Assembly: GCA_013115145.1 (NCBI GenBank)
Contig: JAAPAO010000001.1
Coordinates: 248,001-312,000, forward strand
Length of the DNA stretch: 64,000 nucleotides
Direction: 5' to 3'
DNA from: Perkinsus chesapeaki ATCC PRA-425
Taxonomy: Eukaryota > Protista > Perkinsozoa
The translations under genes and the position numbers were made by a program. Of the stretch, positions 1 through 64,000 are shown piece after piece. Below the pieces are notes generated by a model that searched no databases, had not been told where the DNA came from, and was given only the letters and a program-made list of their open reading frames with translations. Numbering within the stretch: position 1 is the first letter of the stretch; every line of letters starts with the position of its first letter.

Positions 1-2494
1 TAAACTATACGAGATGAGCTTGCCGGCCACTGGTGGTAAAGTGATGACTAATGAAGACAGCGGTTGTGTAGACCCTTCCCTGTTTGATGATATGGTACGT
101 GATCCTTCTACAGCGTGGGGTAATACGGCTCAAATGGCTGGTACGTATAAGTATCTTGGGCTTACTGCTGATACTGATGAGTATATAAGTATGCTTCCAG
201 GTGACTTCGTTGCCATGTCTTATCTATCCTCGATCACTTATGGTCAACATATGGTTGATATGATGAATGCCGCTGAGATAGATCTTGTAACATTCGGTAA
301 CCATGAATTTGACTTTAAAAACAACTGTCCTCCAGCCCACCTAAATGAAAGTCTTAAATTCAACGATGTCTGTCTGGCATGGTTGATGACCAAAAGCAAC
401 TTCCTTTACCTTGGTCATAATGTTTATGCTGATCCTCAAAAAACTGTTCGGCTCGGTTCGAACTTGAAGGTTCCCGAAGAGATATCATTACTCAATGTAA
501 ATGTATTCAGGAACAGAAAAGTATTTCACGGTCGAGACCCTCGTCACGGCCATTCCGGAGATTATTGGTTTAAAATGGTTAAGGGTAAAAAGATATGTTT
601 TGCCGGTACCACTCAAACATCGGCTGCGCAATCAGCTGTTGGTACGTCAAATGTGTGGTTATCGGATATGTTAGAGGCTGGTCTTAATGTTACTCGACAA
701 ATGAATAATGATGGTTGTAATTTGGTAATCGTTCTCACTCATCAACGTGAAGGTTATGATGTTCTATTCTGGAGAAAGGCAGTTGTTGAGGAGGGTATCA
801 AGATTGATGCTATCATCGGAGGTCATGATCATTTCCCAGCCTTCTTGAACCTAAAGCATCCCACCAAGCCTTATATAATCACACCGGTATGGAAGATGGG
901 CATGGACGGCCAAATGCTCGGCAAGTTTGTATTCGACTTCGATGATGAGAATCCAAATGGGAAGCTGAGATTTGCCCATGCCATACCTGTATTTGATGGT
1001 CAATGTGATCAACACTTTATTGGTACTGATAATGAAGAGTGGTGGAATAATAATGTTATGCAAACTTGGGAACATTGGGTTAAGCAAATCGAACCTCTTG
1101 AAAACACGGTCGTGGAGAACTTGCTCTTTGGAGGTTTGTACAATACTGCAGATATTCGCTCTGCTGAGTCTCGCGTTGGCAACATGTTGGCTGATCTGTT
1201 CCTTCGTAATTTATCAGTTAACGCGGTTGCTCTGGGTGGTGCGAACATTCGTTACGGCTTGAGTCGAGTTTTTACTGAGCGTATTCCTCTCGCCAAGTTG
1301 TACTTGTACGAGGAGTGTCCTTTCCACGATACCGTCATTTCTTATGATGTTACTTTGATGGAGCTTTTCGGTTATGTACTCCACTCAGCTCCGATTGTGA
1401 TTGGAATAGAAGATAAAGCTCGTCCGGTTACTTCCGGATTCGAGGTTGAGATCGACCCAGCAACTACTGAGCATGGTGGTGTTACTCTTATCCGGTTTAC
1501 TGGAACTAGTCACATGGCTGGTATTGTTAACCGTACCGAGACTGACTGTGGCCATCCAACACTCAAATGTGGTGAGATCATTTGGAATGCTGAAGAGGGC
1601 TGGAAGGTCGATCCCTTCACTATGGTCTCTATTGCTGTACCAGATTATAATGTTCGTTATTCTCTTACTGATGCTCCCACCCTTCGCAGATCATTTCACC
1701 TTACCCAGATGTCTGACCTCTGCAGACGTGGTGCTGACAGTTATGCCATCGATCTCAACGGTGGGTCTACTTCATTCGCTTGCCCACCGGGCCCCGACTT
1801 CTTCGAATATTTGAGTGAGAAGTTGCCTTGGACCGATTGTGGATACGTTGGCAATAGTTCCACCACTACCCCAGCTCCCACACCAAGCACCACTACTCCC
1901 TCCTCTCGTCCTCATTACACTTGGGAGTCTATCCGAGCAGCTGATGCATTCTGTGGTGGTAAAGCACAAGGTTCTTATTGTATGTATTGGCAGACTGCTG
2001 AAGGTCAAGTATGCCACAGTACTGATGTATCCTGCAATAAATTCCTTACAACATACCATAACCAAAAGTCTTCTATTTCGTGCTGGGCGAATCTCGGCCC
2101 TTCCACTCAGGAGAGATCAGTCCACCTATGGACAAACGACGACATTCGTCAAATCAAAAAGCTCGAAGGTGTCGAAGTTGCGAGATCGGATAATTACAGG
2201 GCCAAACAGCTCGTCGGCGCTGCAGCTCGGCTTCCTTCGCCGTGGTTAGTCGGTGGCGAGAATTTGAGGGACCTGGTTCTTCTGTATGGTATACTTGATG
2301 CCAATATCGAAGACATCAAGCTGTTTAATCTGCCAGTTCGTAGATGGGTAGTCGACAGAAACGCCGCGAGGGTTCTGAAAGTGTCATACTCTACGGCGGA
2401 ATCTGACTTTAAGATGCCTCATGATAAGATAGGTCCTCTAACGGTCCTGCAGCTTCATTCGCAAGATCAATACTCAAGTGTGTCACCCCTATAG
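1..2494 (+). CDS. 5'-nucleotidase/apyrase-family metallophosphoesterase, copy A (5' end lies outside the window), intronless
   Basis: 826-aa ORF with calcineurin-like motifs PGDF, GNHEFD, LTHQ and GGHDH, followed by a 5'-nucleotidase C-domain (ESRVGNMLAD, GGANIR). Bases 1-1069 align to 3568-4636 of copy B, so the true start is upstream of the window. Confidence 0.85.
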   Translation, partial: KLYEMSLPATGGKVMTNEDSGCVDPSLFDDMVRDPSTAWGNTAQMAGTYKYLGLTADTDEYISMLPGDFVAMSYLSSITYGQHMVDMMNAAEIDLVTFGNHEFDFKNNCPPAHLNESLKFNDVCLAWLMTKSNFLYLGHNVYADPQKTVRLGSNLKVPEEISLLNVNVFRNRKVFHGRDPRHGHSGDYWFKMVKGKKICFAGTTQTSAAQSAVGTSNVWLSDMLEAGLNVTRQMNNDGCNLVIVLTHQREGYDVLFWRKAVVEEGIKIDAIIGGHDHFPAFLNLKHPTKPYIITPVWKMGMDGQMLGKFVFDFDDENPNGKLRFAHAIPVFDGQCDQHFIGTDNEEWWNNNVMQTWEHWVKQIEPLENTVVENLLFGGLYNTADIRSAESRVGNMLADLFLRNLSVNAVALGGANIRYGLSRVFTERIPLAKLYLYEECPFHDTVISYDVTLMELFGYVLHSAPIVIGIEDKARPVTSGFEVEIDPATTEHGGVTLIRFTGTSHMAGIVNRTETDCGHPTLKCGEIIWNAEEGWKVDPFTMVSIAVPDYNVRYSLTDAPTLRRSFHLTQMSDLCRRGADSYAIDLNGGSTSFACPPGPDFFEYLSEKLPWTDCGYVGNSSTTTPAPTPSTTTPSSRPHYTWESIRAADAFCGGKAQGSYCMYWQTAEGQVCHSTDVSCNKFLTTYHNQKSSISCWANLGPSTQERSVHLWTNDDIRQIKKLEGVEVARSDNYRAKQLVGAAARLPSPWLVGGENLRDLVLLYGILDANIEDIKLFNLPVRRWVVDRNAARVLKVSYSTAESDFKMPHDKIGPLTVLQLHSQDQYSSVSPL

Positions 2495-3301
2495 TTTTCC
2501 GTGCACAATACCTCCACTGCACTGCACAAAGCTTTACCGAAGCTTTCTAGTATGGTAGCCGTTTTGGTTTATCGAGCTCAAGAGCTTGTTCTACAGATTT
2601 TTCTTATTTGTTTGTATCAAAAGAGGATGTTGTTAGTCTTCGTCTATCCACTGTTTTTCGATCTACTTATCCTGTAAGTCGAGACATGTTTGTCTTCTAG
2701 TGTGGCGGAACTATAATGGAGGAACTCCCGGCGCCGGTCACGGCTTTAGTTTTGTTTTTCACATCGTCGTCGCGCGCACGGAGTATTATGACACCTCTTC
2801 TGCTGCTGTTGTCATTCAACGTACAGGGCGATTCGTACTAGACCAACTTTCGCCTTGGGAGTATTGAGAAGTGTATGAGGGGCCGCTGGCAGATGTTCGC
2901 CATTGTCCTTATGGGTTAACTGCACAGATCTGAATGTACGAAATTCCGTCAGTATCTTCGGATCTCTGTGTGTAGGTTTTGGTTCCGCTTTACATCTGAG
3001 CGGGAGGTCGTGTCTGCTCTTCAGTCATTGAATATCGCTGTGGTGCTGCTATATCTTTATCGGCTCGTTGTTCACTAGTAACAGTGTTGTAGATAATATA
3101 TCGTCTATTGCACTCCCTACTGTGAATTATGTTACTCAAATCGTATCAGCATATAAGCTGCTCCAAAGCATGTGCAGTGCGCGTTGATAACCCGGTGTGA
3201 CCTAAGTTGAACCTAACTCTACGGTTGGGTTTTGCACGTATCACTCCACGAGTAGAATCACAGGTTTTCCCCATCCGTTCATCCTTTCAGTTTTTATCCT
3301 A

Positions 3302-5773
3302 ATGTGGTCGCTCGCTCAATTAACCCTCTTTCTTTCCCCTGGGGTGTACGGTTCAGCTCTTCGTACCGATCTATTAAAGGATGGTAAGGTGTCTATAACT
3401 CTAACTACTACAAATGATGTTTATTCGATGCATGCTCGCCCGATGTCCAACATGGGATACTTTTTCGAGGGCACACCTCTTCCCGAATTCTACTCTTTGT
3501 GCGAGAAGAATAGTGAACACTGTTATGGCGATGCAAAGGCCAAAGGCATGCCTGAAGCTACAGTTGGTAAACTATACGAGATGAGCTTGCCGGCCACTGG
3601 TGGTAAAGTGATGACTAATGAAGACAGCGGTTGTGTAGACCCTTCCCTGTTTGATGATATGGTACGTGATCCTTCTACAGCATGGGGTAATACAGCTCAA
3701 ATGGCTGGTACGTATAAGTATCTCGGGCTTACTGCTGATACTGATGAGTATATCAGTATGCTTCCTGGTGACTTCGTTGCGATGTCTTATCTATCCTCGA
3801 TCACTTATGGTCAACATATGGTTGATATGATGAATGCCGCTGAGATAGATCTTGTAACATTCGGTAACCATGAATTCGACTTTAAAAACAACTGTCCTCC
3901 AGCCCACCTAAATGAAAGTCTTAAATTCAACGATGTCTGTCTGGCATGGTTGATGACCAAAAGCAACTTCCTTTACCTTGGTCATAATGTTTATGCTGAT
4001 CCTCAAAAAACTGTTCGGCTCGGTTCGAACTTGAAGGTTCCCGAAGAGATATCATTTCTCAATGTAAATGTATCCAGGAACAGAAAAGTATTTCACGGTC
4101 GAGACCCTCGTCACGGCCATTCCGAAGATTATTGGTTTAAAATGGTTAAGGGTAAAAAGATATGTTTTGCCGGTACCACTCAAACATCGGCTGCGCAATC
4201 AGCTGTTGGTACGTCAAATGTGTGGTTATCGGATATGTTAGAGGCTGGTGTTAATGTTACTCGACAAATGAATAATGATGGTTGTAATTTGGTAATCGTT
4301 CTCACTCATCAACGTGAAGGTTATGATGTTCTATTCTGGAGAAAGGCTGTTGTTGAAGAGGGTATCAAGATTGATGCTATTATCGGAGGTCATGATCATT
4401 TCCCAGCCTTCTTGAACCTAAAGCATCCCACCAAACCTGATATAATCACACCGGTATGGAAGATGGGCATGGACGGCCAAATGCTCGGCAAGTTTGTATT
4501 CGACTTTGATGATGAGAATCCAAATGGGAAGCTGAGATTTGCCCATGCCATACCTGTATTTGATGGTCAATGTGATCAACACTTTATTGGTACTGATAAT
4601 GAAGAGTGGTGGAATAATAATGTTATGCAAACTTGGAATCATTGGGTCCAACCTATTCGAGATCTAGAAGATACGCAGGTTTCCAACTTGCTATTCGCCG
4701 GCTTGTATAACACCTTAGATGTTCGCCAAGACGAGACACGCGTTGGTAACACCGTAGCCGATTTATTCCTTCACTATCGGCAATGCCATTTCTCTGCTTT
4801 GAACGGAGGATCTATCAGGCTCTCTCTCCTTCACCTCATAGAGGAACGAACTCCCTTGACAGCATTGAATGTATATGAGCTTGCACCCTTCCTCGACGAT
4901 ATGGTATCCTTTGACATATCCCTTTTGGAAGTGTTCTCGTATATGCTGTTTTCTGCGCCGGTTATCCTTGGTGGGCCTAGTTCTGCCTATCCTATTATAT
5001 CCGGCTTCGAGATCACAATCGATCCTACTTCGCCAGAGCACGGTGGTTTGCAAGAGATCCGTTATGCCGGGACTGGTCACATCGCAGGGATTGTGAACCA
5101 CACGGAGACTAACTGCGGGCATCCAGCTCTGCATTGTGGTGAGGTTATCTGGAATGCAGAGAGCGGCTGGTTGGTCGATCCTCTAATACTTGTTACGGTA
5201 ACCTTTCCGGCTTATAACGCCAGATATGGTGCGAAGGAGGCTCCAGCTCTTCATTGGTCATACCATCTAACACATATGTCTCATTTATGTAGAATTGGTG
5301 CTCACGGGTATACTTTCCGCAACTCGAAAGATTCCCCTACATTTTTCGCCTGTCCGCCAGGCCCCGAGGTTTTTGACTACCTCCGTGTGCGGTTTCGTTG
5401 GAACGACTGTGGCTTGGTCAATCCACGCCCCTTCTTTAAAGAGTCTACCGAAGCTAATCCATGGGATCGTACAGGCTCGACATTCCGGGATGGTAAGATG
5501 TCTTGTTGGAACCTGTTGGGCTCTACTGTACTTAAGAGGTCGATGAGAGTCTGGCTTAATGATGGAAGTACTCCAGAAGGTGTTGCTATTACTGATCTCA
5601 GCACCCCTCTTGCTCAAGGCCTATTGAAGGCGGCTAGCGATCTCCCATATGCGTGGTATATCGGTGGTGAAAACGTCAAAAGTCTGATACAATACTATGC
5701 CATCCGGAACCCGGACGTCCAATCGATTGAAGCGAAAAACTTGCCGGTGCGCCGGTGTAATATAAGAGCCTGA
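3302..5773 (+). CDS. Secreted 5'-nucleotidase/apyrase-family metallophosphoesterase, copy B, intronless
   Basis: 823-aa ORF. Hydrophobic N-terminus MWSLAQLTLFLSPGVYG, then motifs TTNDVY, PGDF, GNHEFD, LTHQ, GGHDH and a C-domain with ETRVGNTVAD and NGGSIR. Confidence 0.87.
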   Translation: MWSLAQLTLFLSPGVYGSALRTDLLKDGKVSITLTTTNDVYSMHARPMSNMGYFFEGTPLPEFYSLCEKNSEHCYGDAKAKGMPEATVGKLYEMSLPATGGKVMTNEDSGCVDPSLFDDMVRDPSTAWGNTAQMAGTYKYLGLTADTDEYISMLPGDFVAMSYLSSITYGQHMVDMMNAAEIDLVTFGNHEFDFKNNCPPAHLNESLKFNDVCLAWLMTKSNFLYLGHNVYADPQKTVRLGSNLKVPEEISFLNVNVSRNRKVFHGRDPRHGHSEDYWFKMVKGKKICFAGTTQTSAAQSAVGTSNVWLSDMLEAGVNVTRQMNNDGCNLVIVLTHQREGYDVLFWRKAVVEEGIKIDAIIGGHDHFPAFLNLKHPTKPDIITPVWKMGMDGQMLGKFVFDFDDENPNGKLRFAHAIPVFDGQCDQHFIGTDNEEWWNNNVMQTWNHWVQPIRDLEDTQVSNLLFAGLYNTLDVRQDETRVGNTVADLFLHYRQCHFSALNGGSIRLSLLHLIEERTPLTALNVYELAPFLDDMVSFDISLLEVFSYMLFSAPVILGGPSSAYPIISGFEITIDPTSPEHGGLQEIRYAGTGHIAGIVNHTETNCGHPALHCGEVIWNAESGWLVDPLILVTVTFPAYNARYGAKEAPALHWSYHLTHMSHLCRIGAHGYTFRNSKDSPTFFACPPGPEVFDYLRVRFRWNDCGLVNPRPFFKESTEANPWDRTGSTFRDGKMSCWNLLGSTVLKRSMRVWLNDGSTPEGVAITDLSTPLAQGLLKAASDLPYAWYIGGENVKSLIQYYAIRNPDVQSIEAKNLPVRRCNIRA

Positions 5774-7478
5774 TGATCTTGGTCGGACGTTGTAGCCTTG
5801 AAGTCTCAACGACTTTTCGCGTTTCATCTTTGGTGCCGGGGTGTGGTGAGCGCATCCCCCAAAAAAGGCCTTTTTTCTTCGAGGGGCTTCGCGCACGATC
5901 TTTCCGTAGCTTCAGTACTTGAAGTTCACACTACCTATTTTTCCCTTATCTTACAGCCTTGTTTGAGCTCACTTGGGGGCTATAGAGTTGTTGTATAGCT
6001 GTACGTAATGTATGCTCTGTGGCTTTTCTAGCCGCTGTTCGTATTTTTCAATCCGTCGGAGCATTGGCGTTTGGTTGGAGATTAGTAACATCGTAATAAA
6101 GGCAGTAATCCGTATCCGTCGGAAGCGCGCTAATTACCGTACATGCCTGATTTCACTGATAGGAGGTTTCACTGCCTAAACTTTGTGAATAGTTATTCGC
6201 CACTAAATTCCCGTGCACATGACGAAGCCGCAGAACACTGAGTACGCATCACACAACACACTCGAAACTGAGGCAGTGGTATGTTCCGAGAAGCCAGCTA
6301 TTACGAACCGATGTTGAAAACCAAACTCGTGAGATAAGTTTACGATGACCACAACCGACGATGCTCCGCACAAACATAACGCATTGTGTGATCCACCAGC
6401 TTGGCAAGCAAGGGATTGAACCATCTTTTAACCCATGCCAAAAGCTCTGGCTCAAGTAGGCTACCTAATGTACTTAATCTAGAGGCGGGAGTGCTAACTT
6501 GATCGGCTCGTCTGTTTATACCACCCGCTTTTGCTGGTGTATTCCGGCAGTCATCAATTGCACATAGCAGCTCAAGTGGGCTATAAAAGAAGTAGATAAG
6601 CGGGCTCACATCACCCGGGTGTCTGTGAGTTTAACGGCTTCGTTGATGCAGGTTCTTCATTAGGAGAAGGGGATGATAAAGGCCAATGTCGGAACTGAGT
6701 GCGACGTGTTTTTTTGCTTTCGTTTGCACGGAATTATTATCTACAGAAGACGAGGCGTATGCCCGAGGAAGCACTATGAAAACTATCCCTCACGCATCGT
6801 GAACCCTGCCGAGGGCAACATTTCGAATACGACCGGTAACATCGTTGGGGTTTGACCGAAACTATGACCAGCTGGACTACGGCAACTCGCCGCCGGCAAG
6901 TTGGATGATCGGGCGGAGTGTACAAGAAGTGCAGCGCCATTTTGCTGCCTGTAGCACCCTGTCTGGCTCCCCGGCAACGACGAGCATCGCCCCCCCCCCC
7001 GGCGAGCAACTCATACAGCGTATTTCATTGGCTTTACATTCATATAAGGCTGATTCCTATCAGCGAACCACGAATAGCAGCAGGATGAGAACGTGAGACG
7101 AAATGTCAGCGATTGTTGCTATACAGTTTCTGCAACAATACTACATTTAATGTGGTACATTACGACTTTGTGGGGGGCGCGGTTGTAACAAAATCTACAT
7201 GCGCATACTGCGGGCACAACAACAGTTGTACATAAGTACGTTATTATCATAGACTAGCTGTGCTCCTACATTAATCTTGGTGCGTCAAATGCGGAACACA
7301 ACCAAGTCAGGCTTTCTCATATCGAAAGCTGAAGCACAATCAATTACCTGTAACAGAAACATCATCAGATACTCATCGATCCACGAAACCTATTTCCCAT
7401 TTGGAGTTTGTACACGCGTTCTGAATGGGCTTTCACAAACTCCCGTAGAAAACGGTATTGTGTTTCACTTTCCCATAA

Positions 7479-7871
7479 ATGAGATTCTTTTTGACATTGG
7501 TGGTCTTCATTACCCAAGCTATCCTTACTTCTGTAGCCCAGCGATCTGGCAGCTACAGCGCTACGCTTGGAGAAGCTCGTCTTACTCTGGATGTCACCAA
7601 AGATAAAACTGTGAGGTTTACCGTGTCCAAGGACGATCGCCAGTTCGTTGATGGGGGCTACCCACTTACTCGTCTAGACAAGTTCGAATACGCCATCAAC
7701 TTCGATGGTACCTTCGAGGGAGTCCAGTTCTTGTATAATGGAATACGGTCAATTATTCCCGATATTATTCTCAAAGAAGGAGACTTGACTACAGCGACTT
7801 TTCTCTTCCCATTTCTCGGTGCCGTGGTAGTCAGGTTGAGCGGAGCGCCACTCCTTCTTTTCTTACAGTGA
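7479..7871 (+). CDS. Small secreted hypothetical protein (130 aa), intronless
   Basis: ATG-started ORF with signal-peptide-like N-terminus MRFFLTLVVFITQAILTSVA and a beta-rich body. No family recognised. Confidence 0.6.
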   Translation: MRFFLTLVVFITQAILTSVAQRSGSYSATLGEARLTLDVTKDKTVRFTVSKDDRQFVDGGYPLTRLDKFEYAINFDGTFEGVQFLYNGIRSIIPDIILKEGDLTTATFLFPFLGAVVVRLSGAPLLLFLQ

Positions 7872-10244
7872 AGCAGCTTACAGCTGGGGATGATTGTTTA
7901 ACTGGCCGGTAATCTTATGTCCCCGTAGCTTGGTCGGCTCCACCATTGTTGCTAGCGGCATGTAGAGTTTTTCTTCAGCGATATTTCAGCGCTCGTGTTT
8001 CATTCACTCTCGCTAAGGACAAGCCACCGTTGTGTAAGTTCTACGAATCGGTCTCTCTGCCACTGTTTGCATCAAGCTTCCCTTCGCCAGACGACTGCAA
8101 GATGCTCTAACTTATATCAGCTTGGCATCATCACCGAAGGAACCGTGCTTCCGTACCCTTGTGGCCTCACCTGGCTACAACCACAGTCTGACTATGCCTG
8201 GAGGTTCAGTGGTATGAAAATCGTACTACTAGCTCTGCCACAGAGACTGTGAGAGTGGCGCCTTTGTTGCTATACTCCTTCGATTTCATCTTTCATTGTC
8301 GATCTTAGGGCTTTCGTTTTGTAGTACGAACATCAAGTTGTTCGACGGCCCAAGAGGACTCACAGTACTAAAAAGGCTGGACAGTGCCATTGGTCCTCAG
8401 ATCTCATTGCCAATGAGTCATTGGCTCAAAAAGACGCTGAAAGCTTTTTCCAATTTTGCCAGTGCGAAGTGTTGTCAATGAAGCAACAGTCAGCGAATCT
8501 TAATCGGATTACTCGACTCGGGCTACCGTCTCCTTTTGACTCACTCATACAGAGCTCACTATTCGGAGTCGCTGGTTAGGAGTCAATAAAAAAGGAATAC
8601 CATCACCGACTAGAAATAAGCCTTTCCAGGCGACACGAGTTTGTGTACCACCAGTAGGTGTTGCTGAAGACAAATAGAGTTCGCCACTTTCTTCTTCGCC
8701 ATGCGAGTCATTGAACTCAATGTTGCACTCCAATTATAGCGCAACCACCCAATTCCCGATCACGTCACCCACCAGTCGTCTCGGCACGCGGAGCGTGACG
8801 CCAAACCTTCCACCTCGCCTCGCCGCCACACGCCAAGCACCTCTCCATAAAATCTTAACAAGAGAGCCTGCAAGTTGAACACGGATGGGCTGGAGCAGCG
8901 GTTGGGGGCCCGACCTTCGAGCCCGAATCGATATTAAGGGGTGTATAGGTGGTGGCGCTGCCGCTACGCCTACAAAGCTTCCGACTCGGAAGTTCCGAGA
9001 GCCTACGATTCACGGCTAGGCCATTTTATCCCAACTTCACCAATGACCATTGAAAACCGTGCAAAAGCAGAAGGGAGAGCTAGGCAACAGTTAGTTCGGA
9101 CATCCCCACTTCATGGGGCCCCTGTCCGGACTGGATCAGTAATACTGATCCAGTATATAAGAATGGGTCTCCGGTGAAAATGGTCTTACTAGGATCTTCC
9201 CATTGTCATCAACACTGGCAGTGTCGGCAGCGTTATACTGTACTGTCTTCAAGGCTTGAAGTTCAAGCACATGCCTGTATGCCCGAAAAGTTTGCCACGG
9301 AACAACTGTTGAAAGTAGTCGCTCGTTCAAGTGCGCACCTACTCAATTGCGAAGGGGACAGGAGGCGCGGAGACAGCGCATTCACCAGATTTTTCCAATC
9401 TCATTTCTTCAATCGTACTTTGGACAGATGATGAGTTTCATATGGTACTTGGGCAGGAAGACTCGCTGATTATGACCCGAACTGCAGATGCCTGTTACAA
9501 GGGGAAACTCCGCAGTTATATAAGGTTAAATAACATGCGCTGTTGCGCGTACGTATTAGCTCTAATGCAAAAATACTGGACTTCTCACGCTCGTTGTGAA
9601 ACGCTCACGCAATATCTCAGGCTGCATCCTTATACAATTGCTATCACCGTGCGGGATATGAGGCAAATTTACCGGCGAGTTCCAATTTCGACACGTTAGC
9701 GCCCCTTATCAGCGGTTGATGGCTTCCTGCACGCACGGTGTTGTTGGGCAATCTCTCGGGCGCCCCTCCCCCTAGCGCGCAGAGGCCTCACGGCCTAGTT
9801 CAGAGGTTTTGACAAAGCAGGAAGCCGCGCAACAAGAGATCCATCGCCAATCGTTATAGACTCGCTCGAGCAGTCCGCTGGGATACATGGAACGTGCAGC
9901 AGTGTGAAGATAGTGCTCTGTTACTAGCACACTGGGGCATCGTGTTGTAAACGCATCACATCGAGATGTGATGCGTTCACCCTCGACAGTTGCACCTGGG
10001 AGCAGTGAGGCAGTAAAAGCTGGAGGGCTCGAGCGAGGGAGTGTCGGATGTAGGACTTCCAACCACACCGGGCAGTTGGTAGCTAGCTGCTGTATCATAC
10101 AGCGTCTGGGGCAGGCCATGTTTCTACGATTGTGATTTACGGTGGTTAACGAAACAGCTATTAGCGAGTGTTGCTTCAGGGCTAGCGAGTTCGCAACTGT
10201 TTCACCCCAACTTCGTTGGTGTTGCAAGTCTACTTCTTCGCGGA

Positions 10245-10616
10245 ATGATTTGGTACATGTCGAGTATCTTAGTTGCCTTGGCAACTAACACACCACCTCG
10301 AGGCTACTATAATAATTGCACGGTGGATGAGTGCTTCTATTCGCTTTTATTCCCCGAGAACTGGCAACTCTCCCCCAGTGTATCGGTCTATGCTACTTGT
10401 GGCCATAAAATACTTTACAATGGTAACCTCCCCTATAAGTTTAGCCAAGGCAGCCCAGAGGCAATCTCTCTCGTCCAAGAATCTCAACATTTGCAGGACT
10501 TTCTGGCCAACTATCACTTGGATAAGGAAGATTGGAAGGAGCTGAAGTATGACGGCTTCAAAGGTTTGATAATCGTTAAGGTCAATGGTACAGAGATACC
10601 CCATGTTCATAATTGA
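10245..10616 (+). CDS. Small, possibly secreted hypothetical protein (~120 aa)
   Basis: Uninterrupted ORF with a short hydrophobic start (SSILVALAT) followed by PPRGYY and Cys residues. No family recognised. Confidence 0.45.
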   Translation: MIWYMSSILVALATNTPPRGYYNNCTVDECFYSLLFPENWQLSPSVSVYATCGHKILYNGNLPYKFSQGSPEAISLVQESQHLQDFLANYHLDKEDWKELKYDGFKGLIIVKVNGTEIPHVHN

Positions 10617-11188
10617 GCATCCGACTACCCTCCTAAAAGCGTAGGAGAAAAAACTATAGCCATCACTCATTCACGCTACGTTTGTTATTCTGATACTGCT
10701 TGTCGATACCATACCCAGTCATGATATTTAGTCAGGGCGTAAAGCTCTGTTGGTCTCTACCGCTGTCGGGCTGCGTTATCGTATTAATGTTGCTGTACAA
10801 CTACGAATATGCTTTCTTGTACTCAACAAATACGAATCTACTTTTGACCGGCGGAGCACTACAGCAGCTTTAGTAACGCTCATCATTGATAACCACATTG
10901 TTTTCTTCAAGACGACCTCGAATGTTTTTGTTGTTGGACAAGTGTGGGTTGTCGTACTGAATCACATGAACATGTAAATGAGACGTTCCAATGCGGAAAA
11001 GGCATTGGCGCACCCCACCGGAAGAGTCGAAGAGCGAACACCCTCAACTGTGGATTGGTTACAAAGCTTTTCAAGTGAGCACCCGTAACGAGGTTTAATC
11101 GAGGAGGGCGCTAGAAATTCACTCGCACTTCGCTTACGAAGCCCGCGATGAACCCATACGTATCAGGGCGGTTTAAGGCAGTTGTGGA

Positions 11189-11210
11189 GAGACGACTCGT
11201 CTCAGACGAG
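11189..11210. mobile_element. Perfect hAT-type excision footprint (inferred 8-bp target GAGACGAG)
   Basis: Sequence g-agacga-c-tcgtct-c-agacga-g = target minus last base + reverse complement of target + target minus first base. Confidence 0.7.
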
Positions 11211-11564
11211 ACTTGACTCCGAATTAACCAACTCTAGATCTCAGTGCTGCCGGTGGTGCTAAATGGTATGAAATGATCCATCATTGTTTTAACGTCAGCT
11301 TAGTCACGCGGGAACAGATCACGCGCCATGAACGCAACGTCCTCCCGAAATTGCTTTCGTGTCTCTTCTCGGATATTGGCTGCACGGCTCGCTTCAGTCC
11401 CATCGATTTTATCTCGCGGGTCCCGCTTACCTGTCATGGAATGAGAACAGACGACCACAGAAAAGGCAGGCGCTCACGTCTTGTCTCTGGTTCGGTTTTC
11501 GACGGCGAACTTGGTTCAGGAAACCTATACACGTCCGGTAGACCTGGTGTCCTATGCTTCATCG

Positions 11565-14198
11565 TTAAAAGAGACGATCCCCAAATCTGAACAGACGCAA
11601 AACGATACTGTACGGGCGTAAGTCCGCGTTAGGCAATCGTACCACAGACGCTAACCAGCGAGAGCTTTCTTCCGGTAGTTGATGTATCATCTCCTTGAAG
11701 AACGCTCTGAGAACCTCTGATGATGGTAAGGGATGGCTGCTTAAGTCGAAATAGCACACTTCCCCGCTATTTCCCCTAGAGCCTGAGGGACACAGAGGAT
11801 GACGTGGAAACGGGAGCTTGTTAGAAAAGGACCTGTATTCTGCACGGGCATGAGTTTGATAGTTACTCCTGAGGGAAGCGAGTAGGTATCGGTCACTGAC
11901 AAGGCGAGCGGATATCTGAAAGAGGGCGAAGGAACACGATATAGGCGGAGATGCATTCGAGAGAAGCTTACAAAGGAAACTGATTAAAAAACGTGACAAT
12001 TGCCCATAGGGCCAGCTGGGACAGGAGCACCTATGGTCAAAGGTTGAATTGGCGGCGAAGTCAAGTACGACTCACCGATAGCCAAAGAAGCATGAAGCAG
12101 ACATAGAATACGAAAACGGTCGGCAAGAGGAACACGAACAGAGCAAGGAAGACCGCGCCGAGAAGTAGCTGTTCCAAGTCGAATGGATGAGCATCAACTC
12201 GTTCCCGTAGGATATTGTACTTCTTCCCTGAAAAGACCGTCAACGAAAAATAACTTTTAAGGGTACCTCGGAAAAGCAGGAAGAGCGTGTAGAGGTTCGA
12301 GGTGTTAGTGCTCCATAGGCGAGTAACACCGACGTAGACGAAGAATATGTGGAAGAAGACCACGGATAAGAGGTCTATGATGAACGCTAACTGAAAAACG
12401 ATAATAAACAATAAGACGAGATTGAAACAAGTGGAGGATTACAAGTACACTGGCACCACACGCACCGAGACAAGCCAGAATCAGCGGCACAACAACTTCG
12501 AAGTTATAGGCGACCCCTCCGCCGCCGCCACCACCGCTGAGATTCGCTCGTGCTTCGTCTGCAGTACAAGCCTGATATGAAATGGATGCTATATTGAAAC
12601 GAGCTCCTTACAGTCTGACAGGCACTAGTGTCATCATAGGCAAAGCAATATTTGATTAGTAGATTCCAGTAGTTTATAACTGTAAGAGATATGGTACCTG
12701 AGCTCGATAGCCATGAAAGAATGAAACCGGTTGATGATGCGCCGTCTCACCGACGAACTTCGCTAGATTCTTGTTCATTTGGAAGCCCGCTGGGCTCCCC
12801 ATCAACCATTCAACTAGAGACTGCAGGAAGTGCTCGTTGAGGTAAAAGTAAGCACGTCTCAAAGGGAGTAAAAAGTACGAAGGGGTAGACCAAATGAAAG
12901 CCGCTAACGTCTGAGATGGACACCAGCATAGCAGTTGAAGTTCATCATTTTTCTTACCAGCCCAACGGCAATATCAAGTCCTACGATCGATGCAGTATGA
13001 AATAAGCGAAGCCGTTGAACTGAACCACCTGAAACCCAGTTGTTAATGGAGTAGGACAGGCAGCCACGAGGCGCTCACTGTCCTGGTCTCCGACAGGGCG
13101 TCGGTCGCGCCATCCCCGCCAGAGGGCTGGCATCTGTAACCCTTGCCGAAGTCTATACCTCATTTGTGTGTAAAAGAAGGAGTACTCATACCATCTAAAG
13201 GATGACATAGCCAAGGAAGGCCTAGCGTAACTCCCTACCGATAAGCCTTCTTAGCCTGCTTTTTCCGCTGCGCGCCGCCGCGATTTTCCGGAACAACAGC
13301 ATCGGTTCCCAAGATACCACAGCTGATCAGTGAGAAGGCAATACACCACAAACCGCATATTCGGTCGGGCAGGGATAGGGGGAGTGAGCCAGACATATCC
13401 CGACGCTCAGGATTCACCGAGCAACGGTTAATCCACTCGATAGCGTTGCTCAACTGAGTGACAGGGGGATCCTCAGGTATTGGTGATAAGGCCGCACCTG
13501 AAACCATCAGCAACGGCTGCAGACTGTGAGAGAGCTGCAGGCCAGCCTACGTGCTTTAGGTGTTTGTTTCGTCTTTCTAATTCTGCTTGCCAGACCACGG
13601 GAAGGTTTGGCAGTCTCCACCGAATCACCACCGCTAGTGGCCGCATCCTCAGTGGCGTTGTAAAGCAACTTATCCAAGTCTAATCGTCTGGTTGAGTAGG
13701 TGTATCCAAGGGCCGGTGGGGAATATATTAGTATATGGATGGAGCTACGGTTCTCACAGATAGAGCCACCTAAGTCAACAAGTACCTGGGCTACCGGCCA
13801 GGAACGAGCCTGCTACTACCTGGGAGGACCTGTGGTAAAGCAACACCTCTACAGATCCCTAGAACCAGCAATGGCTGACTCTGGTCACGTGACTTGGAAG
13901 ACGTCGTGTCCACTTCATCAGACCGCCAAGTACCCAACCAATCCATAGATTGGAAGGAATTCACTGGACAGGCACCCTCGGCTACCTAAGGCAATGAACA
14001 CTGTGATCTGATGTGGGCATAAAACTGCCTCCTATTTACATTATACACATAAATAGTGTCTGCATCGATCCTTTCCCCATAAAGTTCGCCAGGCAAAGCT
14101 ATTAGACTGGAACTAGGAAAGTAAATCTGCAGTGCTTCGGCGAGACCGCCCCTAGTATCCTGTGCCGTTTCTGGTGGCGCTGGGCTGGACGGGTCCAT
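11565..14198 (-). CDS. PIGQ: GPI-GlcNAc transferase subunit PIG-Q/Gpi1 (multi-exon)
   Basis: Exon translations EWLMGSPAGFQMNKNLAKFVGE and DLEQLLLGAVFLALFVFLLPTVFVFY match the Gpi1 domain. N-terminal LQIYFPSSSL and C-terminal PLPSSEV...RLFRFGDRLF resemble PIG-Q termini. Confidence 0.82.
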
Positions 14199-14958
14199 GC
14201 AAGACAAGGCAGCCTGGCTTACTAACAGCTGGGAAATAAAAAATAACAATACTTTAGGACATAGGAGCGTTCTGTTAGGATGCTCGCTAAGCGACAAGAG
14301 AGTTTGCTAGTCCATTGAGCTATAAATGGAATAACAACGTACAAAGCAGAGTGCGCCCCGACAAGGGGAGGGGCCATCCCGGCACAACTGTCGATTACAG
14401 ATCACCGATTCAAGAGCAGCTAGTAAAGCAAAAGCAGCCGCTCCTGGCACGGATCTCCTAATGCCAACATCAACGGCTTGCAAGGGCTCTAAGCTGCAAG
14501 CCCGCTACACAATCTCCAGTTTGATAACTGTGTAGGCAACAGTATCAATGCCCCCACAGATGACAATGCGGATCCAAGTCTTCACGGGAATTGTGATCAA
14601 GTGATGACTGATAGTCGCTATTCATCTCGTTCGACACACTCTCAGTGTCCTATAATGTACCCAACATTTACACATTCATCCATGAACTACAACATGCACA
14701 TGAGCTGGGTATAAAAATACGCCAGCGAGATGCACAGTATTCCGTCTATCCTACTGATATCAAACGGTATAACTGCTGGTTCTACCACGGATAGCTGGAC
14801 CGTTCTCAGTTGTACGATAGCTTGGTGGACTAAGGACCTCAAGGACCGCAAAGTGATTATCGCTTAGGGAGCATGAACTGTGCAAACGCAAGCCGCCGCG
14901 CTGTATGGCCAGAATCGCGGTTATCCGCCAAATACGGCATAGTAGCAATATCTTCCAA

Positions 14959-16046
14959 TTAAGACACAGTGCATTCTCTAACTGTTCTCATGACAAATGG
15001 AACAACAAACAGAGTCCCACCAAGGGCGAGTGTTCGTGCTAGAACGCCGGTCCACACACCGTGATGAGAGCTCCTTCTTATGTCTGCTAAGGCCGCCCTT
15101 ATAGTGATATCCTTAGCCTGCTGCCGAGCTGCTATGACACTCTGCGGATGAGACAGCGGACCAGCTACCAACGCGGCGAGGTATGCCGACAACACCTGCG
15201 GTTAAAATACGCGACATAGTTCTAGAATCGGCCCGATTCAATCGGGGCACACCTCGAGCCCTAGGTGAGGAGAGCCTCCGCTGAAGCGGTGCTGCAGGTT
15301 TGTTGTTAACCAATCACGGAGGAAAAATAAACAACCCGAGCACGGGACTTCGCGGCAGGCCATCATCAACGTTCCCCTCGGGCAGACCATTCTTCTTAAA
15401 GGGATCTGCTTGAGGGCCTTTACAGGAGATGTTCTCCACACGTGTGCCTTTGTAATGCAGTTCTCTACTGGTGATGCAACAAGTAGACCTCCAGCGGCAC
15501 CTAAGTGTTACGTGGGTTCAACGACTGTAAGGAGACGCACCACCAGCGCAGGCTGCCAATGGCCCCGCTCCAAGTGATGTAGTGAGACGCTCCTGAAGTA
15601 CCCAAGTTGGTGCTGTACTACACAGTAGGGTACCTCACAGGCACAGTAATCACATACGACGACAAGGTAGCCTACCTCCGCCGCAGTATAGACCAAACAG
15701 CGATGATGGACCCTTGGCCTCAGGGATGCCACTAAGACCGGCTCCCAGTCGCTTAGCAATTACCTGACCGCAAGCCTGAAACGTGAGTCAGATTCCCTCA
15801 GGCGCGCAGGCGGGCAAGTGATACTAGGAGAAAGCTGACGGGAGTTCTAGCTCATGCGTGGCATCATCCAACACTCAGTGCGACTAACGGAGGTTGTTTA
15901 TAATCTACCCAAGGCGGATAGTTAAGGACTATGTCCATACAGGCACCGCATGCCACTCCTACAGGTTCGCTGTGGCTCATGAAAGATGAGGACTCGCGGC
16001 CATAACGAACGGAAAACTGGGCATGTTTCGAGCAGCTCACTATCAC
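14959..16046 (-). CDS. Mitochondrial-carrier-like membrane protein (multi-exon, degenerate signatures)
   Basis: Segments VAGPLSHPQSVIAARQQ (Px[DE]xx[KR]-like), GVWTGVLARTLALGGTLFVVP, SLRPRVHHRCLVY and MMACREVP. The 5' end is uncertain. Confidence 0.5.
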
Positions 16047-16237
16047 GGCCCGGCGCCCTCGACTGATGTGGACGGGGATTGTACGTCACGGTAGCTTTGA
16101 GACGATCCTGTAGAGTTTTGCCATCCTACTAGCAACGCAATAACATCAATTAAGCATCAACGACACAGTTAACAAGCTGCCACTATCGGGGAACATGAAC
16201 ACATGAAAACAAAGAGGTAAACCGAAAGGAGGAGGAT

Positions 16238-19200
16238 GCTAGGCAACAAGATCGTCTCCGATATTTTGCTTCTTTTTGTCCTTCAAGCGCCGACAGTATC
16301 TGTTCAAGTTGACGTCCTAATGTATCTTGCTGTCATGTACCCACCTTTTCAGCTTCGCAGCAGTGCATGCATATTTAACAGGGTCATGCCAGGCGCTGGC
16401 TTCAAGTGCCAGCGCCGCTGGGCTTAAGCCGGAGACACTATGAACAACTCGGGGTACCTTACCAGAGGAACAGTCCTTCTCTGCTGTCGCAGCGGAGCAG
16501 CAGCTGCAGCTTACATCGGCATCCGCTACGGAAACATTGTCAACTACAAACTCGTTGTGACGTTGAGCTATCCGAACACTACTAGTGACGGGTGGTATCT
16601 GTACTGCGAACCTGTCCGGCTATCCAACAGAAAGGTGGATGCGTTACCGATCTATACATGGTAAGTTTAAGGAAGGCAAGACACGTCGATGAAAGGACCT
16701 GTCCAGTTTGGTAATGTGCCAAGAGCCAGGTAGCTCCTACAAAATAGAGGACCGGGGATCGAATCCCAGCCCAGTCATTATCAAATATTTTCAACGTCCA
16801 CACTAGCAATGCCGAGTTAGTGAATACCGCCAGCCACGACAGAAGCTCTAAAATGGTATACCTGCCAATGACCGTATACGAGCGAAGAGCGTCTGGCTTC
16901 GATACCATGCCCCGATGTTGGGGGCATCGCCGGGCGGAGGCCGACGGAACAGATAGAACATCTTGAAGCCATCAACTCTGGTCTCGAATATGGCGAGCCC
17001 GAAGCCGATAACCTGCACGAGATGCCACGTGTGAAGGGACAGCCACCGCCGACCACTGCTAGGGGGAAGGTGAGGGAGAATAGCGTCATGTAGCCGTAAA
17101 GGAGGACCAGCTCACTGTAGTCGTGGAATGTACCTACCGGGGGTAATGAAAAGTGATAGCAAGGAGACATACCGTCAACTTCCAGACTGCCGTATTCAGA
17201 CTTTTTCAACGATTCTTCGATAAAAAATGCAATGCGGGCTTTTCTATAATGTACAGTGGAAAGAAAAGGAGTAACCGATTTTGGCCCACCCTGCCGAGGC
17301 ATCTGCTAGCGCAGGCTCATCATCATCGTTACGATGACCTACGAACGGCGGTTGCCACCATCAGCTACCAACCCTTACCTAGGGAGCCTATCCTCCACAT
17401 TAGACGCTTTAACCATGAACTAAGGAAGGAGCAGATGAGCCAGAGGTAGGCGGCTGGGTAACAGGTACGTGATAGGGGGTAGTGTGAGCTCCACTATATT
17501 CATGACGAATGTGATGAGAAGTATAGTGCCCTGTTGAGAGGTGAGCTCATAAAAGCAGTTACCAGTAACATGGTCGCGAGGGACCTGGATAAAGCCGAGC
17601 AGGATATCCACCAAGGGAGGGTCTCACCAATACTGTTTGTCGCTTGCCTCCATCAACTTCGATGATCTCAACACATCCCTCCACCCATGCCTTTACAAAA
17701 GCTATATAGAAGTATCTGAAGTAACCTCTGAAGAATCTTTAAGGATTCTTTGGACCACCATACACATTAAACCTGTTTACGAACTCGAACAGGAATGTCT
17801 TGACTATCAGGGCATCATTGAACTGTCGAGCAGTGCCTACCAACCCACACTGGCCTCCCACAGTTAACAACGACTGTCTTACGATAGTTCTCCCACTCGT
17901 TGAACTTCAACGACAAAAACTTGCCTATCATGGAGAAGACGAAATTCTGAGAGCCTGAGAAGCCGCCGCAGAATATGCCACTGCGGCCATGAAAGGTAGG
18001 TGGGCTACTGGAGGCCGCCGCTGTGACCACGTTGGCTATCGTCGCCTGGTCAGGCCTGCGTTCGATCCAATCACTTCTGACCTTCCCTATATACACAGTC
18101 AGAGCTATTATCACAGCCGCTATCATGACCAACAGGCAAAAGGATACAACTTGCCGAAGGAAACGAATCTGCGGGGGGCTACTGAAATGAGCTATCAGCC
18201 AGACGGTGCCTCACCTTGGGATTAAAGTACAGGTCATAGTCGTTGAAATCCACGGGGCTCCGACGAAGGGTACCTGCCGAGGCCATATTGCCCAATAAAA
18301 CCCGGGCTCATGCTGCCTGTGAAGTTAGGCCTGGTAATCTCCCCTTGTTGCTTTCCTCCCATGCCCCATGACATAGTCAGGCGGCCTTCTAAACGCCGCC
18401 AGTAGCCCAACAGGGCAGTCGACCACCCCTATCAGATATTACAGACAAGCAACGATAGCAGCCTACTATTATGATAATAACGAAAGACAAGTCCACAGCT
18501 GCCCTCGCTGGGATCTTTGCCGGGTCTCCTGGGCGGCAGTAAATATACTGCACCACAGAGGTAGCCGTGCCGACCAACGCCAGCGGCCATAACCATGACC
18601 AGAGATGATCAAGAAAGGCAAAGTATAGAGCAATACGCTCACCAAAATAGTTGCGGATACTATTGGAGTCCGGGCTGCGGAAATCGGTGAAGAAGGCAAA
18701 GGCACTCTTGGCGAGTGACCCAGCGCCTTTTGAAAGGCCCCAGGTGGCTGCCAGGGCCGACTCCACTTCGCCTTTGGCATCCTTGAACAGCTTAGAACGT
18801 TCCTCCAATGGTAGCATCGCTGTTACTATTCCCAAGGAACTTAGGGCTCCGTAGTCAATTTGACGTGCAATAATATTATATAACAGCTTCAAGCGTGTGA
18901 CCGATCCCCACGGGCATGCCATACCGTCCTCATCGCTCATCCTCCATATTCTAGGATTCTGCCCTGCCTCAAACTTCCCAAAGGCAGGCAAGTCCTCCTC
19001 TAGCCCAATCGCCCTCCAGTAGTTTACAAGTAACGGCTCTCTCTTAGTAAATATCTGAATAATATGGGATGCCCAAATGGTTAGAGATGTTCAAGGAGAT
19101 ACACTTCTACGTCGAAAATCAAAGCTAACACAGTCCATAAGGCCCAGAAAAGTGAAAGCTTCATTGGGGAAGGGCCTATTCGATTACCTCGCGGAACTAC

Positions 19201-19400
19201 TTAACAGTATAGCTACAGTGATAGCTTACATATCGCTTGTACCCTAAGCTGCTCCTATAGGCATCATTAACCCTCTTCATGGCTTCCCTGGGATGCAGTG
19301 ATAGACCATCGCTTGCTCGATGGTCCAGATACCTACAGCCAGTCAGTGATGCCTGGTAACAATCAGGCTTGTCGGTAGTTTATAGCAACCTCACAGAATC
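16238..19400 (-). CDS. Anoctamin/TMEM16-family protein (multi-exon; further 5' exons probably extend towards ~22.4 kb)
   Basis: IRNYFGERIALYFAFL, KFNEWENYR, FHDYSELVLLYGYMTLFSLTFPLA and IGRYTILELLSWLAVFTNSALL are hallmark anoctamin segments in the correct order. Confidence 0.88.
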
Positions 19401-22400
19401 CCCTGAAATGTTTCAGTAAATATATCTTCCTTCCAAGTGATCACTAGAGGCATGCGCCAGTCTATTAAAGAAGGATGGAAGGGCTAATGCAGGTGAAGAG
19501 TTGCGCGGTGCGGCCAGCAGGAGGAAGTAATATGACAATTAATTCGCCATAACATATTTATAACTGATTTTAATATACCCTACTGCGATAGCACTTCCAT
19601 CATCCAGGGCATGCCCCTCCAAAGGCCGCACCGATGCGCCAATGTGCCCTGCTTACTCAATATAGCCTTTCCGTACAACATCACCTTGTGTCATGAGTAG
19701 CCAACTGGTTCCACAACAGCGACTCTCCGTGGCCTCTTTACCATGAAGTAGAGGCTCATCTTCCGAGTCAACTTGGGCTGAACAGCAGCTGCCTTTGTCT
19801 ACCGCACTCATAGTGAATCACGATCATCAATAATAGAGTTACACACCAATAAAAAGGGTGGCTCCGAGGCCTTGTATCCCCCTCACGGGTGGCATATTCA
19901 TAAAGAGTTGAACAGGTCGAGATGGGTAAAGGGAACTGTCAATCCTGCACGATCGACAACTTCACATAGATACTCCAATTTCCGTTCTTCGAGCTAGAAC
20001 ACACAGAGTCGAGGAAATCGGTGAGTTGGTATGCCACTTAAGAATGCAAGGCGAAGACAGTCGCAGCAACTTTGCATCACTACGAGAGACAGAGGTCCAA
20101 TCACGGAATTTTCCGAGAGCGAGGAATTTTCGATACGATCTTGCTATATCAACCCGGCGAGATAGCTCTTTCCCAAAACGCACATCCGCTACATACATAG
20201 TAACAGTGTGAGGCTCCCTCCCCAGGGAAATAGACATTATAGTTTCAGTATCAGTTCGAGCCTCTCTCCCCCATGGTCCGAGTTCCAGCGTAAAAGCGAT
20301 ACTGAAACTATAATGTATATTCCCCCAGTTCCCTCCCCACTCCCCCACCTCGACTACCTTCCAAATCGGAGTGATCTTCGGTGAGGAGCCTCCTACCAGC
20401 TCGCTCCAGTGTCATGTACATCGACACCTCAGACTCATAGCGATTCTGCAACTCTTTAGGCTCCGACAGAAATTTCTTCACAACCTACCAAACCACCACT
20501 AGTCAGTTGACAGAAAATCCAGTGTAGCAACGATACCATGTGAACCCTTAATCTATGTACTATTTCCTATTGAGGGTGGAGCTAAAGCGAGCTTATGGAG
20601 ACTAGTGTTGAGTGGGCATGAGAAACCCAGCAAACACAGTCATATAACTCTTCTGCGATATAGAGGATGGTATGTTTCATGGGCCATCCCCTACAACGAG
20701 CAAAGCATGTCTCTCGTCCACAGATATCGAATGATACCGCGGCCAATGGGGTCTGTTCCCCCAATTTGTTCACTATGTTTTATTAACCATGCCCCCCATG
20801 CCTACTCACTACTAGCCTACATGGCTTACATCTTCGATAGTACAGGTTATCATTAACTAAGCAACCAGGGTTCCATCTACGGCACGACTAAATGCTGGTC
20901 CACAGTTGGTACTTAGTCTCCTCTCATCCCTCTATGACAACCCCCATAACACTTACCCTAGCAATAGCCTTATAGACTTCCCTATCCGGCTCAGTCTGAT
21001 ATAATATATAATAACGACATAGTGGGTAATAGGTATAAGGGCAGCCTAACTCCCCAAACACTCTGACCGTTGTACATCCCATCATCCCTACATGGTTCAA
21101 AGCTCTCTGGATCGGTCCGGCGGCGGCTCAACTCGGTAGGATAACCACTACGGTCAGCTTCCCGCTGTAGATCCTGTAGGGTCGCACTTACCTGGCACGC
21201 AGTGATCTCATTCTACCGACTAGAATTGCCTCCAAGTCGGAAAAGCCAAGGCTCAAGAATCTCCTCTAGAGACCAAAGCTTACAAATTTTTTCGTCAATC
21301 TATAACAGTGAACCTCAATAACTGCGTAATTGTGATGATATAAAGTGCTGGTGATAAGGAAGCATCGAATGCTCCCCCCTCAAGAGCCATAAAATAGGTA
21401 TAGGCACCCACCCAGTTACTACCACTATCGTAACCGTCCTGCCGCCATCCACAGCTCCACTCAACTGCACAGGTAGACCGCAATGGAGGTATAGCTTAGC
21501 CAGCAATACCTAGCACGCTTGCATCTAGAACCTCACGATACAGCGTTAACTACCCGCCGGAAGAGCTCCAATACATCTGACCATTCCTTACCTCCATCCG
21601 AGGCTTTCCTTGAATCTGGTAGTGCTCGAAATGCACTAACCTGATGAAGAAGTCAAGACGAACCAATGCGGATAAACTGAGTCTACTAAACTACGGATCA
21701 AATTATTAATCCGATAAAATGAGTTGATTGGACAACTAGATCAGGGGATTCCCTAAACGGCAGCGAATACAAGCCTAGATATCGTCAAATCCGCTTGTTG
21801 CAGAATGGGTCTGATGCCATGGACCGAGGACAGTTGCGATAAGGAGGGAGCTAATTGCCAGCAACCCTACAAATGCTTGTTTCTCCTTCTCAAGCTGGAC
21901 CCGCTGCATGCTTCGGCCTGTCTCATAAACCTCCTCCCCTTTAAAGCATTTACCATACCTGAACCACGACCACTCTTACACTATGAACCCCCCCGACCAA
22001 AAGCCATCAAAGGTAAGATCTAGTAAGGAGCCATAGTACATTTTGAAACGCTTCTGTACGCCAGTAATGACTCACATGCTGACAGCTTCATCCTCAGTAA
22101 TGATTCTCTTCATCTGATTGCTCTTCCTCATTCCCTCATCCAACCCATTCGGCATGGTCAAGGCTACCATCTGGCAACGTGTATTAACAAGGCTACCAAA
22201 GATGGGAGTGGCTCACCCAATCGTAACGCTCAGTGTGGCATGGATCACTGTGACTGATAGAAGTAATGTGACCAACAAGTATCCTCCCACTTACTCTATT
22301 GCTTTGATTTCCCCCTTGAAAGCAGCAGTGAGCTCCTCTATATTCACCACTGGATGGTCATCAGCAAGCATCTTGGCACGTACCATGCCTCCTCCTAACA

Positions 22401-24186
22401 CGCAATAGGGACAGTTGGAGAGGCACTATAAATACCTGATGGAGCTTTAGAGTTTGATGAACTCATATGTGACGCAACATTTAAAGGGGCCTGAAAAAGT
22501 GATGAGTACTTGCCATTAACTAACTTCAAACACTATGCGCGGTGTGATGCGTTGAGAAACAGCGAGATTTATCAAGAGTCCAAGATAACTATCAGCGTAA
22601 TTCCAGAAGTTTTTCTATGAGACTGTTGTGTAGGTGGCATGGCAATAGCGCAAGCGAACGCGCGGGATTCCTGATGGGAGAGGCTCAATCATCAGTACTT
22701 TGCCTCTATGCCTATCGACCCTGTATCAAGCCTGTCCATGATGGGCTTGGCCAAAGCCACCCTACTACCACTAAAGCTTGCTTGTGCTGCTGGGGGTAGG
22801 AGGAGGCGATGATGATATCTATCAAGGTCATCTAAGGTACTTCTAGTGGTGCTCATGTTGCTGCTGCTCCCTTGGTCGGGGCTGCCCATATGATTGAACC
22901 CTCTAGTCTGGCGGTTAAGGCATCAGCAGCAGCCATCAGTAGTGCATCACTCCTCTCCCATCATCCTCTGTATTAGGTGGTAAGGCGGGCACCGCGGTAG
23001 CAGCCACCGCTCCACCGCCACCACAGGGGCAGTCTATTCTGGACAACGGCCACCAACATGATTTCTGGTGGCAAGTCACACACGAGGTTAATCGCCTTCC
23101 TGCTCGCTGGGCTGGAGATCTGGTTTAGGGCCAGGGACTGAGTGCCGATCAGTTGAAGCATCCAGAGGCAATGGGAATCACTTCTGAGGATGGTGAGTTG
23201 TGTCGGCTGTCCCCCTCTGTCTGTTATTATGGTTCTGACAGTACCTGTGAGCGCCGTTCCCAATCCCTACGCCATGACAACTAAACCCACTGGCAGCATG
23301 TGGGGTCCGTGGCATTACTCTCAAAATGGCGGACAAAGTCAGGACATGACGAACGTTATTGACCAAGCAAACCAAGTAGCCTTCAATAACTAATAATAGT
23401 ACCCCTCATATCAGCTGACATCGAGCTTAGCCAAGAGCCCGGCCTTGAAAGATTCCATCAAGATGTATCAGAACATGGCCGCCGAACTGAAGGCTCGCGT
23501 AAGATACTCTTCCGTCTTGAACAGACCTTGGTCTCTAGCACCCTGAGTTTGGCACCTTCATCACCAAGGAGAGCACCCTCGCATCACTCCAAGGTGAAGG
23601 GGAATCTATCGGACTTAGAGTACCATGCTGTTTCTCAGCGCCGCTGGCAATGCTCGCCCAGGGAGCCACATCCGACTTCATCGGCACCGTATCGGCTGGT
23701 AGCAGGCATATCTCTGTTATTTCCTTGTTGCAAGGTAATCATCTGCCGATATAAAATACAGAAATTGGAGCCATTTCGGGACAAGCAGGATTGGCCGAGT
23801 TGCGACCCGAGCTCAGAAAAAGCCACATTTTCATGATGTTGATTTGTTCATCATATCTGTTACTGTAGATGCGAGTGCGGCAGTTCACGGCTTTTGCTGT
23901 GAGTATGGTGGATCATGGATGGGTATGCCAGCAGTTGTGGCGGAGATAATGGCTTCATAACTTAATCATAAAATGATTTTACTTATTCTCATTGGTTCTC
24001 GAGACCATCGCGTTGAGTGTATTCGACATGTATCGCCTGGGGGAGTTGATCTGGCAAATCCGTTTCACTTCAACGCCACAGAACATGGGGAGCCGTGGCG
24101 ATTTGGTGCTCGATCATCACACCAAAGATTCCTGTGTCTTTCTCTGAGTGCCGAAGCTTTAGAGAGTTACAAGCTATTCGTTAATA

Positions 24187-24959
24187 ATGCCGATAGATCC
24201 CATCACTGGATCAGCGATAGCTGCCAAAGTCCTCTGCACTACCGCTGCTGCTCTCCCACTAAAGATGGCTGCTGTGTCATGTGAGTTCTCTACCAAAGCT
24301 CATGCTCACGTAGTGCTGGTCAACTTAGCTCATTCCGCTGCGGTGGCGGCAACAACTGCGATGCCTCCACCCGAAGTTACAACCTTCGCGCCGACAGGCC
24401 CTCCAGAGATCACCTCCACAATGCCATTGGTGCAAATTGATACAGCTAGTCGACCAATAGGTATATTAATACTCATTAGTATCTTCCGCATACATCGGTC
24501 ATAGTCACGGCGCCTATCACCATACCGCCGACACCAACGATGACTATCCCGTCGGACGTCCTTGCCAATATTGAGGGGCTCGTCAACGCCATAAGAGTGA
24601 GCTTGAGGCTACAGCGAGGAGGATGTCCGCTCAGCTACCTGAGCCGACCTCCTTCGCTCCATCGACTCCAGGCGGCACGTATCACGAATTCCCAGGGCCT
24701 GTCGACGTCCGCACCCTCCCCCATACAGGTCATTCCTCATGGTGTCTAAGCCGTTACCTTCTCAGTAGGTCATGTGGGCAGCGGCGGCGGTGGTGAAGTA
24801 AGGACACTATCAGATATTGGAATGCAGGATGTTGTTGATAGGGCAAATGACGTAAGGGGTAACGGTTCGTTGTGTAGAGGATATAAGCGGTATTTGCTTG
24901 ATATAAACTCTATAGTCTACTTCATGCCCAACTGCACCACTGGGCTCATTGTAGCCTAA
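24187..24959 (+). CDS. Hypothetical multi-exon protein, Ala/Thr/Pro-rich
   Basis: ATG ORF MPIDPITGSAIAAK... with plausible downstream exons (TIPSDVLANIEGLVNAIR; MQDVVDRANDV). No family recognised. Confidence 0.35.
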
Positions 24960-27500
24960 TACATAGGGAGGTCGCTGTGGGGGGGGCAAGGGCTTGAGGA
25001 AGGTGGGAAGGCAGTATAGTTGTTGGAGGGCGGCGGGAACGGTCCCGATATATGGTAGAGCGATGACAAGCAATGCTGTAGAGAATGGTGATGCGGAATG
25101 TGGTTCGACTCTAATGAGCCTGTGCCTTCACCGAGCTGCTGGAGTCGCTCTTGTTCTTCTCCATCATCACTACTCATTGCGTTCATTCTATTCAGCTGAA
25201 TAGGCAGCTTCATGACAACCCAAGCCAGGGTATCCCGACAAAGCTCTATCAAGATGTCTACGATGAGATTGTCCGCCGAGTAAGATGATGACCTGTTCCC
25301 TCGACAAGTGTTGTTAATTATTACCAGTTACCCGCCTTTAGAGGATACGATCCAACACCACAGATTCGAGCGGCAATCGTTGATAATATCACCAACGCTC
25401 CTGAGATCACTCGTGTGCAGCAATTCTCAACCATGTTTGGTCTACTCGTGCCTTTTAGCCCTTCCCGTGGAATCCTCCGGCATCCATGAGATGATTATTC
25501 CACTGCTAAATGCGATGAGCGCCAATTGCTGTGAACTGTGCCGCAGACCGGAGCGCCAAGGAGCTTCTTCCTCATCATCATCCTCGAGTAGCTTCCTCGA
25601 CATCGAAGGTAGATGTTCGACGTTACCTTCTGAGGCGTATCTTTCTGTACAGATACAAGCTTTTTAAGAAGGCTCTGGGACCAGACGTATATGGGGTATG
25701 CTGATGCCTGGATAGGCGTCCCCTCTGCTATCCATGAGATAATGGCATGAGTAGTTATCATCATCATCAGCGGCGGCGGCTACATTTCTATGTAACCTAT
25801 TTCACCAACCACTTTCTATCAATTGATTCTTACCATACTATTATTGCGTTACAAGTACAAGCATATAACCATTTACCAAGGGGTAGTAGCACCTGCTATA
25901 TAACTCTACAGACCGTCATAGGATACCACGCACGATCACATGGGGATAAGTAACACTTATACTCGATGCCACCCTCATAACAAGGCCATGTTACAGACTT
26001 CGACTCGAATGTACCTCCAAGCACACTTGCTTCCCAAAACATTATGTTCCTCTGCGATGTTAGGATTATCAGTCTAACTATAAAGGGGGACGAGCTCGAC
26101 TGTCAATCCTATTACAAGGGCACATCTTTATTTTGAAAGTTTTCAATAACAGATGAAATGTTTTGCCGCCTTAACTCGGAAACCAAAGCCAATACGATAT
26201 AAGATACTGCATAGCCTACGTTAGCAAAAACATGCGTACTGTACACGGTGTATTAAATCTATGAAGAATCATTATCAACAGGAGGGGTAGACTCTTCATC
26301 AACCGGGGGTACATATGGAGCCAATCGGACGCCATCAGCTGGATGGGCAGCGTCATTTCTGATCGGCAATGATCCACTAGTGGCAAAAGTCATTCTCACT
26401 TATTAAGTGGTTGTTGATGATTCATCGACTCCACAAATGAATTGGTGCCAGGTTCGCGTTTAGCCGTGGCACGGCTCGGCATCGGCGCCAGTAAGGGCGG
26501 CGGTGGACTACCAACTCTCGGTAAGCCCCGGAACTGTTCCGACGAAGACGCCATTTGGGACCTGCCACCATGAGAGCGCCTGCGCCTCTTCGTAGCGTAC
26601 CCTTCTGTGCCACGGGATTCGTTAACAGCCTTGGTTGCCGCTGCCACAGCTGCATTGAAGATGGCTTGATCTGCATCCCAAGCTGACGAGGGTGGTGCTG
26701 TTGGTGGCCGCTGATTAGCGTAGTACATCTGAGATATCGGCCAGGAAGTGGAACACGTCAAGCGGCGGAGGCGGTTACTGGTGAATTATCTCGCCATTGT
26801 TCCATCATGCGGCATACTTGCTGTTGGATACATTCCCTTATCTGCTGTTCAATCCTAACAAGGTGGCTCCCTGTCACGTTGTCCTCAATGCTAATACTCT
26901 TACTGGCTTCGAATCATCTCCTCTATATACAAGGGCAGTCCAGAACGCTGCTGCTGTGGTGGCGGTATATCTGAGCACGGAACTCCTTCTAGATGTCCTC
27001 CTTTATCGTGCTGCCTTACCGTAGTAGCCTGGACCGTACACAGGAGATGGCATCCTACTATGGTACCTAATGAGCGGTTATCGTGGTAACCCATTCCTAA
27101 CTACGCTTCCCTAGACGGCAGCAGACCAGAGGACATCTGCTGCTGCTGCTGTTGCTGTTCGTATCTGTATATTCGTTCATCAACCATCACACACCGTCAT
27201 GGATCCCACCTTCCCTCCATAATAGCCATCGCAGCTGCTGCCACTGCGGCCCCAAAGGGATCCTGACCAGGGCTCTTAGCGTACTGGGCTGAGGGGGCTC
27301 CAGCCGTGTGGAACTGCTCCCCAGACCAGCAGCTCCCTGGGTTGTTGAAGCCACTATGAAGGCGTTGTCTAACTCCCTCTTGGAACTGACGCTCCCATCT
27401 GAGAGCATTGCTCCTTCAACTAGTGCTATAAACCACCGACTGTATCCTAGCCATCTCCTCCTGCCTCAGTGCCGCCTCACGGTAGATACTCCACTTTGAG
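24956..27500 (-). CDS. Hypothetical multi-exon protein with low-complexity segments
   Basis: Several minus-strand ORFs with protein-like composition (e.g. 26396-26761, 25495-25767, 24956-25252) separated by intron-sized gaps. Boundaries are uncertain. Confidence 0.3.
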
Positions 27501-28594
27501 AACCCAGGACCATTCTGGTAGCCTGCCCAAGAGGTTCTGGGCCTCGTTACCTCTATGCATAGCTCACCATAAGCGGCTGGATCCATAGGGAAATCACCGG
27601 GAGGAAACTGATGTGAAGGTCTGAGTAACAGACGTATAGGAGCATCAGATGTTAGGCACAGACGAATATTTGATATTTGCTACTATTATAGGAACACATT
27701 CTCTATCAACATTCTCATTCTACCTACTCCACATTATATGCACTTTCCGACTTCCTAGGAACACGCCTCCATTTGGAGGCCAGATGTGGCCTCGAGAGAT
27801 ACTAGTGACATAGTGTGACAATAGGCTAATAGCAAACATAATAAAGTGTATGTTGTTAGTTACAAGACAGGCGGTATTCTTCAGTCTACTGGGAAATATA
27901 TCCTTAGCTCTCTCTCCCAACCTACTCTGGCAGGCACGGTGTCGGTGACGGTACTGATGTGCTGGCATATGGACTTGAGGCTAGTGAGGATGACATAGGA
28001 GAACTAGAAGCGCATCGAGCTCGACCCTGGCAGCACGATCTAGTCCCCTCCACCGAGTAGTTGAGTACTCTAAGATTGCCCATAAGCGTTTGCCAGTCCA
28101 TAGTGACCCCGGGAGCCAAAGGGGCAAGAGGGGAGCCTCCTACTGGACTTGATACCGGAAGTGATGGTGCGAAACCTGATAGGTCATCTTATGGTGGAAT
28201 ATGCACCGATTCTTACATGGTGGAGTAGCTGACGGTGGAGGCAGCTGCATACCAAGGGGCCTAGGAACCCTCTTATTATTAATTGGTAGCTGCATTGGTA
28301 CCTTACGGAAAATGCCCCATCCCGGGATCGAACCCTCGACCTTTCCCTACCTTATTATCGAAGTGATCAGACTGTGTATAGGCATTCGCCGGCCCGGATG
28401 TAATCTCTTTCGAGAGATCGACTGAAGTCGGTAGTCCAGGAACACTCATAATGTAGAATAAATTCAATCTCTCGAAAAGAACCTCTCCCATCTGCCCAAC
28501 TGAACGCAGCGCCAGCATCAATAACAACATAACTCATTGGTAAAATGGTTTCATGAAGTTCTCTACACAGACCGCCGCCTACGGTGACGATTTT

Positions 28595-29311
28595 TCACCG
28601 CTTCGACGTCTTGACCTGATAAATAGTAACACGAGCTCGCAACTCCTTCGTACTATGGAGATCATAGCTTGATCGCCGCGATCGTGGATGAGGCTGGTCG
28701 CTATATTGTCGATGTCGAGCACTACCTCCAGTGCCCACCCGAGATACTCTACGTGCAAGGTGCTCAGGCTGTTCATCAAGCAGCCCTCTATATGTTTGTG
28801 GGACTACAGCCCGACCGTGTGATGGTCTCCGGTGCTGCTGCTGCTGCTGCCGGTCATTCAAGCTAGTAATGGATTGACCGGACGGCGACCTGGTGGGATG
28901 TGCATGGCTTCCAGAGGTTGATACAGATCCTGTTGGCCTGGGCCCAGTAGGGAGCTCCAGGTCTCTCGGACTGATAGGCTCCTCAATATCGCCCACCTTA
29001 GTTCCGAAATCTGAGGAGGATAGTTCTTCGAAGCTCGTTGCCGATGAAGTAATGAAGGTACCGATGGAGACGCTCCGTCTAGGTGCCTCGACTTGATGAT
29101 AAGTATCCTCCTTAAGTTGAGGCCGGACTCTTAGGTTGGAGCGTGCACTAGTATAGGCGATGCCGGTGAGTATGCTGACAGCTACCAAGGAGCCCCCTAT
29201 TATAACTGGAAAAAATAACAGAGGTAAAGGCGGTACAGTGGGGCTTACAAACAAGAGCGATGCCCGAGATACCCTTATCGTCGACATCGGGCTGGATTTG
29301 AGGGCCACCAT
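28595..29311 (-). CDS. Large exon of a hypothetical single-pass membrane protein
   Basis: 238-aa open frame with a hydrophobic stretch (LLFFPVIIGGSLVAVSILTGIAY) followed by Ser/Pro/Gln-rich disordered sequence. Confidence 0.4.
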   Translation of the reverse strand: MVALKSSPMSTIRVSRASLLFVSPTVPPLPLLFFPVIIGGSLVAVSILTGIAYTSARSNLRVRPQLKEDTYHQVEAPRRSVSIGTFITSSATSFEELSSSDFGTKVGDIEEPISPRDLELPTGPRPTGSVSTSGSHAHPTRSPSGQSITSLNDRQQQQQHRRPSHGRAVVPQTYRGLLDEQPEHLARRVSRVGTGGSARHRQYSDQPHPRSRRSSYDLHSTKELRARVTIYQVKTSKR

Positions 29312-29915
29312 CAGTCCTGAAGCCAGGAGGAATGGACGGAATGATTAAAGTGAACAACCTACGGTATATTATTTCCTTGATAGTTGTTGTAGAATCTATC
29401 ACATGTAACACCATCACCATTACGAGCCAATGCCTTATCAACTTGACAGAGTGTCTGGCTGCTGCCACTGACAACAATAAACCAATCACACTTCACTAAA
29501 CTAGTTTCGCGGCCAAATTGAAAGGAGCGATAAAATTGAGCTGTAAAGGTTTCTGTACGGATCCTGAGCTTAGTGGCAAATTCACAGAGTTGACCTATCA
29601 GAAAAACAAAACAGAGGCGACAATCCTGAGTTCACCTGGAGTCACATAAAGTTGGATCACGATCCCATTGGACCTCGAATCTTTGAGTATCAACATCCTA
29701 AAGAATGGTATTATTAGTGTACGCGGATTACTGCCTCCTACTTGAATGATATAGGCTGATAGATAGGTACCAGAGCTAGGGTACTGAGCCCACACTCTAG
29801 AGCCTACATTACAGGTATAGACAAGGTATAATAAGGATAGTAAAGGAAGGAAGGAAAACATACCAAAGTAGACGGAAAGAACAAAACTTCAAAATAAATT
29901 GCGCAGTTGGAAAAA

Positions 29916-29988
29916 TGACAGGTGTGGGGATCGAACCCGGATCGCTCATTTCCATGGACTGTGCGCACCAATTCTGCTAACAGTTGTT
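29916..29988 (-). pseudogene. Degenerate tRNA-like remnant
   Basis: The minus strand has an A-box-like TAGCAGAATTGG, a B-box GGTTCGATCCCC, a 3' acceptor-like ACCTGTCA and a TTTTT terminator. The 5' acceptor strand and anticodon arm do not pair. Confidence 0.45.
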
Positions 29989-30042
29989 TTGTGAATGCTC
30001 TACCCTATCGTTGTACATGTAGAGTTTCCTTCACTCTTTAGG

Positions 30043-30255
30043 ATGACCAACATACCCGAAGTTCTTTGTCGACCGTCTTCCTTATCATCTTCTCGATCTT
30101 CTAATCTACCCCGATGGAATGGGAGACATCATGTTGTGTTCTCTAAGGACAATGAATGCTTTACCAACTATGCAAGGAGCTATTTTGATAGGCCACGGAC
30201 ATTCCTTGAGGATGATATACTCGAAGGGGCTAAGATCGAGGTCCACGCAATGTAG
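30043..30255 (+). CDS. Short hypothetical protein/exon carrying WNGRHHVVFSKDN...RSYFDR motif
   Basis: ATG lies just after a pyrimidine tract and AG. The motif is shared with the 30565-30939 ORF. Confidence 0.45.
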   Translation: MTNIPEVLCRPSSLSSSRSSNLPRWNGRHHVVFSKDNECFTNYARSYFDRPRTFLEDDILEGAKIEVHAM

Positions 30256-30564
30256 GCAATGTTGGGCTCACATGGTTTTGGAAACCAACCCAAGTTCATA
30301 GTCGAAGATGCTTTCAAGCAGTCAATTTTTCTGGGGCGCATGGGAGCTCCGGGGGAGAGCAGTGTGACATAATGAAGATACTAGTACCTTGTGTACGTTA
30401 TTGTCTGACACTGTATACGGAACGAACGATGGGGATTCCGTAGGTTTACAGGAACAGATGTTTTGGTTAGGTACCCTACGTGGCGGTTAGACTGTTTACC
30501 ACCTGGCTCCAAGGCAGCTCGAAAGTGCCCTCCTAAAAGGCGCCTATTGACGAACTCGAGGGGA

Positions 30565-30939
30565 ATGCCAGTTGACCGGACATCAAGTGCCCAAGAGGGT
30601 CACTGGGATGGCCGTCATGCGGTGCTATTCGCAAAGGACAATGACGTTGTCTATACCGAACAAAGATCATTTTTTGATCGCTTCCGAGATCGGCCTAATT
30701 TCTCCAAAGATCCTTTCCAGAGAGGTGGGAAGGATTCCCTATGGTTGAGCAAGCCAGTAGAGGTTGCGTTGTTCTCTCCGTTAAAACCCAGCTGGAAGCT
30801 CAGCCAGACTAGTCTTCATTACAGGGAGGGCAGTGGCCTCGGTCCCAGAGCCTCGAGTATGCCTAAATCAGGTAGCCTTGGTTGTAGAGTGGGTTGGATA
30901 AGACAGAGTGTTGTTAGTATTCCGATCAGCATTTTATGA
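30565..30939 (+). CDS. Short hypothetical protein/exon carrying WDGRHAVLFAKDN...RSFFDR motif
   Basis: Paralogous motif to 30043-30255. The start is taken at the internal ATG (MPVDRT) of ORF 30463-30939. Confidence 0.45.
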   Translation: MPVDRTSSAQEGHWDGRHAVLFAKDNDVVYTEQRSFFDRFRDRPNFSKDPFQRGGKDSLWLSKPVEVALFSPLKPSWKLSQTSLHYREGSGLGPRASSMPKSGSLGCRVGWIRQSVVSIPISIL

Positions 30940-33761
30940 GCCTGGAGAGTGTGATTGGGTGGAGCGTCATCAGGTGTCGTTCAGTCAAACAAATCCATCT
31001 ATAAGTAAAAACCTGCGGAGCTATTTCGATAGGTAATAGGAAGGGGGAGGATGGGTGTTTAAAAATCCTACCATCTTAAGTGGAAACCTCAATGACATTG
31101 TCCTCCGTTGAGGCTGCCATTCAAATAGGCCGTCTGTCGTAGACTGAACCTGAGTGTATTTCCGAGCTGATCTCTTGAACGTTAATCGCCGATTAAGCTG
31201 CCGTTGGAAGGTCCATTAGCTCAAGTGTTGGGTTGAGCTCGAGCATGTAGCGTTATAGAACTACTTGATTGTTGTGGAAGAACAGTGTAGTTGATAGTAA
31301 TCTGCATTTGACTTTGGGGTAGGAGTTGGTGCCATTTTAGGCCTAGGGATCTAGTGGACGTACCTGGTGACGATTCATCATTAAAGGAGGTATTCATACC
31401 GACATTTCCGCAGAAATATGGGATCTATTCAGACAACTGATGTAGCGAAGTCCCCCCGACAGCTTGCCGTTACTTGGCGGCTAGCTCCGGATGGCCGCCG
31501 AATTAGGCGGAAGCAGGTAGGCTGAATGAGGGGATAGGGGAAATCCGATGCTACCAGAAGGGATGCGTTTGATTATCAAATGTTGCATACACATGGTGAC
31601 ACATCGTGCTTCTACTAGGAATACTATCATCAAAGATTGGATGCATCGAGGGAATTGGTAAAAAGCGATGTCATAGCCTATGCGCCTAGAAATTACGAAC
31701 GTGTCTCGTGGGCACTTGGAGGCATCTTGAGGATCATCCTCTCCCAATGAGCTGCTGTATTGATAGGCTCGCACTGCGGCATTCTTCTATCCACCGACGG
31801 TAGTATGGATTCCACCTCGACGGAAAAGAAGAGGGAAACAGGCAGCTACAGAGGAGCTTGAAGGTAGCTTGGTGGTTGGGGGCTTATCCATGATGCTGTT
31901 TGTTAAAGGTACCAATGAACATGCTTGAACAACATTTAGAAAGCATGTGTTACTGATGTTATGGATAATAAGTGTAGTGTTGTAACTGGGGGAGGGTTAG
32001 GGGAGAAAGATAACAGCCGCTGTTATTAACGGCAATAGTAATACTACTGATAATATATATAATACTATTAGTAATAATGATAAATATAAGAGTATTAGTA
32101 ATGATGTTATATATAATAGTATTAGCAAAGCAGCGCCTCTCTACAGATTGAATTATATCATACTTGCTGTATAATTTGTTAACCTGCCTACCATCTCGCT
32201 AAGTTGTGCCCTATCCTGAGTCCACTTATGGATACCGAATTAATAACCCAAGCTACCTCGTATACTGCCCTTAACAGAGGCATTCTTAATACCATAATAG
32301 ACCCACAACACGTACATGGTAATAATAATAAGAAGTATATCAATTCGCACAATGGCTATTACTCAGTTGAGTATCCTCCTAGAACCGTGGAAAGGTTCCT
32401 GTATAGTTCCCCGGTGCCTACTAATGCTCCTCAAGGAGGAGTCAGAGTCTACAGTCCAAAGCCAGGTAGGTGAGACTGAGCTGGTCACTTGATGGTTGAT
32501 CAGGTGTGTTGATTAAGACGGATCCGTTGGTACCATGCCGAGATCGAAAGGGTAGTAAGTTTGAGAGGACCCATTGGCATTGACCATGTTATATGTTAGT
32601 GTCTTTGTAACGTTATGAGGTTGTTGAGTTCCTGGGGGGTCTTCGGGGAGTTGATTGCATCTTCGGCTGCATTTGTCGCATTCATTAATCCTGCCTAGGA
32701 CTAGGGATGTATGTGATGCGATGGCTAGCGGCCTTGGAGCCAATAAGTATTTCAATCATGCACGTCTTCCTCGACAGCCGTTTCCTATCAGCCTCAGTTG
32801 CTATCACCATGTCTGATGGTGAGATACCGGAAATAGTGAACCAATGACGTAAAAACTTTTTACGGGTTTTCGGGGTTTTTCCTAACAAGCCTTCCTGTGA
32901 AGGTTTGGTATGTTCCCACGAGCATCGTCGTATGGTAGATTGTCATTTTCTATTGATGTCATCTCTGTTTTGATTATGCAGTCATCGCTTCCCCCACTGA
33001 ACGCTACTACGAGCGTCTATTCTTGCGGCTCCACAGAGCGTCATTTTATTCGAGAGTTTGACAACACAAATTCCTGTCTTCCTGATATATTCAAATCTGG
33101 TAGGATATATGGTTACAAAGATATTGCCAGGGGAGTTGACCGAGGCATGAGGGCTGGTATGAAGCAAAGTGAAGGAAAGCTGAAGGGAGGAAAGGGCAAT
33201 CCGCCGATGGATTCCATGTCCATGTGGAGCAGTTCTGGCGACAGTAGCTTTGGAGGGGACTTGTGGTTGGAGGATAGCAGTACTGGACATATGGCAACCA
33301 TACGGAAGGTAGTAATAGAGGGGAAGTGTACGGTAGTATAGTACGTAGATAGTATAGTAGTCGTAGTAGTATAGTATGTAGGTAGAAGTGTACGGGCTGT
33401 TACGTACTTGTAACGGGGGTAGTAGCTGGGAAGGAAGGGTAGAATTAAGGTTATGGGGTTACCTGTGGGCTATATTGGAACATGTAATGGAATATACTAT
33501 AGATGATGCTGCTCTACTAGCTGCATAGGCACAGCGTGCCCGGCTTTGATAATAGTCGGTTGTCGTAAATCCGTCCGAGTTAGACGACCTGTATAAACCG
33601 TCCAGGCCAGTAAGTTCGAAGCATAGCAAGACATTTTACACTTCAATGTTGGTTACTTTTCGAGGACTGTCACTCAGTGGCGGCTACTAGAAATGTTTCT
33701 GTGCTACCGTGTGTTAGTGGTACCTCCGCCTTGCTGTTAGGCACCGTCTAATAGCGCGGCC

Positions 33762-36196
33762 ATGTCGACCAGTTATTCAGCTCTGAGCGTCTTGGAGAAA
33801 GAGGACTCCAGAGTGTGCGCTAGACACCACAGTGTAGAGCAAAGGCTTAGAGCGCTTGCTGTACTGGAGGATAAACATCGACGGTACTTGGAAAAGATCC
33901 ACGAGTAAGTTGAAGCGCTGCTGGGTCTGGATTATTGGGAATGGTTTTAGGCTCCGAGAGAGTGCAAGGGAGGATGCGGCGAAGTTGAGAGATCGACTGA
34001 AGAGTATACGAAAGGAAGGCATGGAGATTCGGGCGATGAACCGAAGTCATGGAAGTCGGGATCATCACATCAGTGTGCCCAATCTGCTGGAATTGGCACC
34101 ACTTGACGGCAGATTAGCGTTAGAGAATGTAAAGCCTAACGAGGAGGATGGAGGAGATGGCAGCTGCGATGTTGCCGGTACGATCTTGCATGACATGTAT
34201 CGACGCATAAGCCCGCATATACGTGGGAAATCCCATACGCAACTGGCACGGCGAAGATCGGGGAAGTCGGAGGAATTTGCAAACTATCGTCGCCGCAGCG
34301 TTATTGGTGTGTCGCAGGCAGGAGTAGATCTCCCTATGTTGGAAAGGTTGGCTCGGATAACTCGCTGGCTTAACAGTAATTCGGGCAAGTGGGGACCGTC
34401 GGCCCAGCCTGGAGCTCTGAATGTGAAGGCATTGATGACGATGACGCCTCGAGGGGCATTGAGGAAAGTGCTAGAAGTGCGGTGCGGAAGCCTTAAGAAA
34501 GCGTATCAAAGTCTCGATCTGAACGGCAACGGGGAGGTCTCCCTGCATGAGTTTGAGGATGGGCTGAAATCGCTTGGAGTGCCATGGGCTGACATCACTG
34601 GCACGGGGAAGTTCAGGACTGTATTCAAACTTTTCGATGAGAATGATACCGGCGAGGTTAACCTGGTGGAGTTTTTGGGGGTTCGCCCGCATCCGACGCG
34701 ATGGGAGGATATGACAGACGAACAGAAATGGTAAGTCTGGGGGTTAGCGGAGTTGTTAAGGGTGCAGGATAGGGGCTGTAATGCAACGGTAGAGGGGGTT
34801 GTTGTTAATTATAGAGGATATCGGGTAGGATATGAGTTGGTTAGGCACCATTATACAAGGGGAGTCTGCGATATGCTACCATCGGCCGCAGTTGCAACGA
34901 CAATGATGGATGGATGTTACAGGAATAAGAGAAGGCTTTCGGGGGACAGGTAACACAAAGTAGACATGTATGCATGGCAAGATTAATCAAGATCGGCCTG
35001 GTAGACTATTAGTCCCAATATTCCTTGTTTCTGCCAAATTTGACCGGTCATGAAGTGCTTATCTTGGCTTAACGTTTTGGACAGCTGCGGCGGTGGCGTC
35101 GTGGTGATATTGGATACTGAAGAGACGACTTCGCCTTCGCATTACCGTTGGCTTGAGCGGGAATTGCTATTAATAGACCACCTGCCCAAGAATTGTGATC
35201 ACTGTCACTTATTGCAGGACTGCTGCTTGGAAAGCCAACGCCCCTTCGCCCTACGCCACTCTGGCGAGGATACGGGCAATGGAAGACTCGCGGCACTTCG
35301 TTAAGATGAGATTCAGAAGCGGCGACCACACCGTTACGAAGAAGTAAGGAGAACCTTTCGAGCTTACATTTGCAGCATTGTTAGAAAGATACGTTAAAGT
35401 GGGCACAGATCTGAGGAGTCTGAGGAACGAGCGACAGGCGGCAAAACAACGCATGGAGGACTCGCGGCGGAGGTGTGATGCGATGATACATGAGATGGGT
35501 CACTACAGGAAGGATATCGGAAAGGCTTCCAAGGAGCTATATGTGAGATACATCATCCTCGTTCGTGATTGTCGGTTTCAGACCTCCCTGGTGGCCTCAG
35601 CCGACCTGAATGCTGAGATGTTCAACGAGGCTGGTGATAAGAAATCAAAGAACAAGTGCGAGAAACTCCTGCATGAATGCTCGGAGGGTTGAGGTCAGAT
35701 TCGTCGATCGGGCTGAGAAGAATCGACGAGCTTTAGAGAGGCGCAGAACTGAGGCCGCTGATCACCTAAATGCCCACAGTGGTGGTGGATCAGTATTTGA
35801 GGCCAATAGGCAGCGGTGCTTCGATGCCGAGGCAATCGATAAAGTCATCATCACCATCGCATGGTCGTTGGTCTGATGCAAAGCGTGCTGCTTGTTAGGT
35901 GCACATTTTCATGAACCTTGAGGCAGAACTGTCGCCGCGGGAGAGAGAGGTTCGGAAGGTCGCCAAGGAATACGATATACCGCTTATCGATGCCGAGGAT
36001 GTTTTCTGCCAGTTTAAAAAGGCAAGGCTTCGGCAACATTCGTGACTTAACTACTTCAAGTCAGGTCTGCCCAGGGGACTCCTCGCTCATGAACCGGGCG
36101 CAGTTCGAGACTTTAATTTTGCATCTCCTTAAGGTGAGTCTCTCCCTGCATGAATGCGTCACCACCGTGGCCTCAGCTGACAGCAGTGCGCCCTAA
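33762..36196 (+). CDS. EF-hand calcium-binding, coiled-coil protein (multi-exon)
   Basis: Paired EF-hand loops DLNGNGEVSLHEF and DENDTGEVNLVEF, followed by charged coiled-coil exons (LRSLRNERQAAKQRMEDSRRR). Confidence 0.75.
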
Positions 36197-36435
36197 CAGA
36201 CTTGAAGAGTGGTGGCGAAGTGCGGACAAACGGCAGAGGGGGCAGATTGGGTTTGTCGACTTCCTTCGCTTCTATTGGCTTCGCCTTCGTGATCGTTCTT
36301 CATGACCTTCATGCCACCTCATCATGCTCATATTGCTACTGTCACTGTCTCCTCTTTTGTGTTGCTTGCTCTATCCTGTCTTAGTTGAATGCTCCTCCTC
36401 TCCTCCTCCTCCTCCTCCTCCTCTTCTTTGTCTTG

Positions 36436-38742
36436 ATGACTGCCTCTCCGACGACCCTATTCAAATGCTGTCTCGGCCGGAAGTCCTGCTATCAGGACGC
36501 CATCAGTATGTGGGCCAACCAGTCCTTCTCCTCTCTCCTTGGTAACACAGCAGCAGCAGCCGATCCCTCACGAGAGGCTACTCCCGAGGATCAAGATACT
36601 CCTCGGCACGAGGATGACATATCTATCATGGAGGTAGGTTGGCGTCTCTAGCTCCTCTACTCCACCATCAGGCACTATGGACCCTTCATCGTTCCCCAGA
36701 TGCGGCGTCGATAAATAACCTGCTCGATGTTCTGCAGGATGCCCCATCTGCCGTCATCGATCGTTGGCTCTTGCAGATCTTCTGTGCTTTGGTCAACGCT
36801 GCAGGTGACTTTAAAGATGCCCTCCGCCGCCTGTGCGGTGTGTCGCCTTATATATCCCTCACTCTCTTGGGCCTCGCCCAGGTAGCCGCTCAAGATGGGC
36901 ATGCCGCCGATCTCGCTGAGGTTTGGGTCAACGAAGACGACACTGAGGACCCATCTGTGACCTGCATGGACCTTGTGCGGCAGTTGGGCGACATTTCGAC
37001 TCACGTGGCGACTCTGCCATTTGCCCAGCGGAAAGAGGTGCTTGAGTGGCGGTTGAGGAAGGTGAAGCTGTCGAAGGGCTTTTGGCTACTCTTCGATACC
37101 TGGCAGGACATATCCGAGCTCGACCTGCCACGTTCTTTTCTTCTGAGTGAGTGGAGCAGCTCCGCCCCTTTTCACGTCTGCGTTCGGCTTCAAGATGATG
37201 AGCAGTCTGTTCCAGAGGGCCAAGCCGAGATCAACGGTGTTCCTACGGTGGGCAGCCTCGCTGGACGTTCCGGTGGTGGCGTTCTATATCCGAGGTCAAT
37301 CCTATGCCTTGCTCCAAAACGGTCTCGAAAGTCAGCTTCTACGGGAAGTCGAGGATCATCATCATCACCGAGCAAACAACCCCCACGGAGGAGCACTTCA
37401 GCAAGGCCTTCAGCTGCAGCCATCGTTTTGTCGGAGGCATCGTGTGCCCTCCCGAGTGGGCGTCGTCTGATCTCTGTCGTGGCTAAGGCTGGCTCGGCCC
37501 ACATACTGCAAGAGCGGCTGGCACTGTCCATGATAGCGTGGGCGCGAGCAAGATGGATGGAGTGTCCTCGGGGCAGCCTTGAGCGATCCCTTGGTGAAGC
37601 CGTCAAGCTTTATCGGGTGTTTAGCACGACTAGTGGGGGCGTTGTCGAAGCGATACCTAATGCGGTTAGTCTAGATGCCCTTAAGAAGGCCTATGACGGT
37701 GAACAATGGGGATCCCTGCGAGCCCACTTTGAAGATAGATGGCCCGGCGGCGGCAGCAAGAAGGGTGGTGCCGATACTGCCTTGGACATGTTTTGTCGGT
37801 CTATGGCAGCATACTCTGCCATATGCTATGTACTGGGGGTTAGGGATCGCCACAATGCCAATATATTGCTGTGTGATAATGGTAAGTTCATGGTCGACTA
37901 GAATTAAGAGTGTTGCAGTTGGATCGATTCGTACCGCTGGAGTATAATAGTATCTCAGTCAGCTTCCCAATCGTACTTGGCTCGCCATGGCATCCTTTTG
38001 ATGACTGTGTTGTTCATCTAACGGCGTCCCATTTACCTATCAATGATGCTCGACACTCGTCTAAGTACATTGAATCCTCATAAACAGATCACGACCTTAT
38101 ACGTTCATCATCATGAAGTATATCATAACACTAGCCACCATTCAGCCTTCTTTCGTATATCTCTTAAGTAGCTCGAGCGTGGTGTCCTGACTCCACTCAT
38201 CTTCAGGTAGCATCTGCCATGTCGACTTTGGTTTTTTCCTCACCAACAGTCCCGGTAACGTGGCCTTCGAGCCATCTTTCAAACTTACAGAGGAGCTAGT
38301 CGAAGCGTTGGGAGGCGAGAGTAGTCGACGCTTTGGTGTGTTCCGGGAAATGGTCGTCCGTGGCTGCATTGTACTTCGACGAGAGATCGACACACTGAAG
38401 AGCATGATCGAGGTAAGGGCCACCACGTTACCCTATGCGCCGCATTACCCCTCTTAGCTACTTTTCCCCGCATCCGCGGATGGTTGGTGGCTGGGCCCGA
38501 AGCTGCCGTGCTTCGCGCAAGGCAAAGAGCAAACGCTCGTTCAGATGGACCAGCGGTTGAGGATAGAGTTGACCGAGAAGGCCTTCAGAGAGTACTTGCT
38601 AGAACTTATAGATCAGTCCGTTGCCAACTGGCGCTCGAGGTAAGCCATCTGATCATCGTCCTTCTCCTTCGCGACCTAATGTTGATGTTGTTGTTCTAGA
38701 TGGTACGATAAATACCAACGCTACTTCAGCGGTATACTGTAA
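36436..38742 (+). CDS. Type III phosphatidylinositol 4-kinase-like protein (PI3/4-kinase catalytic domain)
   Basis: Catalytic loop CYVLGVRDRHNANILL. After splicing (GTAAG near 37882 to CAG near 38207) it reads DNGSICHVDFGFFLTNSPG...FKLT, and the C-terminus is WYDKYQRYFSGIL*. Confidence 0.88.
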
Positions 38743-39056
38743 TATAACAGTGCAACCATGTTAATGATACTGCTGCTGAAGAATTGATGTTATCCTATTT
38801 GTTGTTGTCGTGTTGAAGTTCCACAACAGCAGTCAGGCAGTTTACTTATTGGCCTACCAAAAGGCCGCTGCTCGCCTGCTTACTAATGCTGCTGTACTCG
38901 GGATTCTCTCACGCCTTCGCTTACTGCGCCGCTGCGAGTTACATATAGTCAGCAGTATGCCCACAGCCCGCGATAATATGTCCTTAGAATGCCGGTCAAT
39001 GACATTGTCTTACTCGACCAGTCGGCTCATCAGGCTATCCCTTATTACTCCACAGT

Positions 39057-41974
39057 ATGTCTAGCCCTCCCCAGCGACCCTCCTCGGCAGAGCCCATCTT
39101 CCCACCAGAGCCGCTAGTACCACGGCACGTCCTCGAATCCTTGCTGTGTGATAGGAGCAGTGCCCTGGTCAGCCGAGGTGAGACAGCAGTCCTACGTGTG
39201 CAGACTTGCGAGGCGTCCTCCATGTCAGTGCCATTGTCTGACGAGGCCCTTCGAAGGCTGTCCTTCGAGCTGGAAGCCCTCTCCACTAAGCTGGCCAGCG
39301 AGGCTTTATCGTGCTGTAAGGAGCGAGTCAGAGGGATGTGTCAGGAAGGAGAAGGAAGCAACAGTGATGTAAAACCTCTACATCAAGTACACGTACTGAA
39401 GCACGGTAGAGTATTCAGGCGATGATAGATGGGGGAGCTGCGGAGGAAGATGACCTCATGCGTGAGCTGGAGAAGGGGGATGATTCTTCACCGAATCAAA
39501 TGGTAGGCTGCGGCCTTCCCGAGTTGGCAGTGGTGTTACTCTTTAGCCAAAAAACGAGCATCGGTTAACTCTCGAAGACGTCGTGATGGCGGCCAAGTCT
39601 CTGAGCATGGTGTTGCCCAGCAGCGTACAAGAGCAATTGGCCCATGGATGAGGATATGATATCTGTATGGTGTCTCTACATGTGCTCAAGGGGATGGAAC
39701 GAGCGACTGAATGAGCAAACGGCGATCCTGTTACCATTTCAAGCGACGTACAATTTCTTTCTGCGGATTTTAGTTGCATTTGGTATCTTAGCCACCATAT
39801 CGATGCTTCTATCAAAATGATCGTTGGGACAGTACCAAGTTTCATGCTTTTTCCTTTTCCTTCGACTGTTTTTTATTCGACCACATTGCAGTAGTCGACC
39901 ACGATGCCCGTTCCTGTTTCACAACGTAAAGTTAACTCCATACGAGAAGACCTCCTATGCAAGGTGACTTGAGTGCCACTACGTCGGATAAGGCTACTGT
40001 GATGACAGGATCGGGACCGAGAGGCCGAGGCCATGGCCCAGCTCTACGACATACCACCCACCACAGGATACGACAACGTATGGGACTTGATCGATGAGGT
40101 TTACTCCGACCATCTGGTGAAGGTGCGCTGGTGCCGGCAACTGAGAGTGCGATGCCTACCTGCCTACCCGTTAGGGTCCCCTACGGAGCGGCATAAAGGA
40201 GATTAGAAACACATGGCGGAAGGTCGGTTTTAAAAGTAACAGGCAGCGGAAACCTTCAAGGCGGCGAGGGCAGGGATCAAAGGAGGACAGCAACAGCACC
40301 ACTACCAGTGGCAGCGCACTCGGCCATGGAAGCTCCAAACCCTCCACGACGAGCACCAAGCGGAAGCGAGAATCTAAAGTGAAGGACCCTCAGGTGACCG
40401 TTCTTCCTTGCCATTCCGGGCTCGAAGTCCTCTCCCAGGAATTGCCTCTTGATGCCGCGGAATCACAGTCTGGTCTACATGCGAAGAACGTTGCCCTGTG
40501 GTGGTGCGATGGTTGCGGTTGGAACTCTGAGAAATCCTCTGATTCTCTAGAATGTGGATCATGCAAGGTGCAGGTACATAAACAATGTGCCGGTATCAAC
40601 TGGGGTGAGCTCGTTAGTCCACCACGGTTTGATGCTTTATTTCCCTTTAGGTACGGAAGGCCTCTGTCAACTGTGTGCGTCCGTGGCCAAGACGGAAGGG
40701 GCATCTCTGGACGATATGAAAAACTTCGGATTGGAGCTCGTCTCGGAGCGCAGCCCTTGCAAGATATGCAATCAGAAGTAGGCGAACTCCGAGTGGGCTG
40801 ATGAAGATGATGACGACTTTGTTTCAGTTTCCTCGATTGCGCAAGCGACTCTGGTGATGTTGTTCGAATCGGCCTGTATATGGTGGCTGCAGGTTGCCAT
40901 TGGGCGCATGCTTTATGCATTAAATACTCCTCTCAAGAGCCCTCCTCGACATGCCAATTTAAAGACCTTTGTGGCGGCTTAGCCGGAGCATCAGTATGCT
41001 GTAAAGCTCCTCACTGCCAGATTGCTGCTCACGCCCTCTGCGCTGCCTTTCGGTTTCGGGTAACTCCCAGCGAGCCGAAGTTCACTTGTGACTCCCACCT
41101 TGCCGTTGGATCACCAAAGGCATCGTCGCTCGAGGAGAGTGAAGCCTCTCCTGATTCGAGCAACTCACGGTACCACCGCAACAAGATCCAATTGATGGAG
41201 TCGCCGATCGCCAGTAGAAGGCGCCGACGGCGGCCCGACTATGAGATCCCCAAACCTGCGGAGCCACCGAGGGTGCCGCTGTTCGAACCGGAAACCCGCC
41301 GAGAGGCAAGCTCGCCGTCACCGCCGCCCGGAGGGACGGCTGCTGCTGGCAACGAGCCAACACGAAAGAGTTTTCGAGGAAACAACATTGCGGATAAGAT
41401 CGCCGCAGCCCTTCAGGATCCCGAAGACGCGCCGGAGGAGCAAACTCGATTGATGCAGGAAGCACGAGTTATAGAACAGAAGCTTCACGAGAGGGAACGG
41501 AAAGGAGGATACCTCAGCCTGGCCCGCCAGTTCATGAAGTTCCTGGCAAAACGTGATTCAGTGCCACGGATACAACTGAGAAGGTATGAAGTGGATGGCG
41601 CGTATGTCGGGATGTTGGAGCCTTGGCAATTGCAGAATGAAGAATCTTTGAAGGAGCGTGAACGGTTGGATGCCAAAAACAGAAGGATGGTTACTCTCGG
41701 GGATATCAACCGAGATGTGGATGACGACATCCCTTCACATGACGTGGAGGCCACTACCGCCCCAACGGAAGGCCTTGCGATCGGACTCAACGGTTTGCCG
41801 GTAATGCCAGATCCAACGCCCTCTGAGCGAGTGCCGCCCGGAGAAGGTGCAATGAAGAACGACATACCGTCGCCTGACTATGTTGATCTGATGGAATCAG
41901 AATCGGAATATGATGGTGAAAGCTCCGATTCTGAAGCGACCAAGAATCGTCGACGTGCATGGTGGGAGACTTGA
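39057..41974 (+). CDS. PHD finger + extended PHD (PZP-like) chromatin protein, full-length copy
   Basis: CDGC...CGSCKVQVHKQC...CQLC (PHD) followed by CKICN...WAHALC...CKAPHCQIAAHALC (ePHD). Upstream exons start at 39057. Confidence 0.72.
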
Positions 41975-44052
41975 TTGTTCCGATTTACCTCCGTGCACTC
42001 CAGCGACTGTTACCATTACTTTACGTTGTTGACTTGACTTAGTAAGATCTACATAGCATTAGTTATCATCCCAATACGATTGACTTCACTATTATCTAAA
42101 TAGATAATTTGTTTCGTTGTGATTAACAATTAAAAGCGAATCAGAACTCATCCAATACAGTCATACTAACAACTCAAAACCGGTTAAAGTAAAGATCTCA
42201 AAAAACGACACGTCCTTACGGCTATTTCATGAGTTATATGAAAACACTCACAAGAATTTAGTTCATTGGTATGTTAGAAGAACATTCATTTAATCCATTA
42301 CAGTGGTGGAGTTACTAGAGTTGATCGTCAATCTTCTCACCGTTCTCAAGAGCTTGCTCCAACTTCACCAATTTGGCGCATCCCTCAACCATAATATTGA
42401 CCAACTGAACTTCGCTCTTACCAATCCTATCCTCGTTGGAGATATCGTAGATACCACCAACAGAGGCAGAGTCGACACCAGAACCACCACGAGCTTGAAG
42501 ACCAAGCTTCTTGCAAATAGCCTTGAAGTCTGGTCTAGCAGAGAGTAGTGGAACCTTCATCATAGCTGAAGCACGGAGGCCAGTTCCCAAGTTACTCGGG
42601 CATGTGAGGATGAACCCGAGGTGGTCGTTGTGCATGAAGTCGTAGCCCTCGCTCTTCAAAACATCTTGTACACCATTGACGGCGATGCAGAATCGCTTGA
42701 AAATTCTCTTAATATCAGCACCCTTCTCCATGGAGATAATTCTCATGTGATCTTCCTCATTGACCCAGACGAGGAAATTCTTTTCGTCATTGTGGAAGAT
42801 GCCGCGAGCATCAGGCCAGTGGCGACCCATTCCGCTGGATAAAAGTAGAGTGGAATCAGGTTCTTGGAAAAGGAAGTGATTCTCTCTCATGTCTTCTTCC
42901 TGATCTTTCGACATTCCACCGGGCTTCGGCTCGTAACTCTGCGATCCATGAAGAGGGTAGTAGTCACCCTTGAGCTCCTCCTTAAGATTGAGGAGACCCT
43001 TTACAATAATGCGCTCGAGCTCACGCCTCTCGTCGAAGGTAACACTCGGGGGCAAACGAATGCCACGAACCGAGCGACCAGTGCGGACACGAGTGGAGAT
43101 GACGTACCTGGAGATAGGTCAGATCCGACGAACTGCAGAGATCATCCAAAGCCAGACGGTCGCCTTACTTTCCGGTGGGATCGATGGGGGTGTCGGAGAC
43201 CTTGGAGAAGTCAAGGTCGGTGGTATGCTTCGCGTCAGCAGGAAAACCGCCATGGCGACTATCAATTACAGGATCGAAACTGAAAAGGGAAGACATGCAA
43301 CCTCAAACGTCATATGAAACCTACAGATCCTTGAAAACTTCGTAGCTCTCTTCATCTCCAGCAACAAGGCCAACGGTCTTGATGGAAGGGTGCCCGGGGT
43401 TGTCAACGCCGGTCTTGAGGCATTTTCCAAGGTTAACACCTGAGAAGAGCGTTCATCTGGCACAGAGACACGACTGGTTACCATTCTTTGTAGTCTTCCC
43501 CTTCAGCTTCTCGTAGATTTCTGGTTTTTCGCACATCAGTTCTGCCATATAGCTGCTGTGTTTGGACAAATCAGGCAACTTCTCCGGGAGCTGAAGGGAC
43601 AGAATGGAACGTGATAATAATTCTCCAAGCACAGTGGAGCTATGGAACGTTAAAGGCGCAGTGGTGAGTCAATCAGTGATTGGTGAGAAGTCTTACGTTG
43701 TCGGGGTCGAAAGTTGCCTTCTTCTCCTCGCACATATACTCCTTGTCACCGAGGCCCAACTTGATCCACTCGGGGAGATGTTCAACGGTGGGGGCCAGTC
43801 CAGTAGGAGGGTAAGAAGCCATTGTCTGTAAGGGGAGAGAGGGTGCGAATAAAAACGCTGAGAAAGATAGTCGAGCACCCGGAATGACATGCCTAATCAT
43901 GAAACATACCATATGAAACGAATTCACCAAGAGCTGGCCGCCCTAAGAGCAACTAAGAAGTGTAGGAGAGATCGGATAAGAAAGAGACGATAAGTAGGGG
44001 CAATCTCGGTTGAGACGAGACTGCTACTTCGATTCTAATCGATTTGGGACGC
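40066..44052. repeat. Segmental duplication, copy 1 (~4 kb: PHD 3' part + phosphagen kinase)
   Basis: Near-identical direct copy at 50556-54527 (offset about 10,490). Confidence 0.95.
42315..43822 (-). CDS. Creatine-kinase-type phosphagen (ATP:guanido) kinase, copy 1
   Basis: Spliced translation [10 protein letters not shown]...[24 protein letters not shown]...STRVRTGRS...WPDARG...[10 protein letters not shown]...[11 protein letters not shown]...RGGSGVDS. Confidence 0.93.
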
Positions 44053-45540
44053 GCTTGAATCACCATTGAATCGATCGTCTCCAGCGGGAAGCCTTATGCT
44101 ACCCGCTACAGTGTCTTTGCCCTCGCGAACCGATCCTCAATAAACACAACAGCAAGACGAGTGCACGGGTAATCATCTGGTCCCAGCGGATCAAGCCGTG
44201 ATGGACAGATGCCGCTAAACATTTCAATGTTTCAGCGGCACAAGATAGACATCGATATATATAGGCATACATTAGACCAGCAAACCGAGTACCGAGTCGG
44301 TACTGGCATAGGCCATGAAATGTGCAACTCCTGAGGAGTGGTATCTCTCAGACAAGTGCAACGCTTGGAAGGTTCGACTTTTTTAACACATCATCCGAGC
44401 TCTCTCAATCCTGGCTTCACCGACCATATTGCCGCCTCTGCCTCGAGTATTAGTACTGGCGCAGCCGAGGATATTGACGGAAGACCGGTAGCCAGTGCTA
44501 CGCAGCGTCGAGCAAGAAATTTCAACGGAAACTTTCTGTTGAAAGGCTTTCTGTCAGAAAGCCTGGCCAAAGGCGCATAGATACGAAGTAGTGAGGTCTG
44601 TAGCCGGTCACGTGCCCTTCACCGAAAGCACCGATGGAATGTTGAGTCCTGTAAGATACACGAACAGACATTAAAGACCGGTATTCGGACTTGTCAACCA
44701 ACCGCAGGTCTGAAACAACCCCAAGCAAGGCGACAGCAAACGCCGAGTTCCAGATCAGCGACAAGAATACCGGCATCCAATAGCGTCTCATGGGGTAAAC
44801 CAACCAGGCCATAAATACGACCACACACTGATCACCGAAACCCTAGGCGGCATACATGGATCAGTAGACGAGTCGAGAGACCACAGCAAGTTTCAAAAGC
44901 CCTCAACAAGCACGAAGCTAATATCAAACACCGTAGCATCAACCCTTCTCGACCCAGCACAGCTCCTGGCAGAAAAAAGACCCCAACACCTCCTACACCT
45001 TAGTCTTTGTACTAAGATATGTCCACTTGTAGAGCAACTAGCTGCAGGAAAATGGATGAAGACATGGAAAGAATAAATGGTGTAAAAAAGAAAGGGAGGA
45101 AAAAATCGTGTGTTTTTACCACAAACTTGAGCCAGCATGGCAACAATCTACGCTCCGACAACAATCATCTTGCCGTCACTACTACAAATGCACAATCTAC
45201 CCGACTTCTGCTCGAACTGTACCTCCAAGCACTTCGTGCTTTCCGAAACGTGTCTAACGAAGACGACAAGTTTGCCAGAATGAACGGGCGCGTGATAGGC
45301 TTTGTTGCAAGGCTCGGCACGGTACTCTGAACAAGTAGTAGATCAGTCCGGAATGCTTGTGGCCGAGATGATGGATATTCCATTGTCTTGCTTCGCTACT
45401 TTGACATTACACAAGCAAAAATGATGATGATGATGAGAGCCTCATAATGGGACTGTAATGTGAATGTTCAGAGTGTTAGCAGCTGGCTCTTTTTCGGTTG
45501 TGGGCTCCTGTAGTATTTAGCGATTGAGCGATATTTAGCG

Positions 45541-45703
45541 AACCCTCGGGGATGTCAACCAAGATGTCCTCTGAGCGAGTGCCACCCGGAGAAGGCGCAA
45601 TGAAGAAACTGCGTCCGTCGCCTGACTGTATTGATCTGATGGAATCAGAATCGGACTATGATGGTGAAAGCTCCGATTCTGAAGCGACCAAGAATCGTCG
45701 ACG
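45541..45703 (+). pseudogene. Third, internally deleted fragment of the PHD gene 3' end
   Basis: Aligns to about 41695-41718 and 41820-41955, with the 101 bp between them (41719-41819) missing, which causes a frameshift. Confidence 0.8.
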
Positions 45704-46389
45704 ACGTCGCCGACTGCGTCGCAGAACACAAAATTCAGCGGCAGAGCAATGGCGCAGTAACTTACTCGGGCTAAGGCTACGGCGCTCACAATCATAGCAA
45801 CGCTACTGTGGCGTCACGGAGCTCCATAATGCACTATTTGTTGATTCACTCCTACGAAAATTAGGAGCGCGGGAGCGCGGCGCAATAATCGATAAAAATT
45901 CAGGATGTCAAAGACGCTAATCGCAAATCGTGGCTCTGTGAGAATATAAACAGTGATCGTACACGCCAGGTACACGCCTGCGAGTGCCATAAATGTGATT
46001 GTATCTTCGATTATGAGGGATTCTGAATGCCGCATTCATCTGCACGCAAGAGCGACTCCGAGCCGGGTTCAGCCGCTTGTGGGTCAAATTTTCACTTTCG
46101 GAAGAGAAAGTCTCGGCTAGCCACCGACTCTGTTTAACAGATGGAGAGACGCGAGGTCATTGGCGGTCCTCGCAAGCGTCGAAGACTGGATACATCGGCC
46201 CCGCGATCTAGAGATGTTCAACAAACTGGAGGAAAGTTGTAGACAGAACCGGTTCCATGTTCACGGCCCTATCGCGGTTCAACTGTGTTCTGCGCGGACG
46301 TGCGGGTTGTGTTGCCTTGCCTATATAATTCGTCCTTGCCACCTTGCGGCAAGGTCCTTGCCAGACATTTACCGCTTCCTACTCGGAGC

Positions 46390-48842
46390 ATGTTCACTAC
46401 TCTCCTACTTGGCCTCCTCCACTGGTCAGAAGCCGTCCACAATCTCACGGATTTCCTTAGCGCGTGAGGAGGGATATGCTGCAGGCAACATCACGGCCGC
46501 CAACCTCCACAACGACGCTGAATAAATTCGATGATATGATAATGATTCCATTCTGTCGCTCAGGCATCCCTAACCAGGGGGCCGTAGCCTCTCGCAGTTG
46601 GGTCGCTGGCAACAGCTGTCCTTTACACAGCTAAAAGACCACTCACAAGGTAAATTCGTGCGGGCTAATAAGGAATGTGCTAGTCTAGCCCTGCTAAGTA
46701 CGGGATAGACACAAGCGCCATTCAAAGAACGCTTTCAATTTCTAGGTCCGAAAGCTGGCACCTTTTCACAGCAGTATCTGAATGACTCTAGCTCTTTCGA
46801 TCCGAGAAAACGAGTAAGTCTCGCTTTATGAATCATGTAGAGTGTTCTCAGCTACGTCTTCTTGTGTGATCGTCGTGCTCCCAATAAACTCCTCGCAATA
46901 AGGACATTCAGAATTCTAGAACTTTATCAGGTATTCTTCTTGGCCATAAGCGATGTGGGTCTCCCACATGTACTTGCTGGTACCGTGCTTGACATGGAAG
47001 GGGTGGCGCGGCGAGCTGGAGCGGCCATGTTCGTACTGGAAAGGAGGCGAGGACAACTCGAACGCCTATCTTGCTCTTCTAAAATCTGAAACTTAGGTAC
47101 GCTGGTACTAGCTTTCCCACACAAGAATACTCTACCGAAACGCTCGAGAAGTTCTTTTCGATGGAGCAGTTTGTCGCTGATGTCGCAGCCTTCGCGAGGC
47201 ACTTACAGGCTAACATGCCTGGAGTGAAGATAGTCCTATTTGGATGCAGCAATGCCGGGGTACGAATCTCGCACTACTCGGTCAAAGCCAAACCGAACGT
47301 TTCAGCTTATCGCCGCCCTGGCCCGAAAGGAACACCGGGACATCTTCATTGGAGCTGTCACGTCCTCAACTGCATTCAAGTTTAAACTGGCAAACGATGA
47401 GTCGGTCATCCGGGAAGTTTGAGTGGTTTGGAATCGGTTACATCACCGGCTATCTGTATAGAGTACATCTGGGCTTCATTTAGCCTGGGCAAAACTTATA
47501 TAGCTACGACGGCGTGCAAATCGAAATTCTGAGCTCAGAATTACACGTTCTTTATGGCTGTGATATACCGAGTCTTCTCAGGTTCTACTCCTTCGTATCC
47601 CAGGAGTTGTCTAACCCGAGCCTCGGAGGTAGTCCACAATGTCTGGCTACGGTGAGTCATAAGAACCATCGCCCTTGGGCAGTTCAACTGCCGTAGTTGT
47701 AATCTCTCGTAGCTTACCAATGCACACATGGATTTTGTCAAGTCCATGGAGACAGCTGAAGGACGCCGAGAGGTCGAGAAAAAACTTGAAATTTGTGATG
47801 GGATCCTCGACGTTGTGAACAATCAGATATACACGTAAATATTAGTACTATTTCAATTCTCATTTATATCATTGAACGTGTTAGCACGATTGAGGCCAAC
47901 TTACTGGGGGTGGATCTACAGTATAATGATCCTAGGACAAATGTGGATTATCGCAACATAAAGAAGATATGTGGTAGACTCACGGAAGGAAGGTGAGGTC
48001 AAATTTCAGCTTCTGATATCGTCCTTCTTATTCAGTGATGCTGCGCTCGACAAGCTGGCTGACATCTACAATACAAATCAACCGCTGCCGCCTCTCCATT
48101 GTCGAGGGATAACGGCGAGTGACGTAATTGATTTGTAATTTAGTGGGTTAGTGGGTATACAGTTTCAACTTTAATGTGTTTTTCACGGAAAGCCCGATAT
48201 TTGCAGATTTAAGAATAGAATGGACAACAGCCCAGCAAGGTTAGGGTTCTTCGAAAAATGCAACACTGAAGGGTTCCTGGAGTGCAGCAGAGGAAGCTGT
48301 GCTTTCTATACAAGTAAAAGCTGGGTTGATTTCTGGCTCATGGCGTGTAAAGAAGGCTTCGGACTGTCCAAGGATGAGGTATGCTGTTGTGTACATTGTA
48401 CACTGTACAATAGATCACGTGATTACGAAGTGGCAAGATACTTAAGAACATCGCAGACTTTCAGCGGTACGTTAAGAAAGACTTGAATAAAACTAGAAAT
48501 ATATTATCCATTAATGGAGATGCCGATCCTTGGTATCCATCTTCGATCACTAAAGCAAGAAAGGGCCTCGATGTTATGTGGGTGAGATATCAGAAATATA
48601 ATAACCAACTCAAATGCCTCCGGTAGGTGAAAGGCGCGTCACATTGCTACTGGTGTACTCACTCCAACGAGTAAGTAGTGAGAGTTGCTTATGCACGGAA
48701 GCTTCTCCCTAGCGGTCAAGGTTCTGTAATTCTATTATTGACTTTGTGGAGTTCTTTTTTTGCTTACCGTAAAGTTATCCGGTTGTTTAATCAGGGACGT
48801 CGTAAACGGCATTCTCGAAGTTGTGGATAAGTGGCTTGCCTA
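46390..48842 (+). CDS. Peptidase S28 family serine carboxypeptidase (secreted; possibly disrupted)
   Basis: Signal peptide MFTTLLLGLLHWSEA; FTQLKDH; LERRYAG...SMEQFVADVA; nucleophile elbow FGCSNAG; INGDADPW (Asp); KGASHC (His). Two apparent frame problems are described in the findings. Confidence 0.8.
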
Positions 48843-50555
48843 GCGGAGCTGTGCATCTCATAATCGCAGTCGGTGATGATTAATAGCCAGTCGGTGATAC
48901 CGTATCAAGATGCTCACTTAGCGTCCTTGAGCATCGTATGCTTATTGTTCACCGCTGTCACTAGTATGAACGGCTCGGCTCTGTTCTATCGTTGTGGGCC
49001 GTGCTTTAATAGACATTTTTAGCTCGCCAGACTCGTCATTTCGTAGTCAGCTGTTACTGGTAGAGCAGCCGACAGAACTTATCAACCTCATCAAAGCACC
49101 TGTTTGTCGTTTAGCACTAGTTGAGTTCGAAGTTTGGAATGGAAACCGCGAGTAAGGAAGTCCAGCAAGGACGCTCAATCAAGATGCTAATGTCACGTTG
49201 CGTGCCTGGGTAGCGGATGTTGAACAACGCGGTAGAGCATCCGATGTCCTAATGAAAATGAGACACTGTCTCGGAGACACTATCACATTAATGTAACGCC
49301 GTGACTGAGCAGAGACATCACATACCTGGAAGTTAATCTCAGGATCGACCACTGCTCCGACGAGCTCAGTAGCTGCACTGTGGAAGACCCATTACACAAA
49401 GGTTTGGAAAGCGATTTAACGCGGGGAAAACGGTTCTTCAGAGGCTCCATCATAAGCTCGAGTAAGTCTTCGCTCTATTACCGAGTTTTAAAGGCTAGCT
49501 TCGGTCTACGTATACTTCTGGTGGCATCGTGTCCTACACGTGCTTCAGTGGACGACAGCCTTTGAGCGTCGTTCTTCATGTTTTTGAGCCCATACAGCGT
49601 ATAGTGAACAGTACTCGGGATATGTAGAAATTCCATGATTCATGAATTTGTGCCCTGAATCATAGTTCAGGCCTCGAACCGAGATCTGAGGTCTGTTTAA
49701 CTGCGAGCATAGTGCCTCAGCGATAGTTTCTACGGTTCTCTTATGTTACAAATCAGGGACCCCGACTCAAGGAGAGATTCCCGGTTTAGGCACAGCGCCG
49801 TGGATGCGCCTTCTCCCTTGATGTTCCTAATCAGTCTGAGTGTATCGACGATTTGCGCCAGTTCCCTGAAGGCAGCCGCCAACACAGTAGAAAGAAATAA
49901 TCCCAGACCTTATTTCAGCGACAAGTAGCGGTTTCACTGTAAGCATAGTTTCCGTGGCACTCCCAGTCTATCCAATGTGCGAGCTCGGCTTAATGAAGCA
50001 ACAGAGGAATGGCGCGGACGGCTAGGCGAACAACAGAGAGAAGCTCGACGCCTCTCCGAATCGATCGATGAGAAAAGAGGCCTACATAAGGCTAGAGGAT
50101 ATTTATGCAAGTAGGAAAGGCTTATATGTCAGAGACCATCCGAGTGTATCGAACCAGGAGCCTTCAGCCTAATTCGCTAAGCTATTTAAACTTGAAATAT
50201 TTCCAGACTTCATGCATTCTCGAGTGTATTCTGCAGGTACTGCAATACACAAGTCAACTTACTCAAACAAAGCTTACAAGGAGACGAACAATAATGCTCG
50301 GCAGATGAAGGCTTCGACTCGCCTGGTTTTATAAATGACATAGCTCATTCAATCGGTAAGCCAACCGCGCTGCACGAATTATCGTATCTGGGAGCTTGTA
50401 GAAACTCGGCGAGCCAAGCGGTACAACCAACTCTCAAAAATTACGATCGGCCTCTTGAATGTGGAAAAGGATCTCCGTTTATTGTAAGGGACTCAAGTGA
50501 CATCTGATTATAATGTGCTTGAGTACAAGTTCAAACAGCGGCCTGTTGCCCATAA

Positions 50556-52463
50556 GGATACGACCACGTATGGGACTTGATCGATGAGGTTTACTCCGAC
50601 CATCTGGTGAAGGTGCGCTGGTGCCGGCAACTGAGAGTGCGATGCCTACCTGCCTACCCGTTAGGGTCCCCTACGGAGCGGCATAAAGGAGATTAGGAAC
50701 ACATGGCGGAAGGTCGGTTTCAAAAGTAACAGGCAGCGGAAACCTTCAAGGCGGCGAGGGCAGGGATCAAAGGAGGACAGCAACAGCACCACTACCAGTG
50801 GCAGCGCACTCGGCCATGGAAGCTCCAAACCCTCCACGACGAGCACCAAGCGGAAGCGAGAATCTAAAGTGAAGGACCCTCAGGTGACCGTTCTTCCTTG
50901 CCATTCCGGGCTCGAAGTCCTCTCCCAGGAATTGCCTCTTGATGCCGCGGAATCACAGTCTGGTCTACATGCGAAGAACGTTGCCCTGTGGTGGTGCGAT
51001 GGTTGCGGCTGGAACTCTGAGAAATCCTCTGATTCCCTAGAATGTGCATCATGCAAGGTGCAGGTACATAAACAATGTGCCGGTATCAACTGGGGTGAGC
51101 TCGTTAGTCCACCACGGTTTGATGCTTTATTTCCCTTTAGGTACGGAAGGCCTCTGTCAACTGTGTGCGTCCGTGGCCAAGACGGAAGGGGCATCTCTGG
51201 ACGATATGAAAAACTTCGGATTGGAGCTCGTCTCGGAGCGCAGCCCTTGCAAGATATGCAATCAGAAGTAGGCGAACTCCGAGTGGGCTGATGAAGATGA
51301 TGGCGACTTTGCTCAGTTTCCTCGATTGCACAAGCGACTCTGGTGATGTTGTTCGAATCGGCCTGTATATGGTGGCTGCAGGTTGCCATTGGGCGCATGC
51401 TTCATGCAATAAATACTCCTCTCAAGAGCCCTCCTCGACATGCCAATTTGAAGACCTTTGTGGCGGCTTAGCCGGAGCATCAGTATGCTGTAAAGCTCCT
51501 CACTGCCAGATTGCTGTTCACGCCCTCTGCGCTGCCTTTCGGTTTCGGGTGACTCCCAGCGAGCCGAAGTTCACTTGTGACTCCCACCTTGCCGTTGGAT
51601 CACCAAAGGCATCGTCGCTCGAGGAGAGTGAAGCCTCTCCTGATTCGAGCAACTCACGGTACCACCGCAACAAGATCCAGTTGATGGAGTCGCCGATCGC
51701 CAGTAGAAGGCGCCGACGGCGGCCCGACTATGAGATGCCCAAACCTGCGGAGCCACCGAAGGTGCCGCTGTTCGAACCGGAAACCCGCCGAGAGGCAAGC
51801 TCGCCGTCACCGCCGCCCGGAGGGACGGCTGCTGCTGGCAACGAGCCAACACGAAAGAGTTTTCGAGGAAACAACATTGCGGATAAGATCGCCGCAGCCC
51901 TTCAGGATCCCGAAGACGCGCCGGAGGAGCGAACTCGATTGATGCAGGAAGCACGAGTTATAGAACAGAAGCTTCACGAGAGGGAACGGAAGGGAGGATA
52001 CCTCAGCCTGGCCCGCCAGTTCATGAAGTTCCTGGCAAAACGTGATTCAGTGCCACGGATACAACTGAGAAGGCATGAAGTGGATGGCGCGTATGTCGGG
52101 ATGTTGGAGCCTTGGCAATTGCAGAATGAAGAATCTTTGAAGGAGCGTGAACGGTTGGATGCCAAAAACAGAAGGATGGTTACTCTCGGGGATATCAACC
52201 GAGATGTGGATGACGACATCCCTTCACATGACGTGGAGGCCACTACCGCCCCAACGGAAGGCCTTGCGATCGGACTCAACGGTTTGCCGGTAATGCCAGA
52301 TCCATCGCCCTCTGAGCGAGTGCCGCCCGGAGAAGGTGCAATGAAGAACGACATACCGTCGCCTGACTATGTTGATCTGATGGAATCAGAATCGGAATAT
52401 GATGGTGAAAGCTCCGATTCTGAAGCGACCAAGAATCGTCGACGTGCATGGTGGGAGACTTGA
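50556..52463 (+). pseudogene. 5'-truncated PHD/ePHD gene copy
   Basis: Lacks the equivalent of 39057-40065. It is otherwise in frame, with several amino-acid changes relative to copy 1. Confidence 0.6.
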
Positions 52464-52803
52464 TTGTTCCGATTTACCTCCGTGCACTCCAGCGACTGTT
52501 ACCATTACTTTACGTTGTTGACTTGACTTAGTAAGATCTACATAGCATTAGTTATCATCCCAATACGATTGACTTCACTATTATCTAAATAGATAATTTG
52601 TTTCGTTGTGATTAACAATTAAAAGCGAATCAGAACTCATCCAATACAGTCATACTAACAACTCAAAACCTGTTAAAGTAAAGATCTCAAAAAACGACAC
52701 GTCTTTACGGCTATTTCATGAGTTATATGAAAACACTCACAAGAATTTAGTTCATTGGTATGTTAGAAGAACATTTATTTAATCCATTACAGTGGTGGAG
52801 TTA

Positions 52804-54308
52804 CTAGAGTTGATCGTCAATCTTCTCACCGTTCTCAAGCGCTTGCTCCAACTTCACCAATTTGGCGCATCCCTCAACCATAATATTGACCAACTGAACT
52901 TCGCTCTTACCAATCCTATCCTCGTTGGAGATATCGTAGATACCACCAACAGAGGCAGAGTCGACACCAGAACCACCACGAGCTTGAAGACCAAGCTTCT
53001 TGCAAATAGCCTTAAAGTCTGGTCTAGCAGAGAGTAGTGGAACCTTCATCATAGCTGAAGCACGGAGGCCAGTTCCCAAGTTACTCGGGCATGTGAGGAT
53101 GAACCCGAGGTGGTCGTTGTGCATGAAGTCGTAGCCCTCGCTCTTCAAAACATCTTGTACACCATTGACGGCGATGCAGAATCGCTTGAAAATTCTCTTA
53201 ATATCAGCACCCTTCTCCATGGAGATAATTCTCATGTGATCTTCCTCATTGAGCCAGACGAGGAAATTCTTTTCGTCATTGTGGAAGATGCCGCGAGCAT
53301 CAGGCCAGTGGCGACCCATTCCGCTGGATAAAAGTAGAGTGGAATCAGGTTCTTGGAAAAGGAAGTGATTCTCTCTCATGTCTTCTTCCTGATCTTTCGA
53401 CATTCCACCGGGCTTCGGCTCGTAACTCTGCGATCCATGAAGAGGGTAGTAGTCACCCTTGAGCTCCTCCTTAAGATTGAGGAGACCCTTTACAATAATG
53501 CGCTCGAGCTCACGCCTCTCCTCGAAGGTAACACTCGGGGGCAAACGAATGCCACGAACCGAGCGACCAGTGCGGACACGAGTGGAGATGACGTACCTGA
53601 AGATAGGTCAGATCCGACGAACTGCAGACAAAAGCCAGACGGTCGCCTGACTTTCCAGTGGGATCGATGGGGGTGTCGGAGACCTTGGAGAAGTCAAGGT
53701 CGGTGGTATGCTTCGCGTCAGCAGGGAAACCACCATGGCGACGATCAATTACAGGATCGAAACTGAAAAGGGAAGACATTAAGCCTCAAACGTCATATGA
53801 AACCTACAGATCCTTGAAAACTTCGTAGCTCTCTTCATCTCCAGCAACAAGGCCAACGGTCTTGATGGAAGGGTGCCCGGGGTTGTCAACGCCGGTCTTG
53901 AGGCATTTTCCAAGGTTAACACCTGAGAAGAGCGTTCATCTGGCACAGAGACACGACTGGTTACCATTCTTTGTAGTCTTCCCCTTCAGCTTCTCGTAGA
54001 TTTCTGGTTTTTCGCACATCAGTTCTGCCATATAGCTGCTGTGTTTGGACAAATCAGGCAACTTCTCCGGGAGCTGAAGGGACAGAATGGAACGTGATAA
54101 TAATTCTCCAAGGCACAGTGGAGCTATGGAACGTTAAAGGCGCAGTGGTAAGTGTCAATCAGTGATTGGTGAGAAGTCTTACATTGTCGGGATCGAAAGT
54201 TGCCTTCTTCTCCTCGCACATATACTCCTTGTCACCGAGGCCTAACTTGATCCACTCGGGGAGATGTTCAACGGTGGGGGCCAGTCCAGCGGGAGGGTAA
54301 GAAGCCAT
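52804..54308 (-). CDS. Creatine-kinase-type phosphagen kinase, copy 2
   Basis: Same exon structure as copy 1. It has [10 protein letters not shown] instead of [10 protein letters not shown] and a few other substitutions. Confidence 0.92.
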
Positions 54309-54703
54309 TGTCTGTAAGGGGAGAGAGGGTGCGAATAAAAACGCTGAGAAAGATCGTCGAGCACCCGGAATGACACGACCAATTATATACAAAGCAGACT
54401 CACGCGAGCGCAGCCGGTCTAAGAGTGATGGAGGAGTAGGGGGGAGTTGGATACAAAAGAGACGATAAGCAGGGGCAATTGCGGTTGAGACGAGACTGTA
54501 ACTTCATTTCTAATCGATTTGGGACGCCCTTTATTGGCGAGCCAACACACGACTGGGCGCGCGGGAACTTGCGCAAGTGGAATTGTGGACAGAGGCAGAG
54601 CACCAGGGTCGGATAGGATACTGTCTAGAGCAAACTGTAATGTTTACATAGCATTAATTAAACGCACGCGATCACACTTATGCATTGAAGGAACGGCTGA
54701 AAA

Positions 54704-54776
54704 AGCCTTCTGCCGGAGTCGAACCGACGACCTCCCGCTTACTAAGCGGGTGCTCTACCAACTAAGCTAAGAAGGC
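54704..54776 (-). tRNA. tRNA-Thr (anticodon AGT)
   Basis: GCCTTCTTAGCTTAGTTGGTAGAGCACCCGCTTAGTAAGCGGGAGGTCGTCGGTTCGACTCCGGCAGAAGGCT forms a complete cloverleaf with anticodon arm CCCGC-TTAGTAA-GCGGG, followed by a T-run terminator. Confidence 0.97.
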
Positions 54777-55100
54777 GTCGAAGCTGAAATGCCTCAGGCG
54801 ACGGGTCTTGTGCAAAGGAACCTACCATATTACTCGGATCAAATTCAAATGCTCCAGTCTTTGTTCCGTAGTCTCTACCGAACATTGTTCCGAAAGCGGT
54901 AGCGTAGTTGCTGAGCATGTTGTACGAGAGATGGTGACAAACCCATTAGCCACGGATTTCCCAAAATATACTCCAACAACTACGGGTAGTCGTCCCACAA
55001 CAGGCATAAAGAGAAGCTGACATCGAATATGTGGTTCCTATCGAATGCGAAGGGACTAGTTCGAAACAGACCAATTATCCAGATCACATTATCTAACATC

Positions 55101-55181
55101 AATGATGGTACATCATTACCATTGGTAACTTACCAACTTGGTAAGTTACCAAGCTTACTTGGTAATACCAAGTAAGCTTGG
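55101..55181. repeat. Chain of overlapping perfect hairpins
   Basis: TTGGTAACTTACCAA-C-TTGGTAAGTTACCAA (55122-55152) overlaps CCAAGCTTACTTGGTA-A-TACCAAGTAAGCTTGG (55149-55181). AATGATG-GTA-CATCATT lies at 55101-55117. Confidence 0.9.
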
Positions 55182-55395
55182 GACGCCGGGACCGTTACAA
55201 CAATCAGAATGAAGTCTGCTCAAGTTTCCAGCCTATAGCGTTACAGCGTAGAATTCACCGCCACTGTAGTACATCGGGAGTACAGGGTTGTCACCCCCGC
55301 ATGTAGACAACTTTTCGTAATACACTAAGAAGTAATCATCCAATGTATAGCAGAAAGGATAGGACTACTCATGCAGACTCTGGTAAACAAATGAA

Positions 55396-55417
55396 ACTCG
55401 GCCGCCGAGTCTCGGCG
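55396..55417. mobile_element. Perfect hAT-type excision footprint (target ACTCGGCG)
   Basis: a-ctcggc-c-gccgag-t-ctcggc-g. Confidence 0.7.
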
Positions 55418-55584
55418 ATTCCACGGATAGCAACGTGACGTTGGGCTCTGATCAATGATGACTCAATAAACCTTACAGGCTCGGGGTGCCCAGGTACGGA
55501 ATACTGCGAATTCTATCCAGATAGTGCAAAAAGAGATGATGCACGTCACCGTCACCAGCTGGTGATCAAGCTACTGCCGCGGAT

Positions 55585-55623
55585 TCCCCAAATTGGGGAC
55601 CCCAATACCGTATTGGCAATACG
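55585..55623. mobile_element. Two overlapping perfect hAT-type excision footprints (targets TCCCCAAT and CCAATACG)
   Basis: t-ccccaa-a-ttgggg-a-ccccaa-t (55585-55606) and c-caatac-c-gtattg-g-caatac-g (55602-55623). Confidence 0.7.
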
Positions 55624-55804
55624 AACTACACGCCCATTAATGGGAAATATTTTCGCTCGCCATCAGTTATTTCTGAAACGCTTTACGAAACGGCTTCCCA
55701 ATAAGTTTCGTATTCACTCATGAAAATAATCTGTCGTGGGGTAACAGTTCGGACCATCAGAATCTCGTGTCCTCCTCAGCTCGGTTATAAGCTTACTCAG
55801 TTAA

Positions 55805-56210
55805 ATGTCAATACTGACTGCCTTAGTTCTCGCTCTCGCTCTCATGAGCACTGCCGTGGGAAACCCGTACCCACGGTTTTCGCCGGCATGGTGGGCCTGG
55901 GAGCAAGAGTGTGGCCAGGGCCACGTGGTACCGAATGAGGGGTCCGGCGGGTGCTGGGAGGAAGGCATGACCTCAACCAGCCCCACTCCTCTACCCACCA
56001 CCACACCACCGCCGGATGATATCGGCTCGGAGACAACTGAGAGAAATTTCCGAGCCCACAGAAGCAGTGGATCGAGGCCCATGTAAGTTTTGCTGAGGAA
56101 AATTCACTAAATTACTGTATAACTGTATAAAGACTCTCTTGCTTTTGTTCAGGCTCGATCTAATTGGGTACTGTGGGTTGCTGACTTTGGCCCTCTACGG
56201 CGGTCTGTGA
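55805..56210 (+). CDS. Small secreted, probably GPI-anchored surface protein (111 aa), NPYPRFSPAWW family copy 1
   Basis: Exon 55805-56082, GT-AG intron 56083-56152, exon 56153-56210. It encodes a signal peptide, a Trp-rich Cys-x13-Cys module, a Thr/Pro stalk and the hydrophobic tail LIGYCGLLTLALYGGL*. Confidence 0.75.
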
Positions 56211-56817
56211 AGATAATCAGCTCATCAAAAGGTACGTTCGAGTGAGACTCGCTCGAGTCGTGACTACGTAGTTCGTACGTAGTGATTCACGACTCTTGAA
56301 CTTCACGACTCGTGGATTCAGACACAATTCAACAACGTGACTCTTCCTCAGTTACCTCGGACCCAGGCCTTATTTGATGAGCACCAGTGGTGGTAATGCC
56401 ATCCCTAATTAATATGACTGAGACGGGTCCAATCGTACATTGCAGTGTTGTCATAAAGATATATCCACATTGTTGAGTTACGAGTTAAATTCCAAGGTTT
56501 TCGATAATATTTCATAACTCTCAAGTCGCGACTACATGGATTTCTACTAGTCAGCGTTAGAAAAGAAATGAGGCAAGCTTCAGAGTCTGACCATACCTCC
56601 AATTTAGAAAAGAGGAGTTGCACAGCGGAAGTTGCGCTTGTTAACCGCGCGCGCCCAGAAATGGGCCCCCAACGTAAAGTACGCGCACAGTTTGTCCACG
56701 TCCTACCACGGCGCCACAATTGCCCGTACTACCATTCATAGGACTCTCCACCAAAGACTGTAAAGTAGTGTCTCTGACCGCTAGTAGGTGACACCCCACC
56801 AGGGTTTTACATCACTA

Positions 56818-56839
56818 GGTGTTAGTAACACCGTGTTAC
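56818..56839. mobile_element. Perfect hAT-type excision footprint (target GGTGTTAC)
   Basis: g-gtgtta-g-taacac-c-gtgtta-c. Confidence 0.7.
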
Positions 56840-57146
56840 CTACTGCGTGATACGAGATCCAGACTTCAGATGGACGGGGTAGGCGCGTGGGAGTGACATG
56901 CGTTTGTAGACTGACGGACAACCAAGGGACATGGGCCTGAGCGAATTGAAGCTTAGCTCAAACCACAACGTGTGCAAGACTTAAACTTCAAGTTGAAATA
57001 CCCGAGATGGAGATAATCCCCAGGGGATTCCCCATCGGGGAAATTACTGAACGTTGAGTTACTAAAAAGCGAAGATGCACGATGAAGCCGTGTCAGGAGA
57101 CCACTTCAATAGCGGAGGGACTCTCAAGCACAGCAGCAGACCAGCC

Positions 57147-57168
57147 GTAGCCACTGGCTACTAGCCAG
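57147..57168. mobile_element. Perfect hAT-type excision footprint (target GTAGCCAG)
   Basis: g-tagcca-c-tggcta-c-tagcca-g. Confidence 0.7.
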
Positions 57169-57399
57169 AGGTATTGAATTTCCATTCACTAACAACCAAA
57201 CACCAACGAAGAAAGAAAATGTCATGGAGCTCATGGCGAGTCAATTATACAAATGGTTTCAATGGCAGGCGCTGTGCTTGCGTCCGTTCAACAGCTGCCG
57301 TCGAAGGGACATCAAATGCAACATGACATCATCGTATTCACAGCGTGACCGTAGAATAACAGATGCTGGAGATCCGGTCCTGTATGGCGTCAACGGCGT

Positions 57400-60300
57400 T
57401 GAGCCTCGGAAATTGAACCTACATGAATCCAGCTCAGGAACGCGACTACCACCTCAGAGCGATTCGCACGCATTGGGAGTTGCACTTCGTTCCGGTGTAC
57501 GTGGCGTTCCAGTCTCTCTATTTCCTGACATGCTGCGGTAGCAAGATGTTGTGAATCCGCTGGACCGTGCGGGGATTCCAGTAGACGCCTAAAGTCGAGG
57601 ACCATGACACCGTTTAATAAGGTACAAACGACAGGAAACCATGCACAGGCCTGGCGTTGGGTTAAGAGCGAATAGCAGGTGCCAGAAGCAGCTCACCTGC
57701 TCCAGTCGCAGCTTTTCGCACCGTCGGTCAACTTCCCTTTTCCACTGCATATTGCGCTCATAAAATCGACTGGCCTCGGCAGCTGAATAAAGGACACCCC
57801 TCACTGTGGAATGTACGGAGTGTTCGACGAGATGCTCGTTATCAGTCATTTCCTGAGAAGACAGGATGGGCGAATGTAAGCACTTATACTGGGACTATAG
57901 TGATGTAACTGAAGACGATCCACGTGGTAGGAGAGCTGCAGACTACAGCCTGTAGTATAACTCCATCATTCTGTCACACTGCAACTGTGAACCACAGTGT
58001 CACCCGCCGAAAGTTCTATCTTAAAACTTCAAGAGCCGAGACTTGAGAGCAATTCAAGTACTGTTATACTATAACTTACGAACCGTTATACATGAGGGTT
58101 ATAGGCTATTGATAGTAATCGATTATCTACTCTCTATATACCATCATTACTACAGGATAATCCAAAAGGGACCACCCACTGAGATATCATGCTGCGTGGA
58201 AGAATGTGTGTCTTATGGGCTCTAAACTCTCGCAGAGGTCTCCCTCATGCTTCACGAGCGGTTGATGAAATTCGGGCAACGCCCAGAAATATCTCAATGA
58301 TCAATACGCCCATCAATCAATGAACAATAGACTATACAGAAACGGATGCTGGCTAAATCCGGTTACATTCCACAGATTGCCCCCTTAGCATGCTGGACGA
58401 GCCCGAACGGGTTTGAGTGCTAAACCGGCTTCAAAAGGGGTCAATGATCCCACAGGTACCCCTGCCTGTCATGCTGTCACACAGTCTTACAGCACTGACA
58501 TCTTTGAACGCATAACCCTGTAGATAACTGAGTCGGATAAACCATTCAGAATCTAGAATACAGCAGCCTACAGCAGTTACCGCCCCCCTTCTAGTGAGAA
58601 CAGCGAGTCGAATTGACCCTCGCTCACCTTAGCTAGATCCCGTCGTTGCCTCGCCCATTCCAGTGTCCTCTCTCTCTCCACTTTCCAGGCTTTTGTCCGC
58701 TGATACATACTATCCAGATTACGAGGTACACTACTCGACCTAGTAGTTGCTTTTCGTGGTGATAAACGAGGTGAGAAGGTGCACTAACACACTACCATCA
58801 AACACACACTTGAAAAAAATTACCTCTCGCATCTCCTCAGCTGCTTTCAGAGACCTTGCCTGAACCACCTTTTCTTCTTGTAGTCTACAACGCTCGCGAG
58901 CTCTAGAGTATATGTCACTGCCTCGGGATGGAGCGGTGCGGGGAGTTGATAACTGGTTAACTTCTGGGGTTGCTGTTGAGCTCCGAGGAGTTACGGGTGG
59001 GGCAGCGAGAGCTCTCTGAGACGCACGCCTGATAACGAGCATAGAACACAAGCTTAAGATTCCCAGTGACAGTAGTGTACTTCATCTCACGCGAGTGTAT
59101 GGCAGAGTATGAGCCCATACATTTCCGCCCATGAAAATCCCTAGAAGAATGCTCAATATCTTGCCGGGTCTCATGCACACTAGGCTCACTAGTTCTCCGG
59201 TGCCGACCTGAAAACGAGCGAAAGATCACGTTAAGGGGACAATTTCTCCGGAACTGAGCCTCACTCATCTTTGTTTTATCGGTAGGAGCTAGCGCAGTTT
59301 CGGGCACAGTTGGATGGCGAGTTGCTGTCTTCCCCAGCGACAAACGCTTTGCAACAGGCTTGATTCCACGCAAACTCTGTTTGGCCTTGGCCGCATTTTG
59401 CATTTCAACTCGCAAGCCGGGCTCATCGTCCCTAGGCGGATCCTCCTCCGTTGTTGTATGGGAGCTCTTCGCTTCATTAAGCGTAACATTCACTCCCTCA
59501 TCTGGCAACATACTCGCTACTGGTTCATGTGCTGCAGTCTGGGCCAACGGCGAATCTCGGTACCGCTGCCCTGCTTCGGGCGTTCGGTATCCTGAGCTAG
59601 CCTCTGTACCGTGGAGGTTAGAATACGTCAAGGCCCTAGGCTCAGAAGCTATATCCATCGAGCTTTCACTCGGCTTTGAATGACTATCGTCCCTCCGAAA
59701 CGGGCCCTGTCGACGTGGTGTTAGCAACGCTTTGACAGTCTTAGGGTGGGTGTCCTTCGCCGCCCTCGGGAAACGGCCATCATGATGATCATCGATGATG
59801 GCATCATTGATATGTCGACTAGTTTTTCCCTTTTCTTCCCGCATGCAGTGCCCTGCAAGGCGTTGCTTATCAAACTCAGTTCTTGTTCTAGGAACTGTTC
59901 GCCTCAAAGCTATATCAGAATCCTTGCTTGACAGCCTTCTGACCTATAGGATAAACTGTTACTGTAGTAACAGGGGGTACTACAGTAAGAGATAAAGAGC
60001 CTGCTTCAGACTGTCGAGCCTTCGATCGACTGCTCCCGTGATTTTCTCCCCATGCGGCTTGGCCTTTTCCCGCAACCCTCAGCCTGGCTATCTGCTGCAT
60101 TTTTCTGTACCGATCTTCTTTCGAAGTTTCATCTGGTAGCTCGGATATTGTCCCTCGCGAGTTAGGTTGAGCCTCGACGACCTGGCGACGTTACACATCG
60201 GTTACACCACCAGAAGTACCGGTCGGGAACAGTTTTATAATCACAAAGAGACCTGCCTGCCGTTCGCGCCGAGTCACAGTAAGTTATTGTCAATAACGTA

Positions 60301-60713
60301 AAATAGGGATTCAATACTTGCGACTTGAAGACTTCAAGTTGAAGTCTAATGCCTCCCTCATCACCTTAGGATCGGTTGACTCCGAGCGAAACTCTTCCGA
60401 AGGGCGTTCGGAGAGCGAACACCGATTGCCACTCCCTACGCTGAAATCACCAATACCAAATTTTTCACTTTTGAGTCCCGGCAGCGAACGATCGCCTGAG
60501 GTATCCAGCCAACAATCAACCGATGACAAAGTCCTGGGTACCAGATATGGTGGATGGCGAAAGATCGCTTATTATCGTTCGTTGTATCCGTTCTTGGGCT
60601 GCACTAACCCTGCTTTGAAGCTCAATGGATTCCCAGTTCGATAGGTCGGTCACCACATCGGGTGACAGACACCCCACGGGAATCTCAGAGGGTGAGCTTC
60701 CCGATTCGGTCAT
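57400..60713 (-). CDS. Large hypothetical disordered/coiled-coil protein (multi-exon)
   Basis: 316-aa open exon 58957-59907, plus exons such as DIYSRARERCRLQEEKVVQARSLKAAEEMRE-CTFSP and SRFYERNMQWKREVDRRCEKLRLEQ. The ends are uncertain. Confidence 0.5.
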
Positions 60714-61263
60714 AAAATATATTATACAAGCAATTAATCAACTGAGAAACGCGTTTATTAACCGCATGTACATACGAAACCAAATACATCTTTGGTCCCT
60801 GCCAGGCAGTGCCCAAGCCAGCCAGGTTTAACGTGAATGAGATGACCTCATCATTAGGCGACCAACGGCTGGTAATACTCAGCCAATAGCACAGTACTAC
60901 CTGCCCCTATCCTATCACCCTGCTATCCTATTAGACTGTTATCCCTTTCATCGGAACATCCCCACCGTAAAAGCGTTCCTGTTGACAGCAAAGAACGAAC
61001 TCAAAACAGACAGAAAACGAGAAATAATCATTAACATTTTGATCCATGATCACAGTGTGAGTCGAGATACGCTGAGAGCGCATAACAAAACTCGCTCGCC
61101 CGAAATCGATCGTCCGCGACCGACAACATGTGAACCGTTGTATGCATCACTAGGATAATGTCGCAAGTTGGTCACAACGAGAAATCGGACTCGACCTGTC
61201 ATTTACAATTGCATAAACACTAAGGGAACTTAAAGTTTCAGTTCGTTTTACTAATTATCACCA

Positions 61264-61659
61264 ATGCCGTCTTATATGGTCCTCATCGTCATCGCTTTCC
61301 TCTCCGCCGTGGGAGTTGCTGGGGAGAACCCGTATCCTAGGTTCTCTCCAGCGTGGTGGTCTTGGGAGGCTGAGTGCAACCCGGATTACTCGGTCGGTAA
61401 TGAGACTTTTCCCCATGTGGAAAACAGCAATCGGCCACCTCACCTCCCTTGGAAGCCACTTCACAACCCTGGGAGGATGGCTCGGATGTTACTACTACAT
61501 GGAAACTCCGAGCCAGCGACAAAAGCGATGCCAAAATGACGTAAGTACATTGTCGATAAATATTGATTTGTATAGTCTGGAATGCTATTTGTTTTCTTCA
61601 GGTATTCAGCTCTCGGCTCATGGGGATTGCTCACGGTGATGGCGGTGAATATTCTGTGA
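61264..61659 (+). CDS. Small secreted, probably GPI-anchored surface protein, NPYPRFSPAWW family copy 2 (apparent 1-nt frameshift at 61407-61414)
   Basis: Exon 61264-61540, intron 61541-61601, exon 61602-61659. It has the same architecture as copy 1 once one base is restored. Tail: YSALGSWGLLTVMAVNIL*. Confidence 0.7.
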
Positions 61660-62304
61660 GCGACAGTGATGACCACGTAGGTGGGTGAGCCAGTAACAAC
61701 ATTCAACACACCCACGATTCATGTCCTCTCAGGTGGTCTGCAAGTGCGAGAAGTACCATTTTCTAATTCGTTGGATAAACCTGCAAAGCAGTTACTTTCA
61801 TAGTGATTTGCGTTCATAGTTCTCGGGGGTCCCTACGCAATTACACTTGGCATGAATTGCACAAGGTACTTGGCGTAGTAGTTCCGTGCTGTAGAATGGC
61901 TCTACATGGTCTACGAGACTCGATAATCGACTAGTACCGAGTTGCAACATTTGTTCGTTATTCTCATAGGCCACCCTTTATCACCCGCTCCCGCCAGGCC
62001 ATAAGGCTCCTAGTGAACACCATTGGTAGCATAGGCTTCTAGTGAATGCATGTATCCTTAGTCGGTTACCAGCCGAGTCTCCAATGTCTGGCGTATTCAT
62101 CTAACTCTTAACCACGAATCGCAGAGACATTTAGAAAAACTACCGCACGACCGTCAAGGCTGTTCACTGCATTACCTAGTTCCTATTCCCAGCCTGCCTG
62201 TAAGAGAGTTAACACAACATCTGGCCGTTCCTATGAAACCACCTAGTCATTAACGTTTTCTAATAGTCCCAAAGCACCATCAACCCTTTAACGGGATAGA
62301 ACGG

Positions 62305-64000
62305 CTACAACACGCGGTTGCGAATATCCTCCAATTTCTTCATGACCTCCTGCGGAGTCTTGTCCATATCGACAGCGATCTGGCGTTGCTTTTCGGCAGG
62401 CAGCTCATAATATCTGATCACAGCCACACGTTAGGACAGTTCAAGCGCACAGTTGGTCCTAAAACCAGCTGGACACCTAACTGTGCAGAATACCCTCTCA
62501 TTGGTATCCGTATACTTTCTAGAAATTACCCCCATCGTGCTCACACGCCCACTTACACTTCACATAGATCGGCATCGATGAAGTTTTTGACAGGATGGTA
62601 GAAGGAGCGGTACATAACGTGTTCGCGCCCTGTTAGACTCGGAGAAGCTGCAGTATTCCGCATATGCATCTCAAGTGCCTAGCATGAACAGTCCACACTA
62701 CAGAGCAAAGCCGAGTTTTCGGCGGCTACCTGCAGGAAGGTGTGCTCTCGCTTCGAAGAGAAGGGATACAGTGCCCCGATAGTTCCGAGAACCGTAGAAT
62801 ATATGATGATTTCAGCGCCACCCGCTACCATTGTCACCTGAAATAGTTACAGTAGTGGAAGCTCATAGCTATAACGATCCATTACTCTTTGAAGCGAAGT
62901 TACCGTCTCTCCAACGTGGAAGTGGCCGATCAAATCCATCTGAAGGAACAACCAATGATTTCCGCCAATGGAAGCTGGTGAATGCAGATCGACTAGGCGC
63001 AGGGTACCGAAAGGATCGATCATAAATATACACCTTACTTTAAATGTATTGCCGGATACATAGTCATTATCACGACCAGGAACCAATCTCAATGTAGATA
63101 TGCCTTCAGCCTCAACGACAGGACTGAAAGTCGGTAGACTGTGAAAACGAAGATGAAGTATACTACAACGTACCGTCCCCAAGCACCAGCGTCCTTGGCA
63201 TCTGAAGGTACTCGCAGGATGGCGAGGTTGTCAAACTTATCCCCAACAACTATGGTCTGCGGGCAAGAAGAAATAGCGCATCACTAGAGACGGTAACATC
63301 GAACTCACGTTGTAATCAAGTACAGCCGCGGCTGTGATGCACCTCGGATAGGTATCATCCGAGATAACCTACAAGACAGCAGCCAGGTCACAGTCCCATG
63401 AGTTGTAACGGCAAGACTTACCTGCATCTGATTGTCGCTGTACCTCCATCTCAAAACCATAATACTATCCCTACTATCAGCGGCAAAGATGCGATCCTTG
63501 TTCACATCGAGCCACATAATTCCACCGGACTCCGGTAAGAACTTATACTCACATTTTTTCAGCAGCCGCTTTTTGCCCAATTCGTAGATCCTGAACCCAC
63601 ACGCAAATCCATGCGCAATGTCTATGGTAGAGTCCTTACCGTAGAACGGGTGCCACCGTTGGAGACCCGCGCAGGGCAACCAGTAACCGTCCTTCGAAGG
63701 GATACATTGCAGAAGGGACGCCTAAGCAGAGGCGTGCATAGCTGCAGTCGAGAAGCGAGCCTCGTGGACTTACCTTCTAGCGGAGTTACGTGAATGAGCT
63801 GTAGGTTGTAGCTCTCATCGTAAAGATACGTCTTGATGTAGCACTTGCCATGGGCCGATCTCGAGGGATTATGTGGATCGACACCAGTAGCAGTACCAAC
63901 TACGAGACACGGGCGGTTATCCTGACATTCGCAATGTCGCCATATAATAAGCCTAGGGAATCACCTTGAGCTGGTAGAAATAACAGACAGTCATAGCAGT
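62305..64000 (-). CDS. SF3B3: Splicing factor 3B subunit 3 (SAP130/Rse1), 3' portion; continues beyond the window
   Basis: RIYELGKKRLLKKCE, DRIFAADSRDS, DDTYPRCITAAAVLDYNTIVVGDKFDN, GHFHVGETVTSLQR, C-terminal DKTPQEVMKKLEDIRNRVL*. Confidence 0.93.

Follow-up and report, generated by a model that had tools for sequence, protein, structure and literature searches.

In Plasmodium falciparum, an alveolate parasite, the coat protein MSP2 is small, mostly disordered and GPI-anchored; its N-terminal stretch is conserved, its centre varies and the region ahead of the anchor is conserved again. The small GPI-anchored mucins and procyclins of trypanosomatids form multigene families that combine a signal peptide, a stalk and a GPI signal and have conserved ends and a variable middle; their stalks are Thr/Pro- or Glu/Pro-rich, as in TcMUC and TcSMUG of T. 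cruzi and in EP and GPEET of T. brucei. Vertebrate CD24 (PF14984) is a tiny mucin-like GPI-anchored peptide. Fungal GPI cell-wall proteins are also built from a signal peptide, a stalk rich in Ser and Thr, and a GPI signal, and display their functional N-terminal part outward. Species of Perkinsus cause major losses of clams and oysters, and our literature search found no paper on GPI-anchored surface proteins of this genus.

We found in Perkinsus a family of proteins with a layout like those above. MSP2, however, has no sequence similarity to them (no Pfam match), is about twice as long, contains repeats and lacks a Trp-rich motif. The trypanosomatid proteins belong to an unrelated lineage, are unrelated in sequence, have no aromatic tip and are encoded by tens to hundreds of genes, compared to seven here. 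CD24 was the best named look-alike in the ESM Atlas, but its score of 0.76 (all scores were below 0.85) is under the level of kinship and no motif is in common, so that this is an analogy of layout only. The fungal proteins are far larger, have folded N-terminal domains and show no homology.

It seems probable to us, with a fair share of doubt, that the family consists of very small Perkinsus-restricted secretory proteins, putatively GPI-anchored, which carry a Trp-rich tip on a mucin-like stalk. The members form one family with a common layout, and their precursors are about 100-145 aa long. Cleavage of the signal peptide would place a 15-residue aromatic tip at the mature N-terminus or at most five residues from it. 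In one subfamily a Cys-Cys loop would come right after the tip, and then a short acidic Ser/Thr/Pro stalk, predicted to be disordered and probably O-glycosylated. At the end of the stalk, a (G)LRG motif would lead into small residues that could form an omega site, followed by a polar spacer and an uncharged hydrophobic C-terminus. The most likely fate of this C-terminus is replacement by a GPI anchor. In that case a short mucin-like stalk would present the tip at the parasite cell surface or wall, where the tip may have a binding role, including adhesion or host interaction.

The window is a stretch of 64,000 nucleotides from the clam parasite P. chesapeaki, and two of the genes lie on its plus strand, copy 1 at 55805-56210 and copy 2 at 61264-61659, where the first-pass annotation had placed them. 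Exon 1 of copy 1 (55805-56082) begins with a hydrophobic leader of 19 aa (55805-55861), which ends in A-V-G and is a predicted signal peptide from its hydropathy (the mean Kyte-Doolittle value of residues 3-15 is 2.58). The leader is followed by the Trp-rich module of 17 aa, from Asn20 to Cys36 (55862-55912), by the Cys36-x13-Cys50 loop (55910-55954) that is a trait of the subfamily, and by the acidic Ser/Thr/Pro-rich stalk (55955-56082), which AlphaFold2 predicts to be disordered (pLDDT below 50). At its end stand NFRA, which is the (G)LRG motif in a variant form, and a candidate omega region, S-S-G-S. A phase-2 intron of 70 nt (GTAAGT...TTCAG; 56083-56152) precedes the last exon of 58 nt (56153-56210), encoding an uncharged hydrophobic tail and the stop codon. 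The database protein FOL47_000089 (P0002, 111 aa) is the joined product of copy 1 and has exactly the splice junction predicted in the first-pass annotation. Copy 1 is intact. In copy 2, exon 1 (61264-61540) encodes a hydrophobic leader of 21 aa (61264-61326) and the conserved module of 17 aa (61327-61377), which differs from that of copy 1 by two residues and about 8.5 synonymous differences. Its intron of 61 nt (61541-61601) is also in phase 2 and matches that of copy 1 in position, and its last exon of 58 nt (61602-61659) encodes the hydrophobic tail and the stop codon. Both copies thus have the claimed signal peptide, module, phase-2 intron at one position and 58-nt exon for the hydrophobic tail.

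The genes had been described as a two-member family, which proved too small a count, since there are seven family loci in the P. chesapeaki assembly and relatives in P. olseni. Four of the seven lie within a 28-kb cluster on the contig of the window, and pattern scans of the P. chesapeaki genome gave no members beyond the seven. Pattern matches on contigs C245, C3059, C442, C843 and C3370 were judged to be due to chance and rejected. At least three protein clusters of P. olseni belong to the family and carry, like the P. chesapeaki members, the same tip, an LRG motif and a hydrophobic tail. HMM searches, proposed earlier as a way to obtain copy number and taxonomic range, gave these seven loci in the own genome and, among 1.84 billion proteins, matches solely in Perkinsus, each of them named hypothetical; within the databases searched, the family is restricted to this genus. 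No member was found in the annotated P. marinus proteome, and a metagenome scan with the tip pattern gave 81 pattern matches, none of which was confirmed. The query of the protein search was an exact match to P. chesapeaki FOL47_000093. Word-index protein searches, for which the queries were one member and two alignments, returned P. chesapeaki proteins only; because the last of them overlooked the P. olseni relatives, this method is insensitive for the family.

The genes are very short, three of the seven loci are unannotated and two annotated models conflict with the family layout, and one could argue from this that the open frames are non-genic and that the common motif came from chance or repeats. 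We regard this as extremely improbable. Residues were kept despite saturated synonymous sites across seven paralogues and a second species, and the entire three-part layout is common to the members. A chance origin is excluded because the HMM matches to the family in the own genome have E-values of 1e-13 to 1e-38 and the DNA pattern gave seven matches, compared to one in the reversed control. Public annotation has missed or mis-spliced most of the family.

The NPYPRFSPAWW-type module described earlier is present in both copies after the leader, but the part that is conserved across the family spans only about 15 residues, NP[FY]P.[FY]S.AWW.WE. The C-x13-C spacing holds for copy 1 and has a matching Cys in the second frame of copy 2, but it is not family-wide: the Cys loop, of 13-15 residues, occurs in one subfamily only, the pair is absent in three members, and the spacing is x14 in one member and x15 in one P. 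olseni protein. A second short motif, (G)LRG, stands immediately ahead of the hydrophobic tail. Over 21 paralogue pairs, the module has a mean pS of 0.79, which is saturated, compared to a pN of 0.19. Synonymous sites are saturated and non-synonymous change is low, and therefore the tip is conserved at the protein level. It is under strong purifying selection, and these values put a number on the earlier observation that the tip is conserved while the rest diverges.

No Pfam profile matched the exon-1 products of the two copies at E up to 10, including those of Plasmodium Trp-rich antigens, MSP2, CD24, TSP1 and carbohydrate-binding modules. A PDB profile search gave noise (best E 2.4). With no named relative among the 1.84 billion proteins, the first-pass view that the motif comes from no recognised family was borne out. 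AlphaFold2 modelled the module as helical and the stalk as disordered, at a low confidence (mean pLDDT 63).

The tip begins with Asn-Pro and lies 0-5 residues past the predicted signal-peptide cleavage site in every case. In plants, the NPIR-type vacuolar sorting determinant sits just behind the signal peptide, and yeast CPY has a QRPL motif. It is possible on these grounds that the module is a sorting or pro-region signal inside the secretory pathway, with a vacuole or a secretory organelle as the destination of the proteins, and a conserved module in an otherwise divergent protein would suit such a role. We hold this to be unlikely, because 15 residues with three invariant Trp far exceed what known sorting motifs need, and because the hydrophobic C-terminal end with its omega-like residues favours attachment to the membrane or to GPI.

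Rule-based checks found the claimed layout of signal peptide, Ser/Thr/Pro stalk and hydrophobic C-terminal end in every full-length member. In each of the seven full-length proteins the hydrophobic leader is 19-24 aa long, the middle part contains 34-46% S+T+P, and the C-terminus is an uncharged hydrophobic segment of 13-29 aa with no cytosolic tail; the mean hydropathy of their last 15 residues is 1.5 to 2.7. Small residues occupy positions -1/-3 of the leader in every member. Candidate omega triplets, including S-S-G, S-A-G, G-S-A and C-A-S, can be seen in the alignment. As to the GPI transamidase, the P. chesapeaki genome has matches to Gpi16/PIG-T (PF04113) on contig C908 (83 bits summed) and several loci for C13 peptidase (PF01650). 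Together, the layout and the transamidase genes are consistent with small mucin-like coat proteins anchored by GPI. Alternatively, the hydrophobic end might serve as a plain membrane anchor. PmMOE1, a known gene for GFP tagging in P. marinus, was considered as a relative and dropped; it tolerates a C-terminal GFP, and the paper on it gives no link to the family (PMC8062965).

Retention of the last intron in copy 1 or copy 2 brings in a TAA stop directly at the exon border, and the predicted mature N-terminus is Glu or Gln in most members. This may suggest precursors of released peptides or soluble secreted proteins, for which the hydrophobic end is a transient anchor. Such a role is very unlikely in our view, as the last intron is absent in five paralogues, which encode the tail without it, and no dibasic processing sites flank the module. 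The same stop enters a bolder proposal, in which splicing of copies 1 and 2 would yield an anchored form and intron retention a shed form, and in which the tip would be a new mini-domain, specific to Perkinsus, that binds to a molecule of the bivalve host or inserts into host membranes. We consider this combination quite improbable.

Clusters of aromatic residues typify sugar-binding surfaces, and the trophozoites of Perkinsus have a wall. Proteins with the very layout that we propose might thus be structural and not host-facing, with the GPI remnant or the stalk cross-linked in the trophozoite wall, as in fungal GPI cell-wall proteins, and the tip bound to wall polysaccharide. This is rather unlikely, given that no similarity to carbohydrate-binding modules was found in Pfam or PDB. 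The W-W-x-W of the family includes the W-x-x-W consensus of the C-mannosylation sites in thrombospondin repeats, and W-x-x-W occurs in six of the seven loci; the TSR domain itself, however, is absent from the family (Pfam). Dpy19 C-mannosyltransferase (PF10034) had no match in the P. chesapeaki genome, in a search that is weak on split genes, and C-mannosylation of the tip was set aside.

The Trp-rich-tip family is new and genus-restricted, and its products are probably displayed at the surface. Because it is also under selection and the tip is near-invariant, it offers a concrete candidate for use as a diagnostic antigen, for localisation work and for assays of binding to host lectins or haemocytes.

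Two of the seven loci look damaged. The copy at C1:331996 lacks a start codon and is cut short by an early stop. In copy 2 the frame changes at a T4C4 run (61405-61415), and the matching loop Cys, the Ser/Thr/Pro stalk and a KLRA motif are encoded in a second frame (61407-61540). An intron of 35 nt (61394-61428) that would restore the frame was judged less likely, because the donor would be GTCGGT, a pyrimidine tract is lacking and the conserved-loop Cys would be lost. The break points to a pseudogene or to an error in the assembly.

Copy 1 and copy 2 (window 55805-56210 and 61264-61659) had been described in the first-pass annotation as a two-member family. However, a search of the whole P. 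chesapeaki assembly, first using copy 1 as the query and afterwards a profile of the family, located seven loci, and therefore this description was wrong. Four of the loci lie on the contig of the window (C1), on one strand and within 28 kb, with ordinary genes around them: copy 1 at C1:303805, copy 2 at C1:309264, a single-exon gene at C1:318455 that exactly matches FOL47_000093 (130 aa), and a probably decayed copy at C1:331996-332139 (1477-1620 in L006, the stretch around it), which has no in-frame ATG, a replaced third Trp and an early stop. The others were found on contigs C20 (433-726, stretch L003), C3282 (85056-85346, L004) and C3042 (4587-4934, L005). The members on C3282 and C3042 were absent from the public proteins in all searches run and seem to be unannotated. 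The C20 gene has the public model FOL47_000216 (P0003), in which splicing removes a hydrophobic tail that is present in the plain open frame. When the assembly was scanned with two degenerate DNA patterns of the tip, the same loci were recovered again, along with a few hits clearly due to chance. Some 400 nt separate the decayed copy from the end of C1, and the copy is followed near the contig end by a G-rich and C-rich run.

We read window positions 55500-56500 and 61000-62000 together with an open-frame listing, and both small plus-strand genes were present where they had been placed. Exon 1 of copy 1 extends from the ATG at 55805 to 56082, followed by a 70-nt phase-2 intron (GTAAGT...TTCAG, 56083-56152) and a last exon of 58 nt (56153-56210) encoding an uncharged hydrophobic tail. 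Copy 2 has its exon 1 at 61264-61540, a 61-nt intron of the same phase and position at 61541-61601 and a last exon of 58 nt at 61602-61659. The splice predicted for copy 1 gives exactly the database protein FOL47_000089 (P0002, 111 aa). Only these two copies have the terminal intron; in the other full-length members the tail is within the same open frame. Both are phase-2 introns with GTAAGT at the 5' end (56083-56088 and 61541-61546), so an unspliced transcript stops at TAA right after the last codon of exon 1. Intron retention would thus presumably yield a soluble product without the tail, as would fit a less likely reading in which the proteins are released.

The hydrophobic leader (19 residues in copy 1, 21 in copy 2) leads directly into a 17-residue module, and the two modules differ at just two residues. 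In the family alignments (A1-A3), Asn-Pro, Ser and Trp-Trp are invariant and another Pro, Trp and Glu nearly so, giving the conserved core NP[FY]P.[FY]S.AWW.WE. We counted substitutions in 15 module codons, comparing 21 pairs of paralogues. Synonymous change averaged 0.79 per site, which is saturated, and the non-synonymous difference was 0.19 per site, mainly at three free positions; between copies 1 and 2, about 8.5 of 9 synonymous sites differ. Therefore, the duplicates are old and the tip has been kept by selection on the protein. Neither recent duplication nor a DNA or RNA element can account for the conservation. The C-x13-C loop that had been taken as part of the module holds for copy 1, for copy 2 in its second frame and for one P. 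olseni protein. However, the spacing is 14 residues at C1:318455 and 15 in a different P. olseni protein, and the pair is missing from the members on C20, C3282 and C3042; the loop is a subfamily feature. The original observation was largely correct, with corrections needed to its count of family members and to the part given to this loop.

The proposed layout was checked by rule in the full-length proteins, of which five belong to P. chesapeaki and two to P. olseni. All seven have a hydrophobic part of 19-24 residues before the module, a net acidic middle part with 34-46% Ser+Thr+Pro, and at the C-terminal end a hydrophobic stretch without charge, 13-29 residues long. In the alignment, candidate triplets of small residues and then a polar spacer lie ahead of this stretch, and another short motif, (G)LRG (NFRA in copy 1, KLRA in copy 2), lies 5-12 residues before the small residues, a candidate omega site. 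By rule, the C-terminal layout matches the accepted grammar of a GPI attachment signal. Genes for Gpi16/PIG-T and C13 peptidases were found in the P. chesapeaki genome, and therefore the anchoring machinery is present. Most likely, the leader would be removed after entry into the ER and a GPI anchor would take the place of the tail; the stalk would probably be O-glycosylated, and the aromatic tip would be displayed on the cell surface or within the wall. We infer these steps, and likewise any ligand. Alternatively, the tip could be a sorting or pro-region signal, or the proteins could belong to the wall and play a part comparable to that of GPI cell-wall proteins in fungi. C-mannosylation of the W-x-x-W in the tip was not supported, as no Dpy19 gene was found in a search of the P. 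chesapeaki genome that is weak on split genes. AlphaFold2, run with a 12-row alignment, placed helices in the leader, in module residues 27-40 (pLDDT in the 70s) and in the tail, with a disordered stalk; the mean pLDDT was 63, and the model is therefore only a hint.

A profile search that read each of 1.84 billion representative proteins (E <= 0.001) returned seven hits, namely four P. chesapeaki proteins and three P. olseni clusters, all named 'hypothetical protein', and none from P. marinus or outside Perkinsus. Tip, LRG motif and tail are all present in the P. olseni relatives as well. Scans of Pfam, PDB and metagenomes were blank, and no paper on Perkinsus proteins with a GPI anchor turned up in a literature search. 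The family is real, under selection and restricted to Perkinsus among the proteins searched, and its tip motif, unrecognised at first reading, is undescribed. By layout, it would belong to a known general kind, the small GPI-type mucin-like coat proteins. Resemblances in the ESM Atlas were all weak; among named proteins the best was CD24, a tiny GPI mucin that resembles the family in layout only, as an analogy.

Copy 2 as assembled is not intact. Its frame from the ATG meets a stop at 61537-61539, and the stalk, pre-tail motif and splice donor are all in a different frame; the change falls between 61405 and 61415, within a T4C4 run, and we analysed the pieces separately. A 35-nt intron is less likely here, as its donor is weak. 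We prefer a frame break, either real or from assembly, because the second-frame Cys sits at the loop position of copy 1 and the P. olseni relatives. The public model FOL47_000091 (P0004, window 61264-61800) omits the stalk by splicing and joins the module to the last exon, read in the wrong frame, and to sequence beyond it. It is unlike the family and looks like an artefact of how genes were predicted near the frame break, and the name of its UniRef cluster, 'Alpha-carbonic anhydrase domain...', is at odds with the sequence.

Around the cluster, an open frame on the minus strand at window 52804-53544 encodes an ATP:guanido phosphotransferase catalytic domain (arginine or creatine kinase type, E 2e-63). 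A weak PHD/C1-type zinc-finger match (50869-51291, plus strand) and a CPSF-A-like exon (63305-63679, minus strand) are ordinary nuclear genes flanking it.
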